Part shown: positions 1 through 34,732 of the stretch, in pieces | How positions within the stretch are numbered: position 1 is the first letter of the stretch | How the letters are laid out: every line of letters starts with the position of its first letter | Source of the DNA: a virus | Length of the DNA stretch: 34,732 nt | Reading direction: 5' to 3' (one strand) | IMG/VR virus record: IMGVR_UViG_3300028840_006925 | Coordinates: 1 to 34,732 of that record | The notes under the pieces: model-generated | What the model was told of the DNA's origin: nothing | Seen by the model: the letters and a program-made list of their open reading frames with translations, nothing else | The model's database searches: none | Made by a program: the position numbers and the translations under genes

Positions 1-144
1 ATGTGTTGAATATCAGTAACTTGCGTTTTGTTGCTTTTATGTGGGGATTTCCCCAAATGATGAGAATCAAGGACTTGCGACTTATTTTGTTTTGGATAAG
101 AATCTTTTGGAAGAAAGTTCTCTTCATTAGCAAACGCATACCAA
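1..144. repeat. Terminal redundancy, left copy. It is identical to 34589-34732, as expected for an assembly overlap of a circular or circularly permuted genome.
   Basis: Base-by-base comparison: atgtgttgaatatcagtaacttgcg...caaacgcataccaa occurs at both ends, and identity stops at 145 (caagtt). Confidence 0.9.
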
Positions 145-491
145 CAAGTTCTATCAAATCCTGTTTTATTGAAATTTCCTTTGATCAAAATTTTGTATTC
201 ATTAACAAGTTTATTTAATAATCTTTCAATTTGCTTATGAGATAAATAATCAAAATGATTTGCAATTTCTTTGATTGTCTGATAAGTCCATGTTCTGCCT
301 TCATAGAAATTTTCTTTTTTTCTTTTGTTAAGAGAAATCCAAAATATAAAATGTTGAACTAAAATTGCTTCATTAGTTCCAATTTGAGATGCTAAAACTG
401 GATCGAAAAAATGTCTTTCGTTTGAAGTTTTATAAAAAGATTCTTTTTTTTCTTGTAATAATTCTTCATTTTCTTTTATTATTTTATCCAT
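1..491 (-). CDS. Replication initiator / replisome-organizer-like protein, 5' part. The start is the ATG at 491. The frame runs off the window start and continues at 34588 down to 33913, giving a joined product of about 388 aa.
   Basis: My own translation is MDKIIKENEELLQEKKESFYKTSNERHFFDPVLASQIGTNEAILVQHFIFWISLNKRKKENFYEGRTWTYQTIKEIANHFDYLSHKQIERLLNKLVNEYKILIKGNFNKTGFDRTCWYAF... This is a winged-helix N-terminal pattern typical of phage DnaD / replication-organizer N domains. The RBS AAGGGAG lies 8 nt upstream. The frame is continuous with 33913-34644 through the 144-nt overlap: 491 + 676 = 1167 nt, or 389 codons. Confidence 0.75.
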   Translation of the reverse strand, partial: MDKIIKENEELLQEKKESFYKTSNERHFFDPVLASQIGTNEAILVQHFIFWISLNKRKKENFYEGRTWTYQTIKEIANHFDYLSHKQIERLLNKLVNEYKILIKGNFNKTGFDRTCWYAFANEENFLPKDSYPKQNKSQVLDSHHLGKSPHKSNKTQVTDIQH

Positions 492-562
492 AAAAGATGC
501 TCCCTTTGTAATAAAAAAGATGCTCCCTTTGTAATAATTTTAGGGTCATAAAGTTTATACAT
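479..562 (-). CDS. Candidate 27-aa leader ORF (MYKLYDPKIITKGASFLLQREHLLWIK) overlapping the rep start codon
   Basis: GGAGG at 569-573 lies 6 nt upstream of the ATG at 562. The ORF reads through both 23-bp repeats and stops (TAA 479-481) 8 nt past the rep ATG. It is too short for the ORF track. Confidence 0.3.
   Translation of the reverse strand: MYKLYDPKIITKGASFLLQREHLLWIK
492..537. repeat. Perfect tandem direct repeat, 2 x 23 bp (aaaagatgctccctttgtaataa), immediately upstream of the rep ATG
   Basis: 492-514 equals 515-537 exactly. On the minus strand each copy carries ACAAAGGGAGCATCTTTT, which is the rep Shine-Dalgarno context. Confidence 0.9.
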
Positions 563-590
563 AAAGAGCCTCCTTTATTGTTTTATTCAT

Positions 591-630
591 AAGCCGCAAA
601 GATCAAAACTTTGTGGCTTTTTTTATTTTT
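591..630 (+). terminator. Plus-strand intrinsic terminator located between two minus-strand genes
   Basis: The stem is aagccgcaaag (591-601) paired with ctttgtggctt (609-619), 11 bp, with a 7-nt loop. One G-U wobble on the plus-strand RNA becomes a C-A mismatch on the minus strand. The stem is followed by tttttatttt. There is no U-tract on the minus strand. Confidence 0.6.
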
Positions 631-771
631 GAGAATTATACTTTTTCTACCATATTCTATATTAAAAATTTAAGGAAGATATTTTTTGACGTTTTTTTAA
701 AAAAAATTTAACATATAAACTATCTTTTCATCTGCCAAATGAAAAATTGAAAAAAGGTTATAATTATTTTT

Positions 772-1065
772 TTATGGCCTTTTTTCATATTTTTCTTCAG
801 GAAGATATGGTTTCATAGATCCACAATGCTTACAAATTTCTCTTTGAACTTTTAAAAAAGCTTCAAAAGCATGATTGTGAAGATAATTTTTTTCATTTCT
901 TGTATAACTTTCTATATCTCTCAAAAGACGAGCAGATGGAAATTTTCTTCCAGTTATTAATTGATTTAAATAATTTGTTGAAATATGTAAATGCTGCGCT
1001 ACAACTTCTTTTCTAAGACCAGAGATTCTAATAAAAGTTTCTAATCTTTCAGACAAATTTAACAT
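772..1065 (-). CDS. XRE-family helix-turn-helix transcriptional regulator (Cro/CI-like)
   Basis: LSERLETFIRISGLRKEVVAQHLHISTNYLNQLITGRKFPS is a classic HTH_3 pattern. The RBS GGGAGGA lies 5 nt before the ATG. It is the first gene of the leftward array, at a divergent promoter region. Confidence 0.8.
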   Translation of the reverse strand: MLNLSERLETFIRISGLRKEVVAQHLHISTNYLNQLITGRKFPSARLLRDIESYTRNEKNYLHNHAFEAFLKVQREICKHCGSMKPYLPEEKYEKRP

Positions 1066-1103
1066 AATAATCCTCCCATTAATTATTTTGCTTATGACTT
1101 TTT

Positions 1104-1132
1104 CATATAGAGGAAATTTTTTAATTTGTCAA
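1104..1132 (-). promoter_or_regulatory. Sigma70-like promoter for the XRE gene and leftward transcription
   Basis: On the minus strand: TTGACA (1127-1132), a 17-bp spacer, then TATATG (1104-1109). Confidence 0.55.
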
Positions 1133-1235
1133 ATCTCATAGAGAAATTATTTTCGTTATTTCAGTGATAAAATGATTTTTTCATTTTTATTTAAGTTTAT
1201 CACGGAATTTGTGACCAGATTCTTGATAAATTTAG

Positions 1236-1263
1236 TTGACTTAAATTTACATTGTGCTATAAT
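1236..1263 (+). promoter_or_regulatory. Near-consensus sigma70 promoter with extended -10 for the rightward recombination operon
   Basis: TTGACT (1236-1241), a 16-bp spacer ending in TGC, then TATAAT (1258-1263), which gives a TGnTATAAT extended -10. Confidence 0.65.
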
Positions 1264-1426
1264 CTCCATAAAATTGGTTAAATATTCCGATATTTAACTA
1301 CAAAGGAGAATAAAAGTGATAGCATCAAAACTATCAAATTTAAATATTATTATATTCTTAATGCATCACTTGTTTACCAAAAGTATTATTATTAAATACT
1401 TAAGATTTAAAATAAGGAGAATAAAA

Positions 1427-1636
1427 ATGTCAGCATTTAAAAAAGAAAATTTTAGCTTACAAATTGGAGATTTTGTAAAAGGAAGAAAAGGAAAACATAC
1501 AATAAAAGGAACAGTTTTAGAAAGTACAAAAAAGCCAGGAAAGCCAGCTGTTTTTAGCAGATGGGGATATGTTGGCGTATGGATTGAAGATAAGTGTGGA
1601 AGAAAAACTGTTATTAATAATGTAGAATTAATTTAA
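1427..1636 (+). CDS. Small hypothetical protein (69 aa). An alternative GTG start lies at 1316.
   Basis: The ATG at 1427 is preceded by AAGGAGAATAAAA. The identical 13-mer also precedes the in-frame GTG at 1316. The N-terminal extension from that GTG is low-complexity I/L/K sequence, so I prefer the shorter form. Confidence 0.55.
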   Translation: MSAFKKENFSLQIGDFVKGRKGKHTIKGTVLESTKKPGKPAVFSRWGYVGVWIEDKCGRKTVINNVELI

Positions 1637-1662
1637 TCAATATATTAACTATGAGGAAAAAT

Positions 1663-2325
1663 ATGGAAACAAATGAAATTATAAAAAATGAAATTATAAA
1701 ATCAGATTCTAAATGTTGTAATTCATATAAATTTGAATCTGATCAATTAGATCAATTATATACTGCTTTAGCAAAAGCTCAAATGGAAATGGAAGCTGCT
1801 CCTAAAGCTAAAAATAATCCTTATTATAAAAGCAATTATGCAGATTTATCTTCTATAATTCAGGCATCACGTCCGAGTTTAGCTAAATATGATTTATGTG
1901 TTTTGCAAAGGATTATTCCTAATGGAGAAGGAAAAATGTATTTATGCACTAGACTTGGTCATAAATCTGGTCAATGGATAGAAAGCAAAATGATAATTAA
2001 TCCATTAAAAGCAGATATTCAGACATTAGGAAGTTATTTGACTTATATCAAGAGATATTCTTATGCAGCAATAGTTGGTGTTGCTACAGAAGACGATGAT
2101 GGCGAAAAAGCTATGGAAAGAGAAAATAAAAATCAATCTTTTAGAGATGGAAAAATCAAAAAAGAACAGATAAATATATTATCTCAATATTTAGAGAAAA
2201 ATCCTTCTCATTTGAAAGTTGTTTTAGAGAAATATAAAGTCTCTAAAATTTCTGATATGAAAGAAGTTGATTTTGAAAATTTTATGAAAGCGCTTAATTC
2301 TAAAAATAAAGGAAATGAAAAATGA
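1663..2325 (+). CDS. erf: ERF-family single-strand annealing recombinase
   Basis: The stretch LAKAQMEMEAAPKAKNNPYYKSNYADLSSIIQASRPSLAKYDL ... QTLGSYLTYIKRYSYAAIVGV..EDDDGE aligns by eye with P22 Erf motifs (APK...KYKY.S.EDIL..VKP and SYARKY...G..D..D). The RBS GAGGA precedes the ATG at 1663. The track start at 1651 has no RBS. Confidence 0.8.
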   Translation: METNEIIKNEIIKSDSKCCNSYKFESDQLDQLYTALAKAQMEMEAAPKAKNNPYYKSNYADLSSIIQASRPSLAKYDLCVLQRIIPNGEGKMYLCTRLGHKSGQWIESKMIINPLKADIQTLGSYLTYIKRYSYAAIVGVATEDDDGEKAMERENKNQSFRDGKIKKEQINILSQYLEKNPSHLKVVLEKYKVSKISDMKEVDFENFMKALNSKNKGNEK

Positions 2326-3212
2326 GAATAGTAGATTTTGAGCAAAATACAAAAAAGTGGAATGTTTGGAGAAATAATGGAATAGGAGCAAGTGATGTTC
2401 CTGTTATTATGCAGACTAATACTTATAAAACTCCTTTAATGCTTTGGAATGAAAAAATGGGATTTGCATTTGAAGAAGCAGAGAATGATGCTATGTTATA
2501 TGGCAAAATAAATGAACCAAAAGCAAGGGAATGGTTAAAAGGCCATTTAAACGCCGAATTAGAGCCTATTTGTGTTGAAGAGTATGAAAACTCACCTTTT
2601 CGTGCGTCATTGGATTGTTGGTGCCTTAAAACGCGTTTATTGATAGAAATAAAATGTCCGACAAGTGAAAAAACAATTGAAAAAGCAAAAGATGGAATTT
2701 TTGATAATGATGCTTGGTATGATCAAATTCAAACTCAGATTATGATAACTAATTCTAAAAAAGCTTTTCTTGCTATTTGGGATAATATTAATAAATGTTG
2801 TTATCTTCATGAAATTAAAAAAGATGAAAAAAGAATTGAACAGATAAAAGAAAAAGGAAATGAATTTTGGCATTTAGTACAAATAGGAAAAGCTCCAGAT
2901 CCTCTTTCAAAAGATTATATTTGCATAGAAGATGAAGAACTTAAAGATCTTATTGAGAAATATAAAGAATATGACGAAAAAGAAAAAGATAACAAAAAAA
3001 AGAAAAATGAGATTAAAAAAGAAATCATAGAATTTGGAGATGGAGGAAGTTTTATTGCGTATGATATGAAAGCAACATATATGCCTCCTAGAGTTTCTTA
3101 TGATATGGAAAAAATGAGAGAAGACGGAATTAATATAGATAAATATAAAAAAACTTCAGGTGTTTGGTATTATAACTTACGAGTTTCTAATTCAAAGTTA
3201 TTCAAATATTAA
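2322..3212 (+). CDS. YqaJ-like (lambda Exo fold) recombination exonuclease with a K/E-rich C-terminal extension
   Basis: W..WR..GIGASDVPVIM....YKTPLMLWNEKMG is the YqaJ N-terminal signature, and EIKCP is PD-(D/E)XK-like. The start overlaps the erf stop (ATGA), giving the classic annealase plus exonuclease pair. Confidence 0.75.
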   Translation: MRIVDFEQNTKKWNVWRNNGIGASDVPVIMQTNTYKTPLMLWNEKMGFAFEEAENDAMLYGKINEPKAREWLKGHLNAELEPICVEEYENSPFRASLDCWCLKTRLLIEIKCPTSEKTIEKAKDGIFDNDAWYDQIQTQIMITNSKKAFLAIWDNINKCCYLHEIKKDEKRIEQIKEKGNEFWHLVQIGKAPDPLSKDYICIEDEELKDLIEKYKEYDEKEKDNKKKKNEIKKEIIEFGDGGSFIAYDMKATYMPPRVSYDMEKMREDGINIDKYKKTSGVWYYNLRVSNSKLFKY

Positions 3213-3214
3213 TA

Positions 3215-3766
3215 TTAGAACATAAATCCATAAGTTGACGTGATTGCTGCTACTTCTAAAACTCTCCATTTTTGATTAGCATAATATGGAAAAATAAAAT
3301 GAGGAATTAGAAGATCAATTTGAATATATTTATTTATTCCTATCATTCCACCAAAGAAAAATTTGGGAGAAATTAAATGTTCTTTTCTACAAACCATATC
3401 TCCTTTAACGGAAAATAAATTTTTCTTGTATGTATGAATATAAGAAAAGCTACATCCTATTCCAGCATATATTTCTTTTTTATATGTTTTTGAAAAGTAA
3501 TTCAAATAATCTATTGATATTTGATATAGATATCTAGGATAACTTTTAAAAGAAACATCTAAACCATGAATATTATTTATCAATCTATATCCAAATCCAA
3601 GAGTGGGGTAAGGAATTGGATATCCTGCGCTAAAATCTAAATGAACAATATGATTTACTTTTGTATGATTTTTTTGTCTTTTTTCAGATTCTTTAGCAAG
3701 AACATTTATCGAAGGACTAGCAAATAAAAATGATGTACATATAAATAAAAATAATAATTTTTTCAT
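3215..3766 (-). CDS. Small outer-membrane beta-barrel protein (OmpX/Lom/PF13505-like) with a signal peptide; an accessory 'moron' gene
   Basis: The N-terminus MKKLLFLFICTSFLFASPSINVLA looks like a signal peptide. Alternating aromatic and glycine strands are present (GFGYRL, YAGIGCSFSY, FFFGGMIG), and the C-terminus ends ...TYGFMF with a terminal Phe. The RBS is AGGAGA and the gene has its own promoter. Confidence 0.6.
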   Translation of the reverse strand: MKKLLFLFICTSFLFASPSINVLAKESEKRQKNHTKVNHIVHLDFSAGYPIPYPTLGFGYRLINNIHGLDVSFKSYPRYLYQISIDYLNYFSKTYKKEIYAGIGCSFSYIHTYKKNLFSVKGDMVCRKEHLISPKFFFGGMIGINKYIQIDLLIPHFIFPYYANQKWRVLEVAAITSTYGFMF

Positions 3767-3813
3767 GGAATTCTCCTATTATTAAAAATTATTGTCTTAT
3801 ACTATGTTAAATC

Positions 3814-3842
3814 ATTATATAACAAAAGAAAAATTCTTTCAA
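3814..3842 (-). promoter_or_regulatory. Near-consensus sigma70 promoter dedicated to the OMP gene
   Basis: On the minus strand: TTGAAA (3837-3842), a 17-bp spacer, then TATAAT (3814-3819), about 45 nt upstream of the ATG at 3766. Confidence 0.6.
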
Positions 3843-3861
3843 CATGCTAAAAATATAAGTA

Positions 3862-4425
3862 TTAAAGTTCATCTTCTTCTTCTTGTCTTGTTTTATACCA
3901 TGGTTGAGTAACAACTAAATCTATAAAAGCATCTTCATTGGAAGGTATTTCTAATATATTTTCATCTTCAATAAGTTTAAAAGTAAATCTTTCAACAAAT
4001 GCTTTTCTTCTTTTTGCTATTTTATTTTCCATTAATTCATTTAAGACTTGTTCTATATTTTCATAATAAGAATCTAAAGCATTTTTTTCCCAATCTTCTA
4101 TTGAAAATCCAGTAGGCCAAATTTGTATTGTAGCGCTATTTGTACGATTAGGAACATCTAACTCATAACTTTTTCGTTGATATGGCTGAAAATCTGGAAG
4201 ATTTATAAGAATAGGTATTAATTGATAATAAAAAGCTTGAATAGATTCAGGATTTGTTGCTCTATAAATTGGCATATAATCTTTAAATATAGTTTTTACA
4301 GCTTCATTTATCATCCCTGTTAATGCTTTTTCTGCCCATTCTTCTGGAGTATCTAATAAATAAGTATTTAAAACATTCTCATCTTGAGAATTTATCAAAT
4401 GACCACTTTGACATATAGTTTGCAT
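3862..4425 (-). CDS. Hypothetical acidic protein, last gene of the late (fibre) array
   Basis: The 187-aa ORF has no motif I recognise and an acidic C-terminus (RQEEEDEL). Its position suggests a fibre accessory or assembly factor, but this is unsupported. Confidence 0.5.
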   Translation of the reverse strand: MQTICQSGHLINSQDENVLNTYLLDTPEEWAEKALTGMINEAVKTIFKDYMPIYRATNPESIQAFYYQLIPILINLPDFQPYQRKSYELDVPNRTNSATIQIWPTGFSIEDWEKNALDSYYENIEQVLNELMENKIAKRRKAFVERFTFKLIEDENILEIPSNEDAFIDLVVTQPWYKTRQEEEDEL

Positions 4426-4446
4426 ATTTTTCCTTTTGTTGTTTTT

Positions 4447-6078
4447 TTATTGAGTAATTTCCCATATTTCAAAAGTAAAAACAGAAGTTCCGCCAAAAAC
4501 TCTTGTAGGATTACCTGGAGTTCCACTTCTTTGTGCATTTATATAAAGTTGAGCGCCATTAGCTCGTCCAATTCTTATTTTAAAAGTAGTAGATGAAGTT
4601 GTTCCAGCTAACATAGAGTAATTAAATGCTATTTGTGCAGGCTCTGGAAAATTATCGCTTCCTATAGCATTAGCACTTAATGCATTATTTGTTGTATCTT
4701 GAAATAATGCTATAGTATGTTGAGAAATAGTTTCTGGCATTCCCCATCCAGATGCTTTAAATACTAGTCTATTAGTAGCGGATTTTGGTGTAATTGTTAA
4801 TGTAATAATTTCTATTCCTTCTGATTGTTGTGGTATCGTATCATCCCATGGCATACCTGGTGTTGTGGGTACAGTTATTACATTTGCATTTGCTGCATAA
4901 AGATATTGAGCTACTTCTCCTATAGATCTTTCAGTTTGCCATGTGACAGTTCCTGCTCCATCTGTAACTAAAGTTTGACCTGCAGTGCCATCAGTAATTG
5001 GAAAAGTAAAAGCATTAGCAAAAGTAACAGCACCTGTTGTATCCATAGCTAAAGCTTCAATTCCCGTAGAAGGAGAAGCATTAGATGCGGCATAAGTTAT
5101 TTTAAATGAATTTCCATCTGAATTATCAACGCCAGTAGCCCATGAATCTGCTAAATTATATCTAATAAATGGATCTCCTGTATTTCCTCCTGTTTCTACA
5201 ATTACATAAGCATTTGAATTAGGAGAGTTAGCTTGATTTTCAACATTTAAGACAAGATCACCTGCTCCTATAGTTTTTGATATATTTAACCTAGCAACAG
5301 GAAGGTCTAAACTTCCATCTCCTCCAATAGCTGCTGGATCTAATATAAACCAATTTGTTCCTGTATTAACTGTTCCACCATCTGTAATTTTTAATTGATT
5401 TGTAGTATTTCTTATTCCAAAAGAATATTGTTTTTCTCCTGAAATATTAAAATTCATCCATGGATCACCAGCGGCAGAACCTGCTACTTGAAGTTGTAAA
5501 AAAGCTTGAGAATCTACTGTATTAGAAGTGTTTGATATTAATAAAGTTTCAGTATCTCCAGATGTTTCAGATCTAAATTCAAAATCTCCAATATATGGAG
5601 GAAACATATTAAAAGTTAAAGCATTTGTTCCTCCAGTTGTTTGAATTCCATTTCCACCAATCATTGTTACTTGACCTGAACTATCAGGAATAACAGGAGA
5701 TGTTCCTGTATCAGGAATAAAAAAACCAAAAGCAGATGAATTTATTGTAATTGTATTTAAAGAACCGACTGTTTCTGTTAATATTCCACCTGTTATTGTA
5801 ATTTCATTTAAAGAATCTGGTTCTACAGGTGATGTTCCTGAATCTACTACAAAATTTTCAGCTGCAGCAGAAGTTCCGGCCATTTTTCTCCAAGTTCCAG
5901 AAGAAATTCCTTTTTCACAAAGTTTCCACCAATCATCAGAAGAAAGATCTAGCCATTCATCTCCAAGATCAAAATTTTTATAATCTCCAGAAGTAGGAGC
6001 TCTATCTAATTTAAATCTTTTGATAGATGAAAATGAATTTGTCGGATAATTTAAAGGACTTGATTGTAAAAAAGGCAT
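4447..6078 (-). CDS. Tail fibre / receptor-binding protein 3, with an N-terminal anchor motif, an internal duplicated DxGTSPVxPDS...GG repeat and a distinct C-terminal head
   Basis: The anchor-like N-terminus (RAPTSGDY...LGDEWLD...WWKL) resembles those of the other two fibres. The repeats are DSGTSPVEPDSLNEITITGG and DTGTSPVIPDSSGQVTMIGG. The RBS is AGGAGA. Confidence 0.65.
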   Translation of the reverse strand: MPFLQSSPLNYPTNSFSSIKRFKLDRAPTSGDYKNFDLGDEWLDLSSDDWWKLCEKGISSGTWRKMAGTSAAAENFVVDSGTSPVEPDSLNEITITGGILTETVGSLNTITINSSAFGFFIPDTGTSPVIPDSSGQVTMIGGNGIQTTGGTNALTFNMFPPYIGDFEFRSETSGDTETLLISNTSNTVDSQAFLQLQVAGSAAGDPWMNFNISGEKQYSFGIRNTTNQLKITDGGTVNTGTNWFILDPAAIGGDGSLDLPVARLNISKTIGAGDLVLNVENQANSPNSNAYVIVETGGNTGDPFIRYNLADSWATGVDNSDGNSFKITYAASNASPSTGIEALAMDTTGAVTFANAFTFPITDGTAGQTLVTDGAGTVTWQTERSIGEVAQYLYAANANVITVPTTPGMPWDDTIPQQSEGIEIITLTITPKSATNRLVFKASGWGMPETISQHTIALFQDTTNNALSANAIGSDNFPEPAQIAFNYSMLAGTTSSTTFKIRIGRANGAQLYINAQRSGTPGNPTRVFGGTSVFTFEIWEITQ

Positions 6079-6087
6079 AACATTCTC

Positions 6088-8565
6088 CTATGATATTAAT
6101 ATTCCACCAAAATATGCTTCTTGAGAATAATCTACTATATCTGAAGCTTCTCCAGAAACAGAACCAACAACATATGCTGTATCTCCTATATCCATGTCAG
6201 CAAAAGTAGCATGTGGCATACCGAATCGAGAAGATGTTAAAACAGGATTTGGATTTAAATAACAAGTTGTATAATTTCTATTTGATGTGACAAGTCTTGT
6301 GAATAAACTATTTCCATTTATTATATCTGAAAAAGCAAAAGAATAAGTAAATAAATATCTAGAAGTTTTAAAAGCAGTAAAAACAGAAGTACCAGCATTA
6401 TAACCTGTTCCTTGATCATATCTTTCTGAATCAAAAGTAACTTTAGCAACAGTTCCTGTTCCTGTTTGATTAAATTGAATTGTTCCTTTTTCTGCTAAAA
6501 ATGCAATTTGATTTGGAGTTTGAACAACACCCGATAAAGACATAATAAAAAAATCTTTTGTTCCAAAAGTACTACTTTGAGAGATTTTAAAATCATCAGT
6601 GGGACTATCTATTCCCATATACCATTTAAAAGTGGTACTTCTATAAAACTTAATTCCTACATCTCCTCCCGAATCTAAATTAAAACCCTTACCTAAATCA
6701 TCAAGAGTTTCTAATGCTACTTGAACATTAGTATCAGCAGCAGAAAGCCAACTATCAAAATTTGTAGTTGATGTTGTAACTGTTGAAGCGCTTGCAGGAG
6801 CTGCAGAAGTAATTCCTGAAACTACTGTTTCTTTAGCTATTCTTACAGCAACTATTGTATCAGTAGATTGTTCTTTTACAACAAATCCTAATTGAGCAAG
6901 TTCTAATTGTTCAAGTTCTGCTGAAGCTTTAGCAACTGTATCAAGATCAATAGCGGAATTTGCTAAAAATAAATTATTATATTGTTGCGTATCAAAAACA
7001 GCAAAATATTTAGGTATAGAAGAATTTAAATCATCTTTTGATACATAAAGTCTAAAAACACCAAATTTATTTGCTGATAATGCTGTAATAGTTCCTGCAT
7101 TATTATATGAAGATGGAAAAAGAGTTGTTGTAGTATTTAAAGTCCATTTTCCTACTCCATTTGTATACATAAAATAAAATGAAACAGGAGATCCTGCACT
7201 ATCTGGAATTGTTGTTCTAAGACCATGATCTGCTAAATAATCTGTTCCATTTATTTGAATAGCCTTTGTTCCATTAAGAACAATATTTGCTCCTCCATTT
7301 ATATTTTCTATAACAGATCCTATAGTATTATGTGCCCATTCAGATGTTCTTGTTGGAAATTCATATGGATGATCTTCTTTTACTACTATAAAATTACCAA
7401 GAGAATCTCTTAAAACTTCAAAAAGAACAGTATTTTCTTCAAATAAAGTTAAAGATCTTGTCGTTGTTTGTTGTATATTTCCAGTAGTGTCCATATAAAC
7501 ATAATAAGTAACACCATTTGTTGAAAGTGAAATTGTTTGATTACTTGCCCAATCCCTTCTAATTCCTTTAACATAAGCAATTCCACCTCTTATAACTGTA
7601 AAATTTGGACCTAAAATACTATAATAATTACCAGAACCAGACCAAGAGTATCTTCCACTAAATTCCATTCTTTCTATATTTTGAGCATTAATTTCTCCTA
7701 CTATTGTATGAGGAGGCGTTCTATTTACATTAACATTTGGATCAATACCATCTGATTTTATAAAATTCATAGAAGCTGCTGCAATAGACCCATTTCCCGA
7801 AATAGCATATGTTGCACTTGTATCAATAGTTACATTAGATAAATTATTTCTAAAAATAGAATTTGTTGTTAATGCAATATCTGATCCAGTTTCTAAAGTT
7901 GAATTATAACAATCAAATATAACTGAAGCAGTTGTTGTGACATTTTTCTTCAATAAACAATTATCTATTGTTACATCAGCAGATGATTGAAAATTTAATT
8001 TACAATCTATCTTAGAATCTGAAATATCTGTTATTCCAGTAATAATAGCTGTATTTATTGTTCCTTTTCCTACAATACAATCTTTAATTATTATTCCAGA
8101 TCCACCTATATTGTTAATAATTCCATTATCTATAGAATTATCATAGCAACTATATAAAGAAAAATCTCCCATCCAATTTGGAAGATTTAATACAAATCCA
8201 GATGTTAAGTTAAAATAACAATCTTCTATTATAACATCTGAAGTTCCTGCATTTGTTATATCATCAAAAATATGAGTGGAAGATTGTAAAGATAAATTTG
8301 CAAATTTTATTGTTCCAGAAAGTGGAGGAGAATGAAGTCCAACAACAGAAACTAAAATATTTTCTCCTCTTACAAATACATTATTATAACAAATAAGATT
8401 TTCTGTATAAACTCCATCTCTTACATAAACAAGACCACCGCCATCAGCATTAGCAGCATTTATAGCTGCTTGTATAGTTGTATAATCACCACTTCCATCA
8501 TGATCTACTACATATTTTGATGTAGCAGCCGCTCCTTCTCTTTCTAATTTTCCTCCTTGACTCAT
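6088..8565 (-). CDS. Tailspike with an N-terminal right-handed beta-helix (pectin-lyase-fold, putative depolymerase) and a C1q/TNF-like C-terminal head. It lacks the fibre anchor motif.
   Basis: SKYVVDHDGSGDYTTIQAAINAANADGGGLVYVRDGVYTENL is a typical beta-helix cap, and this region is paralogous to residues of the 9249-11369 product. The C-terminus IAFLAEK...GTSVFTAFKTSRYLFTYSF...DIGDTAYVV...YFGGILIS resembles C1q-like jelly rolls. The stop is TAG. Confidence 0.65.
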   Translation of the reverse strand: MSQGGKLEREGAAATSKYVVDHDGSGDYTTIQAAINAANADGGGLVYVRDGVYTENLICYNNVFVRGENILVSVVGLHSPPLSGTIKFANLSLQSSTHIFDDITNAGTSDVIIEDCYFNLTSGFVLNLPNWMGDFSLYSCYDNSIDNGIINNIGGSGIIIKDCIVGKGTINTAIITGITDISDSKIDCKLNFQSSADVTIDNCLLKKNVTTTASVIFDCYNSTLETGSDIALTTNSIFRNNLSNVTIDTSATYAISGNGSIAAASMNFIKSDGIDPNVNVNRTPPHTIVGEINAQNIERMEFSGRYSWSGSGNYYSILGPNFTVIRGGIAYVKGIRRDWASNQTISLSTNGVTYYVYMDTTGNIQQTTTRSLTLFEENTVLFEVLRDSLGNFIVVKEDHPYEFPTRTSEWAHNTIGSVIENINGGANIVLNGTKAIQINGTDYLADHGLRTTIPDSAGSPVSFYFMYTNGVGKWTLNTTTTLFPSSYNNAGTITALSANKFGVFRLYVSKDDLNSSIPKYFAVFDTQQYNNLFLANSAIDLDTVAKASAELEQLELAQLGFVVKEQSTDTIVAVRIAKETVVSGITSAAPASASTVTTSTTNFDSWLSAADTNVQVALETLDDLGKGFNLDSGGDVGIKFYRSTTFKWYMGIDSPTDDFKISQSSTFGTKDFFIMSLSGVVQTPNQIAFLAEKGTIQFNQTGTGTVAKVTFDSERYDQGTGYNAGTSVFTAFKTSRYLFTYSFAFSDIINGNSLFTRLVTSNRNYTTCYLNPNPVLTSSRFGMPHATFADMDIGDTAYVVGSVSGEASDIVDYSQEAYFGGILIS

Positions 8566-8575
8566 TTTTTACTCC

Positions 8576-8911
8576 TTATTCTGCATACATAGTTGAAATC
8601 CAAAGTGAGCCAGTAGTTGGAGCTGCTCCTACATATTTTGCATAAAAATAAACTCCTTTTGGAACAAAAAAACCATTTGCTTTTACTTCATTTGCTGTAA
8701 GATCTATAAGTAAAAAAGATACAGGAGACATTTTTTCTTCTGTTTGATTTCCTGTTAAAGAAAGTTCAATAGTAGCATCAGTATTATTTACTAATCTATA
8801 CCATCTAATTGGATGAGATGTTGCTGCTCCTATAGCTTGAAAACTTGATGTAAGTGAACCAAAAGCGATTTCTCTTAATGGTTCAAATGCAACTCTTTTT
8901 TTAAAACTCAT
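8576..8911 (-). CDS. Hypothetical protein (111 aa) within the fibre cluster
   Basis: The ORF has the RBS AGGAGA. I recognise no motif. Confidence 0.6.
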   Translation of the reverse strand: MSFKKRVAFEPLREIAFGSLTSSFQAIGAATSHPIRWYRLVNNTDATIELSLTGNQTEEKMSPVSFLLIDLTANEVKANGFFVPKGVYFYAKYVGAAPTTGSLWISTMYAE

Positions 8912-8913
8912 TT

Positions 8914-9180
8914 TTAATCTCCTAAATTTTTAACTATTTCACCCTTTTCTAATGTTTCTTTTTTTATTTCAGGTGCTTCACTTTTTTTCTTTTCATTTTC
9001 AACTTTTTTAAGTTGTTCTTGAATAATATGAGCTATTGTTTTTGCGCATTTTATACAAGCATCATATGCTGAACCTAAAGAACATCCAATTGGTATGCAA
9101 AAATGAAAAACATTTTCTTTTTCTTTTACTTCAATTTTTAAAGTTTGAATTGTTTTAATATCTTTATCTTGAGTAGACAT
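8914..9180 (-). CDS. Hypothetical Cys-containing small protein (88 aa) within the fibre cluster
   Basis: The ORF has the RBS GGAGG. It contains CIPIGC...DACIKC and ends in a K/E-rich tail. Confidence 0.55.
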   Translation of the reverse strand: MSTQDKDIKTIQTLKIEVKEKENVFHFCIPIGCSLGSAYDACIKCAKTIAHIIQEQLKKVENEKKKSEAPEIKKETLEKGEIVKNLGD

Positions 9181-9248
9181 TTTACCTCCATTTATATGTT
9201 TCTCCTTAAATGAACGTTACAAATAAAATATTTTAATTTAAAGGATTT

Positions 9249-11369
9249 TTATGGAGTATTTGTTGTCCAAAAAGGAATATATCTAGCATTTCCTTCTACA
9301 TATATTTTTATCCAACCACTTGAATTTGCTGAATTATTAGAATTCATTAAAACAGTTCCTATTCCTGCAGCTACTCCTGAATAAACGTTTGTAAAACTCA
9401 CTCTTCCTACAACACCACCTAAATCACCGCTTGCTTGTAATTGAGCACCTTCATTACTTTGTGAAACATCTACAGAAACAGCACTTATATTTCCATTTGA
9501 ATCTATAGTTGTAACTGGTATTATGTTACTGTCTATAATATTAAAAGTATTTGCTCCAGCTGAATCCCCTAAAATTATAGAAAAACTTTTATTTGTTGCA
9601 CAAGAAAATGTAGTTGTAGAAGCTGCTGTTGCAAGTGTTGCTTGATCCCAAAAACGAATATCCGCAACTCCATAATTTTGAGTTCCAGATTCATTATAAA
9701 GATCAAGTCCATATTGCCAATCACTTACTGCTTTATTACCTTGAACAACTTTAAAAGCAGCTTTAGCTGTTGTTCCTGTATTAGCACCATCTCTTGTAGC
9801 AATAAAACCACATCCTGTAGTATTAAAAGGAGCATCATAATTTACTACTCCAATTGAAGATGCTTGATTATTTAAAGTAGGAGAAGCAGCGCTATCTGCA
9901 GCTGATAATATAGATTTTACTCCGCATAAATAACTTTGAGGTTGGTCAGCAGCGTCTGTTTCTTCTATATATACTTGTCCCAAACAACCAGATAATATAC
10001 TTACAACTTGAGAACCGTCTTTTTGATTTGCATAATTAAAATTTGCATATCCTTGTAATATATAAGATCCAGAACTTGATGTAAGAGTGCTATCTATACC
10101 TTTTGGTGTTGAATTTCCATCACCACCTTGTGCATCTATATTTGCTAAAAAAGCTTTTCTAGATGTTGATCCAGTAGAAGGATCAATTCCAAAAGCCTGA
10201 ATTAATGCTTGATCATCTGTATAAGTATTAGGTTTAGATGCTGTCGAATCTCCTACTATTATTTTTCCAGGTCTGCTTTCTGATGGATAAATTATTGATA
10301 AAGTAGGAGCAATATTTGAATTATTCTCAAAATCTACTCCATTTAGAGTAATTGAACCAGCTCCAGTTCCTGAAATAGCTGGATTGGCTGAAGAAGAAAT
10401 AGTAGTTGTAGAAATATTTAAAGTTCCTGAAGAATTATGAGTGATTGCTTGAGAAACTGATGTTGAAAATGCACAGTTTGATAACCTTACATTAGCATTT
10501 CCAGAAGTTATTATAGTTCCATTAAATGTACTACTAAATATATCAGCCTGAGTTCCTGCATTCATATTAATAGGAATAAAAAATTCAGCACTATCAGTAA
10601 ATATAGAACCAGAAATTATCATATTATTTGCAGTACCTTTTCCAAATGAACCAGAAAAACATAAAACAGTAGCTCCATTAATATTATTTATAACTCCATC
10701 ATTTGTTCCAAAACCACAATTTACATCCCATAATTCTAATATTCCAGTCCAATTTGGAACATTTAATAAATATCCATTTGTAACTGAAATTGCACAATCA
10801 GCTATAATTAAATGAGAAGTTCCTGCAGCAGAAGAATTAAAAATATTTGTAGCACTATTAAGTTTAATATTTCTAAAAGTAAAACTACCATTTATAGGAG
10901 GTGTATGTGTCCCTGTAATTTCAACTCCTGTTCCTCCATCTGAAAGACCTGTAGCTCCAATTATTTGAGTAGTTCCATATAATATTAAATTTTCTGTATA
11001 GATACCTGGGCGAACATAAATAGTAGAATTTATTCCTGATGCATTTGCGGCATCTAAAGCATTTTGTATTGTTAGATAATCTGCAGTACCATCAGCTGCA
11101 ACTACATATTTTGAAAGTGGCGAACTCCCTGCAGTATTTTGTCCTATAGGTTCCCAATTAGCAACATTAGAAACTACAGATGTTAAGCACCAAACTTCAT
11201 TGGTATCAATATGAATCCATATAGTAGGAATTTTATATTTTCTATCAGATTGAGTTGGTGCTCTATGAGCTCTTACGCTAAGAGTATTTGAAGGTTGATT
11301 AGGATTTAAATAAGCTAATGGTTGAATTCCAGGAACTGCACTAGCTGAATTTCTTTGAAAATCTGTCAT
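9249..11369 (-). CDS. Tail fibre/spike 2: N-terminal anchor, inserted beta-helix module, and a C-terminal module shared with fibre 1
   Basis: The N-terminus MTDFQRNSASAVPGIQPLAYLNPNQP...RAPTQSDRKYKIPTIWIH..EVWCLTSVVSNVANW parallels the 11381-12691 product. The middle section SKYVVAADGTADYLTIQNALDAANASG...YVRPGIYTENL parallels the 6088-8565 product. The distal part (STSRKAF...ADIRFWDQATL) again parallels fibre 1. Confidence 0.7.
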   Translation of the reverse strand: MTDFQRNSASAVPGIQPLAYLNPNQPSNTLSVRAHRAPTQSDRKYKIPTIWIHIDTNEVWCLTSVVSNVANWEPIGQNTAGSSPLSKYVVAADGTADYLTIQNALDAANASGINSTIYVRPGIYTENLILYGTTQIIGATGLSDGGTGVEITGTHTPPINGSFTFRNIKLNSATNIFNSSAAGTSHLIIADCAISVTNGYLLNVPNWTGILELWDVNCGFGTNDGVINNINGATVLCFSGSFGKGTANNMIISGSIFTDSAEFFIPINMNAGTQADIFSSTFNGTIITSGNANVRLSNCAFSTSVSQAITHNSSGTLNISTTTISSSANPAISGTGAGSITLNGVDFENNSNIAPTLSIIYPSESRPGKIIVGDSTASKPNTYTDDQALIQAFGIDPSTGSTSRKAFLANIDAQGGDGNSTPKGIDSTLTSSSGSYILQGYANFNYANQKDGSQVVSILSGCLGQVYIEETDAADQPQSYLCGVKSILSAADSAASPTLNNQASSIGVVNYDAPFNTTGCGFIATRDGANTGTTAKAAFKVVQGNKAVSDWQYGLDLYNESGTQNYGVADIRFWDQATLATAASTTTFSCATNKSFSIILGDSAGANTFNIIDSNIIPVTTIDSNGNISAVSVDVSQSNEGAQLQASGDLGGVVGRVSFTNVYSGVAAGIGTVLMNSNNSANSSGWIKIYVEGNARYIPFWTTNTP

Positions 11370-11380
11370 GAAATTACTCC

Positions 11381-12691
11381 TTATGGAATTGCTTCAAATT
11401 TTATCCAAGCGATATCTGAAGTATCAGCTGCATTTGAAGATGTTATTGTAAAAGATGTTCCAACAACTTTAGCTGTTATAGAAACAAATCCTGGTGTTCC
11501 AGCATTATTTTGATGTGTTAAAAATATTCTAGAATTTGCAGTTACTCCAGTATTATTAACAGTTACTGTTCCAGCAACCAACGTTGCAACTCCCATTGTT
11601 GCATTAGTACCTTCTTTAATAAATATTCCATTTCCAACTGAATCTAAAGCTAAATTTCCTGTTTGAGTTACCACTCCAAATGAATCTACTTTCCATTTTG
11701 ATGCGCCGCTAGCATTTTGAACTTCAAATTTAGTAACACCTGCATCATCTCCTAATTTAAATAAAATACTATCTCCTGCATTTCCAGTAAGAGTTACATT
11801 TCCTCCCATAGTATTTAAAGTAGATTGTCCATGGAATCTAATATCTGCTGTTCCATACCCCCATGTAGCATTTCCTCCATATAAATCAAGTCCATATGTC
11901 CAATCATGTAAAAGAGTAGATGTTTGTACTATTTTATAAGCCGCTCCTGCTTGTCCTCCAGCTCCTGATCCCCATCTAGTTGCGACAAAAGCATTTCCAA
12001 CAGTATTAAATGGAGTATTATATGTTAATATTCCAAGACAACATCCTTGATAAGCTGTAGTTAAAGCTGCTGCTGCATCTGATGCAGAAAGAGTTGCTTG
12101 AACTCCTGTTGCCCAAACTTGAGGTTCATCTGCTGCATTTGTTTCATTAATAACAGCCATTCCAAGAATACCAATTAAATTTGAATCTATTTTTGAACCA
12201 TCATCTTGTTGAGCATAGAAAAATCCAGAATGAAGTTCTTCTGTATGAGATCCAGAAAGAGAAACTATATTTCCTCTTATTGCTTGAGGAGATGAATTTC
12301 CATCACCTGAACTTACTTGAAGATCTCCTCTTATCGCTTTTCTATATGTAGATCCTGTTGAAGTATCAGTTCCATATACTTGAAACATATTTTCATCAGT
12401 TGAAAAAGCTGTTTCTCTAGAAGTTGAATTTCCAATTTCTGAAGGAGCTGTAAGTTCATTTCCTACAACATCTGTCCAATTTGCTACATTATTTACTACA
12501 GATGTTAAACACCAAACTTCTTGAGTAAGTTTATTTATCCATAAAGTTCCAATTTTATATCTTCTATCAGTATTTTTTGGAGATCTATTTGAAATCTCTC
12601 TAAGTACTGTAGCTGGTTGATTTTGATTTAAATATGAGAGTGGCTGAACGCCTGCAACTGCACTAGTTGCTGCTCTTTGACTATTTGACAT
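11381..12691 (-). CDS. Tail fibre 1 (436 aa from the ATG at 12691)
   Basis: The strong RBS GGAGGA precedes the ATG at 12691 (MSNSQRAATSAVAGVQPLSYLNQNQP...). The track start at 12742 lies upstream of this RBS. The N- and C-terminal modules are shared with the 9249-11369 product. Confidence 0.7.
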   Translation of the reverse strand: MSNSQRAATSAVAGVQPLSYLNQNQPATVLREISNRSPKNTDRRYKIGTLWINKLTQEVWCLTSVVNNVANWTDVVGNELTAPSEIGNSTSRETAFSTDENMFQVYGTDTSTGSTYRKAIRGDLQVSSGDGNSSPQAIRGNIVSLSGSHTEELHSGFFYAQQDDGSKIDSNLIGILGMAVINETNAADEPQVWATGVQATLSASDAAAALTTAYQGCCLGILTYNTPFNTVGNAFVATRWGSGAGGQAGAAYKIVQTSTLLHDWTYGLDLYGGNATWGYGTADIRFHGQSTLNTMGGNVTLTGNAGDSILFKLGDDAGVTKFEVQNASGASKWKVDSFGVVTQTGNLALDSVGNGIFIKEGTNATMGVATLVAGTVTVNNTGVTANSRIFLTHQNNAGTPGFVSITAKVVGTSFTITSSNAADTSDIAWIKFEAIP

Positions 12692-12928
12692 TTTTTCCTC
12701 CTTTTGTGGGGGAGGCTTCTTTTGGGGAAACCTACTACCCAATTATTTATTTAATTTTTTAATAACATTATTAAAATAATCTTTCTACTTTTATTTTAAT
12801 TTGTTTTGATTTATAATTTAATTATAAAATTAATTAATAAACGGTAAATTTATGTGGGGAACTTTTTTTCTTTTTGTTTTTATTGGATTCTGGTGTAATC
12901 ATTTTGGAAAAGAATATTATTATTAATT

Positions 12929-14227
12929 TTATTCTTCGATAAACCCTAAATCTTCATATGATACTGGTTCTTGTATTGATTTTTCTGTTGGTTTTTCCAA
13001 TAACTCTGGTTCCTTTTTTTCTGCTATTTTATTAAATTTTTTTAATGAATTTAATGTTGCTCTAACTTCTCCTTTAGAAGCATTTTTTAAAATATCGAAA
13101 TAAGTTTTTCTAAGTCCCGGATTTCTTGCTAACGCAATAGCAAGTTCTCCCATTTTTGCTAATGCTACTTTAGGAAGGGAAACACCAGAAGTTACGCTTT
13201 TTAAGGCATATCCAATAATTCCAGCATGAGCTGCTAAAATAGGATGTTTTTTAATAAAGTTTTCAATATATCTAGATTCATTAATTCCTTTATGAAGAGA
13301 ATTAGCTTGTCTATAAACTTGCCCGAATTCAGGACTAACTGTTTCAAATTCTTTGATTGAACTATCTACATCTTTTCCAAGTATTTTCCAAAGACCTTTA
13401 GATCCTTTTATTTTTTCAAATTCTCCCATTCTTTCATTGATATTTCTTTTTATTTCCATCAATTCATCAACTTTTATATTTCCATTTTTAATTTTATCTC
13501 TAATATCATTTGAAATTTCTTTAAGTGCTGATTTAGGACCTGTTTTTATTCCTTTTTCCAATATTTTATCTAATTTTGTTAAATTTCTTTCTAAATTTTT
13601 AGTTGGAATTGTTCGTCCTTCTGCTAAAGTGTCTGCTTTTCTATATAAATCTTTTTCAATATTTCGAAGTGATTTTCCAGATATTCTATGAGCTAATATT
13701 GATGCTCCAATTCCTGAAGCTGCTTGCATCCATGGAGGAAGTCCAACTTGTTCTGTTGCTGTCATAACTGCTGAAGGAACTAATGCTCCAATAGCCGTTC
13801 TTCCAAGCGTTCCTGCTAATGTTGTAGCTTTTAATGGTCCTCCTAAACTTAAAATTCCTCCAAGAGCTCCTGCTCCTCTTGCTAAATATTGTTGTGCCAT
13901 TGTTTCAGGACGAAATTCTTCACCAGCTAATTTTTCAAATACTCTACCAACTTGTTCTGAAGTAGGAAGTACAGTTAATGGTTTTTCAATTTTTGCCATT
14001 CTTTGTAGAAAATTAAATATATCTCCAGGAGTTCCTATAAATCCTCCAGCAAATTCTTTTAATGCTGCTCCAGTTGGTTTTCTGATTTTTTCTATTGTTT
14101 CAGGTCTAGGTTCCCATCCATAAAATCTGAGTCCTTTAGCTATTTTTATTGCCTTTTCAGAAGGAATTTCTTTTTGGCTTATTTCTTCTTCAGGAATAAA
14201 ACCAAGATCTTCTTGTGAAGGGATCAT
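12929..14227 (-). CDS. Internal virion / ejection-type protein with a glycine-zipper membrane-like segment
   Basis: The 432-aa ORF has a G/A-rich hydrophobic segment (GAGALGGILSLGGPLKATTLAGTLGRTAIGALVPSAVM). An EDLGFI motif occurs at both termini. It lies between the tail genes and the fibres, and its start overlaps the upstream stop (ATGA). Confidence 0.5.
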   Translation of the reverse strand: MIPSQEDLGFIPEEEISQKEIPSEKAIKIAKGLRFYGWEPRPETIEKIRKPTGAALKEFAGGFIGTPGDIFNFLQRMAKIEKPLTVLPTSEQVGRVFEKLAGEEFRPETMAQQYLARGAGALGGILSLGGPLKATTLAGTLGRTAIGALVPSAVMTATEQVGLPPWMQAASGIGASILAHRISGKSLRNIEKDLYRKADTLAEGRTIPTKNLERNLTKLDKILEKGIKTGPKSALKEISNDIRDKIKNGNIKVDELMEIKRNINERMGEFEKIKGSKGLWKILGKDVDSSIKEFETVSPEFGQVYRQANSLHKGINESRYIENFIKKHPILAAHAGIIGYALKSVTSGVSLPKVALAKMGELAIALARNPGLRKTYFDILKNASKGEVRATLNSLKKFNKIAEKKEPELLEKPTEKSIQEPVSYEDLGFIEE

Positions 14228-15261
14228 AATTTTTTAAATCCTGCTTTTAATGCTTTATTAATATTTTGTTTAGGAATATATCCAATTTTTCCATCTGGAG
14301 ATTGTACTTTAATTGAATTTGGAGGAGCTTTTGTAAGAGATGCTGTTTCTGGCGTTTCAGCTGGAGTAATACTTGTTGGTTCTATATATTCACTTATTAA
14401 TCTATCTATTTCAGGACGATATTTTTCTTCAAAATTTTGAGTTGCTTCATCATAAGATATTTTTCCTATTCCACCGCCTTCTTTAAATGATTCTTTAATT
14501 CCTTTTGAATAAATTTTATTTAAATCATTAATAATTTTTAGATCTCTGACAACAGCTAATTGACCTTCAGGAGTTGTTAAAAGAGAAGGTAATTGATTTA
14601 AAAATGTTTCTAATTCAAAATTTGTTATTCTAGCTCCATAAGAATCTCTAGCTCCTCTTGTCATTTCTGTAATAATTTTTTGAAATTCTACAAGTTCTTT
14701 TGGCGCTGCCCAAGCAAAAGGTTTTCTTAATTGTCCAGCTTCTCCTATAAAAAGAAGAGCTTTTGCACCAGATGGTATTTTTCCGCTTTTAATTAATTTT
14801 TCTAATCTTCCAAATCTAGCAGTATTTATTTCCGCTTTTTTTGCTTCATCATTAGCTTCTGTAAATGCTTTTTGATTTTGTTTTATTAGAAATTTTTCTT
14901 CGCCTTTTTGTTCTTTAATTTTTGCTTGTTGAAGTTGTGCAAGTTTAAAAGCTTGATCTTGAGTTAATCCAGCCATTGGAAATTGTTCAGGTTCTGATTC
15001 ATTTCTAAGTATTTGAGAAAGAGCACTTGCGAATGCTTGTTGTTGAGGAGCTTGAAGTTGCTGTTTTACAATTTCACGTTGTACATCAGGAGGCATTGTG
15101 GCTATAGAAGCTGCTTTTTCTCTTGGAAATCCTAAAGCTTGAAGTCCTTGTCTTGATTGCATTTGTTGCATTTTTTGTTGAGCTAAAGCTTGAAGTCCAG
15201 CTCCTAATCCTGCTCCTAATTGTTCTGCAAAACCAGGAGGTCTTTCATATATTTGAACCAT
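14224..15261 (-). CDS. Internal virion / ejection-type protein, Q/A/G-rich N-terminus
   Basis: The RBS GGAGGAAG precedes the ATG at 15261 (MVQIYERPPGFAEQLGAGLGAGLQALAQQKMQQMQ). The track start at 15312 overlaps the upstream gene. Confidence 0.5.
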   Translation of the reverse strand: MVQIYERPPGFAEQLGAGLGAGLQALAQQKMQQMQSRQGLQALGFPREKAASIATMPPDVQREIVKQQLQAPQQQAFASALSQILRNESEPEQFPMAGLTQDQAFKLAQLQQAKIKEQKGEEKFLIKQNQKAFTEANDEAKKAEINTARFGRLEKLIKSGKIPSGAKALLFIGEAGQLRKPFAWAAPKELVEFQKIITEMTRGARDSYGARITNFELETFLNQLPSLLTTPEGQLAVVRDLKIINDLNKIYSKGIKESFKEGGGIGKISYDEATQNFEEKYRPEIDRLISEYIEPTSITPAETPETASLTKAPPNSIKVQSPDGKIGYIPKQNINKALKAGFKKL

Positions 15262-15262
15262 A

Positions 15263-15775
15263 TTATCTTCCTCCAAATAAACTATATAATCCCATAGGAA
15301 GTGTATATCCAAGACTAGGCGCCATTGATTCTAAAAATCCAGGTCTTCTAGGCATATACATTTGTTCTCTCATTTGAGTTAATCCAGGAGCTCCTAATGC
15401 TTGAAGTCCTCCAAGCGCTTGCATGCCAAGTCCTGCTCTTTGTGCTGATAAAGCTTCAGCAAGTCTTTGTCCTGCTTGTCCTAAAGATTGTCCAAAAGCC
15501 GATGATCTTTGTGCTCCAGGACCAAACATTCCAGTAAATCTTTCTGCAATAGATGGAAGTATTTCTTCTTCAAATGCTCTCATTGCTGGTCTTTCAAAAC
15601 GAGCCATCATTTCTGGTTCTTGAGATAAAATAGATTGGAGATATTCAAAACCTGCCGGCATTACTCCTCTCATTCTTCTTAAAACATCTCCCATGTAAGA
15701 TTCTTGCTCAGGAGTAAATCTTTGAAATTCTTTGGTTTTTTCTCCTTTACCAAATAAAAAATCTAAAAAAGCCAT
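15263..15775 (-). CDS. Virion-associated protein (170 aa), G/A/Q/M-rich
   Basis: The ORF has the RBS AAGAGG and shares a GLQALG motif with the next gene. Confidence 0.5.
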   Translation of the reverse strand: MAFLDFLFGKGEKTKEFQRFTPEQESYMGDVLRRMRGVMPAGFEYLQSILSQEPEMMARFERPAMRAFEEEILPSIAERFTGMFGPGAQRSSAFGQSLGQAGQRLAEALSAQRAGLGMQALGGLQALGAPGLTQMREQMYMPRRPGFLESMAPSLGYTLPMGLYSLFGGR

Positions 15776-15776
15776 C

Positions 15777-16301
15777 TTAAACCTCTTTTACGTATTCTAA
15801 TACGACATAACATCTTGTATAATTCACATAATTTGCCGTTGTTGTAGTAATATTAATATTTGTTGCATCAACATTTATTTGAACGCTATCCGAAGGAGAT
15901 GCAACATTTATATATGGAATTGGTATTGCTGAATTGATAGTTGATACTCCTGAATAGGTAGCTGTAGCATAAATCCTGGTAAAAACAAAATTTTGATTTG
16001 TAGCAATTCCATGAGCTACACTTTTTGTTGTATTGTTAGGAAGAGTGCCAAAATCTATTATCTTTCTAAAAACTTCTCTAAAAGTAGATGTTTTTCCACT
16101 AAGAGAGGTTGATGATGGAAAATAAACTTGTCCACATGCAAATTCATCTAGTACATAATAACCTGTATCTTTTGAATTAATAGCATAAGTTAAATTTGTA
16201 TAAATTTGAGTTAGAGAAATTCTGAGTTGTTCTGAATCAATTGGAAATATATAACTTGTTGGTAAAAAATTTCCAAAATTTGAAGTTGGATTATAACTCA
16301 T
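15777..16301 (-). CDS. Tail-associated structural protein (174 aa)
   Basis: The ORF is coupled by an ATGA overlap to the upstream 725-aa gene and is rich in T/S/N/Y, as beta-structured proteins often are. Confidence 0.5.
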   Translation of the reverse strand: MSYNPTSNFGNFLPTSYIFPIDSEQLRISLTQIYTNLTYAINSKDTGYYVLDEFACGQVYFPSSTSLSGKTSTFREVFRKIIDFGTLPNNTTKSVAHGIATNQNFVFTRIYATATYSGVSTINSAIPIPYINVASPSDSVQINVDATNINITTTTANYVNYTRCYVVLEYVKEV

Positions 16302-18475
16302 CCTATTAATCTTCCTTGTGGTTTAGCATATAAAATAATAGCGTCTAATATAAAATTTGATGTCGCTATATTGTAATTTTTCATTTGATCATCTGACATA
16401 TAAAATCGAAGTTGAAGAAATTGAGCTAATGAAGATGAAAAAAATCTGTGCCAAATCTTTTCTGATAATTGTTGCATTGGAAAAAGAGATTCAGGACTTG
16501 TTGTTAAAATTTTAGATCCAAAAGATGAATTTGAAATGTCTTGTTCTCTAATTGATTGTCCGTCAAATTGATCGATATAAGTATCTATAGATATTTGTCC
16601 TTCTGTAGTTCTTGTAAGTAAAAAATCTATATATGGAATATTAAATTGTTGTCCTACAGGAGTTCCTGGATTGAATTTTTTTGTCCATAGATTTAAATTA
16701 GAAATTCTTAAAACTTTACCTCCACCCAAATAAGTACCGCTGCTAGAGGAATCAGACAAAGTGACATTATTATTGTCGATAACATTTTCTATCCTATAAA
16801 TATTATTGTTTAATGAAGTAATTCCTATTGCATCTTCAATTAATACATAGTCTCCAACTTTTAAATTATGATTATTTATTTGAAGAGAAGTAGGAGTTCC
16901 AGCTGTTATGTCATAAATATATAAAGATTGATCGTTTGCTGTTTTATCAGAATTTAAAAGAAGAGTCATCCCTTGTTGATTTCCAGCTATTATCCAAGGA
17001 GTTCCACTTTGTGAATAAGCGCTATTCCAAGGATCTGTCCAATTTTCCCATGTTCCATAAATTCTTCCTAAATCTGTCCATGTTATATCTGAGATTTCTT
17101 GATAATATCCAAAACAAGTAAACGAATCGTTAAAAAACGCCCAAGAATTATTTCTATAATTATAAATTAAAATTCTATTAGGATATATTGGATTTGGATC
17201 TTGATCGGGAAATGTCCAAAGCACAATTTCATTATAAAAATCTCTTATTCCATAAACTCTTTTAGTTCCATCATTTCCGTTATGAATTTTAAAAACTTCA
17301 AATGGTATTTTTTCATCTATTCTATCTACATTTACTCCATTGCAAGTATGAACACCAACATTTCCTATTCCAACTAACCCTCTATCAAAAGGAATTTGAG
17401 AAAAAGTTGATTCTGCTCCTAATTCTCTATTAATTTTTTGCCACCTGAAAGGAAGAGATTCATTATTTGTATATACAAGTTCCCATGTAGATCTTTCAAA
17501 ATAAACAATAAGCCTGTCTTTTAATGTTTGAGCTGTAACAATACTTTCTTTTGTAGGAGCATCAATAAACCCACCTCTTCCTGGAGTATCATCTAACCAT
17601 GAATTTGTATTATTTCTTGGATCTCCATTTTGTGAAAATCTACATCTATTAGGATATGTTCTATCATTTCCTGATTCATCTTCTATTGTATTTAAAGCAA
17701 CAAGTCTATCTTTAAATGGAAGAATTATTAAACAAGTTTCTAAATATCTTGTTGCTCCTATATCAAGTTGTGGTCTTAAATTATTCCAAGTTGTTGATCC
17801 TTGAAGAATGTATTTTATATTGTCAGCTACATTAAAATTAGTTACATAAAAAAATGTTTCATAAGGATTTTGTCCTCGATAATTACATGTCCAAAAAAAG
17901 TCTGTATCATTTCCTGTCCAAATAGCAGTTCCAAGTCTATCCCATCCACCAGCTACTCTTTCATAAGAAAATTGTAAATCAAAAGCAATAGTACTTTCTT
18001 GATTTATATTTACAAGTTCTCTTGTTTTAAGTCCCATTACAGGAGTTCCAGGATAATAATATACTGGAGTTGCTGCAATAGCAGGATGAGTAATAGAATA
18101 AGCTCCTGTTGTTGTATCAAATGTACCCGAATATGAGCCGTCAGTTGAAAGTAATGTCGCAGGAGTTCCTGGGCTATTGCAAGTTAAAATAACGCTTCCA
18201 ATAGAAAATAGTTGTTGTCCAGTAAAACCAGTAGAAGGAGCTGCCGGAACATTTCCAGCAAAAGGAGAAACTCCAGTATTTCCAAGATTAATTCTAAGTC
18301 TTGAAGTAAGATAATCACTTCCTATTAAAGAAGTGCCATATCTTTTTTTTACTCTTCCTCTCCAAATATATGCATCTTCTAAAATTTCAAAAGCATCTTC
18401 TGTTAAAAGCCAAGGTTGTTTATCTTTTTCAAGACCTGTTTGAAATGGAGCTATTAAATAAGATTTAACAGACAT
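16298..18475 (-). CDS. Large tail structural protein (725 aa), putatively tail tubular / nozzle-like
   Basis: The call rests on size and position in a podovirus-like tail module. The protein contains an FCCH/SH3-like insert (HNLKVGDYVLIEDAIGITSLNNNIYRIENV). Confidence 0.45.
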   Translation of the reverse strand: MSVKSYLIAPFQTGLEKDKQPWLLTEDAFEILEDAYIWRGRVKKRYGTSLIGSDYLTSRLRINLGNTGVSPFAGNVPAAPSTGFTGQQLFSIGSVILTCNSPGTPATLLSTDGSYSGTFDTTTGAYSITHPAIAATPVYYYPGTPVMGLKTRELVNINQESTIAFDLQFSYERVAGGWDRLGTAIWTGNDTDFFWTCNYRGQNPYETFFYVTNFNVADNIKYILQGSTTWNNLRPQLDIGATRYLETCLIILPFKDRLVALNTIEDESGNDRTYPNRCRFSQNGDPRNNTNSWLDDTPGRGGFIDAPTKESIVTAQTLKDRLIVYFERSTWELVYTNNESLPFRWQKINRELGAESTFSQIPFDRGLVGIGNVGVHTCNGVNVDRIDEKIPFEVFKIHNGNDGTKRVYGIRDFYNEIVLWTFPDQDPNPIYPNRILIYNYRNNSWAFFNDSFTCFGYYQEISDITWTDLGRIYGTWENWTDPWNSAYSQSGTPWIIAGNQQGMTLLLNSDKTANDQSLYIYDITAGTPTSLQINNHNLKVGDYVLIEDAIGITSLNNNIYRIENVIDNNNVTLSDSSSSGTYLGGGKVLRISNLNLWTKKFNPGTPVGQQFNIPYIDFLLTRTTEGQISIDTYIDQFDGQSIREQDISNSSFGSKILTTSPESLFPMQQLSEKIWHRFFSSSLAQFLQLRFYMSDDQMKNYNIATSNFILDAIILYAKPQGRLIG

Positions 18476-18496
18476 TATTTTTTTCCGTTAAAATTT

Positions 18497-19057
18497 TTAA
18501 GTTCCAATTGCTATATAACTTCCATTAAATGAAGCAGCACTTCCTATAACAGTAAATCCTGTATTTGTTACAGAACCAGCAAGATAAGATACATATTTAT
18601 TTGTTGGTGTAACATTATCTTCTCTTCCAAGTGTAATTATTGGAGTTCCAACAAAAGCAACAGCAAAAGTTATGGCAAGAGATGTAGCTAATGTAGAATA
18701 TGTTCCCCAATTTATTTTAATTCCCCAAGGAGTTGTTATACCTTTATTTGTTCCTACTGTTGTTATTGGAAGATTTGTAAGTTGTCTTTCTATTCCATTA
18801 GATTCTTCTCTAAAAAAAAGTTGTGCAAGTCCACTTATATCTTTTGTATAAATAGCTGCTTCATCTGCTGCAGTAATAGGAGCTGATGATTGTTGTGGCA
18901 TTTGAAGAAATTTATGCTTTCCTTGATCAGAATCATTAAAAGCTACATGATTTACTGAATTTACTGTATTTATAGATTGAAAATTCTGAAGAATTTGATC
19001 TTGACTTTGAGAAGGATTATCAGAAGGTTGTGGTATATTTGGTATATATGTTGACAT
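18497..19057 (-). CDS. Tail-associated structural protein (186 aa)
   Basis: The ORF has the RBS AGGAAA. Its N-terminal pattern IPNIPQPSDNPSQSQDQILQNFQSIN...NHVAFN..DQGKHKFLQMP resembles conserved phage tail and baseplate-like proteins, but I cannot name a family. Confidence 0.45.
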   Translation of the reverse strand: MSTYIPNIPQPSDNPSQSQDQILQNFQSINTVNSVNHVAFNDSDQGKHKFLQMPQQSSAPITAADEAAIYTKDISGLAQLFFREESNGIERQLTNLPITTVGTNKGITTPWGIKINWGTYSTLATSLAITFAVAFVGTPIITLGREDNVTPTNKYVSYLAGSVTNTGFTVIGSAASFNGSYIAIGT

Positions 19058-19069
19058 ATTTTTTCCTAT

Positions 19070-20026
19070 TTAAAATCTATTACCATAATAATTACCATAT
19101 GGAAACTGAGTCATTTCTGTATAAATAGTTGCAGTTCTTTGAGTAGTTTGTTGAATTATACTACGTCTAAGAACTATTCTTTCTTGTTCTTTAAAACCAG
19201 GTAAAATATTGCTTACTCCTTCAGGATCTTGTGAATCTTCAAATATCTTTTTAGAAGCTCCATAAGCTAAATATTGCCACCAAAGATTCAAATCAGGTGC
19301 GTCACCTGAGTTTATTAAAGCAGTGGGCGTTTTAAATGCATTTACAGTTACTTTATATGGCTTATCCGGAACAGGTCTAAGCGTTATTTGATTATCAAAA
19401 TATAAAATTGCTTGAGGCCTATTAGGTTGATAAGGAACATGAGTTATTGTTATTTCATTTCCAAGAGGTATGGTATTATTAAATGTTATTGTTCCAACTC
19501 CTGTTATATAATTTATATTTCCTGTAATAACAGTCGCTGTTCCAATTATTATCCAATTTCCTGTTGTTCTATTTTGTGGAGAATCTACAATTTGAACAGT
19601 GCTTCCAGTTGAATCAATTGCTCCTATACTAACTTCGTTTTGTAACATAGGAATATTTGGCAAAATAAAATTATAAGGACCCGCTGTTCCATCTCCTGAA
19701 ATAGAAGTTGTGATTTCTGCAAGTTTTGGATATATTCTAAAAAATTGTTCTCTATCTTGAGACCAAAAAGATTGGTATCCTGCAATATAAACTGGTGGAA
19801 TAATATTAGAATAAATATTCGGATCTGGCAAATCATAGATATCAACATTTGCCTCCGTCATAAATTCATAAATTCCTTGCAGACTAAAAAGTTTTAAATT
19901 TTCTGGAAAATCATATTGATAAAAAGTATTTATATAAAAATCAATTTCAGAATCACTGATTTGATTAATAGAAGGTCTTCCAGTAAGTCTTCTTACTTTT
20001 TTCCTAATATTTTCTAATGTTGACAT
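19070..20026 (-). CDS. Putative head-tail adaptor / tail tubular A-like structural protein (318 aa)
   Basis: The call rests on position between the head and tail genes. The N-terminus is LENIRKKVRRLTGRPSINQISDSEIDFYINTFY. Confidence 0.4.
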   Translation of the reverse strand: MSTLENIRKKVRRLTGRPSINQISDSEIDFYINTFYQYDFPENLKLFSLQGIYEFMTEANVDIYDLPDPNIYSNIIPPVYIAGYQSFWSQDREQFFRIYPKLAEITTSISGDGTAGPYNFILPNIPMLQNEVSIGAIDSTGSTVQIVDSPQNRTTGNWIIIGTATVITGNINYITGVGTITFNNTIPLGNEITITHVPYQPNRPQAILYFDNQITLRPVPDKPYKVTVNAFKTPTALINSGDAPDLNLWWQYLAYGASKKIFEDSQDPEGVSNILPGFKEQERIVLRRSIIQQTTQRTATIYTEMTQFPYGNYYGNRF

Positions 20027-20415
20027 TAATTAGCTACTTTTTCTAAATCTTCATCTTCTTTTTCAAAAAATTCTAAACTTTCAAAAGAACATCTTTGAAC
20101 TTTTCTTCCTATTCTAACAGTAGGATTTCCTTTTGAATCTAAAGCATGTGAATGTATTGGATACCAACAATCTTGATTTAAATGTTTAGCAACCATTAAA
20201 GGGATTTCGTAAGTTTCTCCATCTACCATTGTATATTTTAAAACTTCATCTCCTTTATATTTTTTAAATGAGAAAGTAAAACTTCCTCCTCTTGGCTCAA
20301 AACATCTAAAAACTCCTTTCACAATTTTATGATCTTTTTTTCTCATTTTTTGGAGTTCTTCATTGGTTAATTTTTTTGTATTTCTTGTTTTAAAAGGATT
20401 TATTATGGTTGTCAT
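20026..20415 (-). CDS. Hypothetical structural-module protein (129 aa)
   Basis: The ORF has the RBS AGGAGA and is the first gene after the GC-rich hairpin. Confidence 0.55.
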   Translation of the reverse strand: MTTIINPFKTRNTKKLTNEELQKMRKKDHKIVKGVFRCFEPRGGSFTFSFKKYKGDEVLKYTMVDGETYEIPLMVAKHLNQDCWYPIHSHALDSKGNPTVRIGRKVQRCSFESLEFFEKEDEDLEKVAN

Positions 20416-20432
20416 TTTTTCTCCTATATTTT

Positions 20433-20450
20433 AGGGGCCAAAAGGCCCCT
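20433..20450. other. GC-rich perfect stem-loop (aggggcc-aaaa-ggcccct) between the capsid/decoration pair and the downstream genes
   Basis: It is a 7-bp G/C-rich stem with a tetraloop and stands out as unusually GC-rich. The T-rich run (tttattt) follows it only on the plus strand. Confidence 0.6.
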
Positions 20451-20454
20451 TTAT

Positions 20455-21405
20455 TTAAGCTGAAAACGATTTTCCTGCTACCCAATAAATAGTATCTCCA
20501 CTTGATCCTGCGGGAGAATCAGCTCCTCCTGCAATTTTCATACCAATGTAAGATGTATTATCAGTAGCGGCACTCAAATCAGTCGGACTATTTGTTCCTA
20601 CAGGAACTACATGAGCATGTGTAATTGGAACAGTTCCAGAAGTAGGCCAGCTAAATGCTGTAAATGCACTAGAATCTATATTTATAGCTAATGCATAATC
20701 TGTTACGCCTATAATTTCTGCTGTTAATCCATTTAATTCTTGCATACCAAATGCTGCAGGAATATTTACACGTACTATATCTCCATCACTATATCTATGA
20801 GCAATAACAGTATCAATTACACAAGGATTTGCCTTAGTAATTGAATTTATTATTCTTCTAGCTGGTAAATATTGAGGATCATTAGGTATTTTCCTAAATG
20901 AACATGTAGTGCCAGCAGCTGCAAATCCAGAAGAATTTAATGAAACTAATTGAAATGAAGTATTTGCTACAATTCCAGCAATTTCAAATTCAACTCCAGA
21001 TATTTGTTGCATGTTTACTACATTAATCATGCGAACTATATCTCCATTTACAAGACCTGCTGTAGATGTACAAGAGACAACAGCTGGGTTTGCTTGAGTA
21101 ACGGCTGTTCCTGTTGTATTTAAAGCAAGTGGAGTTTGATCAGATGTATTTAATAAAATAAATCCACCAGAAGTTATTACTTCCATATCAATAGCATTTG
21201 ATCCATCTTGTTTTGTCCACATAAATCCAGAATCAGAAGCCATTCCTCTTTGCCAATAAAATTCACATCCACGGCCTGGAGTTTTAGTTGTTGCAGCTTG
21301 AGTTATATTATATGTTTTCATCCAATCGACATCTGAACGAATAGTTATATCTCTTGATTTGCCATTAGAAAAAAAACTTCCTTGTTGTATAATTGTATTA
21401 TTCAT
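20455..21405 (-). CDS. Capsid-associated protein (316 aa), putative decoration or second major head component, with two FCCH/SH3-like repeats
   Basis: It lies 9 nt downstream of the major capsid gene and before the hairpin. The internal repeat is GLVNGDIVRMINVVNMQQISGVEFEIAG and YSDGDIVRVNIPAAFGMQELNGLTAEIIG. Confidence 0.45.
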   Translation of the reverse strand: MNNTIIQQGSFFSNGKSRDITIRSDVDWMKTYNITQAATTKTPGRGCEFYWQRGMASDSGFMWTKQDGSNAIDMEVITSGGFILLNTSDQTPLALNTTGTAVTQANPAVVSCTSTAGLVNGDIVRMINVVNMQQISGVEFEIAGIVANTSFQLVSLNSSGFAAAGTTCSFRKIPNDPQYLPARRIINSITKANPCVIDTVIAHRYSDGDIVRVNIPAAFGMQELNGLTAEIIGVTDYALAINIDSSAFTAFSWPTSGTVPITHAHVVPVGTNSPTDLSAATDNTSYIGMKIAGGADSPAGSSGDTIYWVAGKSFSA

Positions 21406-21414
21406 ATATCCTCC

Positions 21415-22362
21415 TTAACTCAATGTTGTTCTTAGGTTAATTACCCAAGCATCATTGGTGATACGTGGAGTTTGCGCGAATTTATAGCCAACAGACGCAT
21501 TAAGCGCTAAAGGACCATCGTAAATTGGTGGTCTATAAATAAATTGAGCGCTATATCCATCTTGTTCAACTACTGCATATGCTTCCATACCTACACAGAA
21601 AATATTGAAAACATCATTTCCTAATGCAGATGCACTTTGAGTTGTTGATCCAATACTAGAAAGTAAGAATCTTAAATTAGAAATAGATCCCCATTCTGGT
21701 TTTAATGCATTCATTGGAGAAGGATATTGAGCTTTTGCTATAAATCCTTCTACTTGCTCTAAATCTCCAATTAATTGAGTTGAAGAAAGAGCGAAAAATG
21801 CATCACGAACAGGAGCTGTACCAAATTTATCTTCACCTTCGATATGTTCTGATATTGTATAAGCATTATTATCAGCAAGTGTTCTGATTACTTGATCTAC
21901 ATCTGTACGAGAAATCTCGGTTGGATTATCTCCATTTGTACCACCTGTACAATTAATAAATGAAGCAGTAGAAGCTAACATATTTCTTGTTAGTTCATCT
22001 TCAGTTTGACGTAATGATACTCCTAAACGTTGTGCTGATTCATTGAGTACTGGATCTTGGTTTTGTAATGTTACTTGTTCATTTAAAATAATGTAAGTTC
22101 CATAAAAATCAATTTCAGCATCAATATTAACAGCTGTTAGTTGCTGTGGAGGAGGTGTTACGCCACTATTTCCTAATGGTACAGTAGCTGTAGCCAATGG
22201 ATTATACCTACGCATTCTTAAAGTTGTTCCACCATTTCTTGGCATTTGCTTTAGCATTGCAGGTATATTATGAATCATATATGGAACTGGAACGCTAAGC
22301 AATTTATAAGAAAAACTTTGTTGAACCGGCGCAGGAAGAATAGTAGTTGTTGTTATAGACAT
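21415..22362 (-). CDS. Major capsid protein (HK97 fold; resembles the N4 gp56-type family)
   Basis: The 315-aa ORF lies directly downstream of a scaffold-like gene. Motifs resembling N4-gp56-type capsids include FSYKLLSVPVPY...LRMRRYNPL...VPLGNSGVTPPPQQL. The RBS is AAGGATAAG. Confidence 0.7.
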   Translation of the reverse strand: MSITTTTILPAPVQQSFSYKLLSVPVPYMIHNIPAMLKQMPRNGGTTLRMRRYNPLATATVPLGNSGVTPPPQQLTAVNIDAEIDFYGTYIILNEQVTLQNQDPVLNESAQRLGVSLRQTEDELTRNMLASTASFINCTGGTNGDNPTEISRTDVDQVIRTLADNNAYTISEHIEGEDKFGTAPVRDAFFALSSTQLIGDLEQVEGFIAKAQYPSPMNALKPEWGSISNLRFLLSSIGSTTQSASALGNDVFNIFCVGMEAYAVVEQDGYSAQFIYRPPIYDGPLALNASVGYKFAQTPRITNDAWVINLRTTLS

Positions 22363-22413
22363 TTGTTTTCTTATCCTTGTTTAAATTAAAAAAGGAGAAG
22401 AAAATAAAAAAAA

Positions 22414-23109
22414 TTAGACACCTTTCATGCTTTCGATCATTTCCTTATAAAGTTTATCTTTTACTTCTTTTGTAAGACCTTTAGCAAATATATTAGCTTC
22501 ATGAAGAGCACCCTGTCCTTTTATAGACTGAGAACTTATAGGACGAGAAGAAGACTGTTGTACAAAATCTTTTTCTTCTTTATATTGTTCTTTGTAAATT
22601 CCATGAGCTTTTATGGATTTGTAAGCTGCTATGCCTTTTTGATAAAGATCGTTTCCAGAAGAAATAGAAGCAAAAAGTTCAGGCTCTTGTAGTCTTAATT
22701 TTTCTACATTTTCTTCTGAAACAACTTGATCAAAATCTTTGAATTTCGCTTGAAGCCTATCAGGAATGCTAGCAGCTTCTTTTTGTTTTATATATTTCTC
22801 TAGCTCTTTAATTCTTTTATCAACATGTCTCCATTCAGGAATATCATCAGGAGCTAAATTTATATCTTCTATAGAAGAATTTTCTTGTTGAGAATTATAA
22901 TTTTCCTGTCTAACTCTTTTTAATAATTCTAGTTCTTGTTCAAGTTGTTTGTTTTTTTCTCTTAGTCTTCTAAAATTATATTCTTTATCAGATATAGTTT
23001 CTTCGGACGTTTTTTCGGATTTTTCTGACTCTGAAGATTTTAAATCTTCATGAGGCTGAATGATTTCCTCTTGCTGCACAGCAGCTACATTCTCTTTTTC
23101 ATTTGTCAT
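22414..23109 (-). CDS. Scaffolding protein (231 aa from the ATG at 23109)
   Basis: The protein is acidic and rich in coiled-coil sequence (E/K/Q) and lies immediately upstream of the capsid gene. The RBS AAGGA precedes the ATG at 23109. The longer track ORF starts inside the leader. Confidence 0.55.
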   Translation of the reverse strand: MTNEKENVAAVQQEEIIQPHEDLKSSESEKSEKTSEETISDKEYNFRRLREKNKQLEQELELLKRVRQENYNSQQENSSIEDINLAPDDIPEWRHVDKRIKELEKYIKQKEAASIPDRLQAKFKDFDQVVSEENVEKLRLQEPELFASISSGNDLYQKGIAAYKSIKAHGIYKEQYKEEKDFVQQSSSRPISSQSIKGQGALHEANIFAKGLTKEVKDKLYKEMIESMKGV

Positions 23110-23278
23110 ATAATATATATCCTTATTTTGCGCAGGCGATACGCATTGACTGCCTATAATTCGTTTGTGAGACGAAAAATACACTAAAAAGAAAAAACCA
23201 ATGTCGACGTTAGCTTCTTCTTCTTCTTTTTAAATATAATTAATTAAAATTAATTACAAGTTTTTTAATAAAATTATT

Positions 23279-23773
23279 TTAATTTATTTCATTATTAAAT
23301 TTTTTTGCCAAAAGGAGCAATTTTCCAGAATTGAATTCTTCTACAAATGATAGAAGCCAATGTTGTTCGGGAGTAATAATATCTTTATTTAAAATTAATA
23401 GATTACACGCTTGTTTATCTGGTATACACCAAATGAATTCTACTATGTCTTCTTTTCTTAAATATCTATAAACTGATTGATCGTAATCAGGAGTCGGACA
23501 ACTTTTCCTTGGAAAGGTATAAACTCTAACAATATTCTGTAAAATTCTTTCCTTTTTTAATAACTGGATTATAAAAAAATCATTTTTAAATTCTTTCTTT
23601 CCTCTTTCAATTGCTTGTTTAATTTGTTCTTCGTGTGAGTCGCTTGATGTTTTTCCTTTATGAAATTCTCTTTGTAAATCAATTGGATTTATTTTATCGT
23701 TTTTAGACTGAAGTTTTAATGCTATTTCTCCAGCTGTTTCCTTTTTTTTTAGAGATTTTTTTTTGGCTGTCAA
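23279..23773 (-). CDS. Hypothetical protein (164 aa) divergent from the recombinase gene
   Basis: The ORF has a K-rich N-terminus and no motif I recognise. Confidence 0.55.
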   Translation of the reverse strand: MTAKKKSLKKKETAGEIALKLQSKNDKINPIDLQREFHKGKTSSDSHEEQIKQAIERGKKEFKNDFFIIQLLKKERILQNIVRVYTFPRKSCPTPDYDQSVYRYLRKEDIVEFIWCIPDKQACNLLILNKDIITPEQHWLLSFVEEFNSGKLLLLAKKFNNEIN

Positions 23774-23842
23774 CTTAAATCACCAAACTTTACATTTTTT
23801 ATTATTATCTTTTTTTTAATTTATTTGTTAATTTAAGTATAC

Positions 23843-23897
23843 TAAATTTACAAGATAGAAAATTTTTTTTTAATTAATCATTTATCTTGTAAATTTA
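23843..23897. promoter_or_regulatory. Perfect 15-bp inverted repeat (taaatttacaagata / tatcttgtaaattta, 25-bp spacer) in the divergent region upstream of the serine recombinase gene; candidate recombination (res-like) or operator site
   Basis: The arms are 23843-23857 and 23883-23897. The TTTACA core also occurs at 23789, 23919 and 23946 in direct orientation. Confidence 0.5.
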
Positions 23898-23950
23898 TTC
23901 TTCTGTTGCTAATATTCTTTTACATTTTTAGATAAAATAGATAATTTTAC

Positions 23951-24532
23951 ATGAAAGTTGGATATGCAAGGGTCAGTTCTAAAGATCAAAATCTAGATAG
24001 ACAATTAAAAATTTTAAAAGAACATGGAGTTGAAGAAAAAAATATTTTTAAAGAAAAATATAGCGGCGCAACAAAAGAAAGGCCAGAATTTGACAAAATG
24101 TTAAACTTTCTTAGAAAGAATGATATTTTATATATTACAAGTCTCGATAGACTTTCCAGATCTCATGTTGATTTAATTAATACAATTAAATTTTTTGAAG
24201 AAAATAATATTTTTCTTAAATCTATAGAAGAAAATATTGATTTTTCTACTAATGTAGGACAATTGATGTTGCAAGTATTTGCTGCTATTCATGAATTTCA
24301 TAGAAAAACAATGAAAGAAAATCAAAAAATGGGATATATAGCGGCTAAATCAAGAGGGAAAAGATTTGGTCAACCCAGAAAATTATCTCTCTACCAAGCA
24401 AGAATAATCTATGAAACAATAAAAAAAGAAAACGTTCCAATATATAAAATAGCTAAAGAATTTAAAGTATCAAGACCTACAATTTATAAAGCTATAAAAG
24501 AATTCAAAGAAATAGAAAATATAAGAGATTAA
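23951..24532 (+). CDS. Small serine recombinase (resolvase/invertase family) with a C-terminal HTH
   Basis: MKVGYARVSSKDQNLDRQ...ILYITSLDRLSRS... carries the catalytic Ser in YARVSS. The length (193 aa) and the C-terminal IAKEFKVSRPTIYKAI HTH match the Hin/Gin/Tn3 resolvase architecture. Confidence 0.9.
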   Translation: MKVGYARVSSKDQNLDRQLKILKEHGVEEKNIFKEKYSGATKERPEFDKMLNFLRKNDILYITSLDRLSRSHVDLINTIKFFEENNIFLKSIEENIDFSTNVGQLMLQVFAAIHEFHRKTMKENQKMGYIAAKSRGKRFGQPRKLSLYQARIIYETIKKENVPIYKIAKEFKVSRPTIYKAIKEFKEIENIRD

Positions 24533-24550
24533 TAATTTTGAATCTTATAT

Positions 24551-24796
24551 TTATTTTCTTATTCCTCTTCTTGCAGCAGCTGAAAGACCTGCAAATTTTT
24601 TAGGTCCATATTTTCTTCTTCCTATCCATGCAGCTAATGCTCCTGGAGATTTTGCCCCTTTCTTTTTTAATGCTGTTTCTAAAGCTCCAAATCTTTTTCC
24701 TGTACCAAGTTTTGGTTTTTTTCCAACAGCTACATATGATTTTCCCGGTCTTTTTCTTGCTTTTGGTCCACTTCTTTTTACATATTTGAATGCCAT
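24551..24796 (-). CDS. Extremely basic small protein (81 aa)
   Basis: The K/R/G-rich motif GTGKRFGALETALKKKGAKSPGALAAWIGRRKYGPKKF resembles a small conserved phage and bacterial family of unknown function. The RBS is AAGGAGAAAAAATG. Confidence 0.6.
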   Translation of the reverse strand: MAFKYVKRSGPKARKRPGKSYVAVGKKPKLGTGKRFGALETALKKKGAKSPGALAAWIGRRKYGPKKFAGLSAAARRGIRK

Positions 24797-24809
24797 TTTT
24801 TCTCCTTAT

Positions 24810-24899
24810 TTAACAAGTTATATTATACTTAATAGTGGTAAATATAATAATTGTAATAAAAATAATAGTAATTATTGTAAGAACTAAAATATATTTCAT
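24810..24899 (-). CDS. Possible 29-aa single-pass membrane peptide (MKYILVLTIITIIFITIIIFTTIKYNITC)
   Basis: I read this by eye in a 128-bp gap. There is no convincing RBS, and AT-rich DNA easily generates I/T/F runs by chance. Confidence 0.15.
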   Translation of the reverse strand: MKYILVLTIITIIFITIIIFTTIKYNITC

Positions 24900-24924
24900 T
24901 GGATTATTATAAGATTCTAAATAA

Positions 24925-25113
24925 TTATTTTCTTCTTGATCTTTTAAGTTTTCTAGCTTCTGATAACGCAATTGCAATTGCCTGTTTTTTAGATTTTACT
25001 ACAGGACCTTTTTTAGATCCTGATTTAAGCTTTCCTTCTTTGAATTCTTCCATAACCTTTTTTACTTTTTGAGGCCTTTTTAATTTTGTTTTTAAAGGGC
25101 ATCTTCTTAACAT
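24925..25113 (-). CDS. Small basic protein resembling the DUF6496 family
   Basis: KVKKVMEEFKEGKLKSGSKKGPVVKSKKQAIAIALSEARK matches my recollection of the ...EFK.GKL.SG....V.S.KQAIAI.LSEAR... motif. The RBS AGAGGA precedes the ATG at 25113. Confidence 0.55.
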   Translation of the reverse strand: MLRRCPLKTKLKRPQKVKKVMEEFKEGKLKSGSKKGPVVKSKKQAIAIALSEARKLKRSRRK

Positions 25114-25249
25114 TTTTTCCTCTTTTTGCTTTTAATTGTTTTTTAGATGTTTGAATAAGGTCTTTGTCTTCTTCTATTTCATGTTTATAGCCTTTTATAT
25201 CGCCTTTTAAATGCTTAGTTATTTTACCTATAAAACTTTTCATTTTCAT
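25025..25249 (-). CDS. Small K-rich basic protein (74 aa from the ATG at 25249). Its 3' end overlaps the next gene by 89 nt in another frame.
   Basis: The RBS AAGGAAG precedes ATGAAAATGAAA at 25249. The track start at 25318 would lie upstream of, and read through, the terminator hairpin. Confidence 0.45.
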   Translation of the reverse strand: MKMKSFIGKITKHLKGDIKGYKHEIEEDKDLIQTSKKQLKAKRGKNVKKMPFKNKIKKASKSKKGYGRIQRRKA

Positions 25250-25260
25250 ATATTCTTCCT

Positions 25261-25292
25261 TAATTAAAATAAGCCTCTTATCAAAAGAGGCT
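25261..25292 (-). terminator. Minus-strand intrinsic terminator inside the head module
   Basis: On the minus strand: AGCCUCUU, loop UUGAU, AAGAGGCU (25272-25292), followed by UAUUUUAAUUA. The stop codon of the 54-aa ORF sits in the loop. Confidence 0.55.
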
Positions 25293-25445
25293 ATTAGCTT
25301 CTTTAGATAATAGATCATTAGTTTCTATTATTTTTTGTTCTATCTTTGTTGTATCTTTTTTATTATTTTTTTTCGAGTTTTTAAGATGAGGAATATTTTT
25401 TTTTGCAATAGAAAAAGCTTTTCCTCTTGGCCTCGGCATTGCCAT
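25281..25445 (-). CDS. Small basic protein (54 aa, MAMPRPRGKAFSIAKKNIPHLKNSKKNNKKDTTKIEQKIIETNDLLSKEANSLF)
   Basis: This is my own translation, because the ORF is below the track cutoff. The RBS AAGAGG lies 9 nt upstream. The start lies 2 nt after the previous stop, and the ORF ends in the terminator loop. Confidence 0.4.
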   Translation of the reverse strand: MAMPRPRGKAFSIAKKNIPHLKNSKKNNKKDTTKIEQKIIETNDLLSKEANSLF

Positions 25446-25447
25446 TA

Positions 25448-25678
25448 TTAATACCTCTTACCTTTTGACATTTGTTCTCTAAATTTACGAGAACTTTCTT
25501 TTGATCTTTCATCAAATTCTTCAAATGTACTAGGATATTCATAATTTGGATCTTCCATAGTTGAGGCATACATTTTATGAATTACTTCTTGAGGAAGATT
25601 TGCAGGTGCAGAACGATCCTCTGAAATCATTCCTTCATAACTACCTGCTCTTTTTCTATATTCTTCTTTTACAATCAT
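25448..25678 (-). CDS. Hypothetical small protein (76 aa) downstream of the portal gene
   Basis: The ORF has the RBS AAGGAGAAAAAAA. Confidence 0.6.
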   Translation of the reverse strand: MIVKEEYRKRAGSYEGMISEDRSAPANLPQEVIHKMYASTMEDPNYEYPSTFEEFDERSKESSRKFREQMSKGKRY

Positions 25679-25693
25679 TTTTTTTCTCCTTAT

Positions 25694-27745
25694 TTATGTT
25701 GAAACCGCCATTTCTTCTCTAGACGGTGTTTTAACTTGTATTTTTTCTGAAATTTCATCTGGTGTTATACGATCTTTTATAGATTCGGCTAAAGATATCA
25801 ATCTTTCTAATTGAGAAATATCCATACTTTCTAATTCTTTTATAGCTTGAACTAAATGTAAAGTTCCAAGTTGTTTGTCTTTTTCAGATTCAGCAAGTCT
25901 TTCAATAGCAAGTGCTCTATTTTCTTCAACTCTTGCAGCTCTTTCTATTCCTAAACCTTCATTTGCTTTAGATCTTGAATGAAGTTCATTTATTTGAGCA
26001 TTTTGAAGATCTAAGGCTGCTTGAGTTTGCATTTGTTGCATTTGTTGCGTTGCTTTTTCAGAATCTTGAATAGATTTAATTAATTTATCTTTATCTTGGA
26101 GTGTAAGAGCATCTATTAGAACATCAGACGGTATTTGTATTCCAAGTTCACGAAGAACTAGAAGTTGTTTTAAATGAAGTTGTTTTTGAGTTGTTGTATA
26201 AGATCCTTCTTCAATAGCCGAATCATATTTACCAAATGCTTTTGAATAAAATTGAAGCGTTGGTTTTTCTCCTAGAATTTTTTGTACTTTACCTGTAGAA
26301 AAGTTCGCTTGTATTAAATCAATAAAGATTCGTCCTAATGTTTTTTGTGAAAAATCTAATTGGTCAAAAAGTTGCTGAAGTGTTGTAAGACCAGCCCCTT
26401 GTCTTAACATAGAAAGAATTCCGGCTTTATCATCCTCTGCTGATCCTAAAAGTTCTTCATTAACACCAGAAATTTGTTGTATTTCATCACCTAAAATTTT
26501 AGAAAGCTCTATCATACTAGGAGGGACTTGAGGAGGATCTATTTTTTCTACATCTGCAAGATTTGCTTCTTCTTTAACTGCAAGCCCTCTACCTTGACCT
26601 TGTAAAAAAACATCTTTTGGATTTACAAGTGCATTTTCTTTATATTTAAACCCTGAATTTATTTGAGATTCTAAAATATCAAGTTCAATAATCTTTCTTC
26701 TATTATATAAATATTGAGCATCTCTAAGACCTCTAACTATTCCTTGAATTCTCCATGGAAAATATGGAATTTGCGGTTCATAATATGCTAACATAGGAAC
26801 AAAAGGAAATCTATCTATTCCCATTGGATTAAGACCATGATACATTACATGTCCTTGTACAACTAATGCTAATTTTACTGTTTGAATATTTTGATTTATA
26901 ACTTGAATCTGAGGATATTTTCTTAAAAATAATTGAAGATTTTCTTCTTCTCCTTTCCATTCCATTGTTTCGCCGGTAGTTACATCAACTAATAATTTCT
27001 GTTTTCTAAAATCTCTATACCAATATTCATCATATGTTAATAAATTCTGCATTCCATAATTATAAGCTTCAGGCATAAATTGAAATTTTCCATCTCTTTG
27101 TCCTTTTGCTTGCATTTTTTCTATATCATTTTTTCTATCAGGAATTAAAGCTTTAATCTGTTCTTTAGTAAGCCATTTTCTAGTCCAAATAAAATTACAA
27201 TCTGAAAGATCTTTCTTTTTAAAAAATGGATCAATTAAATATCCATTATATGAAACATTATCTACTTTTATATCTCCATTTACTGGATCTGAACGATAAT
27301 CCATCCAAATAGATAAAAGATTCATTCCTGTAGTTAAACATCCATCAAAAGCATCTGAAATAGTTTCCAATATATCATCTTTTTGCATCGCCCACATTAT
27401 TACTTTAGAAAATTGATCTGCTGTTTTTTGATCTGAATTTTCAATAGGAATTACTGTGGTAGTCTTTCTGTTTCTTCTTTGATATCCAGATATCATATTA
27501 CATATTCTTCGAATACGATTGAAATTAAAAACTCTTCTTCTAAAAGCAGGTAAATTTCCATAAATATCATTCCATAAAGTTTGGTCTCCAGCTCTAAATC
27601 TTGAATCAATATCTGCTTCTGACCAAAAACTTTGATTTATAGTTATAGATTGAGTATAAGCAGTATTCATCATTTCTTTAACATTTTTATCATCGTCTGT
27701 ATAATATGAATAATAATTCATATCCATAGCTGGAAATAAAGTCAT
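25694..27745 (-). CDS. Portal protein
   Basis: The 683-aa ORF lies downstream of the large terminase and has a long C-terminal Q/E-rich coiled coil (ATQQMQQMQTQAALDLQNAQINELH), as in P22-like portal barrels. The call rests on size and synteny. Confidence 0.7.
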   Translation of the reverse strand: MTLFPAMDMNYYSYYTDDDKNVKEMMNTAYTQSITINQSFWSEADIDSRFRAGDQTLWNDIYGNLPAFRRRVFNFNRIRRICNMISGYQRRNRKTTTVIPIENSDQKTADQFSKVIMWAMQKDDILETISDAFDGCLTTGMNLLSIWMDYRSDPVNGDIKVDNVSYNGYLIDPFFKKKDLSDCNFIWTRKWLTKEQIKALIPDRKNDIEKMQAKGQRDGKFQFMPEAYNYGMQNLLTYDEYWYRDFRKQKLLVDVTTGETMEWKGEEENLQLFLRKYPQIQVINQNIQTVKLALVVQGHVMYHGLNPMGIDRFPFVPMLAYYEPQIPYFPWRIQGIVRGLRDAQYLYNRRKIIELDILESQINSGFKYKENALVNPKDVFLQGQGRGLAVKEEANLADVEKIDPPQVPPSMIELSKILGDEIQQISGVNEELLGSAEDDKAGILSMLRQGAGLTTLQQLFDQLDFSQKTLGRIFIDLIQANFSTGKVQKILGEKPTLQFYSKAFGKYDSAIEEGSYTTTQKQLHLKQLLVLRELGIQIPSDVLIDALTLQDKDKLIKSIQDSEKATQQMQQMQTQAALDLQNAQINELHSRSKANEGLGIERAARVEENRALAIERLAESEKDKQLGTLHLVQAIKELESMDISQLERLISLAESIKDRITPDEISEKIQVKTPSREEMAVST

Positions 27746-27866
27746 TTTTTACCTTTTAATTTATTTTTATTACGTTTTTGTTTTATTAATGTATATATAT
27801 AAAATGATAAGATTACATATATAATTGATATAGAAGTTACAAAGATTGTTTTATCATTAGTTGAAA

Positions 27867-28103
27867 CTAATTTGTCTTTTTCTTTTTTGATTTGCAAGGG
27901 TGTCTTCTTGACATTGTCATTTTTCCTTTTTTTTTCCGCCGTTCTATACGTTCAATTCTATCTTTTTTTCGTTGTTTCATCTCTATTCTAGCCTGCTTTT
28001 TTTTTTGTCGTAAAAAATTCCAAAAATCACAGAAAGGATTAGCTTCTAAACAAGAGCAAGAAAGAAAAATAAATATAATAAATGAATATATAAGTTTTTT
28101 CAT
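27867..28103 (-). CDS. Secreted or lipoprotein-like K/R-rich miniprotein (78 aa from the ATG at 28103) between the terminase and portal genes
   Basis: MKKLIYSFIIFIFLSCSCLEANP looks like a signal sequence with Cys. It is followed by QKKKQARIEMKQRKKDRIERIERRKKKGK. The RBS AGGAGA overlaps the TAG stop of terL. Confidence 0.55.
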   Translation of the reverse strand: MKKLIYSFIIFIFLSCSCLEANPFCDFWNFLRQKKKQARIEMKQRKKDRIERIERRKKKGKMTMSRRHPCKSKKKKTN

Positions 28104-28113
28104 AATATTTCTC

Positions 28114-29457
28114 CTATGTTTGAAAAAAAGAAGGAAAATTTGATTGATTGCCATGATATGCTTCTAAATAATTTTTTTCTATTTCTTCAGGTGTCATTCC
28201 ACCTTCCAATTTATTTATTGATATTGCCAAATATCTAAAAGAATCAGAAAAATTAGAAGCCCAGTTATGAAGAGGATAAGGCTTATATATTTTTCTTCTA
28301 CTATCATATTCTTGCCTATAATTTTCTAAAGCATTTATAAATTTATCACATTTTTTTTCATCAATCCAAAGCTTTGAAAATAGGGACCTACATGCTTCTA
28401 TTCCATCCATAATACTAAAATTATCGGAAACTTTAAATTTAATTCCAAGTTGTCTAGCTTTTTCAAAGCGTGTAATGCCAGTTCCCCATTCTTTTACTTT
28501 AATATCATGTGGAGCAATGTGGGTCCCATAAATATAAGGCTTTCTTGATAGAACTTTAACATAGTATTCAATGCCTTCTTTGCTATCTTCAAAACAATCT
28601 ATGATTCTTATTGTTTTGCCTATATATTGAAAAAATAAAATAGCTGTAGAATCTCTAACTCCTAAATCCCAACTTGTATGAACTTTAAAAGAACTTTCCC
28701 AAGGAACATCGCCTATTCTATTTTGAAGTCTTAATTCATTTAAATATTTTGAATAATAAGATCCTTCAATTCCCATTTCAAATGAAGTATAATATTCTTG
28801 TTGAACAAGATCATAAGACATTTCTTTGTCTTTAAGTTCTCTTTCAATTTCTTCTAAAGGAATATGTTTTGTATCTTCAATTGTAAGTTTATAAGAAAAC
28901 CATTCTTTTGATTTAATTGCTATTTGATATAAATCCCAAAGATGATTTTTTCCTCTTGGAGTTGATATAAAAAGAGCCCAGCCGCCATTAGCTGTTAAAA
29001 TTGGTTTTAAATATTGCCATGCATTAGGATCTTGCAAAGCATATTCTGAAAAAACACATCCGATTGGATTTGTTCCCATTAAAGTATCATAATTATCAGA
29101 ACCAATAAGTTGAAATAAAGATCCATTTGTAAATCTGATCTTCATCTCATGATAATTTTTCTTTTTTATCAAATCTTCTGGAAAATAATCTAAAATCCTT
29201 CTTCCTTCATTATCTAATGCATCCCAGATTACTTTTTTTGCTTGGGAATAAGTTGGAAAGATATAAAAATAAACTCCTGGTTCTTGAACCATTTTTTTTA
29301 TTACATAATTAAGAGCTGTTATATCTTTACCGCTTCTTCTAGGAAGAATTGCAAGAACTCTTTTAAATTTACTGTCTAAAGCTTTTAATATTGGAAGTTG
29401 ATAATTTCTAGGATGAAAATCAATTTTCTGATTTTCTTTTTTGCTCATTTGCTTCAT
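28114..29457 (-). CDS. terL: Terminase large subunit
   Basis: A Walker A-like motif (ILPRRSGKD), a Walker B-like motif (GCVFSEYA) and the coupling motif ISTPRGKNHLW are present. The C-terminal nuclease-like acidic motifs include TSWDLGVRDSTAI and IAPHD. The protein is 447 aa. Confidence 0.85.
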   Translation of the reverse strand: MKQMSKKENQKIDFHPRNYQLPILKALDSKFKRVLAILPRRSGKDITALNYVIKKMVQEPGVYFYIFPTYSQAKKVIWDALDNEGRRILDYFPEDLIKKKNYHEMKIRFTNGSLFQLIGSDNYDTLMGTNPIGCVFSEYALQDPNAWQYLKPILTANGGWALFISTPRGKNHLWDLYQIAIKSKEWFSYKLTIEDTKHIPLEEIERELKDKEMSYDLVQQEYYTSFEMGIEGSYYSKYLNELRLQNRIGDVPWESSFKVHTSWDLGVRDSTAILFFQYIGKTIRIIDCFEDSKEGIEYYVKVLSRKPYIYGTHIAPHDIKVKEWGTGITRFEKARQLGIKFKVSDNFSIMDGIEACRSLFSKLWIDEKKCDKFINALENYRQEYDSRRKIYKPYPLHNWASNFSDSFRYLAISINKLEGGMTPEEIEKNYLEAYHGNQSNFPSFFQT

Positions 29458-29857
29458 AAAATCTTTTATATGGATCTTCTAAAGATGCTTTATCATAATT
29501 TTGAAAAACTAAGGTTGGAGATTCTTTGTTAATATCTATCTGTGTTTGTTTTTCATGTTTGTTAAGCATTCGATCATAAAAAGAAATATATCTATTTAAA
29601 AGTTTTAACATTCCTCTTGGAATGTCTTTATTTTCAGCAACAATAAACCAATTTTTTGCTAAATTATTATGAGCTAAAAAATAAGTTTTTTTAAAATCTT
29701 CTCTTTTATCTATTAATTTTTCAAAAGTTATTGCATCTAGATCGTTTTCGCTCAAAAATTCTGCTATGGTATAAGAAGTAAATTTTTTAGACCAATTTAT
29801 AAGATTTTTTTTTAGTTTTTTTATTTGTTCTTCAGTAAAATTTTCTATATCAGTCAT
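29420..29857 (-). CDS. Putative terminase small subunit
   Basis: The call rests on position alone: the gene lies directly upstream of terL and overlaps it. The ATG at 29857 has the RBS AAGGAAG. Confidence 0.4.
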   Translation of the reverse strand: MTDIENFTEEQIKKLKKNLINWSKKFTSYTIAEFLSENDLDAITFEKLIDKREDFKKTYFLAHNNLAKNWFIVAENKDIPRGMLKLLNRYISFYDRMLNKHEKQTQIDINKESPTLVFQNYDKASLEDPYKRFYEANEQKRKSEN

Positions 29858-29943
29858 TTTTTCTTCCTTTATTTTTACCAATAAAATATTTTAACAATTA
29901 AAGCAAACAAAAAATATAAATTATTTAATTTTAATTTTATTTT

Positions 29944-30375
29944 TTATGCTTTAAATGATTTCATTATTTTAGAATACATTTCATCATATAAATCGCCTTT
30001 CTTAGGATCTTCTTCTTTTAAAAATGAAAAATATCTATAAAGATCTTCTGAAACTCCATCTGTTGAAATTTCATTCATACAATCTATTATATCAGTAATC
30101 TGACGAAAAACTTCATTAAGAGAAGTACTTAAATCTTTCACACTTGATTTTATTTCTTCTTTAGATGAATTAGAATTTAATGATGATTCCATTAAAATTC
30201 CTAAAAGATATGAATATGTAGATACTAAATTATATCCTGAAAGATACAAAGATTCTGATGCAAGTTCAGAAAAATAAACAGTTTTTTTAGATAACATTTT
30301 TATGATTTCTGAAGATTTATCCGTTATATCTGAAAATAATTTTTTCTCTTCTTTTTTATTTAAATATGATTTCAT
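29944..30375 (-). CDS. Hypothetical acidic protein (143 aa)
   Basis: The ORF start overlaps the upstream stop (ATGA). Confidence 0.55.
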   Translation of the reverse strand: MKSYLNKKEEKKLFSDITDKSSEIIKMLSKKTVYFSELASESLYLSGYNLVSTYSYLLGILMESSLNSNSSKEEIKSSVKDLSTSLNEVFRQITDIIDCMNEISTDGVSEDLYRYFSFLKEEDPKKGDLYDEMYSKIMKSFKA

Positions 30376-30767
30376 AATATTTCAATATGATTTAATTCAA
30401 TTTCTGTATGTGGATTTAATGAATAAATTTTTTTAGATGATATTTCCCAAATATTTGAATCATCTTTCCACATTATTTTATTCAAAGCATCTTCATAAAA
30501 TTTAATAAGATTAGAAAGATCTGGTTTTTTTATATGCGGAAGGCCTATCATTTCGCTTTTCTTTTTTTTAGACCAACTTTTTGGCATTTTCATAAAAAAT
30601 CTAAATTTAACGGATACTTTATCAAAATAACAAAATCCTTTAGTAATTTGATTGAAAACTTCAGCAATTACTTCTTCTTTTTGTTTTTTTTGAGGATTAT
30701 AAAAACCATATTTTCCTTTTCTTGCTCTTTGACAAGCAATAGGATTATCATGAATATAAAATATCAT
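30372..30767 (-). CDS. rusA: RusA-family Holliday junction resolvase
   Basis: KKPDLSNLIKFYEDALNKIMWKDDSNIWEISSKKIY matches the RusA pattern (P)D.DNL.K...DAL.G....DD..I. Confidence 0.7.
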   Translation of the reverse strand: MIFYIHDNPIACQRARKGKYGFYNPQKKQKEEVIAEVFNQITKGFCYFDKVSVKFRFFMKMPKSWSKKKKSEMIGLPHIKKPDLSNLIKFYEDALNKIMWKDDSNIWEISSKKIYSLNPHTEIELNHIEIL

Positions 30768-31026
30768 TAAGTAATCCTTTTGCTTTTACTAATTCCATTA
30801 TTTTTTTTAAAAGTTCTCTGTTTGCAATTTCATCTTCTAATTGGAAAACAGGAGTTCTTTGATCTTTAATTTTTTCAGTTGGAAAATAAGCAAAAAAATT
30901 CTGGTTTTTTCCTTTCCAAATTTTACATAATAATTTGATATTGTTAATTTTAACAGAAGCTATTCCTATTAAATTGTCTGGGCCAGTCGTTTTTTTATTA
31001 AAAGATAACACTTCAATATTTTTCAT
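30748..31026 (-). CDS. Hypothetical protein (92 aa), possibly SpoVG-like fold
   Basis: There is only weak by-eye resemblance (IGIASVKINN.IKLLCKIWKGKNQNFFAYFPTEK). Confidence 0.35.
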   Translation of the reverse strand: MKNIEVLSFNKKTTGPDNLIGIASVKINNIKLLCKIWKGKNQNFFAYFPTEKIKDQRTPVFQLEDEIANRELLKKIMELVKAKGLLNDILYS

Positions 31027-31135
31027 TTTTTACCTATAAAAGTTGCAAAAAAACATAGAAATGTTTTAAAAAAGAAACATTCTATATTTTTTCAAGAAAT
31101 ATAGTGTATTTTTAAAAGCTTTCAACTTCAAATCA

Positions 31136-31165
31136 GAGAGACTTAAATAGTCTCTCATTTTTTTA
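31136..31165 (+). terminator. Stem-loop gagagact-taaat-agtctctc followed by a T-run on the plus strand
   Basis: The 8-bp perfect stem is 31136-31143 paired with 31149-31156, followed by attttttta. On the minus strand the downstream sequence is only UGAUUUGAAG. Confidence 0.45.
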
Positions 31166-31186
31166 TACTAATAATAAAATTATTTG

Positions 31187-31417
31187 TTAACAAGAAATAA
31201 AATGATTTTTTATAAATGAAGAAAGTTTAGATATTTCTTTTATTGATGCCCAATGAGTAATATATCTTTTATTAATCTTTGGATTAGTAGGAAAAAATTT
31301 ATTTTTCTCTGTATTAAATTTTGCTAAGAAAACTTGAGTCCTATTTTTATGAAGACATAAAATTAAATATTTATCTTCTATTTTTGGGAGTTCATCTTTT
31401 ATATTTATCCAATTCAT
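31187..31417 (-). CDS. DUF551-like small phage protein
   Basis: MNWINIKDELPK...ITHWASIKE resembles the DUF551 pattern (W.S..D.LP ... THW.PLP). Confidence 0.45.
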   Translation of the reverse strand: MNWINIKDELPKIEDKYLILCLHKNRTQVFLAKFNTEKNKFFPTNPKINKRYITHWASIKEISKLSSFIKNHFISC

Positions 31418-31851
31418 GATTTATTATCTTTAAGTTTAAGATATTTTGGTAAAAATTCATTGCTTATTTCTATCAAAAATTTTAGAAAATTATCTTCATT
31501 TTCTTTTTCTAGTTTTTTTACTCTAACATACTCGATATCATTTTGAAAAATACTTTCTAAAAGATTTAACATTTTTAAAATATTTAAATTTTCTCTTACC
31601 TTTTCTTCTTTAAATGGAAAAATCCTAGAAATATCTGATGGTATAAAAGAAATAAATGTTTTTCCAAATAAAAAAACTAAAGAATATATAACTTTTCCAA
31701 TAAAAGGAACTTCTTCTAAAGAAAGAAGATAATCTTTTTCTCTTAAAACCTTGATGATAAGATTAAATGTGTTTCTTTTTTGAAACATCATTCTTATTTT
31801 TATAATCGAAAATTCTGTAAAATCAGGAAAGTTTCCGTTCATTTTTTTCAA
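31414..31851 (-). CDS. Hypothetical protein (145 aa). The start is uncertain: TTG at 31851 or ATG at 31842.
   Basis: The ORF has no clear RBS at either candidate start. Confidence 0.5.
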   Translation of the reverse strand: MKKMNGNFPDFTEFSIIKIRMMFQKRNTFNLIIKVLREKDYLLSLEEVPFIGKVIYSLVFLFGKTFISFIPSDISRIFPFKEEKVRENLNILKMLNLLESIFQNDIEYVRVKKLEKENEDNFLKFLIEISNEFLPKYLKLKDNKS

Positions 31852-32141
31852 TTAATATATGGTCGAAATTTTTTAGGATGTGCATATCTCTTTTTTCTTT
31901 CTCTTGGTTTTCTAAGAAAGGGAACTTCATCATTCTCTGCCATTTTCTTAGCCTTTTCATTTCCATATTTTTTCATATCTTTCTTTATTTCTTCTCTCAT
32001 TTTTCTTATCTCATGATCAGTTGGAGGGTGCATATGAATATTTCCAAACATCATTTTCGAAAAAACAAAAAGATTTATCACTACAATTACTATTCCAGAT
32101 ATGGATAAAAAAAATACTGTTATCTTACTTTCGTTTTTCAT
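31848..32141 (-). CDS. Signal-anchored K/E-rich miniprotein (97 aa)
   Basis: The N-terminal transmembrane segment ITVFFLSISGIVIVVINLFVF is followed by a charged tail (EIRKMREEIKKDMKKYGNEKAKKMAEN...RERKKRY). The start overlaps the upstream stop (ATGA). Confidence 0.6.
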   Translation of the reverse strand: MKNESKITVFFLSISGIVIVVINLFVFSKMMFGNIHMHPPTDHEIRKMREEIKKDMKKYGNEKAKKMAENDEVPFLRKPRERKKRYAHPKKFRPYIN

Positions 32142-32356
32142 TTGCTATCTTTTGAACGATTTTGTACAGCTTCCCAAAATTTTTCTTCATTTATAAGGAC
32201 TCTTCGCCCTATTGATAAAAAAGCTTTGGAAAAACCATTAATATTAGAATTAGCACGGAGTGCCCAAATAGTTGGTTCACTTCCTGGCCAAATGCCAACT
32301 TCTTTATTTTTCTTTGCAAAATTTTTAACAGTAAAAAATTTGGGATTATTACCCAT
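32138..32356 (-). CDS. Excisionase/AlpA-like (HTH_17-type) small DNA-binding protein
   Basis: FFTVKNFAKKNKEVGIWPGSEPTIWALRAN...GRRVLINEEKFWEAV resembles MerR-like excisionase-family HTH proteins. Confidence 0.45.
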   Translation of the reverse strand: MGNNPKFFTVKNFAKKNKEVGIWPGSEPTIWALRANSNINGFSKAFLSIGRRVLINEEKFWEAVQNRSKDSK

Positions 32357-32582
32357 AGGATTTTTTTTTCTTACTTTTTTCTTGCTGTTTTTTACATGTT
32401 TTTAGTTGTTCTTTTCGTTTTTTCTCTTTTTTTATATATTCTTTGTATTCTAGTCTTACTTTTTCGTCATATTCTTTATGTTTCTGTTTTTCTTTTTCAT
32501 ATTTCTTTTTTTCTTTTTCAAATGTTGTAGAAAAAGATGATAGAATAAAAAAAATAATTATATAAAATAATCCTATTTTCAT
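32349..32582 (-). CDS. Signal-anchored hyper-charged K/E miniprotein, copy B (MKIGLFY family)
   Basis: MKIGLFYIIIFFILSSFSTTF is followed by EKEKKKYEKEKQKHKEYDEK... The protein is a paralogue of the 33037-33258 product, and DNA identity extends into the upstream aaaaaacgATGAAAATAGG. Confidence 0.65.
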   Translation of the reverse strand: MKIGLFYIIIFFILSSFSTTFEKEKKKYEKEKQKHKEYDEKVRLEYKEYIKKEKKRKEQLKTCKKQQEKSKKKKSYG

Positions 32583-32614
32583 CGTTTTTTCTTCTTATTT
32601 ATTTTCTTGTGTAA

Positions 32615-32851
32615 CTATTCATAATCAAAGTCATATCCTTGTTTATATCTTTCATATCTTTTTTGTTTTTCTATTTCTTCTTCTTTTTCTTCTTCTTTCT
32701 GTTTAATACGTCTTTCTTTGTCTTTTCTGCATTCCATTATCATTCTTTCCATTCTTTCTTTTTCTATACGATCATCATCACTATCATCAATAGGATATTC
32801 ACAACTACGTATATTAAAAAGAATTACTGCGCATAACAATATTTTTATCAT
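32615..32851 (-). CDS. Secreted or lipoprotein-like charged miniprotein (78 aa)
   Basis: MIKILLCAVILFNIRSC is followed by an acidic and basic tail. Its signal-coding DNA shares the 13-mer ctgcgcataacaa with 33476-33488. The stop is TAG. Confidence 0.6.
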   Translation of the reverse strand: MIKILLCAVILFNIRSCEYPIDDSDDDRIEKERMERMIMECRKDKERRIKQKEEEKEEEIEKQKRYERYKQGYDFDYE

Positions 32852-33034
32852 TTATTCTATTGCTGTTTCTTGTCTTCTTCTTGCTCTTTCATCTATGAAT
32901 TTTCTATATTCTTCTCTTTCTATTCTTTGTCTTTTTACTTCCGGATCTTCTTCTTCATTTGATTCATCATTCCTAGAAATACTAAAACCGGTCAAATAAA
33001 CAAAAGACATTACATAAAATATTATTTTCTTCAT
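32852..33034 (-). CDS. Secreted charged miniprotein (60 aa)
   Basis: MKKIIFYVMSFVYLTGFSIS is followed by RNDESNEEEDPEVKRQRIEREEYRKFIDERARRRQE. Its stop abuts the next ATG. Confidence 0.55.
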   Translation of the reverse strand: MKKIIFYVMSFVYLTGFSISRNDESNEEEDPEVKRQRIEREEYRKFIDERARRRQETAIE

Positions 33035-33036
33035 TT

Positions 33037-33258
33037 TTATTTTTTCTTCTTATTTGTTTTTTTCTTACTTTTTTCTTGCTGTTTTTTATATATTTTTAAT
33101 TGTTCTTTTCGTTTTTTTGCTTCTTTTTTATGTTCTTTATATTCTTTTTCTATTTTTTCTATATATTTTTTATGTTCTTTCTCTTGTTCTTTTTCAAATA
33201 TTGTAACAAAAGATGAGAAAATAAAAAAAATAATTATGTAAAATAATCCTATTTTCAT
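33037..33258 (-). CDS. Signal-anchored hyper-charged K/E miniprotein, copy A (MKIGLFY family)
   Basis: MKIGLFYIIIFFIFSSFVTIF is followed by EKEQEKEHKKYIEKIEKEYKEHKKEAKKRKEQLK... The start overlaps the stop of the interrupted upstream ORF (ATGA). Confidence 0.65.
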   Translation of the reverse strand: MKIGLFYIIIFFIFSSFVTIFEKEQEKEHKKYIEKIEKEYKEHKKEAKKRKEQLKIYKKQQEKSKKKTNKKKK

Positions 33259-33509
33259 CGTTTTTTCTTATTCTTTGTTTTTTTCTTATTTTTTTCTTTG
33301 TGTTTTTTATGTTTTTTTATTTCTTTTTTCTTCTTTTTTATTTCTTTTTGTTTCTTTTTTGTTTCTTTTTTAAGATTCTTACATTCCTTTTCTATTTTTT
33401 CCAAATGTGTTTTTTCTTTGCTCGCTCTTTCTTTATTACATCCCTAATTGAAAGATGGTAAAGCAAAAAAAAATGCTGCGCATAACAAAAATTTTAAAAT
33501 GTTATTCAT
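33255..33509 (-). pseudogene. Paralogue of the 32615-32851 gene interrupted by a single in-frame TAG: MNNILKFLLCAAFFFALPSFN*GCNKERASKEKTHLEKIEKECKNLKKETKKKQKEIKKKKKEIKKHKKHKEKNKKKTKNKKKR
   Basis: This is my own translation. The ATG at 33509 overlaps the upstream TGA (ATGA). The TAG is at 33444-33446. The frame then stays open for 62 codons to the TGA that overlaps the next ATG. The track shows no ORF here. Confidence 0.5.
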
Positions 33510-33808
33510 TTTTCCCTCTTTATTTTTTCTTCTCTTTCTTTTTCATTTTGTATAGCTTCCCTCAAAAAATGTTCAGCTAATTTAAGATAAAAACCTTTTT
33601 CTTTTTTTAAATTTTTAGCAATAACTCTTGCATCATCAAGCAAATCACATATAAAAAAATATGTTATTTTTTCTAAATTCTCTAAATTTTCTTCAAAGGT
33701 ATTATTATTTTTACTAAATTCCATTAATTTAAAATGCTGTACAAGATAGAGCATGATGGCATTTGCTGGATGAATAGTCTGAAGAAAATCTTGAATATTA
33801 TTTTTCAT
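33506..33808 (-). CDS. Hypothetical early protein (100 aa)
   Basis: The first 35 nt of the ORF lie in copy A of the 115-bp tandem repeat. Confidence 0.6.
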   Translation of the reverse strand: MKNNIQDFLQTIHPANAIMLYLVQHFKLMEFSKNNNTFEENLENLEKITYFFICDLLDDARVIAKNLKKEKGFYLKLAEHFLREAIQNEKEREEKIKREK

Positions 33809-34003
33809 TTATTTTCATTTTTAAAATTTTTTCAATCATATTATTTGATAATCTATAAATTTTTCTCAAGAAATATATTGAACTCGCTATAGTCTTAAGA
33901 AAATCTTGAATATTATTTTTCATTTATTTTCATTTTTAAAATTTTTTCAATCATATCATCTGATAATCCATAAATTTTTCTCAAGAAATTTATTAAACTC
34001 TCT
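33774..34003. repeat. Tandem direct duplication, 2 x 115 bp, 7 mismatches by my count (33774-33888 and 33889-34003), spanning the rep stop and the next gene's start
   Basis: I aligned the two copies by eye: atagtct[g/t]aagaaaatcttgaatattatttttcatttattttcatttttaaaattttttcaatcata... Both copies retain the ATG and the TAA. Confidence 0.85.
33798..33923 (-). CDS. Chimeric 41-aa ORF created by the duplication (MKNNIQDFLKTIASSIYFLRKIYRLSNNMIEKILKMKINEK)
   Basis: The N-terminus equals the first 9 aa of the 100-aa gene. The C-terminus is a near copy of the Rep C-terminus (..INFLRKIYGLSDDMIEKILKMKINEK). It has the same overlapping-start geometry as the parental junction. Confidence 0.3.
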   Translation of the reverse strand: MKNNIQDFLKTIASSIYFLRKIYRLSNNMIEKILKMKINEK

Positions 34004-34732
34004 ACTGTGAATTTATATCTTGTTCCTGTTTTTGCATTAACAAAACATCCATTTTCTATCTTAAGATATCCTTGATTGTGATAATACGGCGAATTGGCTT
34101 GAAGCATCCAATTTTCATACTCTTTATGTTTTTCAAAAACTATCTTTTGATCTTCCTCTTTTTTCTTTTTTATTTCTACTTGTCTTTCTTTTTTTTCCTT
34201 TGTTTTTTTTAGCCAATTTAAAAGAGTTTTGTAATCATTATTTCTTGTAACTGCATTTTCATATTTCCAGCGAGAAAGATTTTCAGCTTCTTCATATGTC
34301 ATATCTTTCCCAAAAGTAGAAATCAATTTGTCGAGATCTTTTTGTGTCATCTCAACATTTTCTGCGATTACAACTTTGATTGGTTTTAATTTTTCTTTTT
34401 TCTTTTTTGAAGAAGAAAAAACTTTATATTGAGCACCGCCAGGTGCGAGAGCTGCGTTAGCAGCGACTTCTTCAGAAGATTCTACTTTCTTTTCTTTTTT
34501 ATATATTTTTTCTTTTCTATATATATCTTCTTTATTCTTATCTGGTATAGGTTTCCCGATATCGGGAAATCGATTTGACGAAATCGGGATGTGTTGAATA
34601 TCAGTAACTTGCGTTTTGTTGCTTTTATGTGGGGATTTCCCCAAATGATGAGAATCAAGGACTTGCGACTTATTTTGTTTTGGATAAGAATCTTTTGGAA
34701 GAAAGTTCTCTTCATTAGCAAACGCATACCAA
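33913..34732 (-). CDS. Replication initiator, 3' part. The frame is open to the window end. The track ORF 33913-34644 begins at an internal TTG.
   Basis: The ORF track protein ...GKSPHKSNKTQVTDIQH... is identical to the end of the minus-strand frame read from 491 to 1. The stop TAA is at 33913-33915. Confidence 0.75.
   Translation of the reverse strand, partial: WYAFANEENFLPKDSYPKQNKSQVLDSHHLGKSPHKSNKTQVTDIQHIPISSNRFPDIGKPIPDKNKEDIYRKEKIYKKEKKVESSEEVAANAALAPGGAQYKVFSSSKKKKEKLKPIKVVIAENVEMTQKDLDKLISTFGKDMTYEEAENLSRWKYENAVTRNNDYKTLLNWLKKTKEKKERQVEIKKKKEEDQKIVFEKHKEYENWMLQANSPYYHNQGYLKIENGCFVNAKTGTRYKFTVESLINFLRKIYGLSDDMIEKILKMKINEK
34552..34589. promoter_or_regulatory. Cluster of nested dyad symmetries inside the rep coding sequence; candidate origin or iteron-like element
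   Basis: There is an 18-bp perfect palindrome tttcccgatatcgggaaa (34552-34569) and an overlapping 10-bp palindrome aaatcgattt (34567-34576). A third atcggga / gaaatcg copy lies at 34580-34589. The cluster is locally GC-rich and encodes the inter-domain linker ..NRFPDIGKPIPD.. Confidence 0.4.
34589..34732. repeat. Terminal redundancy, right copy of 1-144
   Basis: Same 144-nt string as the window start. The unique genome length is 34588 bp. Confidence 0.9.

Follow-up and report, generated by a model that had tools for sequence, protein, structure and literature searches.

The locus analysed here raises the question of why a phage replication gene (rep) read from the minus strand should be preceded by an intrinsic terminator that is well formed on the plus strand, and whether the elements around that terminator form a control circuit of the plasmid type. 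The window, i.e. the whole stretch of DNA analysed (34,732 nt), represents a circular genome: its ends overlap by 144 bp, which leaves 34,588 bp. A sequence-only reading had singled out a duplicated ribosome-binding site, a short leader ORF, the wrong-strand terminator and a plus-strand promoter upstream of or just inside rep, and had taken them together as a sign of copy-number-controlled episomal maintenance. Each of the four was located where it had been placed, and all but the promoter exceed chance expectation.

The replication gene and its surroundings

The region is framed by two genes.

1–491, minus strand: 5' part of rep, which continues across the circular junction from 34588 to 33913 (388 aa in total).
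772–1065, minus strand: gene of an XRE-family regulator (HTH_31 match), upstream of rep and co-directional with it.

Rep was assigned to PHROGs 11233, 6493 and 13246, which are of the phage replisome-organiser or DnaD-like initiator type. A Pfam search of the protein returned no domain, plasmid Rep domains included, comparison with solved structures gave no match, and hhalign of the Rep alignment against lambda O gave a probability of 14%, i.e. no detectable homology. The ATG at 491 is taken as the native start since its equivalent is where P0001 and P0003, the nearest homologues of Rep, start; for the same reason ATG562 is less likely to be the ancestral one. The iterons of this Rep family lie inside rep, as perfect repeats with a 21–22-bp period between +300 and +380 (42 of 78 loci), and the window has its own intragenic rep repeat and palindrome, 22-bp-spaced, at 34547–34589.

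No homologue of the XRE protein was found among the 5.8 billion proteins searched. The window gave no blastn match to INPHARED phages and a search of IMG/VR by Rep peptides revealed no close relatives; the only one found, L011, is a 100% identical contig from an independent assembly. Host identification via the portal protein was uninformative (only 24% identity to Pseudomonas and Ralstonia podoviruses). A plus-strand ORF at 389–493 (34 aa, hydrophobic) was considered as a small gene ended by the terminator; it was rejected because it lacks a Shine–Dalgarno (SD) sequence and has the composition expected from the antisense of a Lys/Glu-rich coding sequence.

The plasmid framing of the sequence-only reading was not borne out by these searches: Rep is of a phage type without any Pfam plasmid Rep domain, and neither an IncFII-type RepA nor a CopA RNA was found in the window (Pfam, PHROGs, and Rfam at both thresholds). 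Nothing in the whole window reached the Rfam gathering score, including CopA and ctRNA_pT181, pND324, pGA1 and p42d; the single match at the E-value threshold (ctRNA_p42d at 305–328; E = 2.9, 16.7 bits with the gathering score set at 50) is noise. No partition genes were found in the window, nor was an integrase, the sole recombinase being a small serine resolvase/invertase. Copy-number-controlled episomal maintenance is thus unsupported. Moreover, lambda integrates and yet has an antisense unit of the same geometry (pO/oop), so that an antisense RNA at this place says nothing about episomal maintenance.

Origin of the leader ORF and the duplicated ribosome-binding site

Three features overlap the rep start.

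492–537 (492–514 and 515–537): perfect 2 × 23-bp tandem repeat with the unit AAAAGATGCTCCCTTTGTAATAA, which reads TTATTACAAAGGGAGCATCTTTT on the minus strand.
479–562, minus strand: upstream (leader) ORF of 27 codons, MYKLYDPKIITKGASFLLQREHLLWIK, with the SD sequence GGAGG at 573–569, 6 nt from its ATG.
490–578, minus strand: predicted stem of the rep mRNA leader, in which AAUAAAGGAGGCUCUUUAUG (upstream start) pairs with CAAAGGGAGCAUCUUUUAU (rep-proximal start) and which occludes the rep SD.

The perfect repeat was described correctly, as was its duplication of the rep SD context: AAGGGAG is present in each copy on the minus strand, and the copy nearer to rep runs right up to the rep ATG (491). 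With up to 3 mismatches allowed, the genome has no further copy (0 expected). The repeat is not an assembly artefact, since an identical one is present in the independent assembly L011. The leader ORF was likewise found with its 27 codons and GGAGG SD, but its stop codon (481–479) overlaps the rep start by 13 nt (ATGGATAAAATAA) and not by 8 as had been claimed.

When one of the 23-bp copies was deleted in silico, ATG562 came into frame with the rep ATG491 (48 nt, no stops). Without the duplication, ATG562 is thus an in-frame upstream start of rep and there is no leader ORF. Judged from this frame test, the leader ORF and the duplicated ribosome-binding site, which had been read as designed control parts, are the products of one perfect 23-bp duplication, and the perfection of the copies suggests that it is recent. 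The repeat is, as far as the relatives and databases searched can tell, lineage-specific: upstream direct repeats of any kind were found in only 6 of 61 relatives, and a gapped DNA pattern with one or two repeat copies had 0 matches in IMG/VR and the JGI metagenomes. The leader ORF fares no better as a conserved element, for although an upstream ORF ends at the rep start in 23 of 60 lineages, the sizes range from 23 to 178 codons and the rate is judged to be about that expected by chance.

The duplication may nonetheless have consequences for Rep synthesis. It shifts the in-frame start at ATG562 out of frame with rep, so that this start now opens a reading frame of 27 codons with a stop codon overlapping the rep start, and translation from ATG491 may be coupled to this ORF via the predicted stem that hides the rep ribosome-binding site (−23.5 kcal/mol, z = −3.5). 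The predicted probability that the rep-proximal SD is unpaired is 0.05 with two 23-bp copies and 0.01 with one.

An antisense terminator conserved across the Rep family

Two hairpins with adjoining T-runs lie between rep and the XRE gene or at its end.

591–630, plus strand (antisense to rep): intrinsic terminator with an 11-bp stem (591–619), the loop ATCAAAA and a T-run (620–630).
748–797, better formed on the plus strand: second hairpin with a T-run, overlapping the XRE stop codon.

The wrong-strand terminator at 591–630 proved to be real and plus-specific. Its stem is followed by TTTTTATTTTT and folds with −14.7 kcal/mol on the plus strand (z = −4.9, 0 of 200 shuffles) versus −12.2 kcal/mol on the minus strand, where a G.U pair becomes a C.A mismatch. 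The T-run is present on the plus strand only (12 T in 13 nt, against 39% T for the plus strand overall), the tail of the hairpin on the minus strand being UAUGAAUAAAAC, which is not U-rich. Three terminator-like sites were observed in positions 1–1700 (0.3 ± 0.5 expected), and only two plus-strand sites in the whole 34.6-kb genome pass strict criteria. The second hairpin shows the same kind of asymmetry (−16.9 kcal/mol on the plus strand versus −8.3 on the minus; two G.U pairs versus two C.A mismatches); it possibly acts as a second antisense terminator or as a backup of the first, and also as a weak bidirectional terminator of the XRE gene. Two further plus-oriented hairpins are located between minus-strand genes elsewhere in the genome, at 20433–20450 and 31136–31166, and on this account wrong-strand terminators may have a more general insulating role.

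The region upstream of rep was surveyed in 60 independent, de-replicated lineages with the same Rep family, the loci being anchored on the conserved H-S/F-F-D motif. An initial looser scan was discarded because it returned many antisense sites inside coding sequence (33/57), an artefact that comes from the T-richness of antisense strands. With stricter criteria (hairpin of at most 34 nt, ΔG of −12 or lower, 6 or more T in 8), the gene-body control gave an antisense site in 7 of 64 loci and a sense site in 0 of 64. Under these criteria an antisense terminator is present within 500 nt upstream of rep in 36 of the 60 lineages and a sense terminator in 7, and 39 of the 41 antisense hairpins are antisense-only. 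The density of antisense terminators reaches 1.81/kb between −250 and 0 and 0.99/kb between −500 and −250, the flanks having ~0.1/kb on either strand. When unbiased hairpins with an antisense T-tail were compared, 26 were more stable on the antisense strand and 5 on the sense strand (P = 2e-4), with a mean difference of −2.9 kcal/mol favouring the antisense strand. The distance from hairpin to rep start has a median of 143 nt in the family and is 100 nt in the window (from the terminator to ATG491).

The position and orientation of the wrong-strand terminator are therefore conserved across the Rep family. This conservation is the strongest available sequence-level evidence for a plus-strand RNA, complementary to the rep leader, that would end there: because more than half of these distantly related phages have a terminator in the same place, a short antisense RNA probably ends at 591–630.

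The putative countertranscript, lambda oop and competing explanations

Two plus-strand promoters could give rise to such an RNA.

453–482, plus strand: candidate countertranscript promoter, TTGTAA-18-TATTAT, inside rep codons 4–13 (9/12 match).
530–538, plus strand: alternative promoter, the extended −10-like TGtAATAAT, inside repeat copy 2, read from the sequence.

The first had been proposed in the sequence-only reading. Its boxes are where they were placed (453–458 and 477–482), but a 9/12 match is at chance level, since 13 such matches were found in 1.7 kb of this 29% GC DNA and 11.1 ± 3.5 were expected. From its predicted start at about 489–491 a putative RNA of ~135–140 nt would result, while the alternative promoter would give ~85 nt, covering the start and SD of the leader ORF only. 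Family-wide, antisense promoter-like sites show a weak peak near the rep start (3.9/kb versus 1.4–2.9/kb in neighbouring bins). With the end of the terminator at about 630 and the XRE stop codon at 772–774, the putative RNA falls 140 nt short of the XRE gene whichever promoter is used, which would leave only the rep leader as its target.

The full explanation that we favour, and hold with moderate confidence, is that 591–630 is the plus-strand terminator of a lambda oop-like countertranscript directed against the rep mRNA leader. The RNA ended there would be short (~135–140 nt or ~85 nt, depending on the promoter), and the unit would be a functional counterpart of lambda pO-oop-t_oop, its antisense promoter lying where the initiator gene begins and its antisense terminator 60–150 nt upstream. 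Rep synthesis would probably be lowered either by the countertranscript or by the act of transcribing it: the RNA could pair with the rep leader, the site of both ribosome-binding sites; the RNA duplex so formed could be cleaved; or antisense transcription could collide with early transcription entering rep from the XRE side.

The pO/oop transcript of lambda is short, leftward and antisense, and both transcription from pR and replication are modulated by the activity of pO (PMC3985674); OOP RNA was also detected at the same position in Salmonella prophage BTP1 (PMC7067206). As a positive control, lambda was scanned in the same way; its antisense promoter was placed across the ATG of O, pO itself scoring only 9/12, and its antisense terminator 57 nt upstream of this gene. 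The likenesses to the window concern a short transcript antisense to the early operon (putative in the window), a promoter at the 5' edge of the initiator gene (a candidate only in the window, with its −10 located 7 nt inside rep; the lambda −10 overlaps the O ATG), an antisense terminator upstream of the initiator start (57 nt in lambda, 100 nt in the window) and origin iterons inside the initiator gene. There are differences as well. OOP (77 nt) overlaps the cII 3' end and targets cII through RNase III, whereas the predicted RNA is longer (about 85–140 nt), would pair only with the rep leader and, ending at about 630, does not reach the XRE stop, which only the 748–797 hairpin overlaps. No significant match to the oop sequence was found in the window with blastn-short, and Rep is not detectably homologous to lambda O; the parallel with lambda is therefore one of architecture and not of descent. 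As an analogue, lambda pO/oop fits better than the IncFII or IncB plasmid control that the sequence-only reading had invoked, as it has the same geometry in a phage that integrates.

Other replicons with antisense control share some of these properties. In the plasmid systems IncFII (tap/CopA) and IncB/IncI-alpha (repY/Inc RNA), rep is likewise preceded by a short ORF that stops at its start, a stem (predicted in the window) masks the rep ribosome-binding site and a countertranscript is complementary to the leader (putative in the window), but the Rep protein family differs and the leader ORF of the window stems from a recent, non-conserved duplication. The antisense RNA of the P1 lytic replicon acts on kilA-repL transcription from promoter P53. 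This system resembles the window in placing a phage replication gene under a cis-encoded antisense RNA, again putative here, and differs in that RepL is a different replication protein within a different architecture. An antisense RNA of this replicon was reportedly described by Heinrich et al. in 1995 (Nucleic Acids Res 23:1468, cited in PMC9948254). In pMV158, RNAII is complementary to the repB translation-initiation region and inhibits translation directly, acting alongside CopG, a small transcriptional repressor encoded upstream (PMC4485353); in the window the XRE gene has the corresponding place. However, pMV158 is a streptococcal plasmid with a rolling-circle initiator and without a leader ORF, and it has no sequence or Rfam relationship with the window.

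How do other explanations of the locus compare? The hairpin at 591–630 may simply be an insulator that keeps antisense transcription leaving rep and the origin out of the divergent early promoters and the XRE gene, the released RNA having no regulatory function. A family-wide antisense-only terminator is as compatible with insulation as with a regulatory RNA, the hairpin at 748–797 resembles a tandem fail-safe, the wrong-strand hairpins at 20433–20450 and 31136–31166 are similar, and no specific promoter rises above chance. Such an insulator would, however, serve equally anywhere between rep and the control region, whereas the terminators peak tightly within ~250 nt of the rep start, which points to a short, well-defined unit of transcription, and in the lambda precedent both RNA and promoter are functional (PMC3985674); we regard insulation alone as rather unlikely. 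Less probable still is a plasmid-type copy-number circuit as in IncFII (tap/CopA) or IncB/IncI (repY/Inc RNA), in which rep translation would depend on that of the leader peptide and be blocked by a countertranscript, the phage persisting as a plasmid. The 27-codon ORF with its strong SD and its end 13 nt inside rep would suit such a circuit, as would a predicted stem hiding the rep SD that translation of the upstream ORF would open, a countertranscript spanning both ribosome-binding sites, the apparent lack of an integrase beside the small resolvase/invertase, and the ParA and ParB-like genes that adjoin rep in one distant relative (L010). Against this stand the origin of the ORF solely in a perfect, hence recent, duplication, the rarity of upstream repeats among relatives and chance-level frequency of overlapping ORFs, the phage nature of Rep, the absence of CopA or ctRNA families from the Rfam results and of partition genes from the window, and the same antisense unit in an integrating lambda.

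Two further explanations do without an antisense transcript. The 23-bp repeats, the inverted repeat and an AT-rich tract at 617–720, which adjoin rep, could constitute an origin or operator bound by Rep or the XRE protein, in the manner of the P1 or pSC101 iterons, the hairpin then being a protein-binding palindrome; a few relatives do have tandem arrays upstream of rep (L106, 19-bp period, ×5; L117, 31-bp, ×4; and L095). We consider this very unlikely. Iterons of the P1 oriR or pSC101 type (at least 3, helically phased) are absent upstream of rep, where there are only two copies, identical including the spacer, with no degenerate copy elsewhere; the family keeps its iterons inside rep (42/78 loci), as does the window (34547–34589); and the G.U versus C.A asymmetry and the one-sided T-run, both recurring across the family, are properties of an RNA. 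It is hardly credible, finally, that the hairpin acts in the rep mRNA as a 5' stabilising stem–loop or processing site and that the plus-strand T-run is a by-product of base composition. The hairpin does fold on the minus strand (−12.2 kcal/mol), and a minus-strand TATAAT box at 640–635 would put it at the extreme 5' end of the rep mRNA. But across the family the stems are consistently less stable on the sense strand, base composition does not account for 12 T in 13 nt on a strand with 39% T, and the A-run directly 5' of the stem, which has no known role in sense RNA, recurs in 39 of 41 family hairpins.

Returning to the countertranscript directed against the rep leader, a broader reading is possible, which we put forward tentatively: that a large family of phage replication modules, spread over many phyla and characterized by a Rep unlike lambda O and by 21–22-bp intragenic iterons, carries a conserved and previously undescribed oop-like countertranscript unit upstream of rep, that the RNA or its transcription sets the Rep level or origin firing, and that in the present genome a recent 23-bp duplication has rewired the target into a start coupled to an upstream ORF. 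An antisense-only terminator 60–370 nt upstream of a Rep-family gene may serve as an annotation rule, and the ~36 independent lineages form a set in which metatranscriptomes could confirm the RNA. The appearance of plasmid-type translational control, with a leader peptide and a duplicated ribosome-binding site, can come from a single slippage duplication, which calls for caution where regulatory logic is inferred from one genome. If the RNA exists, the lambda pO/oop design would not be peculiar to lambdoid coliphages, and an antisense unit between the early regulator and the replication initiator would be a solution that recurs among uncultivated phages of many environments, in replication modules unrelated to one another.

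The rep leader and its antisense terminator

The phage genome in the window is complete and circular: its first 144 bases (1-144) recur at 34589-34732, so that the true length is 34,588 bp (29% GC). It encodes a terminase, a portal, major head and tail proteins, RusA, an Erf/YqaJ recombination pair and a small serine resolvase/invertase; integrase and partition genes were searched for in this genome and none was found. Almost all genes lie on the minus strand. Rep has no Pfam domain; its PHROG matches are to families labelled replication initiation protein, DnaD-like helicase loader and replisome organizer. The feature under study lies in the spacer between rep and the XRE gene (280 bp). The main features are as follows.

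Features of the genome
491 to 1, then 34588 to 33913, minus: rep, split by the circular junction; ATG at 491, 388 aa in all
453-482, plus: promoter-like hexamers TTGTAA-18-TATTAT, inside the first rep codons
492-514 and 515-537: perfect 2 x 23-bp tandem repeat, unique in the genome
530-538, plus: extended -10-like TGtAATAAT, alternative candidate promoter
562 to 479, minus: 27-codon upstream ORF; SD GGAGG 6 nt from its ATG
591-619 (stem), plus: hairpin and T-run; -14.7 kcal/mol, z = -4.9
748-797, plus: second hairpin and T-run; -16.9 kcal/mol (plus) versus -8.3 (minus)
1065 to 772, minus: XRE/HTH_31 gene, 97 aa, upstream of rep on the same strand
20433-20450 and 31136-31166, plus: two compact GC-rich hairpins between minus-strand genes
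23951-24532, plus: small serine recombinase; Resolvase N-terminal domain and HTH, PHROG DNA invertase
32349-32582 and 33037-33258, minus: two paralogous small ORFs with a common N-terminus (MKIGLFYIIIFFI...)
33774-34004: tandem duplication of 115 bp, two copies, 93% identical; rep 3' end and start of the next gene
34490-34525: AT-rich 18-bp tandem repeat, adjoining the following repeat
34547-34567 and 34569-34589: 21-nt unit at 22-bp spacing, in the inter-domain linker of rep; includes palindrome TTTCCCGATATCGGGAAA

The serine recombinase, the sole recombinase found in the phage, is on the opposite strand to its neighbours. The two paralogous ORFs continue after their shared N-terminus into very Lys/Glu-rich tails, and lie within a low-complexity region of ~1.3 kb (GC ~20%) immediately downstream of rep.

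On the minus strand the 591-619 hairpin drops to -12.2 kcal/mol, a C.A mismatch replacing the G.U pair, and the U-tract is present on the plus strand only; the claim that this terminator is well formed only on the plus strand thus holds. Three terminator-like sites were observed in 1-1700, against 0.3 expected. The proposed plus-strand promoter at 453-482 fared less well: the hexamers are there, but in DNA this AT-rich 9/12 matches are no commoner than chance predicts (13 observed versus 11.1 +/- 3.5 expected). The second hairpin, with two G.U pairs on the plus strand versus two C.A mismatches on the minus strand, overlaps the XRE stop codon; it may serve as a backup terminator, or a second antisense RNA may end there. 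Upstream of it is a promoter-like TTGACG-17-TAACAT (686-714, plus); the two could define an RNA of ~75 nt complementary to the 3' end of XRE, an arrangement that would be closer still to lambda oop/cII.

Recurrence of the terminator in the Rep family

Because no relative close enough for alignment was found, the recurrence of the architecture was surveyed instead. In all six phage-like contigs reached via Rep homologues (first set), the rep-sense strand carries a hairpin with a 5' A-run, i.e. an antisense terminator, 80-390 nt upstream of rep. The second set comprised 80 more loci from JGI metagenomes, and the conserved H-S/F-F-D motif (Rep residue 27) served as the common anchor for all loci. 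A loose terminator scan was rejected since it over-called antisense sites inside coding sequence; the strict scan required a hairpin of <=34 nt, dG <=-12 kcal/mol and >=6 T in the next 8 nt. With these settings, a terminator was present <=500 nt upstream in 37/67 loci on the antisense strand and in 8/67 on the sense strand (gene-body control: 7/64 and 0/64, respectively). After de-replication the antisense class comprised 36 of the 60 lineages and the sense class 7. Antisense density was 1.81/kb at -250..0 and 0.99/kb at -500..-250 (sense, 0.27 and 0.20/kb), over a background of ~0.1/kb on either strand within +/-2.5 kb. In the lineage survey, 39 of the 41 antisense hairpins were antisense-only. 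Measured from the estimated rep start codon, the nearest hairpin has a median distance of 143 nt (range 66-368), compared with 100 nt in the window; 17 of these hairpins occupy a spacer that follows a co-directional gene, which is also the arrangement in the window, 7 are in a co-directional ORF and 6 in a divergent spacer.

The possibility that the hairpin acts on the sense strand is contradicted by the one-sided T-runs and by the difference in stability between strands. When hairpins were chosen without bias, on either strand at <=-12 kcal/mol, the T-tail was confined to the antisense strand in 35 and to the sense strand in 5; of those 35, 26 fold more stably on the antisense strand and 5 on the sense strand (p = 2e-4, mean -2.9 kcal/mol). 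Such an asymmetry belongs to RNA and does not depend on the tail criterion. By these sequence comparisons a strand-specific terminator is conserved in both position and orientation. The antisense-terminator part of the sequence-only reading has good support and extends across a large Rep family.

Five loci (L124, L125, L151, L158 and L163) have no antisense terminator and a strong sense-oriented one immediately before rep, ~50 nt ahead of the conserved Rep motif; this subgroup may be an attenuator-type variant of rep control. A distant Rep relative, L010 (NCBI MAG contig GCA_964471825.1, 40 kb), has an antisense terminator whose stem, as in the window, shows a G.U pair on the antisense strand where the sense strand has a C.A mismatch. 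At 817-2623, divergent from rep, it carries ParA (CbiA/AAA_31) and a Borrelia-type plasmid-partition-like gene, and may be a phage-plasmid.

The 23-bp duplication and the upstream ORF

The tandem repeat is as had been described, and is identical in an independent assembly (L011, Logan SRR6963591; 100% identity over 1 kb). The 27-codon ORF is likewise present with its SD, but overlaps rep by 13 nt rather than 8. With one unit deleted in silico, the ATG562-ATG491 interval is 48 nt (16 codons) and stop-free, and the 'leader' start would run into rep in frame (MYKLYDPKIITKGASF-MDKIIKE...). Since the single-copy version reads straight into rep, the separate ORF owes its existence to the duplication alone; the absence of any base difference between the two copies makes a recent duplication probable. 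ATG491 is probably the native start, because the two closest Rep homologues, P0001 (38% identity, 92% of query) and P0003, begin at the equivalent position.

RNA folding predicts a stem formed between the upstream start region and that of rep (-23.5 kcal/mol, z = -3.5). It would conceal the rep SD, whose predicted probability of being unpaired is 0.05 with two copies and 0.01 with one; on this prediction, translational coupling of the upstream ORF to rep is plausible. The relatives appear to lend coupling no support, and the repeat and leader ORF are not conserved among them: any upstream perfect direct repeat of >=12 nt occurs in only 6/61, and an upstream ORF that stops at the estimated start of rep in 23/60 (23 to 178 codons, several being real HTH proteins), a rate that we estimate to be about that of chance plus ordinary operon packing.

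The 115-bp duplication is another young tandem duplication in the same genome; it creates a chimeric 41-aa ORF (33798-33923) in which the beginning of the downstream gene is fused to the C-terminus of Rep, and L011 appears to break there. In the relative L094 (2676-3040), the first 12 rep codons (MSYNNKDLKESQ) and the start region are duplicated at the start of an upstream HTH_36 gene (MSDNNKDLKESQ), a further case of a duplicated or recombined rep 5' end.

Alternative readings and the lambda oop arrangement

The 23-bp units could be iterons or an operator, a reading weakened by their number (two), their perfect identity and the location of this family's iterons inside rep. There, 34490-34589 is the probable origin of replication, and 42/78 family loci have perfect direct repeats of 21-22-bp period at the corresponding point in the gene, +300..+380 nt from the conserved motif; lambda iterons likewise lie inside O. 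Plasmid-type leader-peptide control (IncFII, IncI/IncB) is also weakened, as the upstream ORF arose from a duplication, is not conserved and precedes a Rep of phage type. Neither the plasmid analogy nor a designed leader-peptide circuit is supported, nor is the inference of episomal maintenance. A pure insulator would fit the conservation of the hairpin equally well, and draws some support from the two other wrong-strand hairpins (20433-20450 and 31136-31166), each with a coding-strand A-run before it and a plus-strand T-run after it. Canonical minus-strand intrinsic terminators are almost absent from the phage, despite nearly all genes being on that strand.

As a control, the same tools were applied to lambda (NC_001416, 38000-39700). 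They located an antisense-strand promoter, TTGAGT-17-(TG)CATAAT, with a -10 that overlaps the start codon of O, and an antisense terminator 57 nt upstream of O, i.e. the pO/oop/t_oop unit. The short leftward oop transcript is antisense to cII, and pO activity also modulates pR-driven transcription and replication, in what its authors term a 'dual promoter system' (PMC3985674); RNA-seq has revealed an OOP RNA at this position in prophage BTP1 (PMC7067206; review PMC12197685). The window has the same order: candidate promoter in the first rep codons, rep ATG, antisense terminator 100 nt upstream. Unlike oop, its RNA would end 140 nt before reaching the XRE gene, and so could pair only with the rep leader. 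No sequence similarity to oop was found and no Rfam family for the element, and this Rep family shows no detectable homology to lambda O.

The element is therefore best filed, by analogy of architecture and not by homology, as an oop-like countertranscript unit, a known type to which the RNA predicted here would belong. This RNA would run for ~135-140 nt from 453-482, or ~85 nt from 530-538, to a 3' end at ~624-630. It would lower Rep synthesis by pairing with the leader, home of both ribosome-binding sites, or alternatively through cleavage of the duplex or collision with incoming early transcription.

Follow-up and report, generated by a model that had tools for sequence, protein, structure and literature searches.

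An array of very small K/E-rich proteins with hydrophobic N-termini, including a pair of paralogs, in a variable early-region slot of a phage genome

Two-component spanins such as Rz/Rz1 combine an i-spanin, which has an N-terminal transmembrane domain (TMD) and a coiled-coil domain in the periplasm (N-in, C-out), with an o-spanin. The o-spanin gene is nested in the i-spanin gene, overlaps it or follows it closely, and is found within or near the lysis genes. Exclusion of superinfecting phages is the task of another group of small proteins, for which we take T4 Imm/Sp, HK97 gp15, phi80/N15 Cor, T5 Llp and the plasmid protein EexN to be the appropriate comparison set; to our knowledge, in no member of that set does a K/E/R helix of 50 residues make up the entire ectodomain or endodomain. 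ER/K single alpha-helices (SAH) are long, uninterrupted E/K/R helices that are monomeric and have dense i to i+4 salt bridges. In phi29, p1 is counted together with p16.7 as a functional counterpart of a membrane tether. The C-terminal part of p16.7 is a folded DNA-binding domain, and its partner, TP, is known (PMC4974454). As a lipoprotein of the outer membrane, the o-spanin carries a lipobox of the form [LVI][ASTVI][GAS]C or one of its documented variants (Kongari et al. 2018, PMC6139136), and the spanin literature (Cahill et al. 2017, PMC5295617; Kongari et al. 2018, PMC6139136) includes a proposal that duplication of the pair is an evolutionary route.

Here, we have analysed a stretch of viral DNA of 34,732 nucleotides (the window), whose genome is that of a circular 34.6-kb phage with a P22-type portal. 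A sequence-only reading had drawn attention to a set of minus-strand ORFs coding for small, highly charged proteins, and all of the ORFs that it named are present where it placed them. They are listed here with the other features of interest:

33255-33509, minus strand: Cps, a disrupted Cys-type gene with an in-frame TAG at 33444-33446
33037-33258, minus strand: K73, MKIGLFY-type, 73 aa
32852-33034, minus strand: T60, with a signal-peptide-like N-terminus, 60 aa
32615-32851, minus strand: C78, the intact Cys-type gene, 78 aa
32349-32582, minus strand: K77, the K73 paralog, 77 aa
32138-32356, minus strand: hth72, without a hydrophobic segment, 72 aa
31848-32141, minus strand: m97, TM segment and basic tail, 97 aa
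27867-28103, minus strand: m78, isolated in the gap between terL and the portal gene, 78 aa
33057-33401, minus strand: copy A of the probable duplicated segment, the 3' part of Cps and K73
32363-32727, minus strand: copy B, the 3' part of C78, a 32-nt spacer and K77
33476-33488, minus strand: the 13-mer TTGTTATGCGCAG (coding for LLCA) in the Cps signal region; second copy at 32827-32839 in C78

That a hydrophobic N-terminus followed by a charged tail is a distinct architecture was borne out by a six-frame scan of the whole window for ORFs that combine a hydrophobic N-terminus with a tail in which K/E/R/D account for at least 45% of residues; only five ORFs were found, all of them among those flagged. 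The description of six consecutive, translationally coupled ORFs of one architecture is wrong on two points. The run is interrupted by hth72, which sits between K77 and m97, overlaps them by 8 and 4 nt, respectively, and is outside the charged-miniprotein family. Among the ORFs of the block, hth72 alone has homologs in related phages (52% identity in L102 and 47% in L054), and it had no Pfam or PDB match. Starts and stops in the block mostly overlap or abut, as in the case of the K73 start, which overlaps the Cps stop (ATGA), but C78 and K77 are 32 nt apart and are thus not coupled. No internal terminator was found within the block.

Such ORFs could be non-functional or barely functional, namely fast-evolving, purine-rich and slippage-prone filler made up of proto-genes or decaying duplicates without meaningful selection. 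They are ORFans in every search and are missing from the closest relatives, one copy carries a premature TAG, the tails are made of short tandem repeats, a further recent duplication lies next to the block, and the genome has the lowest GC of its clade. The dN/dS of the K73/K77 pair is ~0.5 (9 synonymous and 26 non-synonymous differences) and not significantly below 1. The cassette ORFs lack Shine-Dalgarno (SD) sites, with the exception of Cps (SD-like GAGG), most late genes having AGGAG-type sites; the isolated m78 has a strong AGGAG site.

The composition of the frames argues against filler. The called frames are the long stop-free ones, with G enriched at codon position 1 (a periodicity also seen in T60) and C depleted at position 3. 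In nucleotide shuffles of the tails, 6-9% of codons were stops, so that by our own arithmetic the ~55 stop-free codons per ORF, which are unexpected from composition, have P ~0.02 per ORF. Compared with nucleotide shuffles, the tails are rich in K/E/R and poor in N/G/P/S/T, and, although the sequence is A-rich, asparagine accounts for 2.6% of residues in these ORFs vs 6.7-8.2% elsewhere. In K77, K73 and C78, helix breakers are significantly depleted (14, 17 and 1 of 1000 shuffles, respectively; 0.02 vs 0.18 expected in C78), but the tail of the disrupted copy Cps showed neither this depletion nor G1 codon periodicity. Moreover, the architecture occurs nowhere else in the six frames, the indels are in frame, starts and stops tile precisely, and ENA gene callers picked up every intact ORF, Cps being uncalled. 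The cassette ORFs look like real genes, and we infer that they are expressed; filler seems an unlikely account of them. They are likewise more than an artefact of poly-A/T bias, the alternative that the sequence-only reading had itself named.

The same reading had proposed a segmental duplication of a two-gene cassette. The part that concerns the MKIGLFY-type genes stands: K73 and K77 are 87% identical in DNA and 70% in protein (similarity z = 13.8), differ by indels in multiples of 3 and are, judged by their sequences, true paralogs, for which an origin by local duplication is supported. The two-gene units A and B align as colinear and strongly diverged (a 366-nt HSP at 73.5% and, in the signal region, a 39-nt HSP at 79%; a core of ~245 nt within the duplicated segment is 82-87% identical), and the two-gene unit is very probably also a product of local duplication. 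Matches to TTGTTATGCGCAG in the window are confined to the two Cys-type signal regions, with 0.03 expected by chance. The proposal is less secure for the Cys proteins, as Cps and C78 are weakly alike (BLASTP E = 0.26; block-shuffle z = 5.5). Slippage repeats of 12, 21, 33 and 42 nt are found in the tails. The further recent duplication next to the block lies at 33774-34003.

The stop-free segments of Cps are 33542-33447 and 33443-33258. Its head of 21 codons is signal-like (MNNILKFLLCAAFFFALPSFN), and the 62 codons past the TAG code for a K-rich tail of net charge +23; Cps is probably a pseudogene. An assembly error at the TAG was rejected, as an independent assembly (L001) has the same TAG. 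Recoding of TAG was rejected as well: C78 itself ends at a functional TAG, and table 11 leaves the long genes intact.

Topology was called by simple rules, namely hydrophobic length, flank and tail charge, and the positive-inside rule. The hydrophobic lengths fall into two groups, of 19-22 vs 11-17 residues. K73 has an uncharged N-terminal anchor of 19 residues and a 52-aa K/E tail of net charge +13, with a 3-4 hydrophobic stripe read by eye. The K77 tail is also +13; the flank charges are +4 (K77) and 0 (K73) on the C-terminal side and +1 on the N-terminal side, and by the positive-inside rule both tails should be cytoplasmic. In m97, a TM segment of 22 residues leads into a basic tail (net +11) of less biased composition; m97 showed no significant similarity to the other cassette members. 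In T60, an acidic cluster and an R/E-rich tail (net -3) come after a signal-peptide-like N-terminus (MKKIIFYVMSFVYLTGFSIS) that may be cleaved at SIS|RND, and C78 has an 11-residue hydrophobic core, IRS|C, an acidic linker and a 48-residue helix (net -5). These acidic tails should be exported. A lipobox was sought with a PROSITE PS51257-type rule that calls for K/R in the first 7 residues, an uncharged h-region and the motif [LIVMFWSTAG](2)-[LIVMFYSTAGCQ]-[AGS]-C with the Cys at position 15-35. Only m78 matches it (FLSC, Cys16; also Cys18), and this protein, the tail of which is very basic (net +18), is predicted to be a lipoprotein; C78 (IRSC, Arg at -2), Cps (N-stop-GC), T60, K73, K77 and m97 do not match.

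No described family had been recognised from the sequence alone, and our searches agree. Against Pfam, PHROGs, NCBIfam and PADLOC, all members gave only sub-threshold matches to TM-plus-charged stretches of unrelated proteins; the PDB held no match to a described family among the cassette ORFs, and Foldseek with two AF2 models (K77 and C78) found no match in BFVD. No homolog was detected for K77 in a 5.8-billion word-indexed set, for the K-type profile in 1.84 billion representative proteins, for the K-type profile or C78 in IMG/VR, for K77, C78 and m97 in 50,697 phage records (tblastn), or for the cassette in metagenome contigs, and blastn of the region gave no match. Closer to home, all members were compared by blastp with each ORF in 112 portal-anchored related loci, and no family member turned up; a scan for the architecture upstream of RusA in 56 loci found none, and single-protein scans of IMG/VR with RusA and Rep found no relative. 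Since no relative or database has a homolog, purifying selection across genomes is not demonstrable. Conservation in related genomes, on which the sequence-only reading had staked its finding, is not seen, the cassette being missing from 112 of 112 related loci and from all databases searched; as the frames are not mere poly-A/T artefacts, that finding is downgraded rather than dismissed.

The cassette occupies a slot between the replication gene and the DUF551 gene p76, which is followed by RusA. The order of DUF551 and then RusA resembles lambdoid nin regions. In relatives, 0-3 small ORFs separate the replication gene from RusA, and in two loci with the same Rep type (L013 and L014) this very slot is filled by five unrelated tandem membrane-protein paralogs. 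The cassette is missing from the closest relative (81% portal identity). The terL-portal gap is also variable among relatives, and in the same closest relative it is 26 nt long and lacks m78.

We tentatively propose, as possible rather than probable, that the block is an accessory module with fast turnover, specific to this lineage and made up of envelope-directed miniproteins; it would sit in the nin-like region and perhaps serve superinfection exclusion. It would be an ORFan paralog array of very small envelope-targeted proteins in a hypervariable slot, which would have arisen by local duplication of a ~0.5 kb unit (a Cys-type and an MKIGLFY-type gene) followed by lengthening of the tails through in-frame slippage of 12-42-nt repeats, one duplicated copy already decaying. 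K73, K77 and perhaps m97 would be uncleaved single-pass anchors (N-out/C-in) that hold a ~50-residue polycationic helix (+13) on the cytoplasmic face, and C78 and T60, with their short cleavable-looking signals and acidic clusters, would be exported to the periplasm as acidic single helices. The ORFs would be transcribed with the early and middle genes, and the products would most likely act on the host envelope while the phage infects the cell, be it to exclude superinfecting phages or to take over the membrane. They would be dispensable, fast-evolving cargo and stand outside the lysis machinery.

An envelope-directed function is a reasonable hypothesis. Exclusion is perhaps its form, chosen by general likeness to small phage membrane proteins and lipoproteins rather than by a specific signal: exclusion proteins are also very small (60-100 aa), have an N-terminal anchor, signal or lipobox, and are dispensable, poorly conserved cargo in variable slots, expressed outside the late structural operon. 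Unlike them, the cassette has no significant match in this group (best E = 0.008-0.02, short of curated cut-offs). The best scores came from the 95-aa ORF at 27867-28154 that contains m78, against phrog_1119 Cor (E = 0.0084, 17.5 bits, sub-threshold), and from C78 against EexN (E = 0.02, 14.7 bits vs a cut-off of 33), and in each case the signal region accounts for the match.

Provided that the proteins are made and active, they would show function reduced to a membrane anchor with one charged helix, and how a variable slot can gain new phage genes by duplication and in-frame slippage. The system would be easy to test, since peptides of this length can be synthesised. The cassette could bear on envelope handling by an unstudied phage clade without recognisable lysis genes. 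As it stands, the cassette is unconserved phage dark matter, of value mainly as a documented ORFan family.

An alternative is that the K-type proteins are membrane tethers for phage DNA replication, in which the polycationic helix would bind replicating DNA or replication proteins electrostatically. The block lies directly downstream of the replication initiator in the same direction of transcription, and the +13 tails, predicted to be cytoplasmic, form a long and seemingly rigid helix, with a 3-4 hydrophobic stripe in K73. There is a precedent in phi29 p16.7, which is made early, resides in the membrane as an integral protein and recruits TP-DNA and ssDNA to it (PMC4974454). Like the cassette, p16.7 comes from an early gene near replication genes and has an N-terminal TM segment, a helical coiled-coil and a proposed DNA-to-membrane role. 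Unlike p16.7, the cassette proteins offer a polycationic helix only, with no evident folded DNA-binding domain and no homology to such proteins, and belong to a different replication system. The genes are absent from relatives, whether these share the Rep type or have another, and are therefore not core replication factors, and the exported acidic C78 and T60 would be left unexplained. We consider a tether improbable.

Finally, the cassette might serve lysis, with the K-type proteins as holin- or antiholin-like proteins (small, one TMD, basic cytoplasmic C-tail) or the pair as a miniature spanin-like device. The whole genome lacks a recognisable endolysin, holin or spanin, and paired paralogs recall holin/antiholin pairs. 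Holin genes adjoin an endolysin gene or belong to the late lysis cassette, and their products make lethal lesions in the membrane. K73 and K77 do resemble holins in having one hydrophobic segment and a basic +13 tail, a trait that is not holin-specific, but they have no endolysin neighbour, and no muralytic enzyme was detected nearby or genome-wide. Several relatives carry, right after the tail-fibre gene, the unannotated A6 family (TM, K/E helix and a Pro-rich tail with DPFWHYYD), which the window lacks at that position, and the five best window matches of the A6 profile are exactly the cassette proteins. A6 is of the same clade and has the same overall architecture and a similar size (77-131 aa). 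It differs in locus, and its conserved N-terminus MKKLxEGAxxVTA and C-terminal motif are lacking in the cassette. The profile similarity is compositional: in hmmsearch, C78 scored 15.6 bits against A6, with block shuffles reaching 14.0 at the 99th percentile and 19.2 at maximum. C78 as a relocated A6 homolog, suggested by an initial E of 1.3e-5 in a small database, was rejected when the signal was lost under a larger profile, shuffles and hhalign (probability 8.8%).

The spanin comparison, which the sequence-only reading had drawn loosely, did not hold up. Like Rz/Rz1, the cassette has an adjacent pair of an N-terminally anchored charged helical protein and a small exported Cys protein. K73 and K77 have a TMD (19 uncharged residues) ahead of their +13 tails. 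The PHROG Rz-like spanins gave sub-threshold matches (E = 0.002-0.09), the best being K73 (E = 0.0019) and K77 (E = 0.094), which align the TM segment and the charged stretch. Unlike spanins, however, C78 and Cps have no lipobox, the Cys gene is upstream of the anchored gene in both units, the reverse of i-spanin followed by o-spanin, and the cassette lacks a proline-rich region and any family match or homology. The proteins are about half as long as typical spanins. Their tails are too short, and since the +13 tails are expected to be cytoplasmic, the K-type proteins would not span the periplasm and are probably in the wrong compartment for such a complex. The block sits in the early nin-like region, away from any muralytic enzyme or other lysis neighbour. 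It falls outside the spanin criteria of Kongari et al. 2018 (PMC6139136). We give a lysis function little credence, and a pair of a TM protein and a Cys protein should not be read as a spanin by default.

It is a long shot that the array is an undescribed device of oppositely charged single-helix miniproteins, with polycationic anchors inside and acidic helices outside the inner membrane, growing by heptad-length slippage and serving, for example, a new superinfection exclusion, membrane tethering of replicating DNA, or non-canonical lysis in a clade without recognisable endolysin, holin or spanin. The clade may infect poorly studied low-GC diderm hosts; relatives were repeatedly binned with Chlamydiae and Babeliales MAGs.

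As in SAH, the cassette tails are 55-67% K/E/R with few helix breakers and are modelled by AF2 as uninterrupted helices of 48-73 residues. In these models, K77 is one continuous helix (residues 3-75, pLDDT 95) and C78 is helix 2-15, coil 16-25 and helix 26-73, as may be expected of AF2, which returns helices for almost any K/E-rich sequence. Unlike SAH, the tails are not balanced in charge but carry a large net charge (+13 or -5), show a heptad stripe, if a weak one, and continue from a membrane anchor. The frequency of i,i+3/i+4 salt bridges was 0.46 in K77 vs 0.36 +/- 0.06 in residue shuffles, and the excess was marginal and confined to K77 and m97.

The small minus-strand ORFs at 31848-33509 are best read as an accessory module of envelope-directed miniproteins, specific to this lineage and subject to fast turnover. 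Every ORF named in the sequence-only reading is present at the stated coordinates:

Small ORFs of the cassette, and the related isolated ORF
33255-33509, minus strand: Cps, Cys type, 84 codons with an in-frame TAG at 33444-33446
33037-33258, minus strand: K73, 73 aa, MKIGLFY type (K-type)
32852-33034, minus strand: T60, 60 aa, third type
32615-32851, minus strand: C78, 78 aa, intact Cys type
32349-32582, minus strand: K77, 77 aa, MKIGLFY type (K-type)
31848-32141, minus strand: m97, 97 aa, related ORF
27867-28103, minus strand: m78, 78 aa, isolated ORF

That reading also held that six of these are consecutive, share one architecture and are translationally coupled. The run is in fact broken by a 72-aa ORF without a hydrophobic segment (32138-32356), which splits K77 from m97 and overlaps them by 8 nt and 4 nt, respectively. 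C78 and K77, 32 nt apart, are not coupled; the other junctions overlap or abut, in agreement with that reading. The 72-aa ORF (minus strand) is the sole one in the block with homologs in related phages (L102:76-381, 52%; L054:2341-2595, 47%). To the eye, its C-terminal half (…FLSIGRRVLINEEKFWEAV) suggests an HTH of excisionase or MerR type, for which Pfam and PDB gave no match.

Duplication of a two-gene unit, a Cys-type gene followed by a K-type gene, has good support where the K-type gene is concerned and is plausible for the unit as a whole. K73 and K77 show 87% DNA and 70% protein identity, with indels in multiples of three; the DNA identity reaches ~25-45 nt upstream of the ATG. Between them are 9 synonymous and 26 non-synonymous differences, giving a dN/dS of ~0.5 that is not significantly below 1. 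The Cys-type genes are far more diverged than the K-type pair (BLASTP E = 0.26; block-shuffle Smith-Waterman z = 5.5). That the whole unit was copied is suggested, together with the K73/K77 identity, by the GC-containing signal-coding 13-mer TTGTTATGCGCAG, which matches the window only in the two Cys-type signal regions (0.03 expected), and by sensitive blastn of the two units, which gave two colinear matches, one of 39 nt at 79% in the signal region and one of 366 nt at 73.5% that runs from the middle of the tail across the K-type gene. Cps further resembles K73 (z = 7.2), with EKIEKE[YC]K in common, and the N-terminus of T60 resembles m78 (z = 4.3), while m97 resembles none of the others significantly. 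Judged by these alignments, the members look like one rapidly diverging family, m97 excepted. The tails hold in-frame tandem repeats with periods of 12, 21, 33 and 42 nt, which indicates that they grew by slippage, often in heptad units. Since a separate 115-nt tandem duplication adjoins the block just upstream (33774-34003; 2.0 copies, 93-94% identity), the region is actively rearranging. This repeat takes in the replication gene's 3' end and the beginning of the following ORF (MKNNIQDFL...), creates an extra 41-aa ORF (33798-33923), and is also present in an independent assembly.

Because the minus strand is strongly purine-rich at the block (AT skew -0.30, GC skew -0.29), we tested directly whether composition could explain these frames. 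Scanning the entire window in six frames yielded just five ORFs with both a hydrophobic N-terminal window and at least 45% K/E/R/D in the tail, and all are flagged ones. The long stop-free frame in the block is always the called frame, the other two being broken. As nucleotide-shuffled tails contain stops at 6-9% of codons, ~55 open codons are unlikely to arise by chance (by our own arithmetic, P ~0.02 per ORF). K77, K73, C78 and T60 share with the portal and terL genes an enrichment of G at codon position 1 and a depletion of C at position 3. Residues that break helices (N, G, P, S, T) are rarer than in shuffled sequences (attained in 14, 17 and 1 per 1000 for K77, K73 and C78, respectively), and asparagine makes up 2.6% of the cassette versus 6.7-8.2% elsewhere, despite the A-richness. 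The Cps tail has neither codon periodicity nor helix-breaker depletion; it fits a decaying pseudogene, and its TAG is identical in an independent assembly. A weak point is that no Shine-Dalgarno site was found at the cassette ORFs from Cps to m97, except at Cps (GAGG); most other early genes likewise have none, most late genes have AGGAG or AAGGA, and the isolated m78 has AGGAG. It is on the whole unlikely that the cassette consists of non-functional proto-genes or decaying duplicates: the state of Cps is consistent with such an origin, and the codon periodicity and helix-breaker depletion of K77, K73 and C78 speak against it.

In line with the sequence-only reading, which recognised no described family in the cassette, no family model matches its members above threshold. 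Matches below threshold fall on TM-plus-charged stretches of unrelated proteins (MotB/ZorB, FtsL-like, SohB, Rz-like spanins). Homologs of the K-type were found neither in a word-indexed set of 5.8 billion proteins, nor by exhaustive profile search of 1.84 billion representatives, nor in IMG/VR or metagenome contigs; relatives of C78 were absent from IMG/VR, and those of K77, C78 and m97 from 50,697 phage records. Conservation in related genomes, which the earlier reading took as its own yardstick, was not observed: among 112 related loci anchored on the portal gene, no ORF matches a cassette member, and RusA was found in 56. The closest available relative (81% portal identity) lacks m78, since its terL-portal gap is only 26 nt. 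Evolutionary support for the cassette is internal only, coming from its paralogs.

The genomic setting points to cargo. The window, of ~28% GC, assembles as a circle with a unit length of 34,588 bp, its first 144 nt (1-144) recurring at 34589-34732; this end overlap makes the genome circular or terminally redundant. Its products include a P22-type portal (PF16510, E = 1e-76), large terminase, major head protein, beta-helix tailspikes, ERF, YqaJ and RusA. The portal is only ~24% identical to those of cultured phages, and relatives with a portal identity of ~70% number in the thousands in public metagenomes, where their contigs measure 30-37 kb. Almost all genes lie on the minus strand. They begin with the replication gene, which crosses the contig junction and encodes ~388 aa, not 243 aa as listed. 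A 100-aa ORF and the flagged block follow, then ORFs of 145, 76 (DUF551, borderline) and 92 aa, RusA, a 143-aa ORF, a 153-aa ORF directly upstream of terL (by position terS; it has no family match), terL, m78, the portal gene and the structural genes. The block lies between the replication gene and RusA, and therefore takes the position of the lambdoid nin region, not that of a lysis cassette. In relatives, 0-3 small ORFs separate these two genes; in the window, 11 ORFs fill the 3.1 kb. In L013 and L014, whose replication protein is of the window's type (33% identity), the exact slot of the cassette is taken by five tandem paralogous membrane proteins of 121-143 aa (L013:4576-6682), directly downstream of the replication gene and with no sequence relation to the cassette. 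Because of this variable slot and these arrays, we regard the cassette as cargo in a position that repeatedly gathers duplicated membrane proteins. The terL-portal gap is a variable cargo site too, ranging from -4 to 3,856 nt (median 235) in 57 related loci. Some relatives have HNH-like, methyltransferase-like or small membrane ORFs there; in the window (27746-28113) the gap holds m78, a predicted lipoprotein.

How the products may be targeted is suggested by their hydrophobic lengths and charges. A PROSITE-type lipobox rule is passed by m78 alone (FLSC, Cys16) and failed by C78 (IRSC) and Cps (N-stop-GC). C78 and T60 have short uncharged cores of 11 and 17 residues, each with a (-3,-1) site and an acidic cluster directly after it, and tails of net charge -5 and -3; these features are consistent with signals that are cleaved and with acidic tails that are exported. 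The uncharged stretch is 19 residues long in K73 and K77, whose tails are net +13, and 22 in m97, whose tail is net +11; by the positive-inside rule, and not from a predictor, such polycationic tails should stay cytoplasmic (N-out/C-in). The AF2 model of K77 is a single helix (residues 3-75, pLDDT 95), and that of C78 a signal helix joined through a 10-residue coil to a helix of 48 residues (pLDDT 79). The tails resemble ER/K single helices in composition, but their i to i+3/i+4 salt bridges are only marginally above shuffles. K73 has a weak 3-4 hydrophobic stripe, as read from its sequence.

The loose likeness to two-component spanins that had been drawn fails on every point testable by published criteria (Kongari et al. 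2018, PMC6139136). The Cys proteins lack a lipobox, the gene order is reversed, the block is outside a lysis-cassette context, the proteins are about half the usual length, and there is no homology. The predicted compartment of the K-type tails would not suit a complex that spans the periplasm, either. Classing the cassette with spanins would be unwarranted, and its mode of action is probably different.

Membrane targeting or export, dispensability, duplication with decay, and location in cargo slots are hallmarks of exclusion and moron genes. As the cassette products are predicted to be membrane-targeted or exported, and are dispensable in relatives, duplicated and decaying, and encoded in cargo slots, we tentatively favour an envelope-directed accessory role, e.g. 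superinfection exclusion or membrane takeover. The sole sequence hints to exclusion are sub-threshold matches of a 95-aa ORF containing m78 (27867-28154) to Cor and of C78 to EexN. The cassette would be transcribed together with the early and middle genes; no terminator was found on the coding strand within the scanned region. For all its attractive features (helices of opposite charge, duplication, slippage), it belongs to a familiar sort of locus, a phage accessory slot with small ORFan membrane proteins. Of the sequence-only reading, the observation is confirmed in part and the interpretation is supported in part. An improbable alternative is that the products tether replicating DNA to the membrane, comparably to phi29 p16.7 (PMC4974454); anchored polycationic tails would be suited to this. 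A lysis role is about as improbable. Two facts lend it some interest: Pfam and PHROGs reveal an endolysin, holin or spanin in none of the window's ORFs, and downstream of the tail-fibre gene relatives have a conserved family that joins a TM segment and K/E helix to a Pro-rich tail. The likeness of that family to C78 proved compositional.

The clade is perhaps likewise without a recognised lysis system. The relatives' family itself, unannotated and of 77-131 aa, lies directly after the tail-fibre gene (L007:2286-2543, L067:1817-2089, L064:2347-2580, L053:1987-2262, L044:2333-2728, L040:692-1009) and combines an MKKLxEGAxxVTA… TM segment and K/E-rich helix with a DPFWHYYD / proline-rich C-terminus. 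The protein database contains 23 members, and the window lacks the family at the corresponding position; a function in lysis or at the envelope is a candidate role for it.

The late operon ends with a 183-aa ORF (3215-3766, minus strand) that is preceded by a strong AGGAG site; the N-terminus of its product resembles a signal peptide (…INVLA|KE), and the C-terminus reads …YGFMF. The product has the look of a small outer-membrane beta-barrel moron, from which a diderm host would follow; Pfam, PHROG, NCBIfam and PADLOC gave no match to it. Six of the 32 MAG-binned relatives (L004, L008, L011, L018, L029, L032) fall in Chlamydiae (Simkaniaceae, Parachlamydia, Chlamydiia) or Babeliales bins, the others being spread over implausible taxa, archaea included; these bins may hint at low-GC intracellular bacterial hosts or reflect composition-driven mis-binning only. 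Midway through the late region, but on the other strand (23951-24532, plus strand), is the gene of an HTH-containing serine recombinase (resolvase/invertase; PF00239, E = 1e-39); a quick scan for inverted repeats on its flanks found none that convinced. Just downstream of the portal gene is a run of very small, extremely basic ORFs (24551-25678, minus strand; e.g. the 81-aa MAFKYVKRSGPKARKRPGKSY…), which may encode internal or DNA-binding virion proteins.
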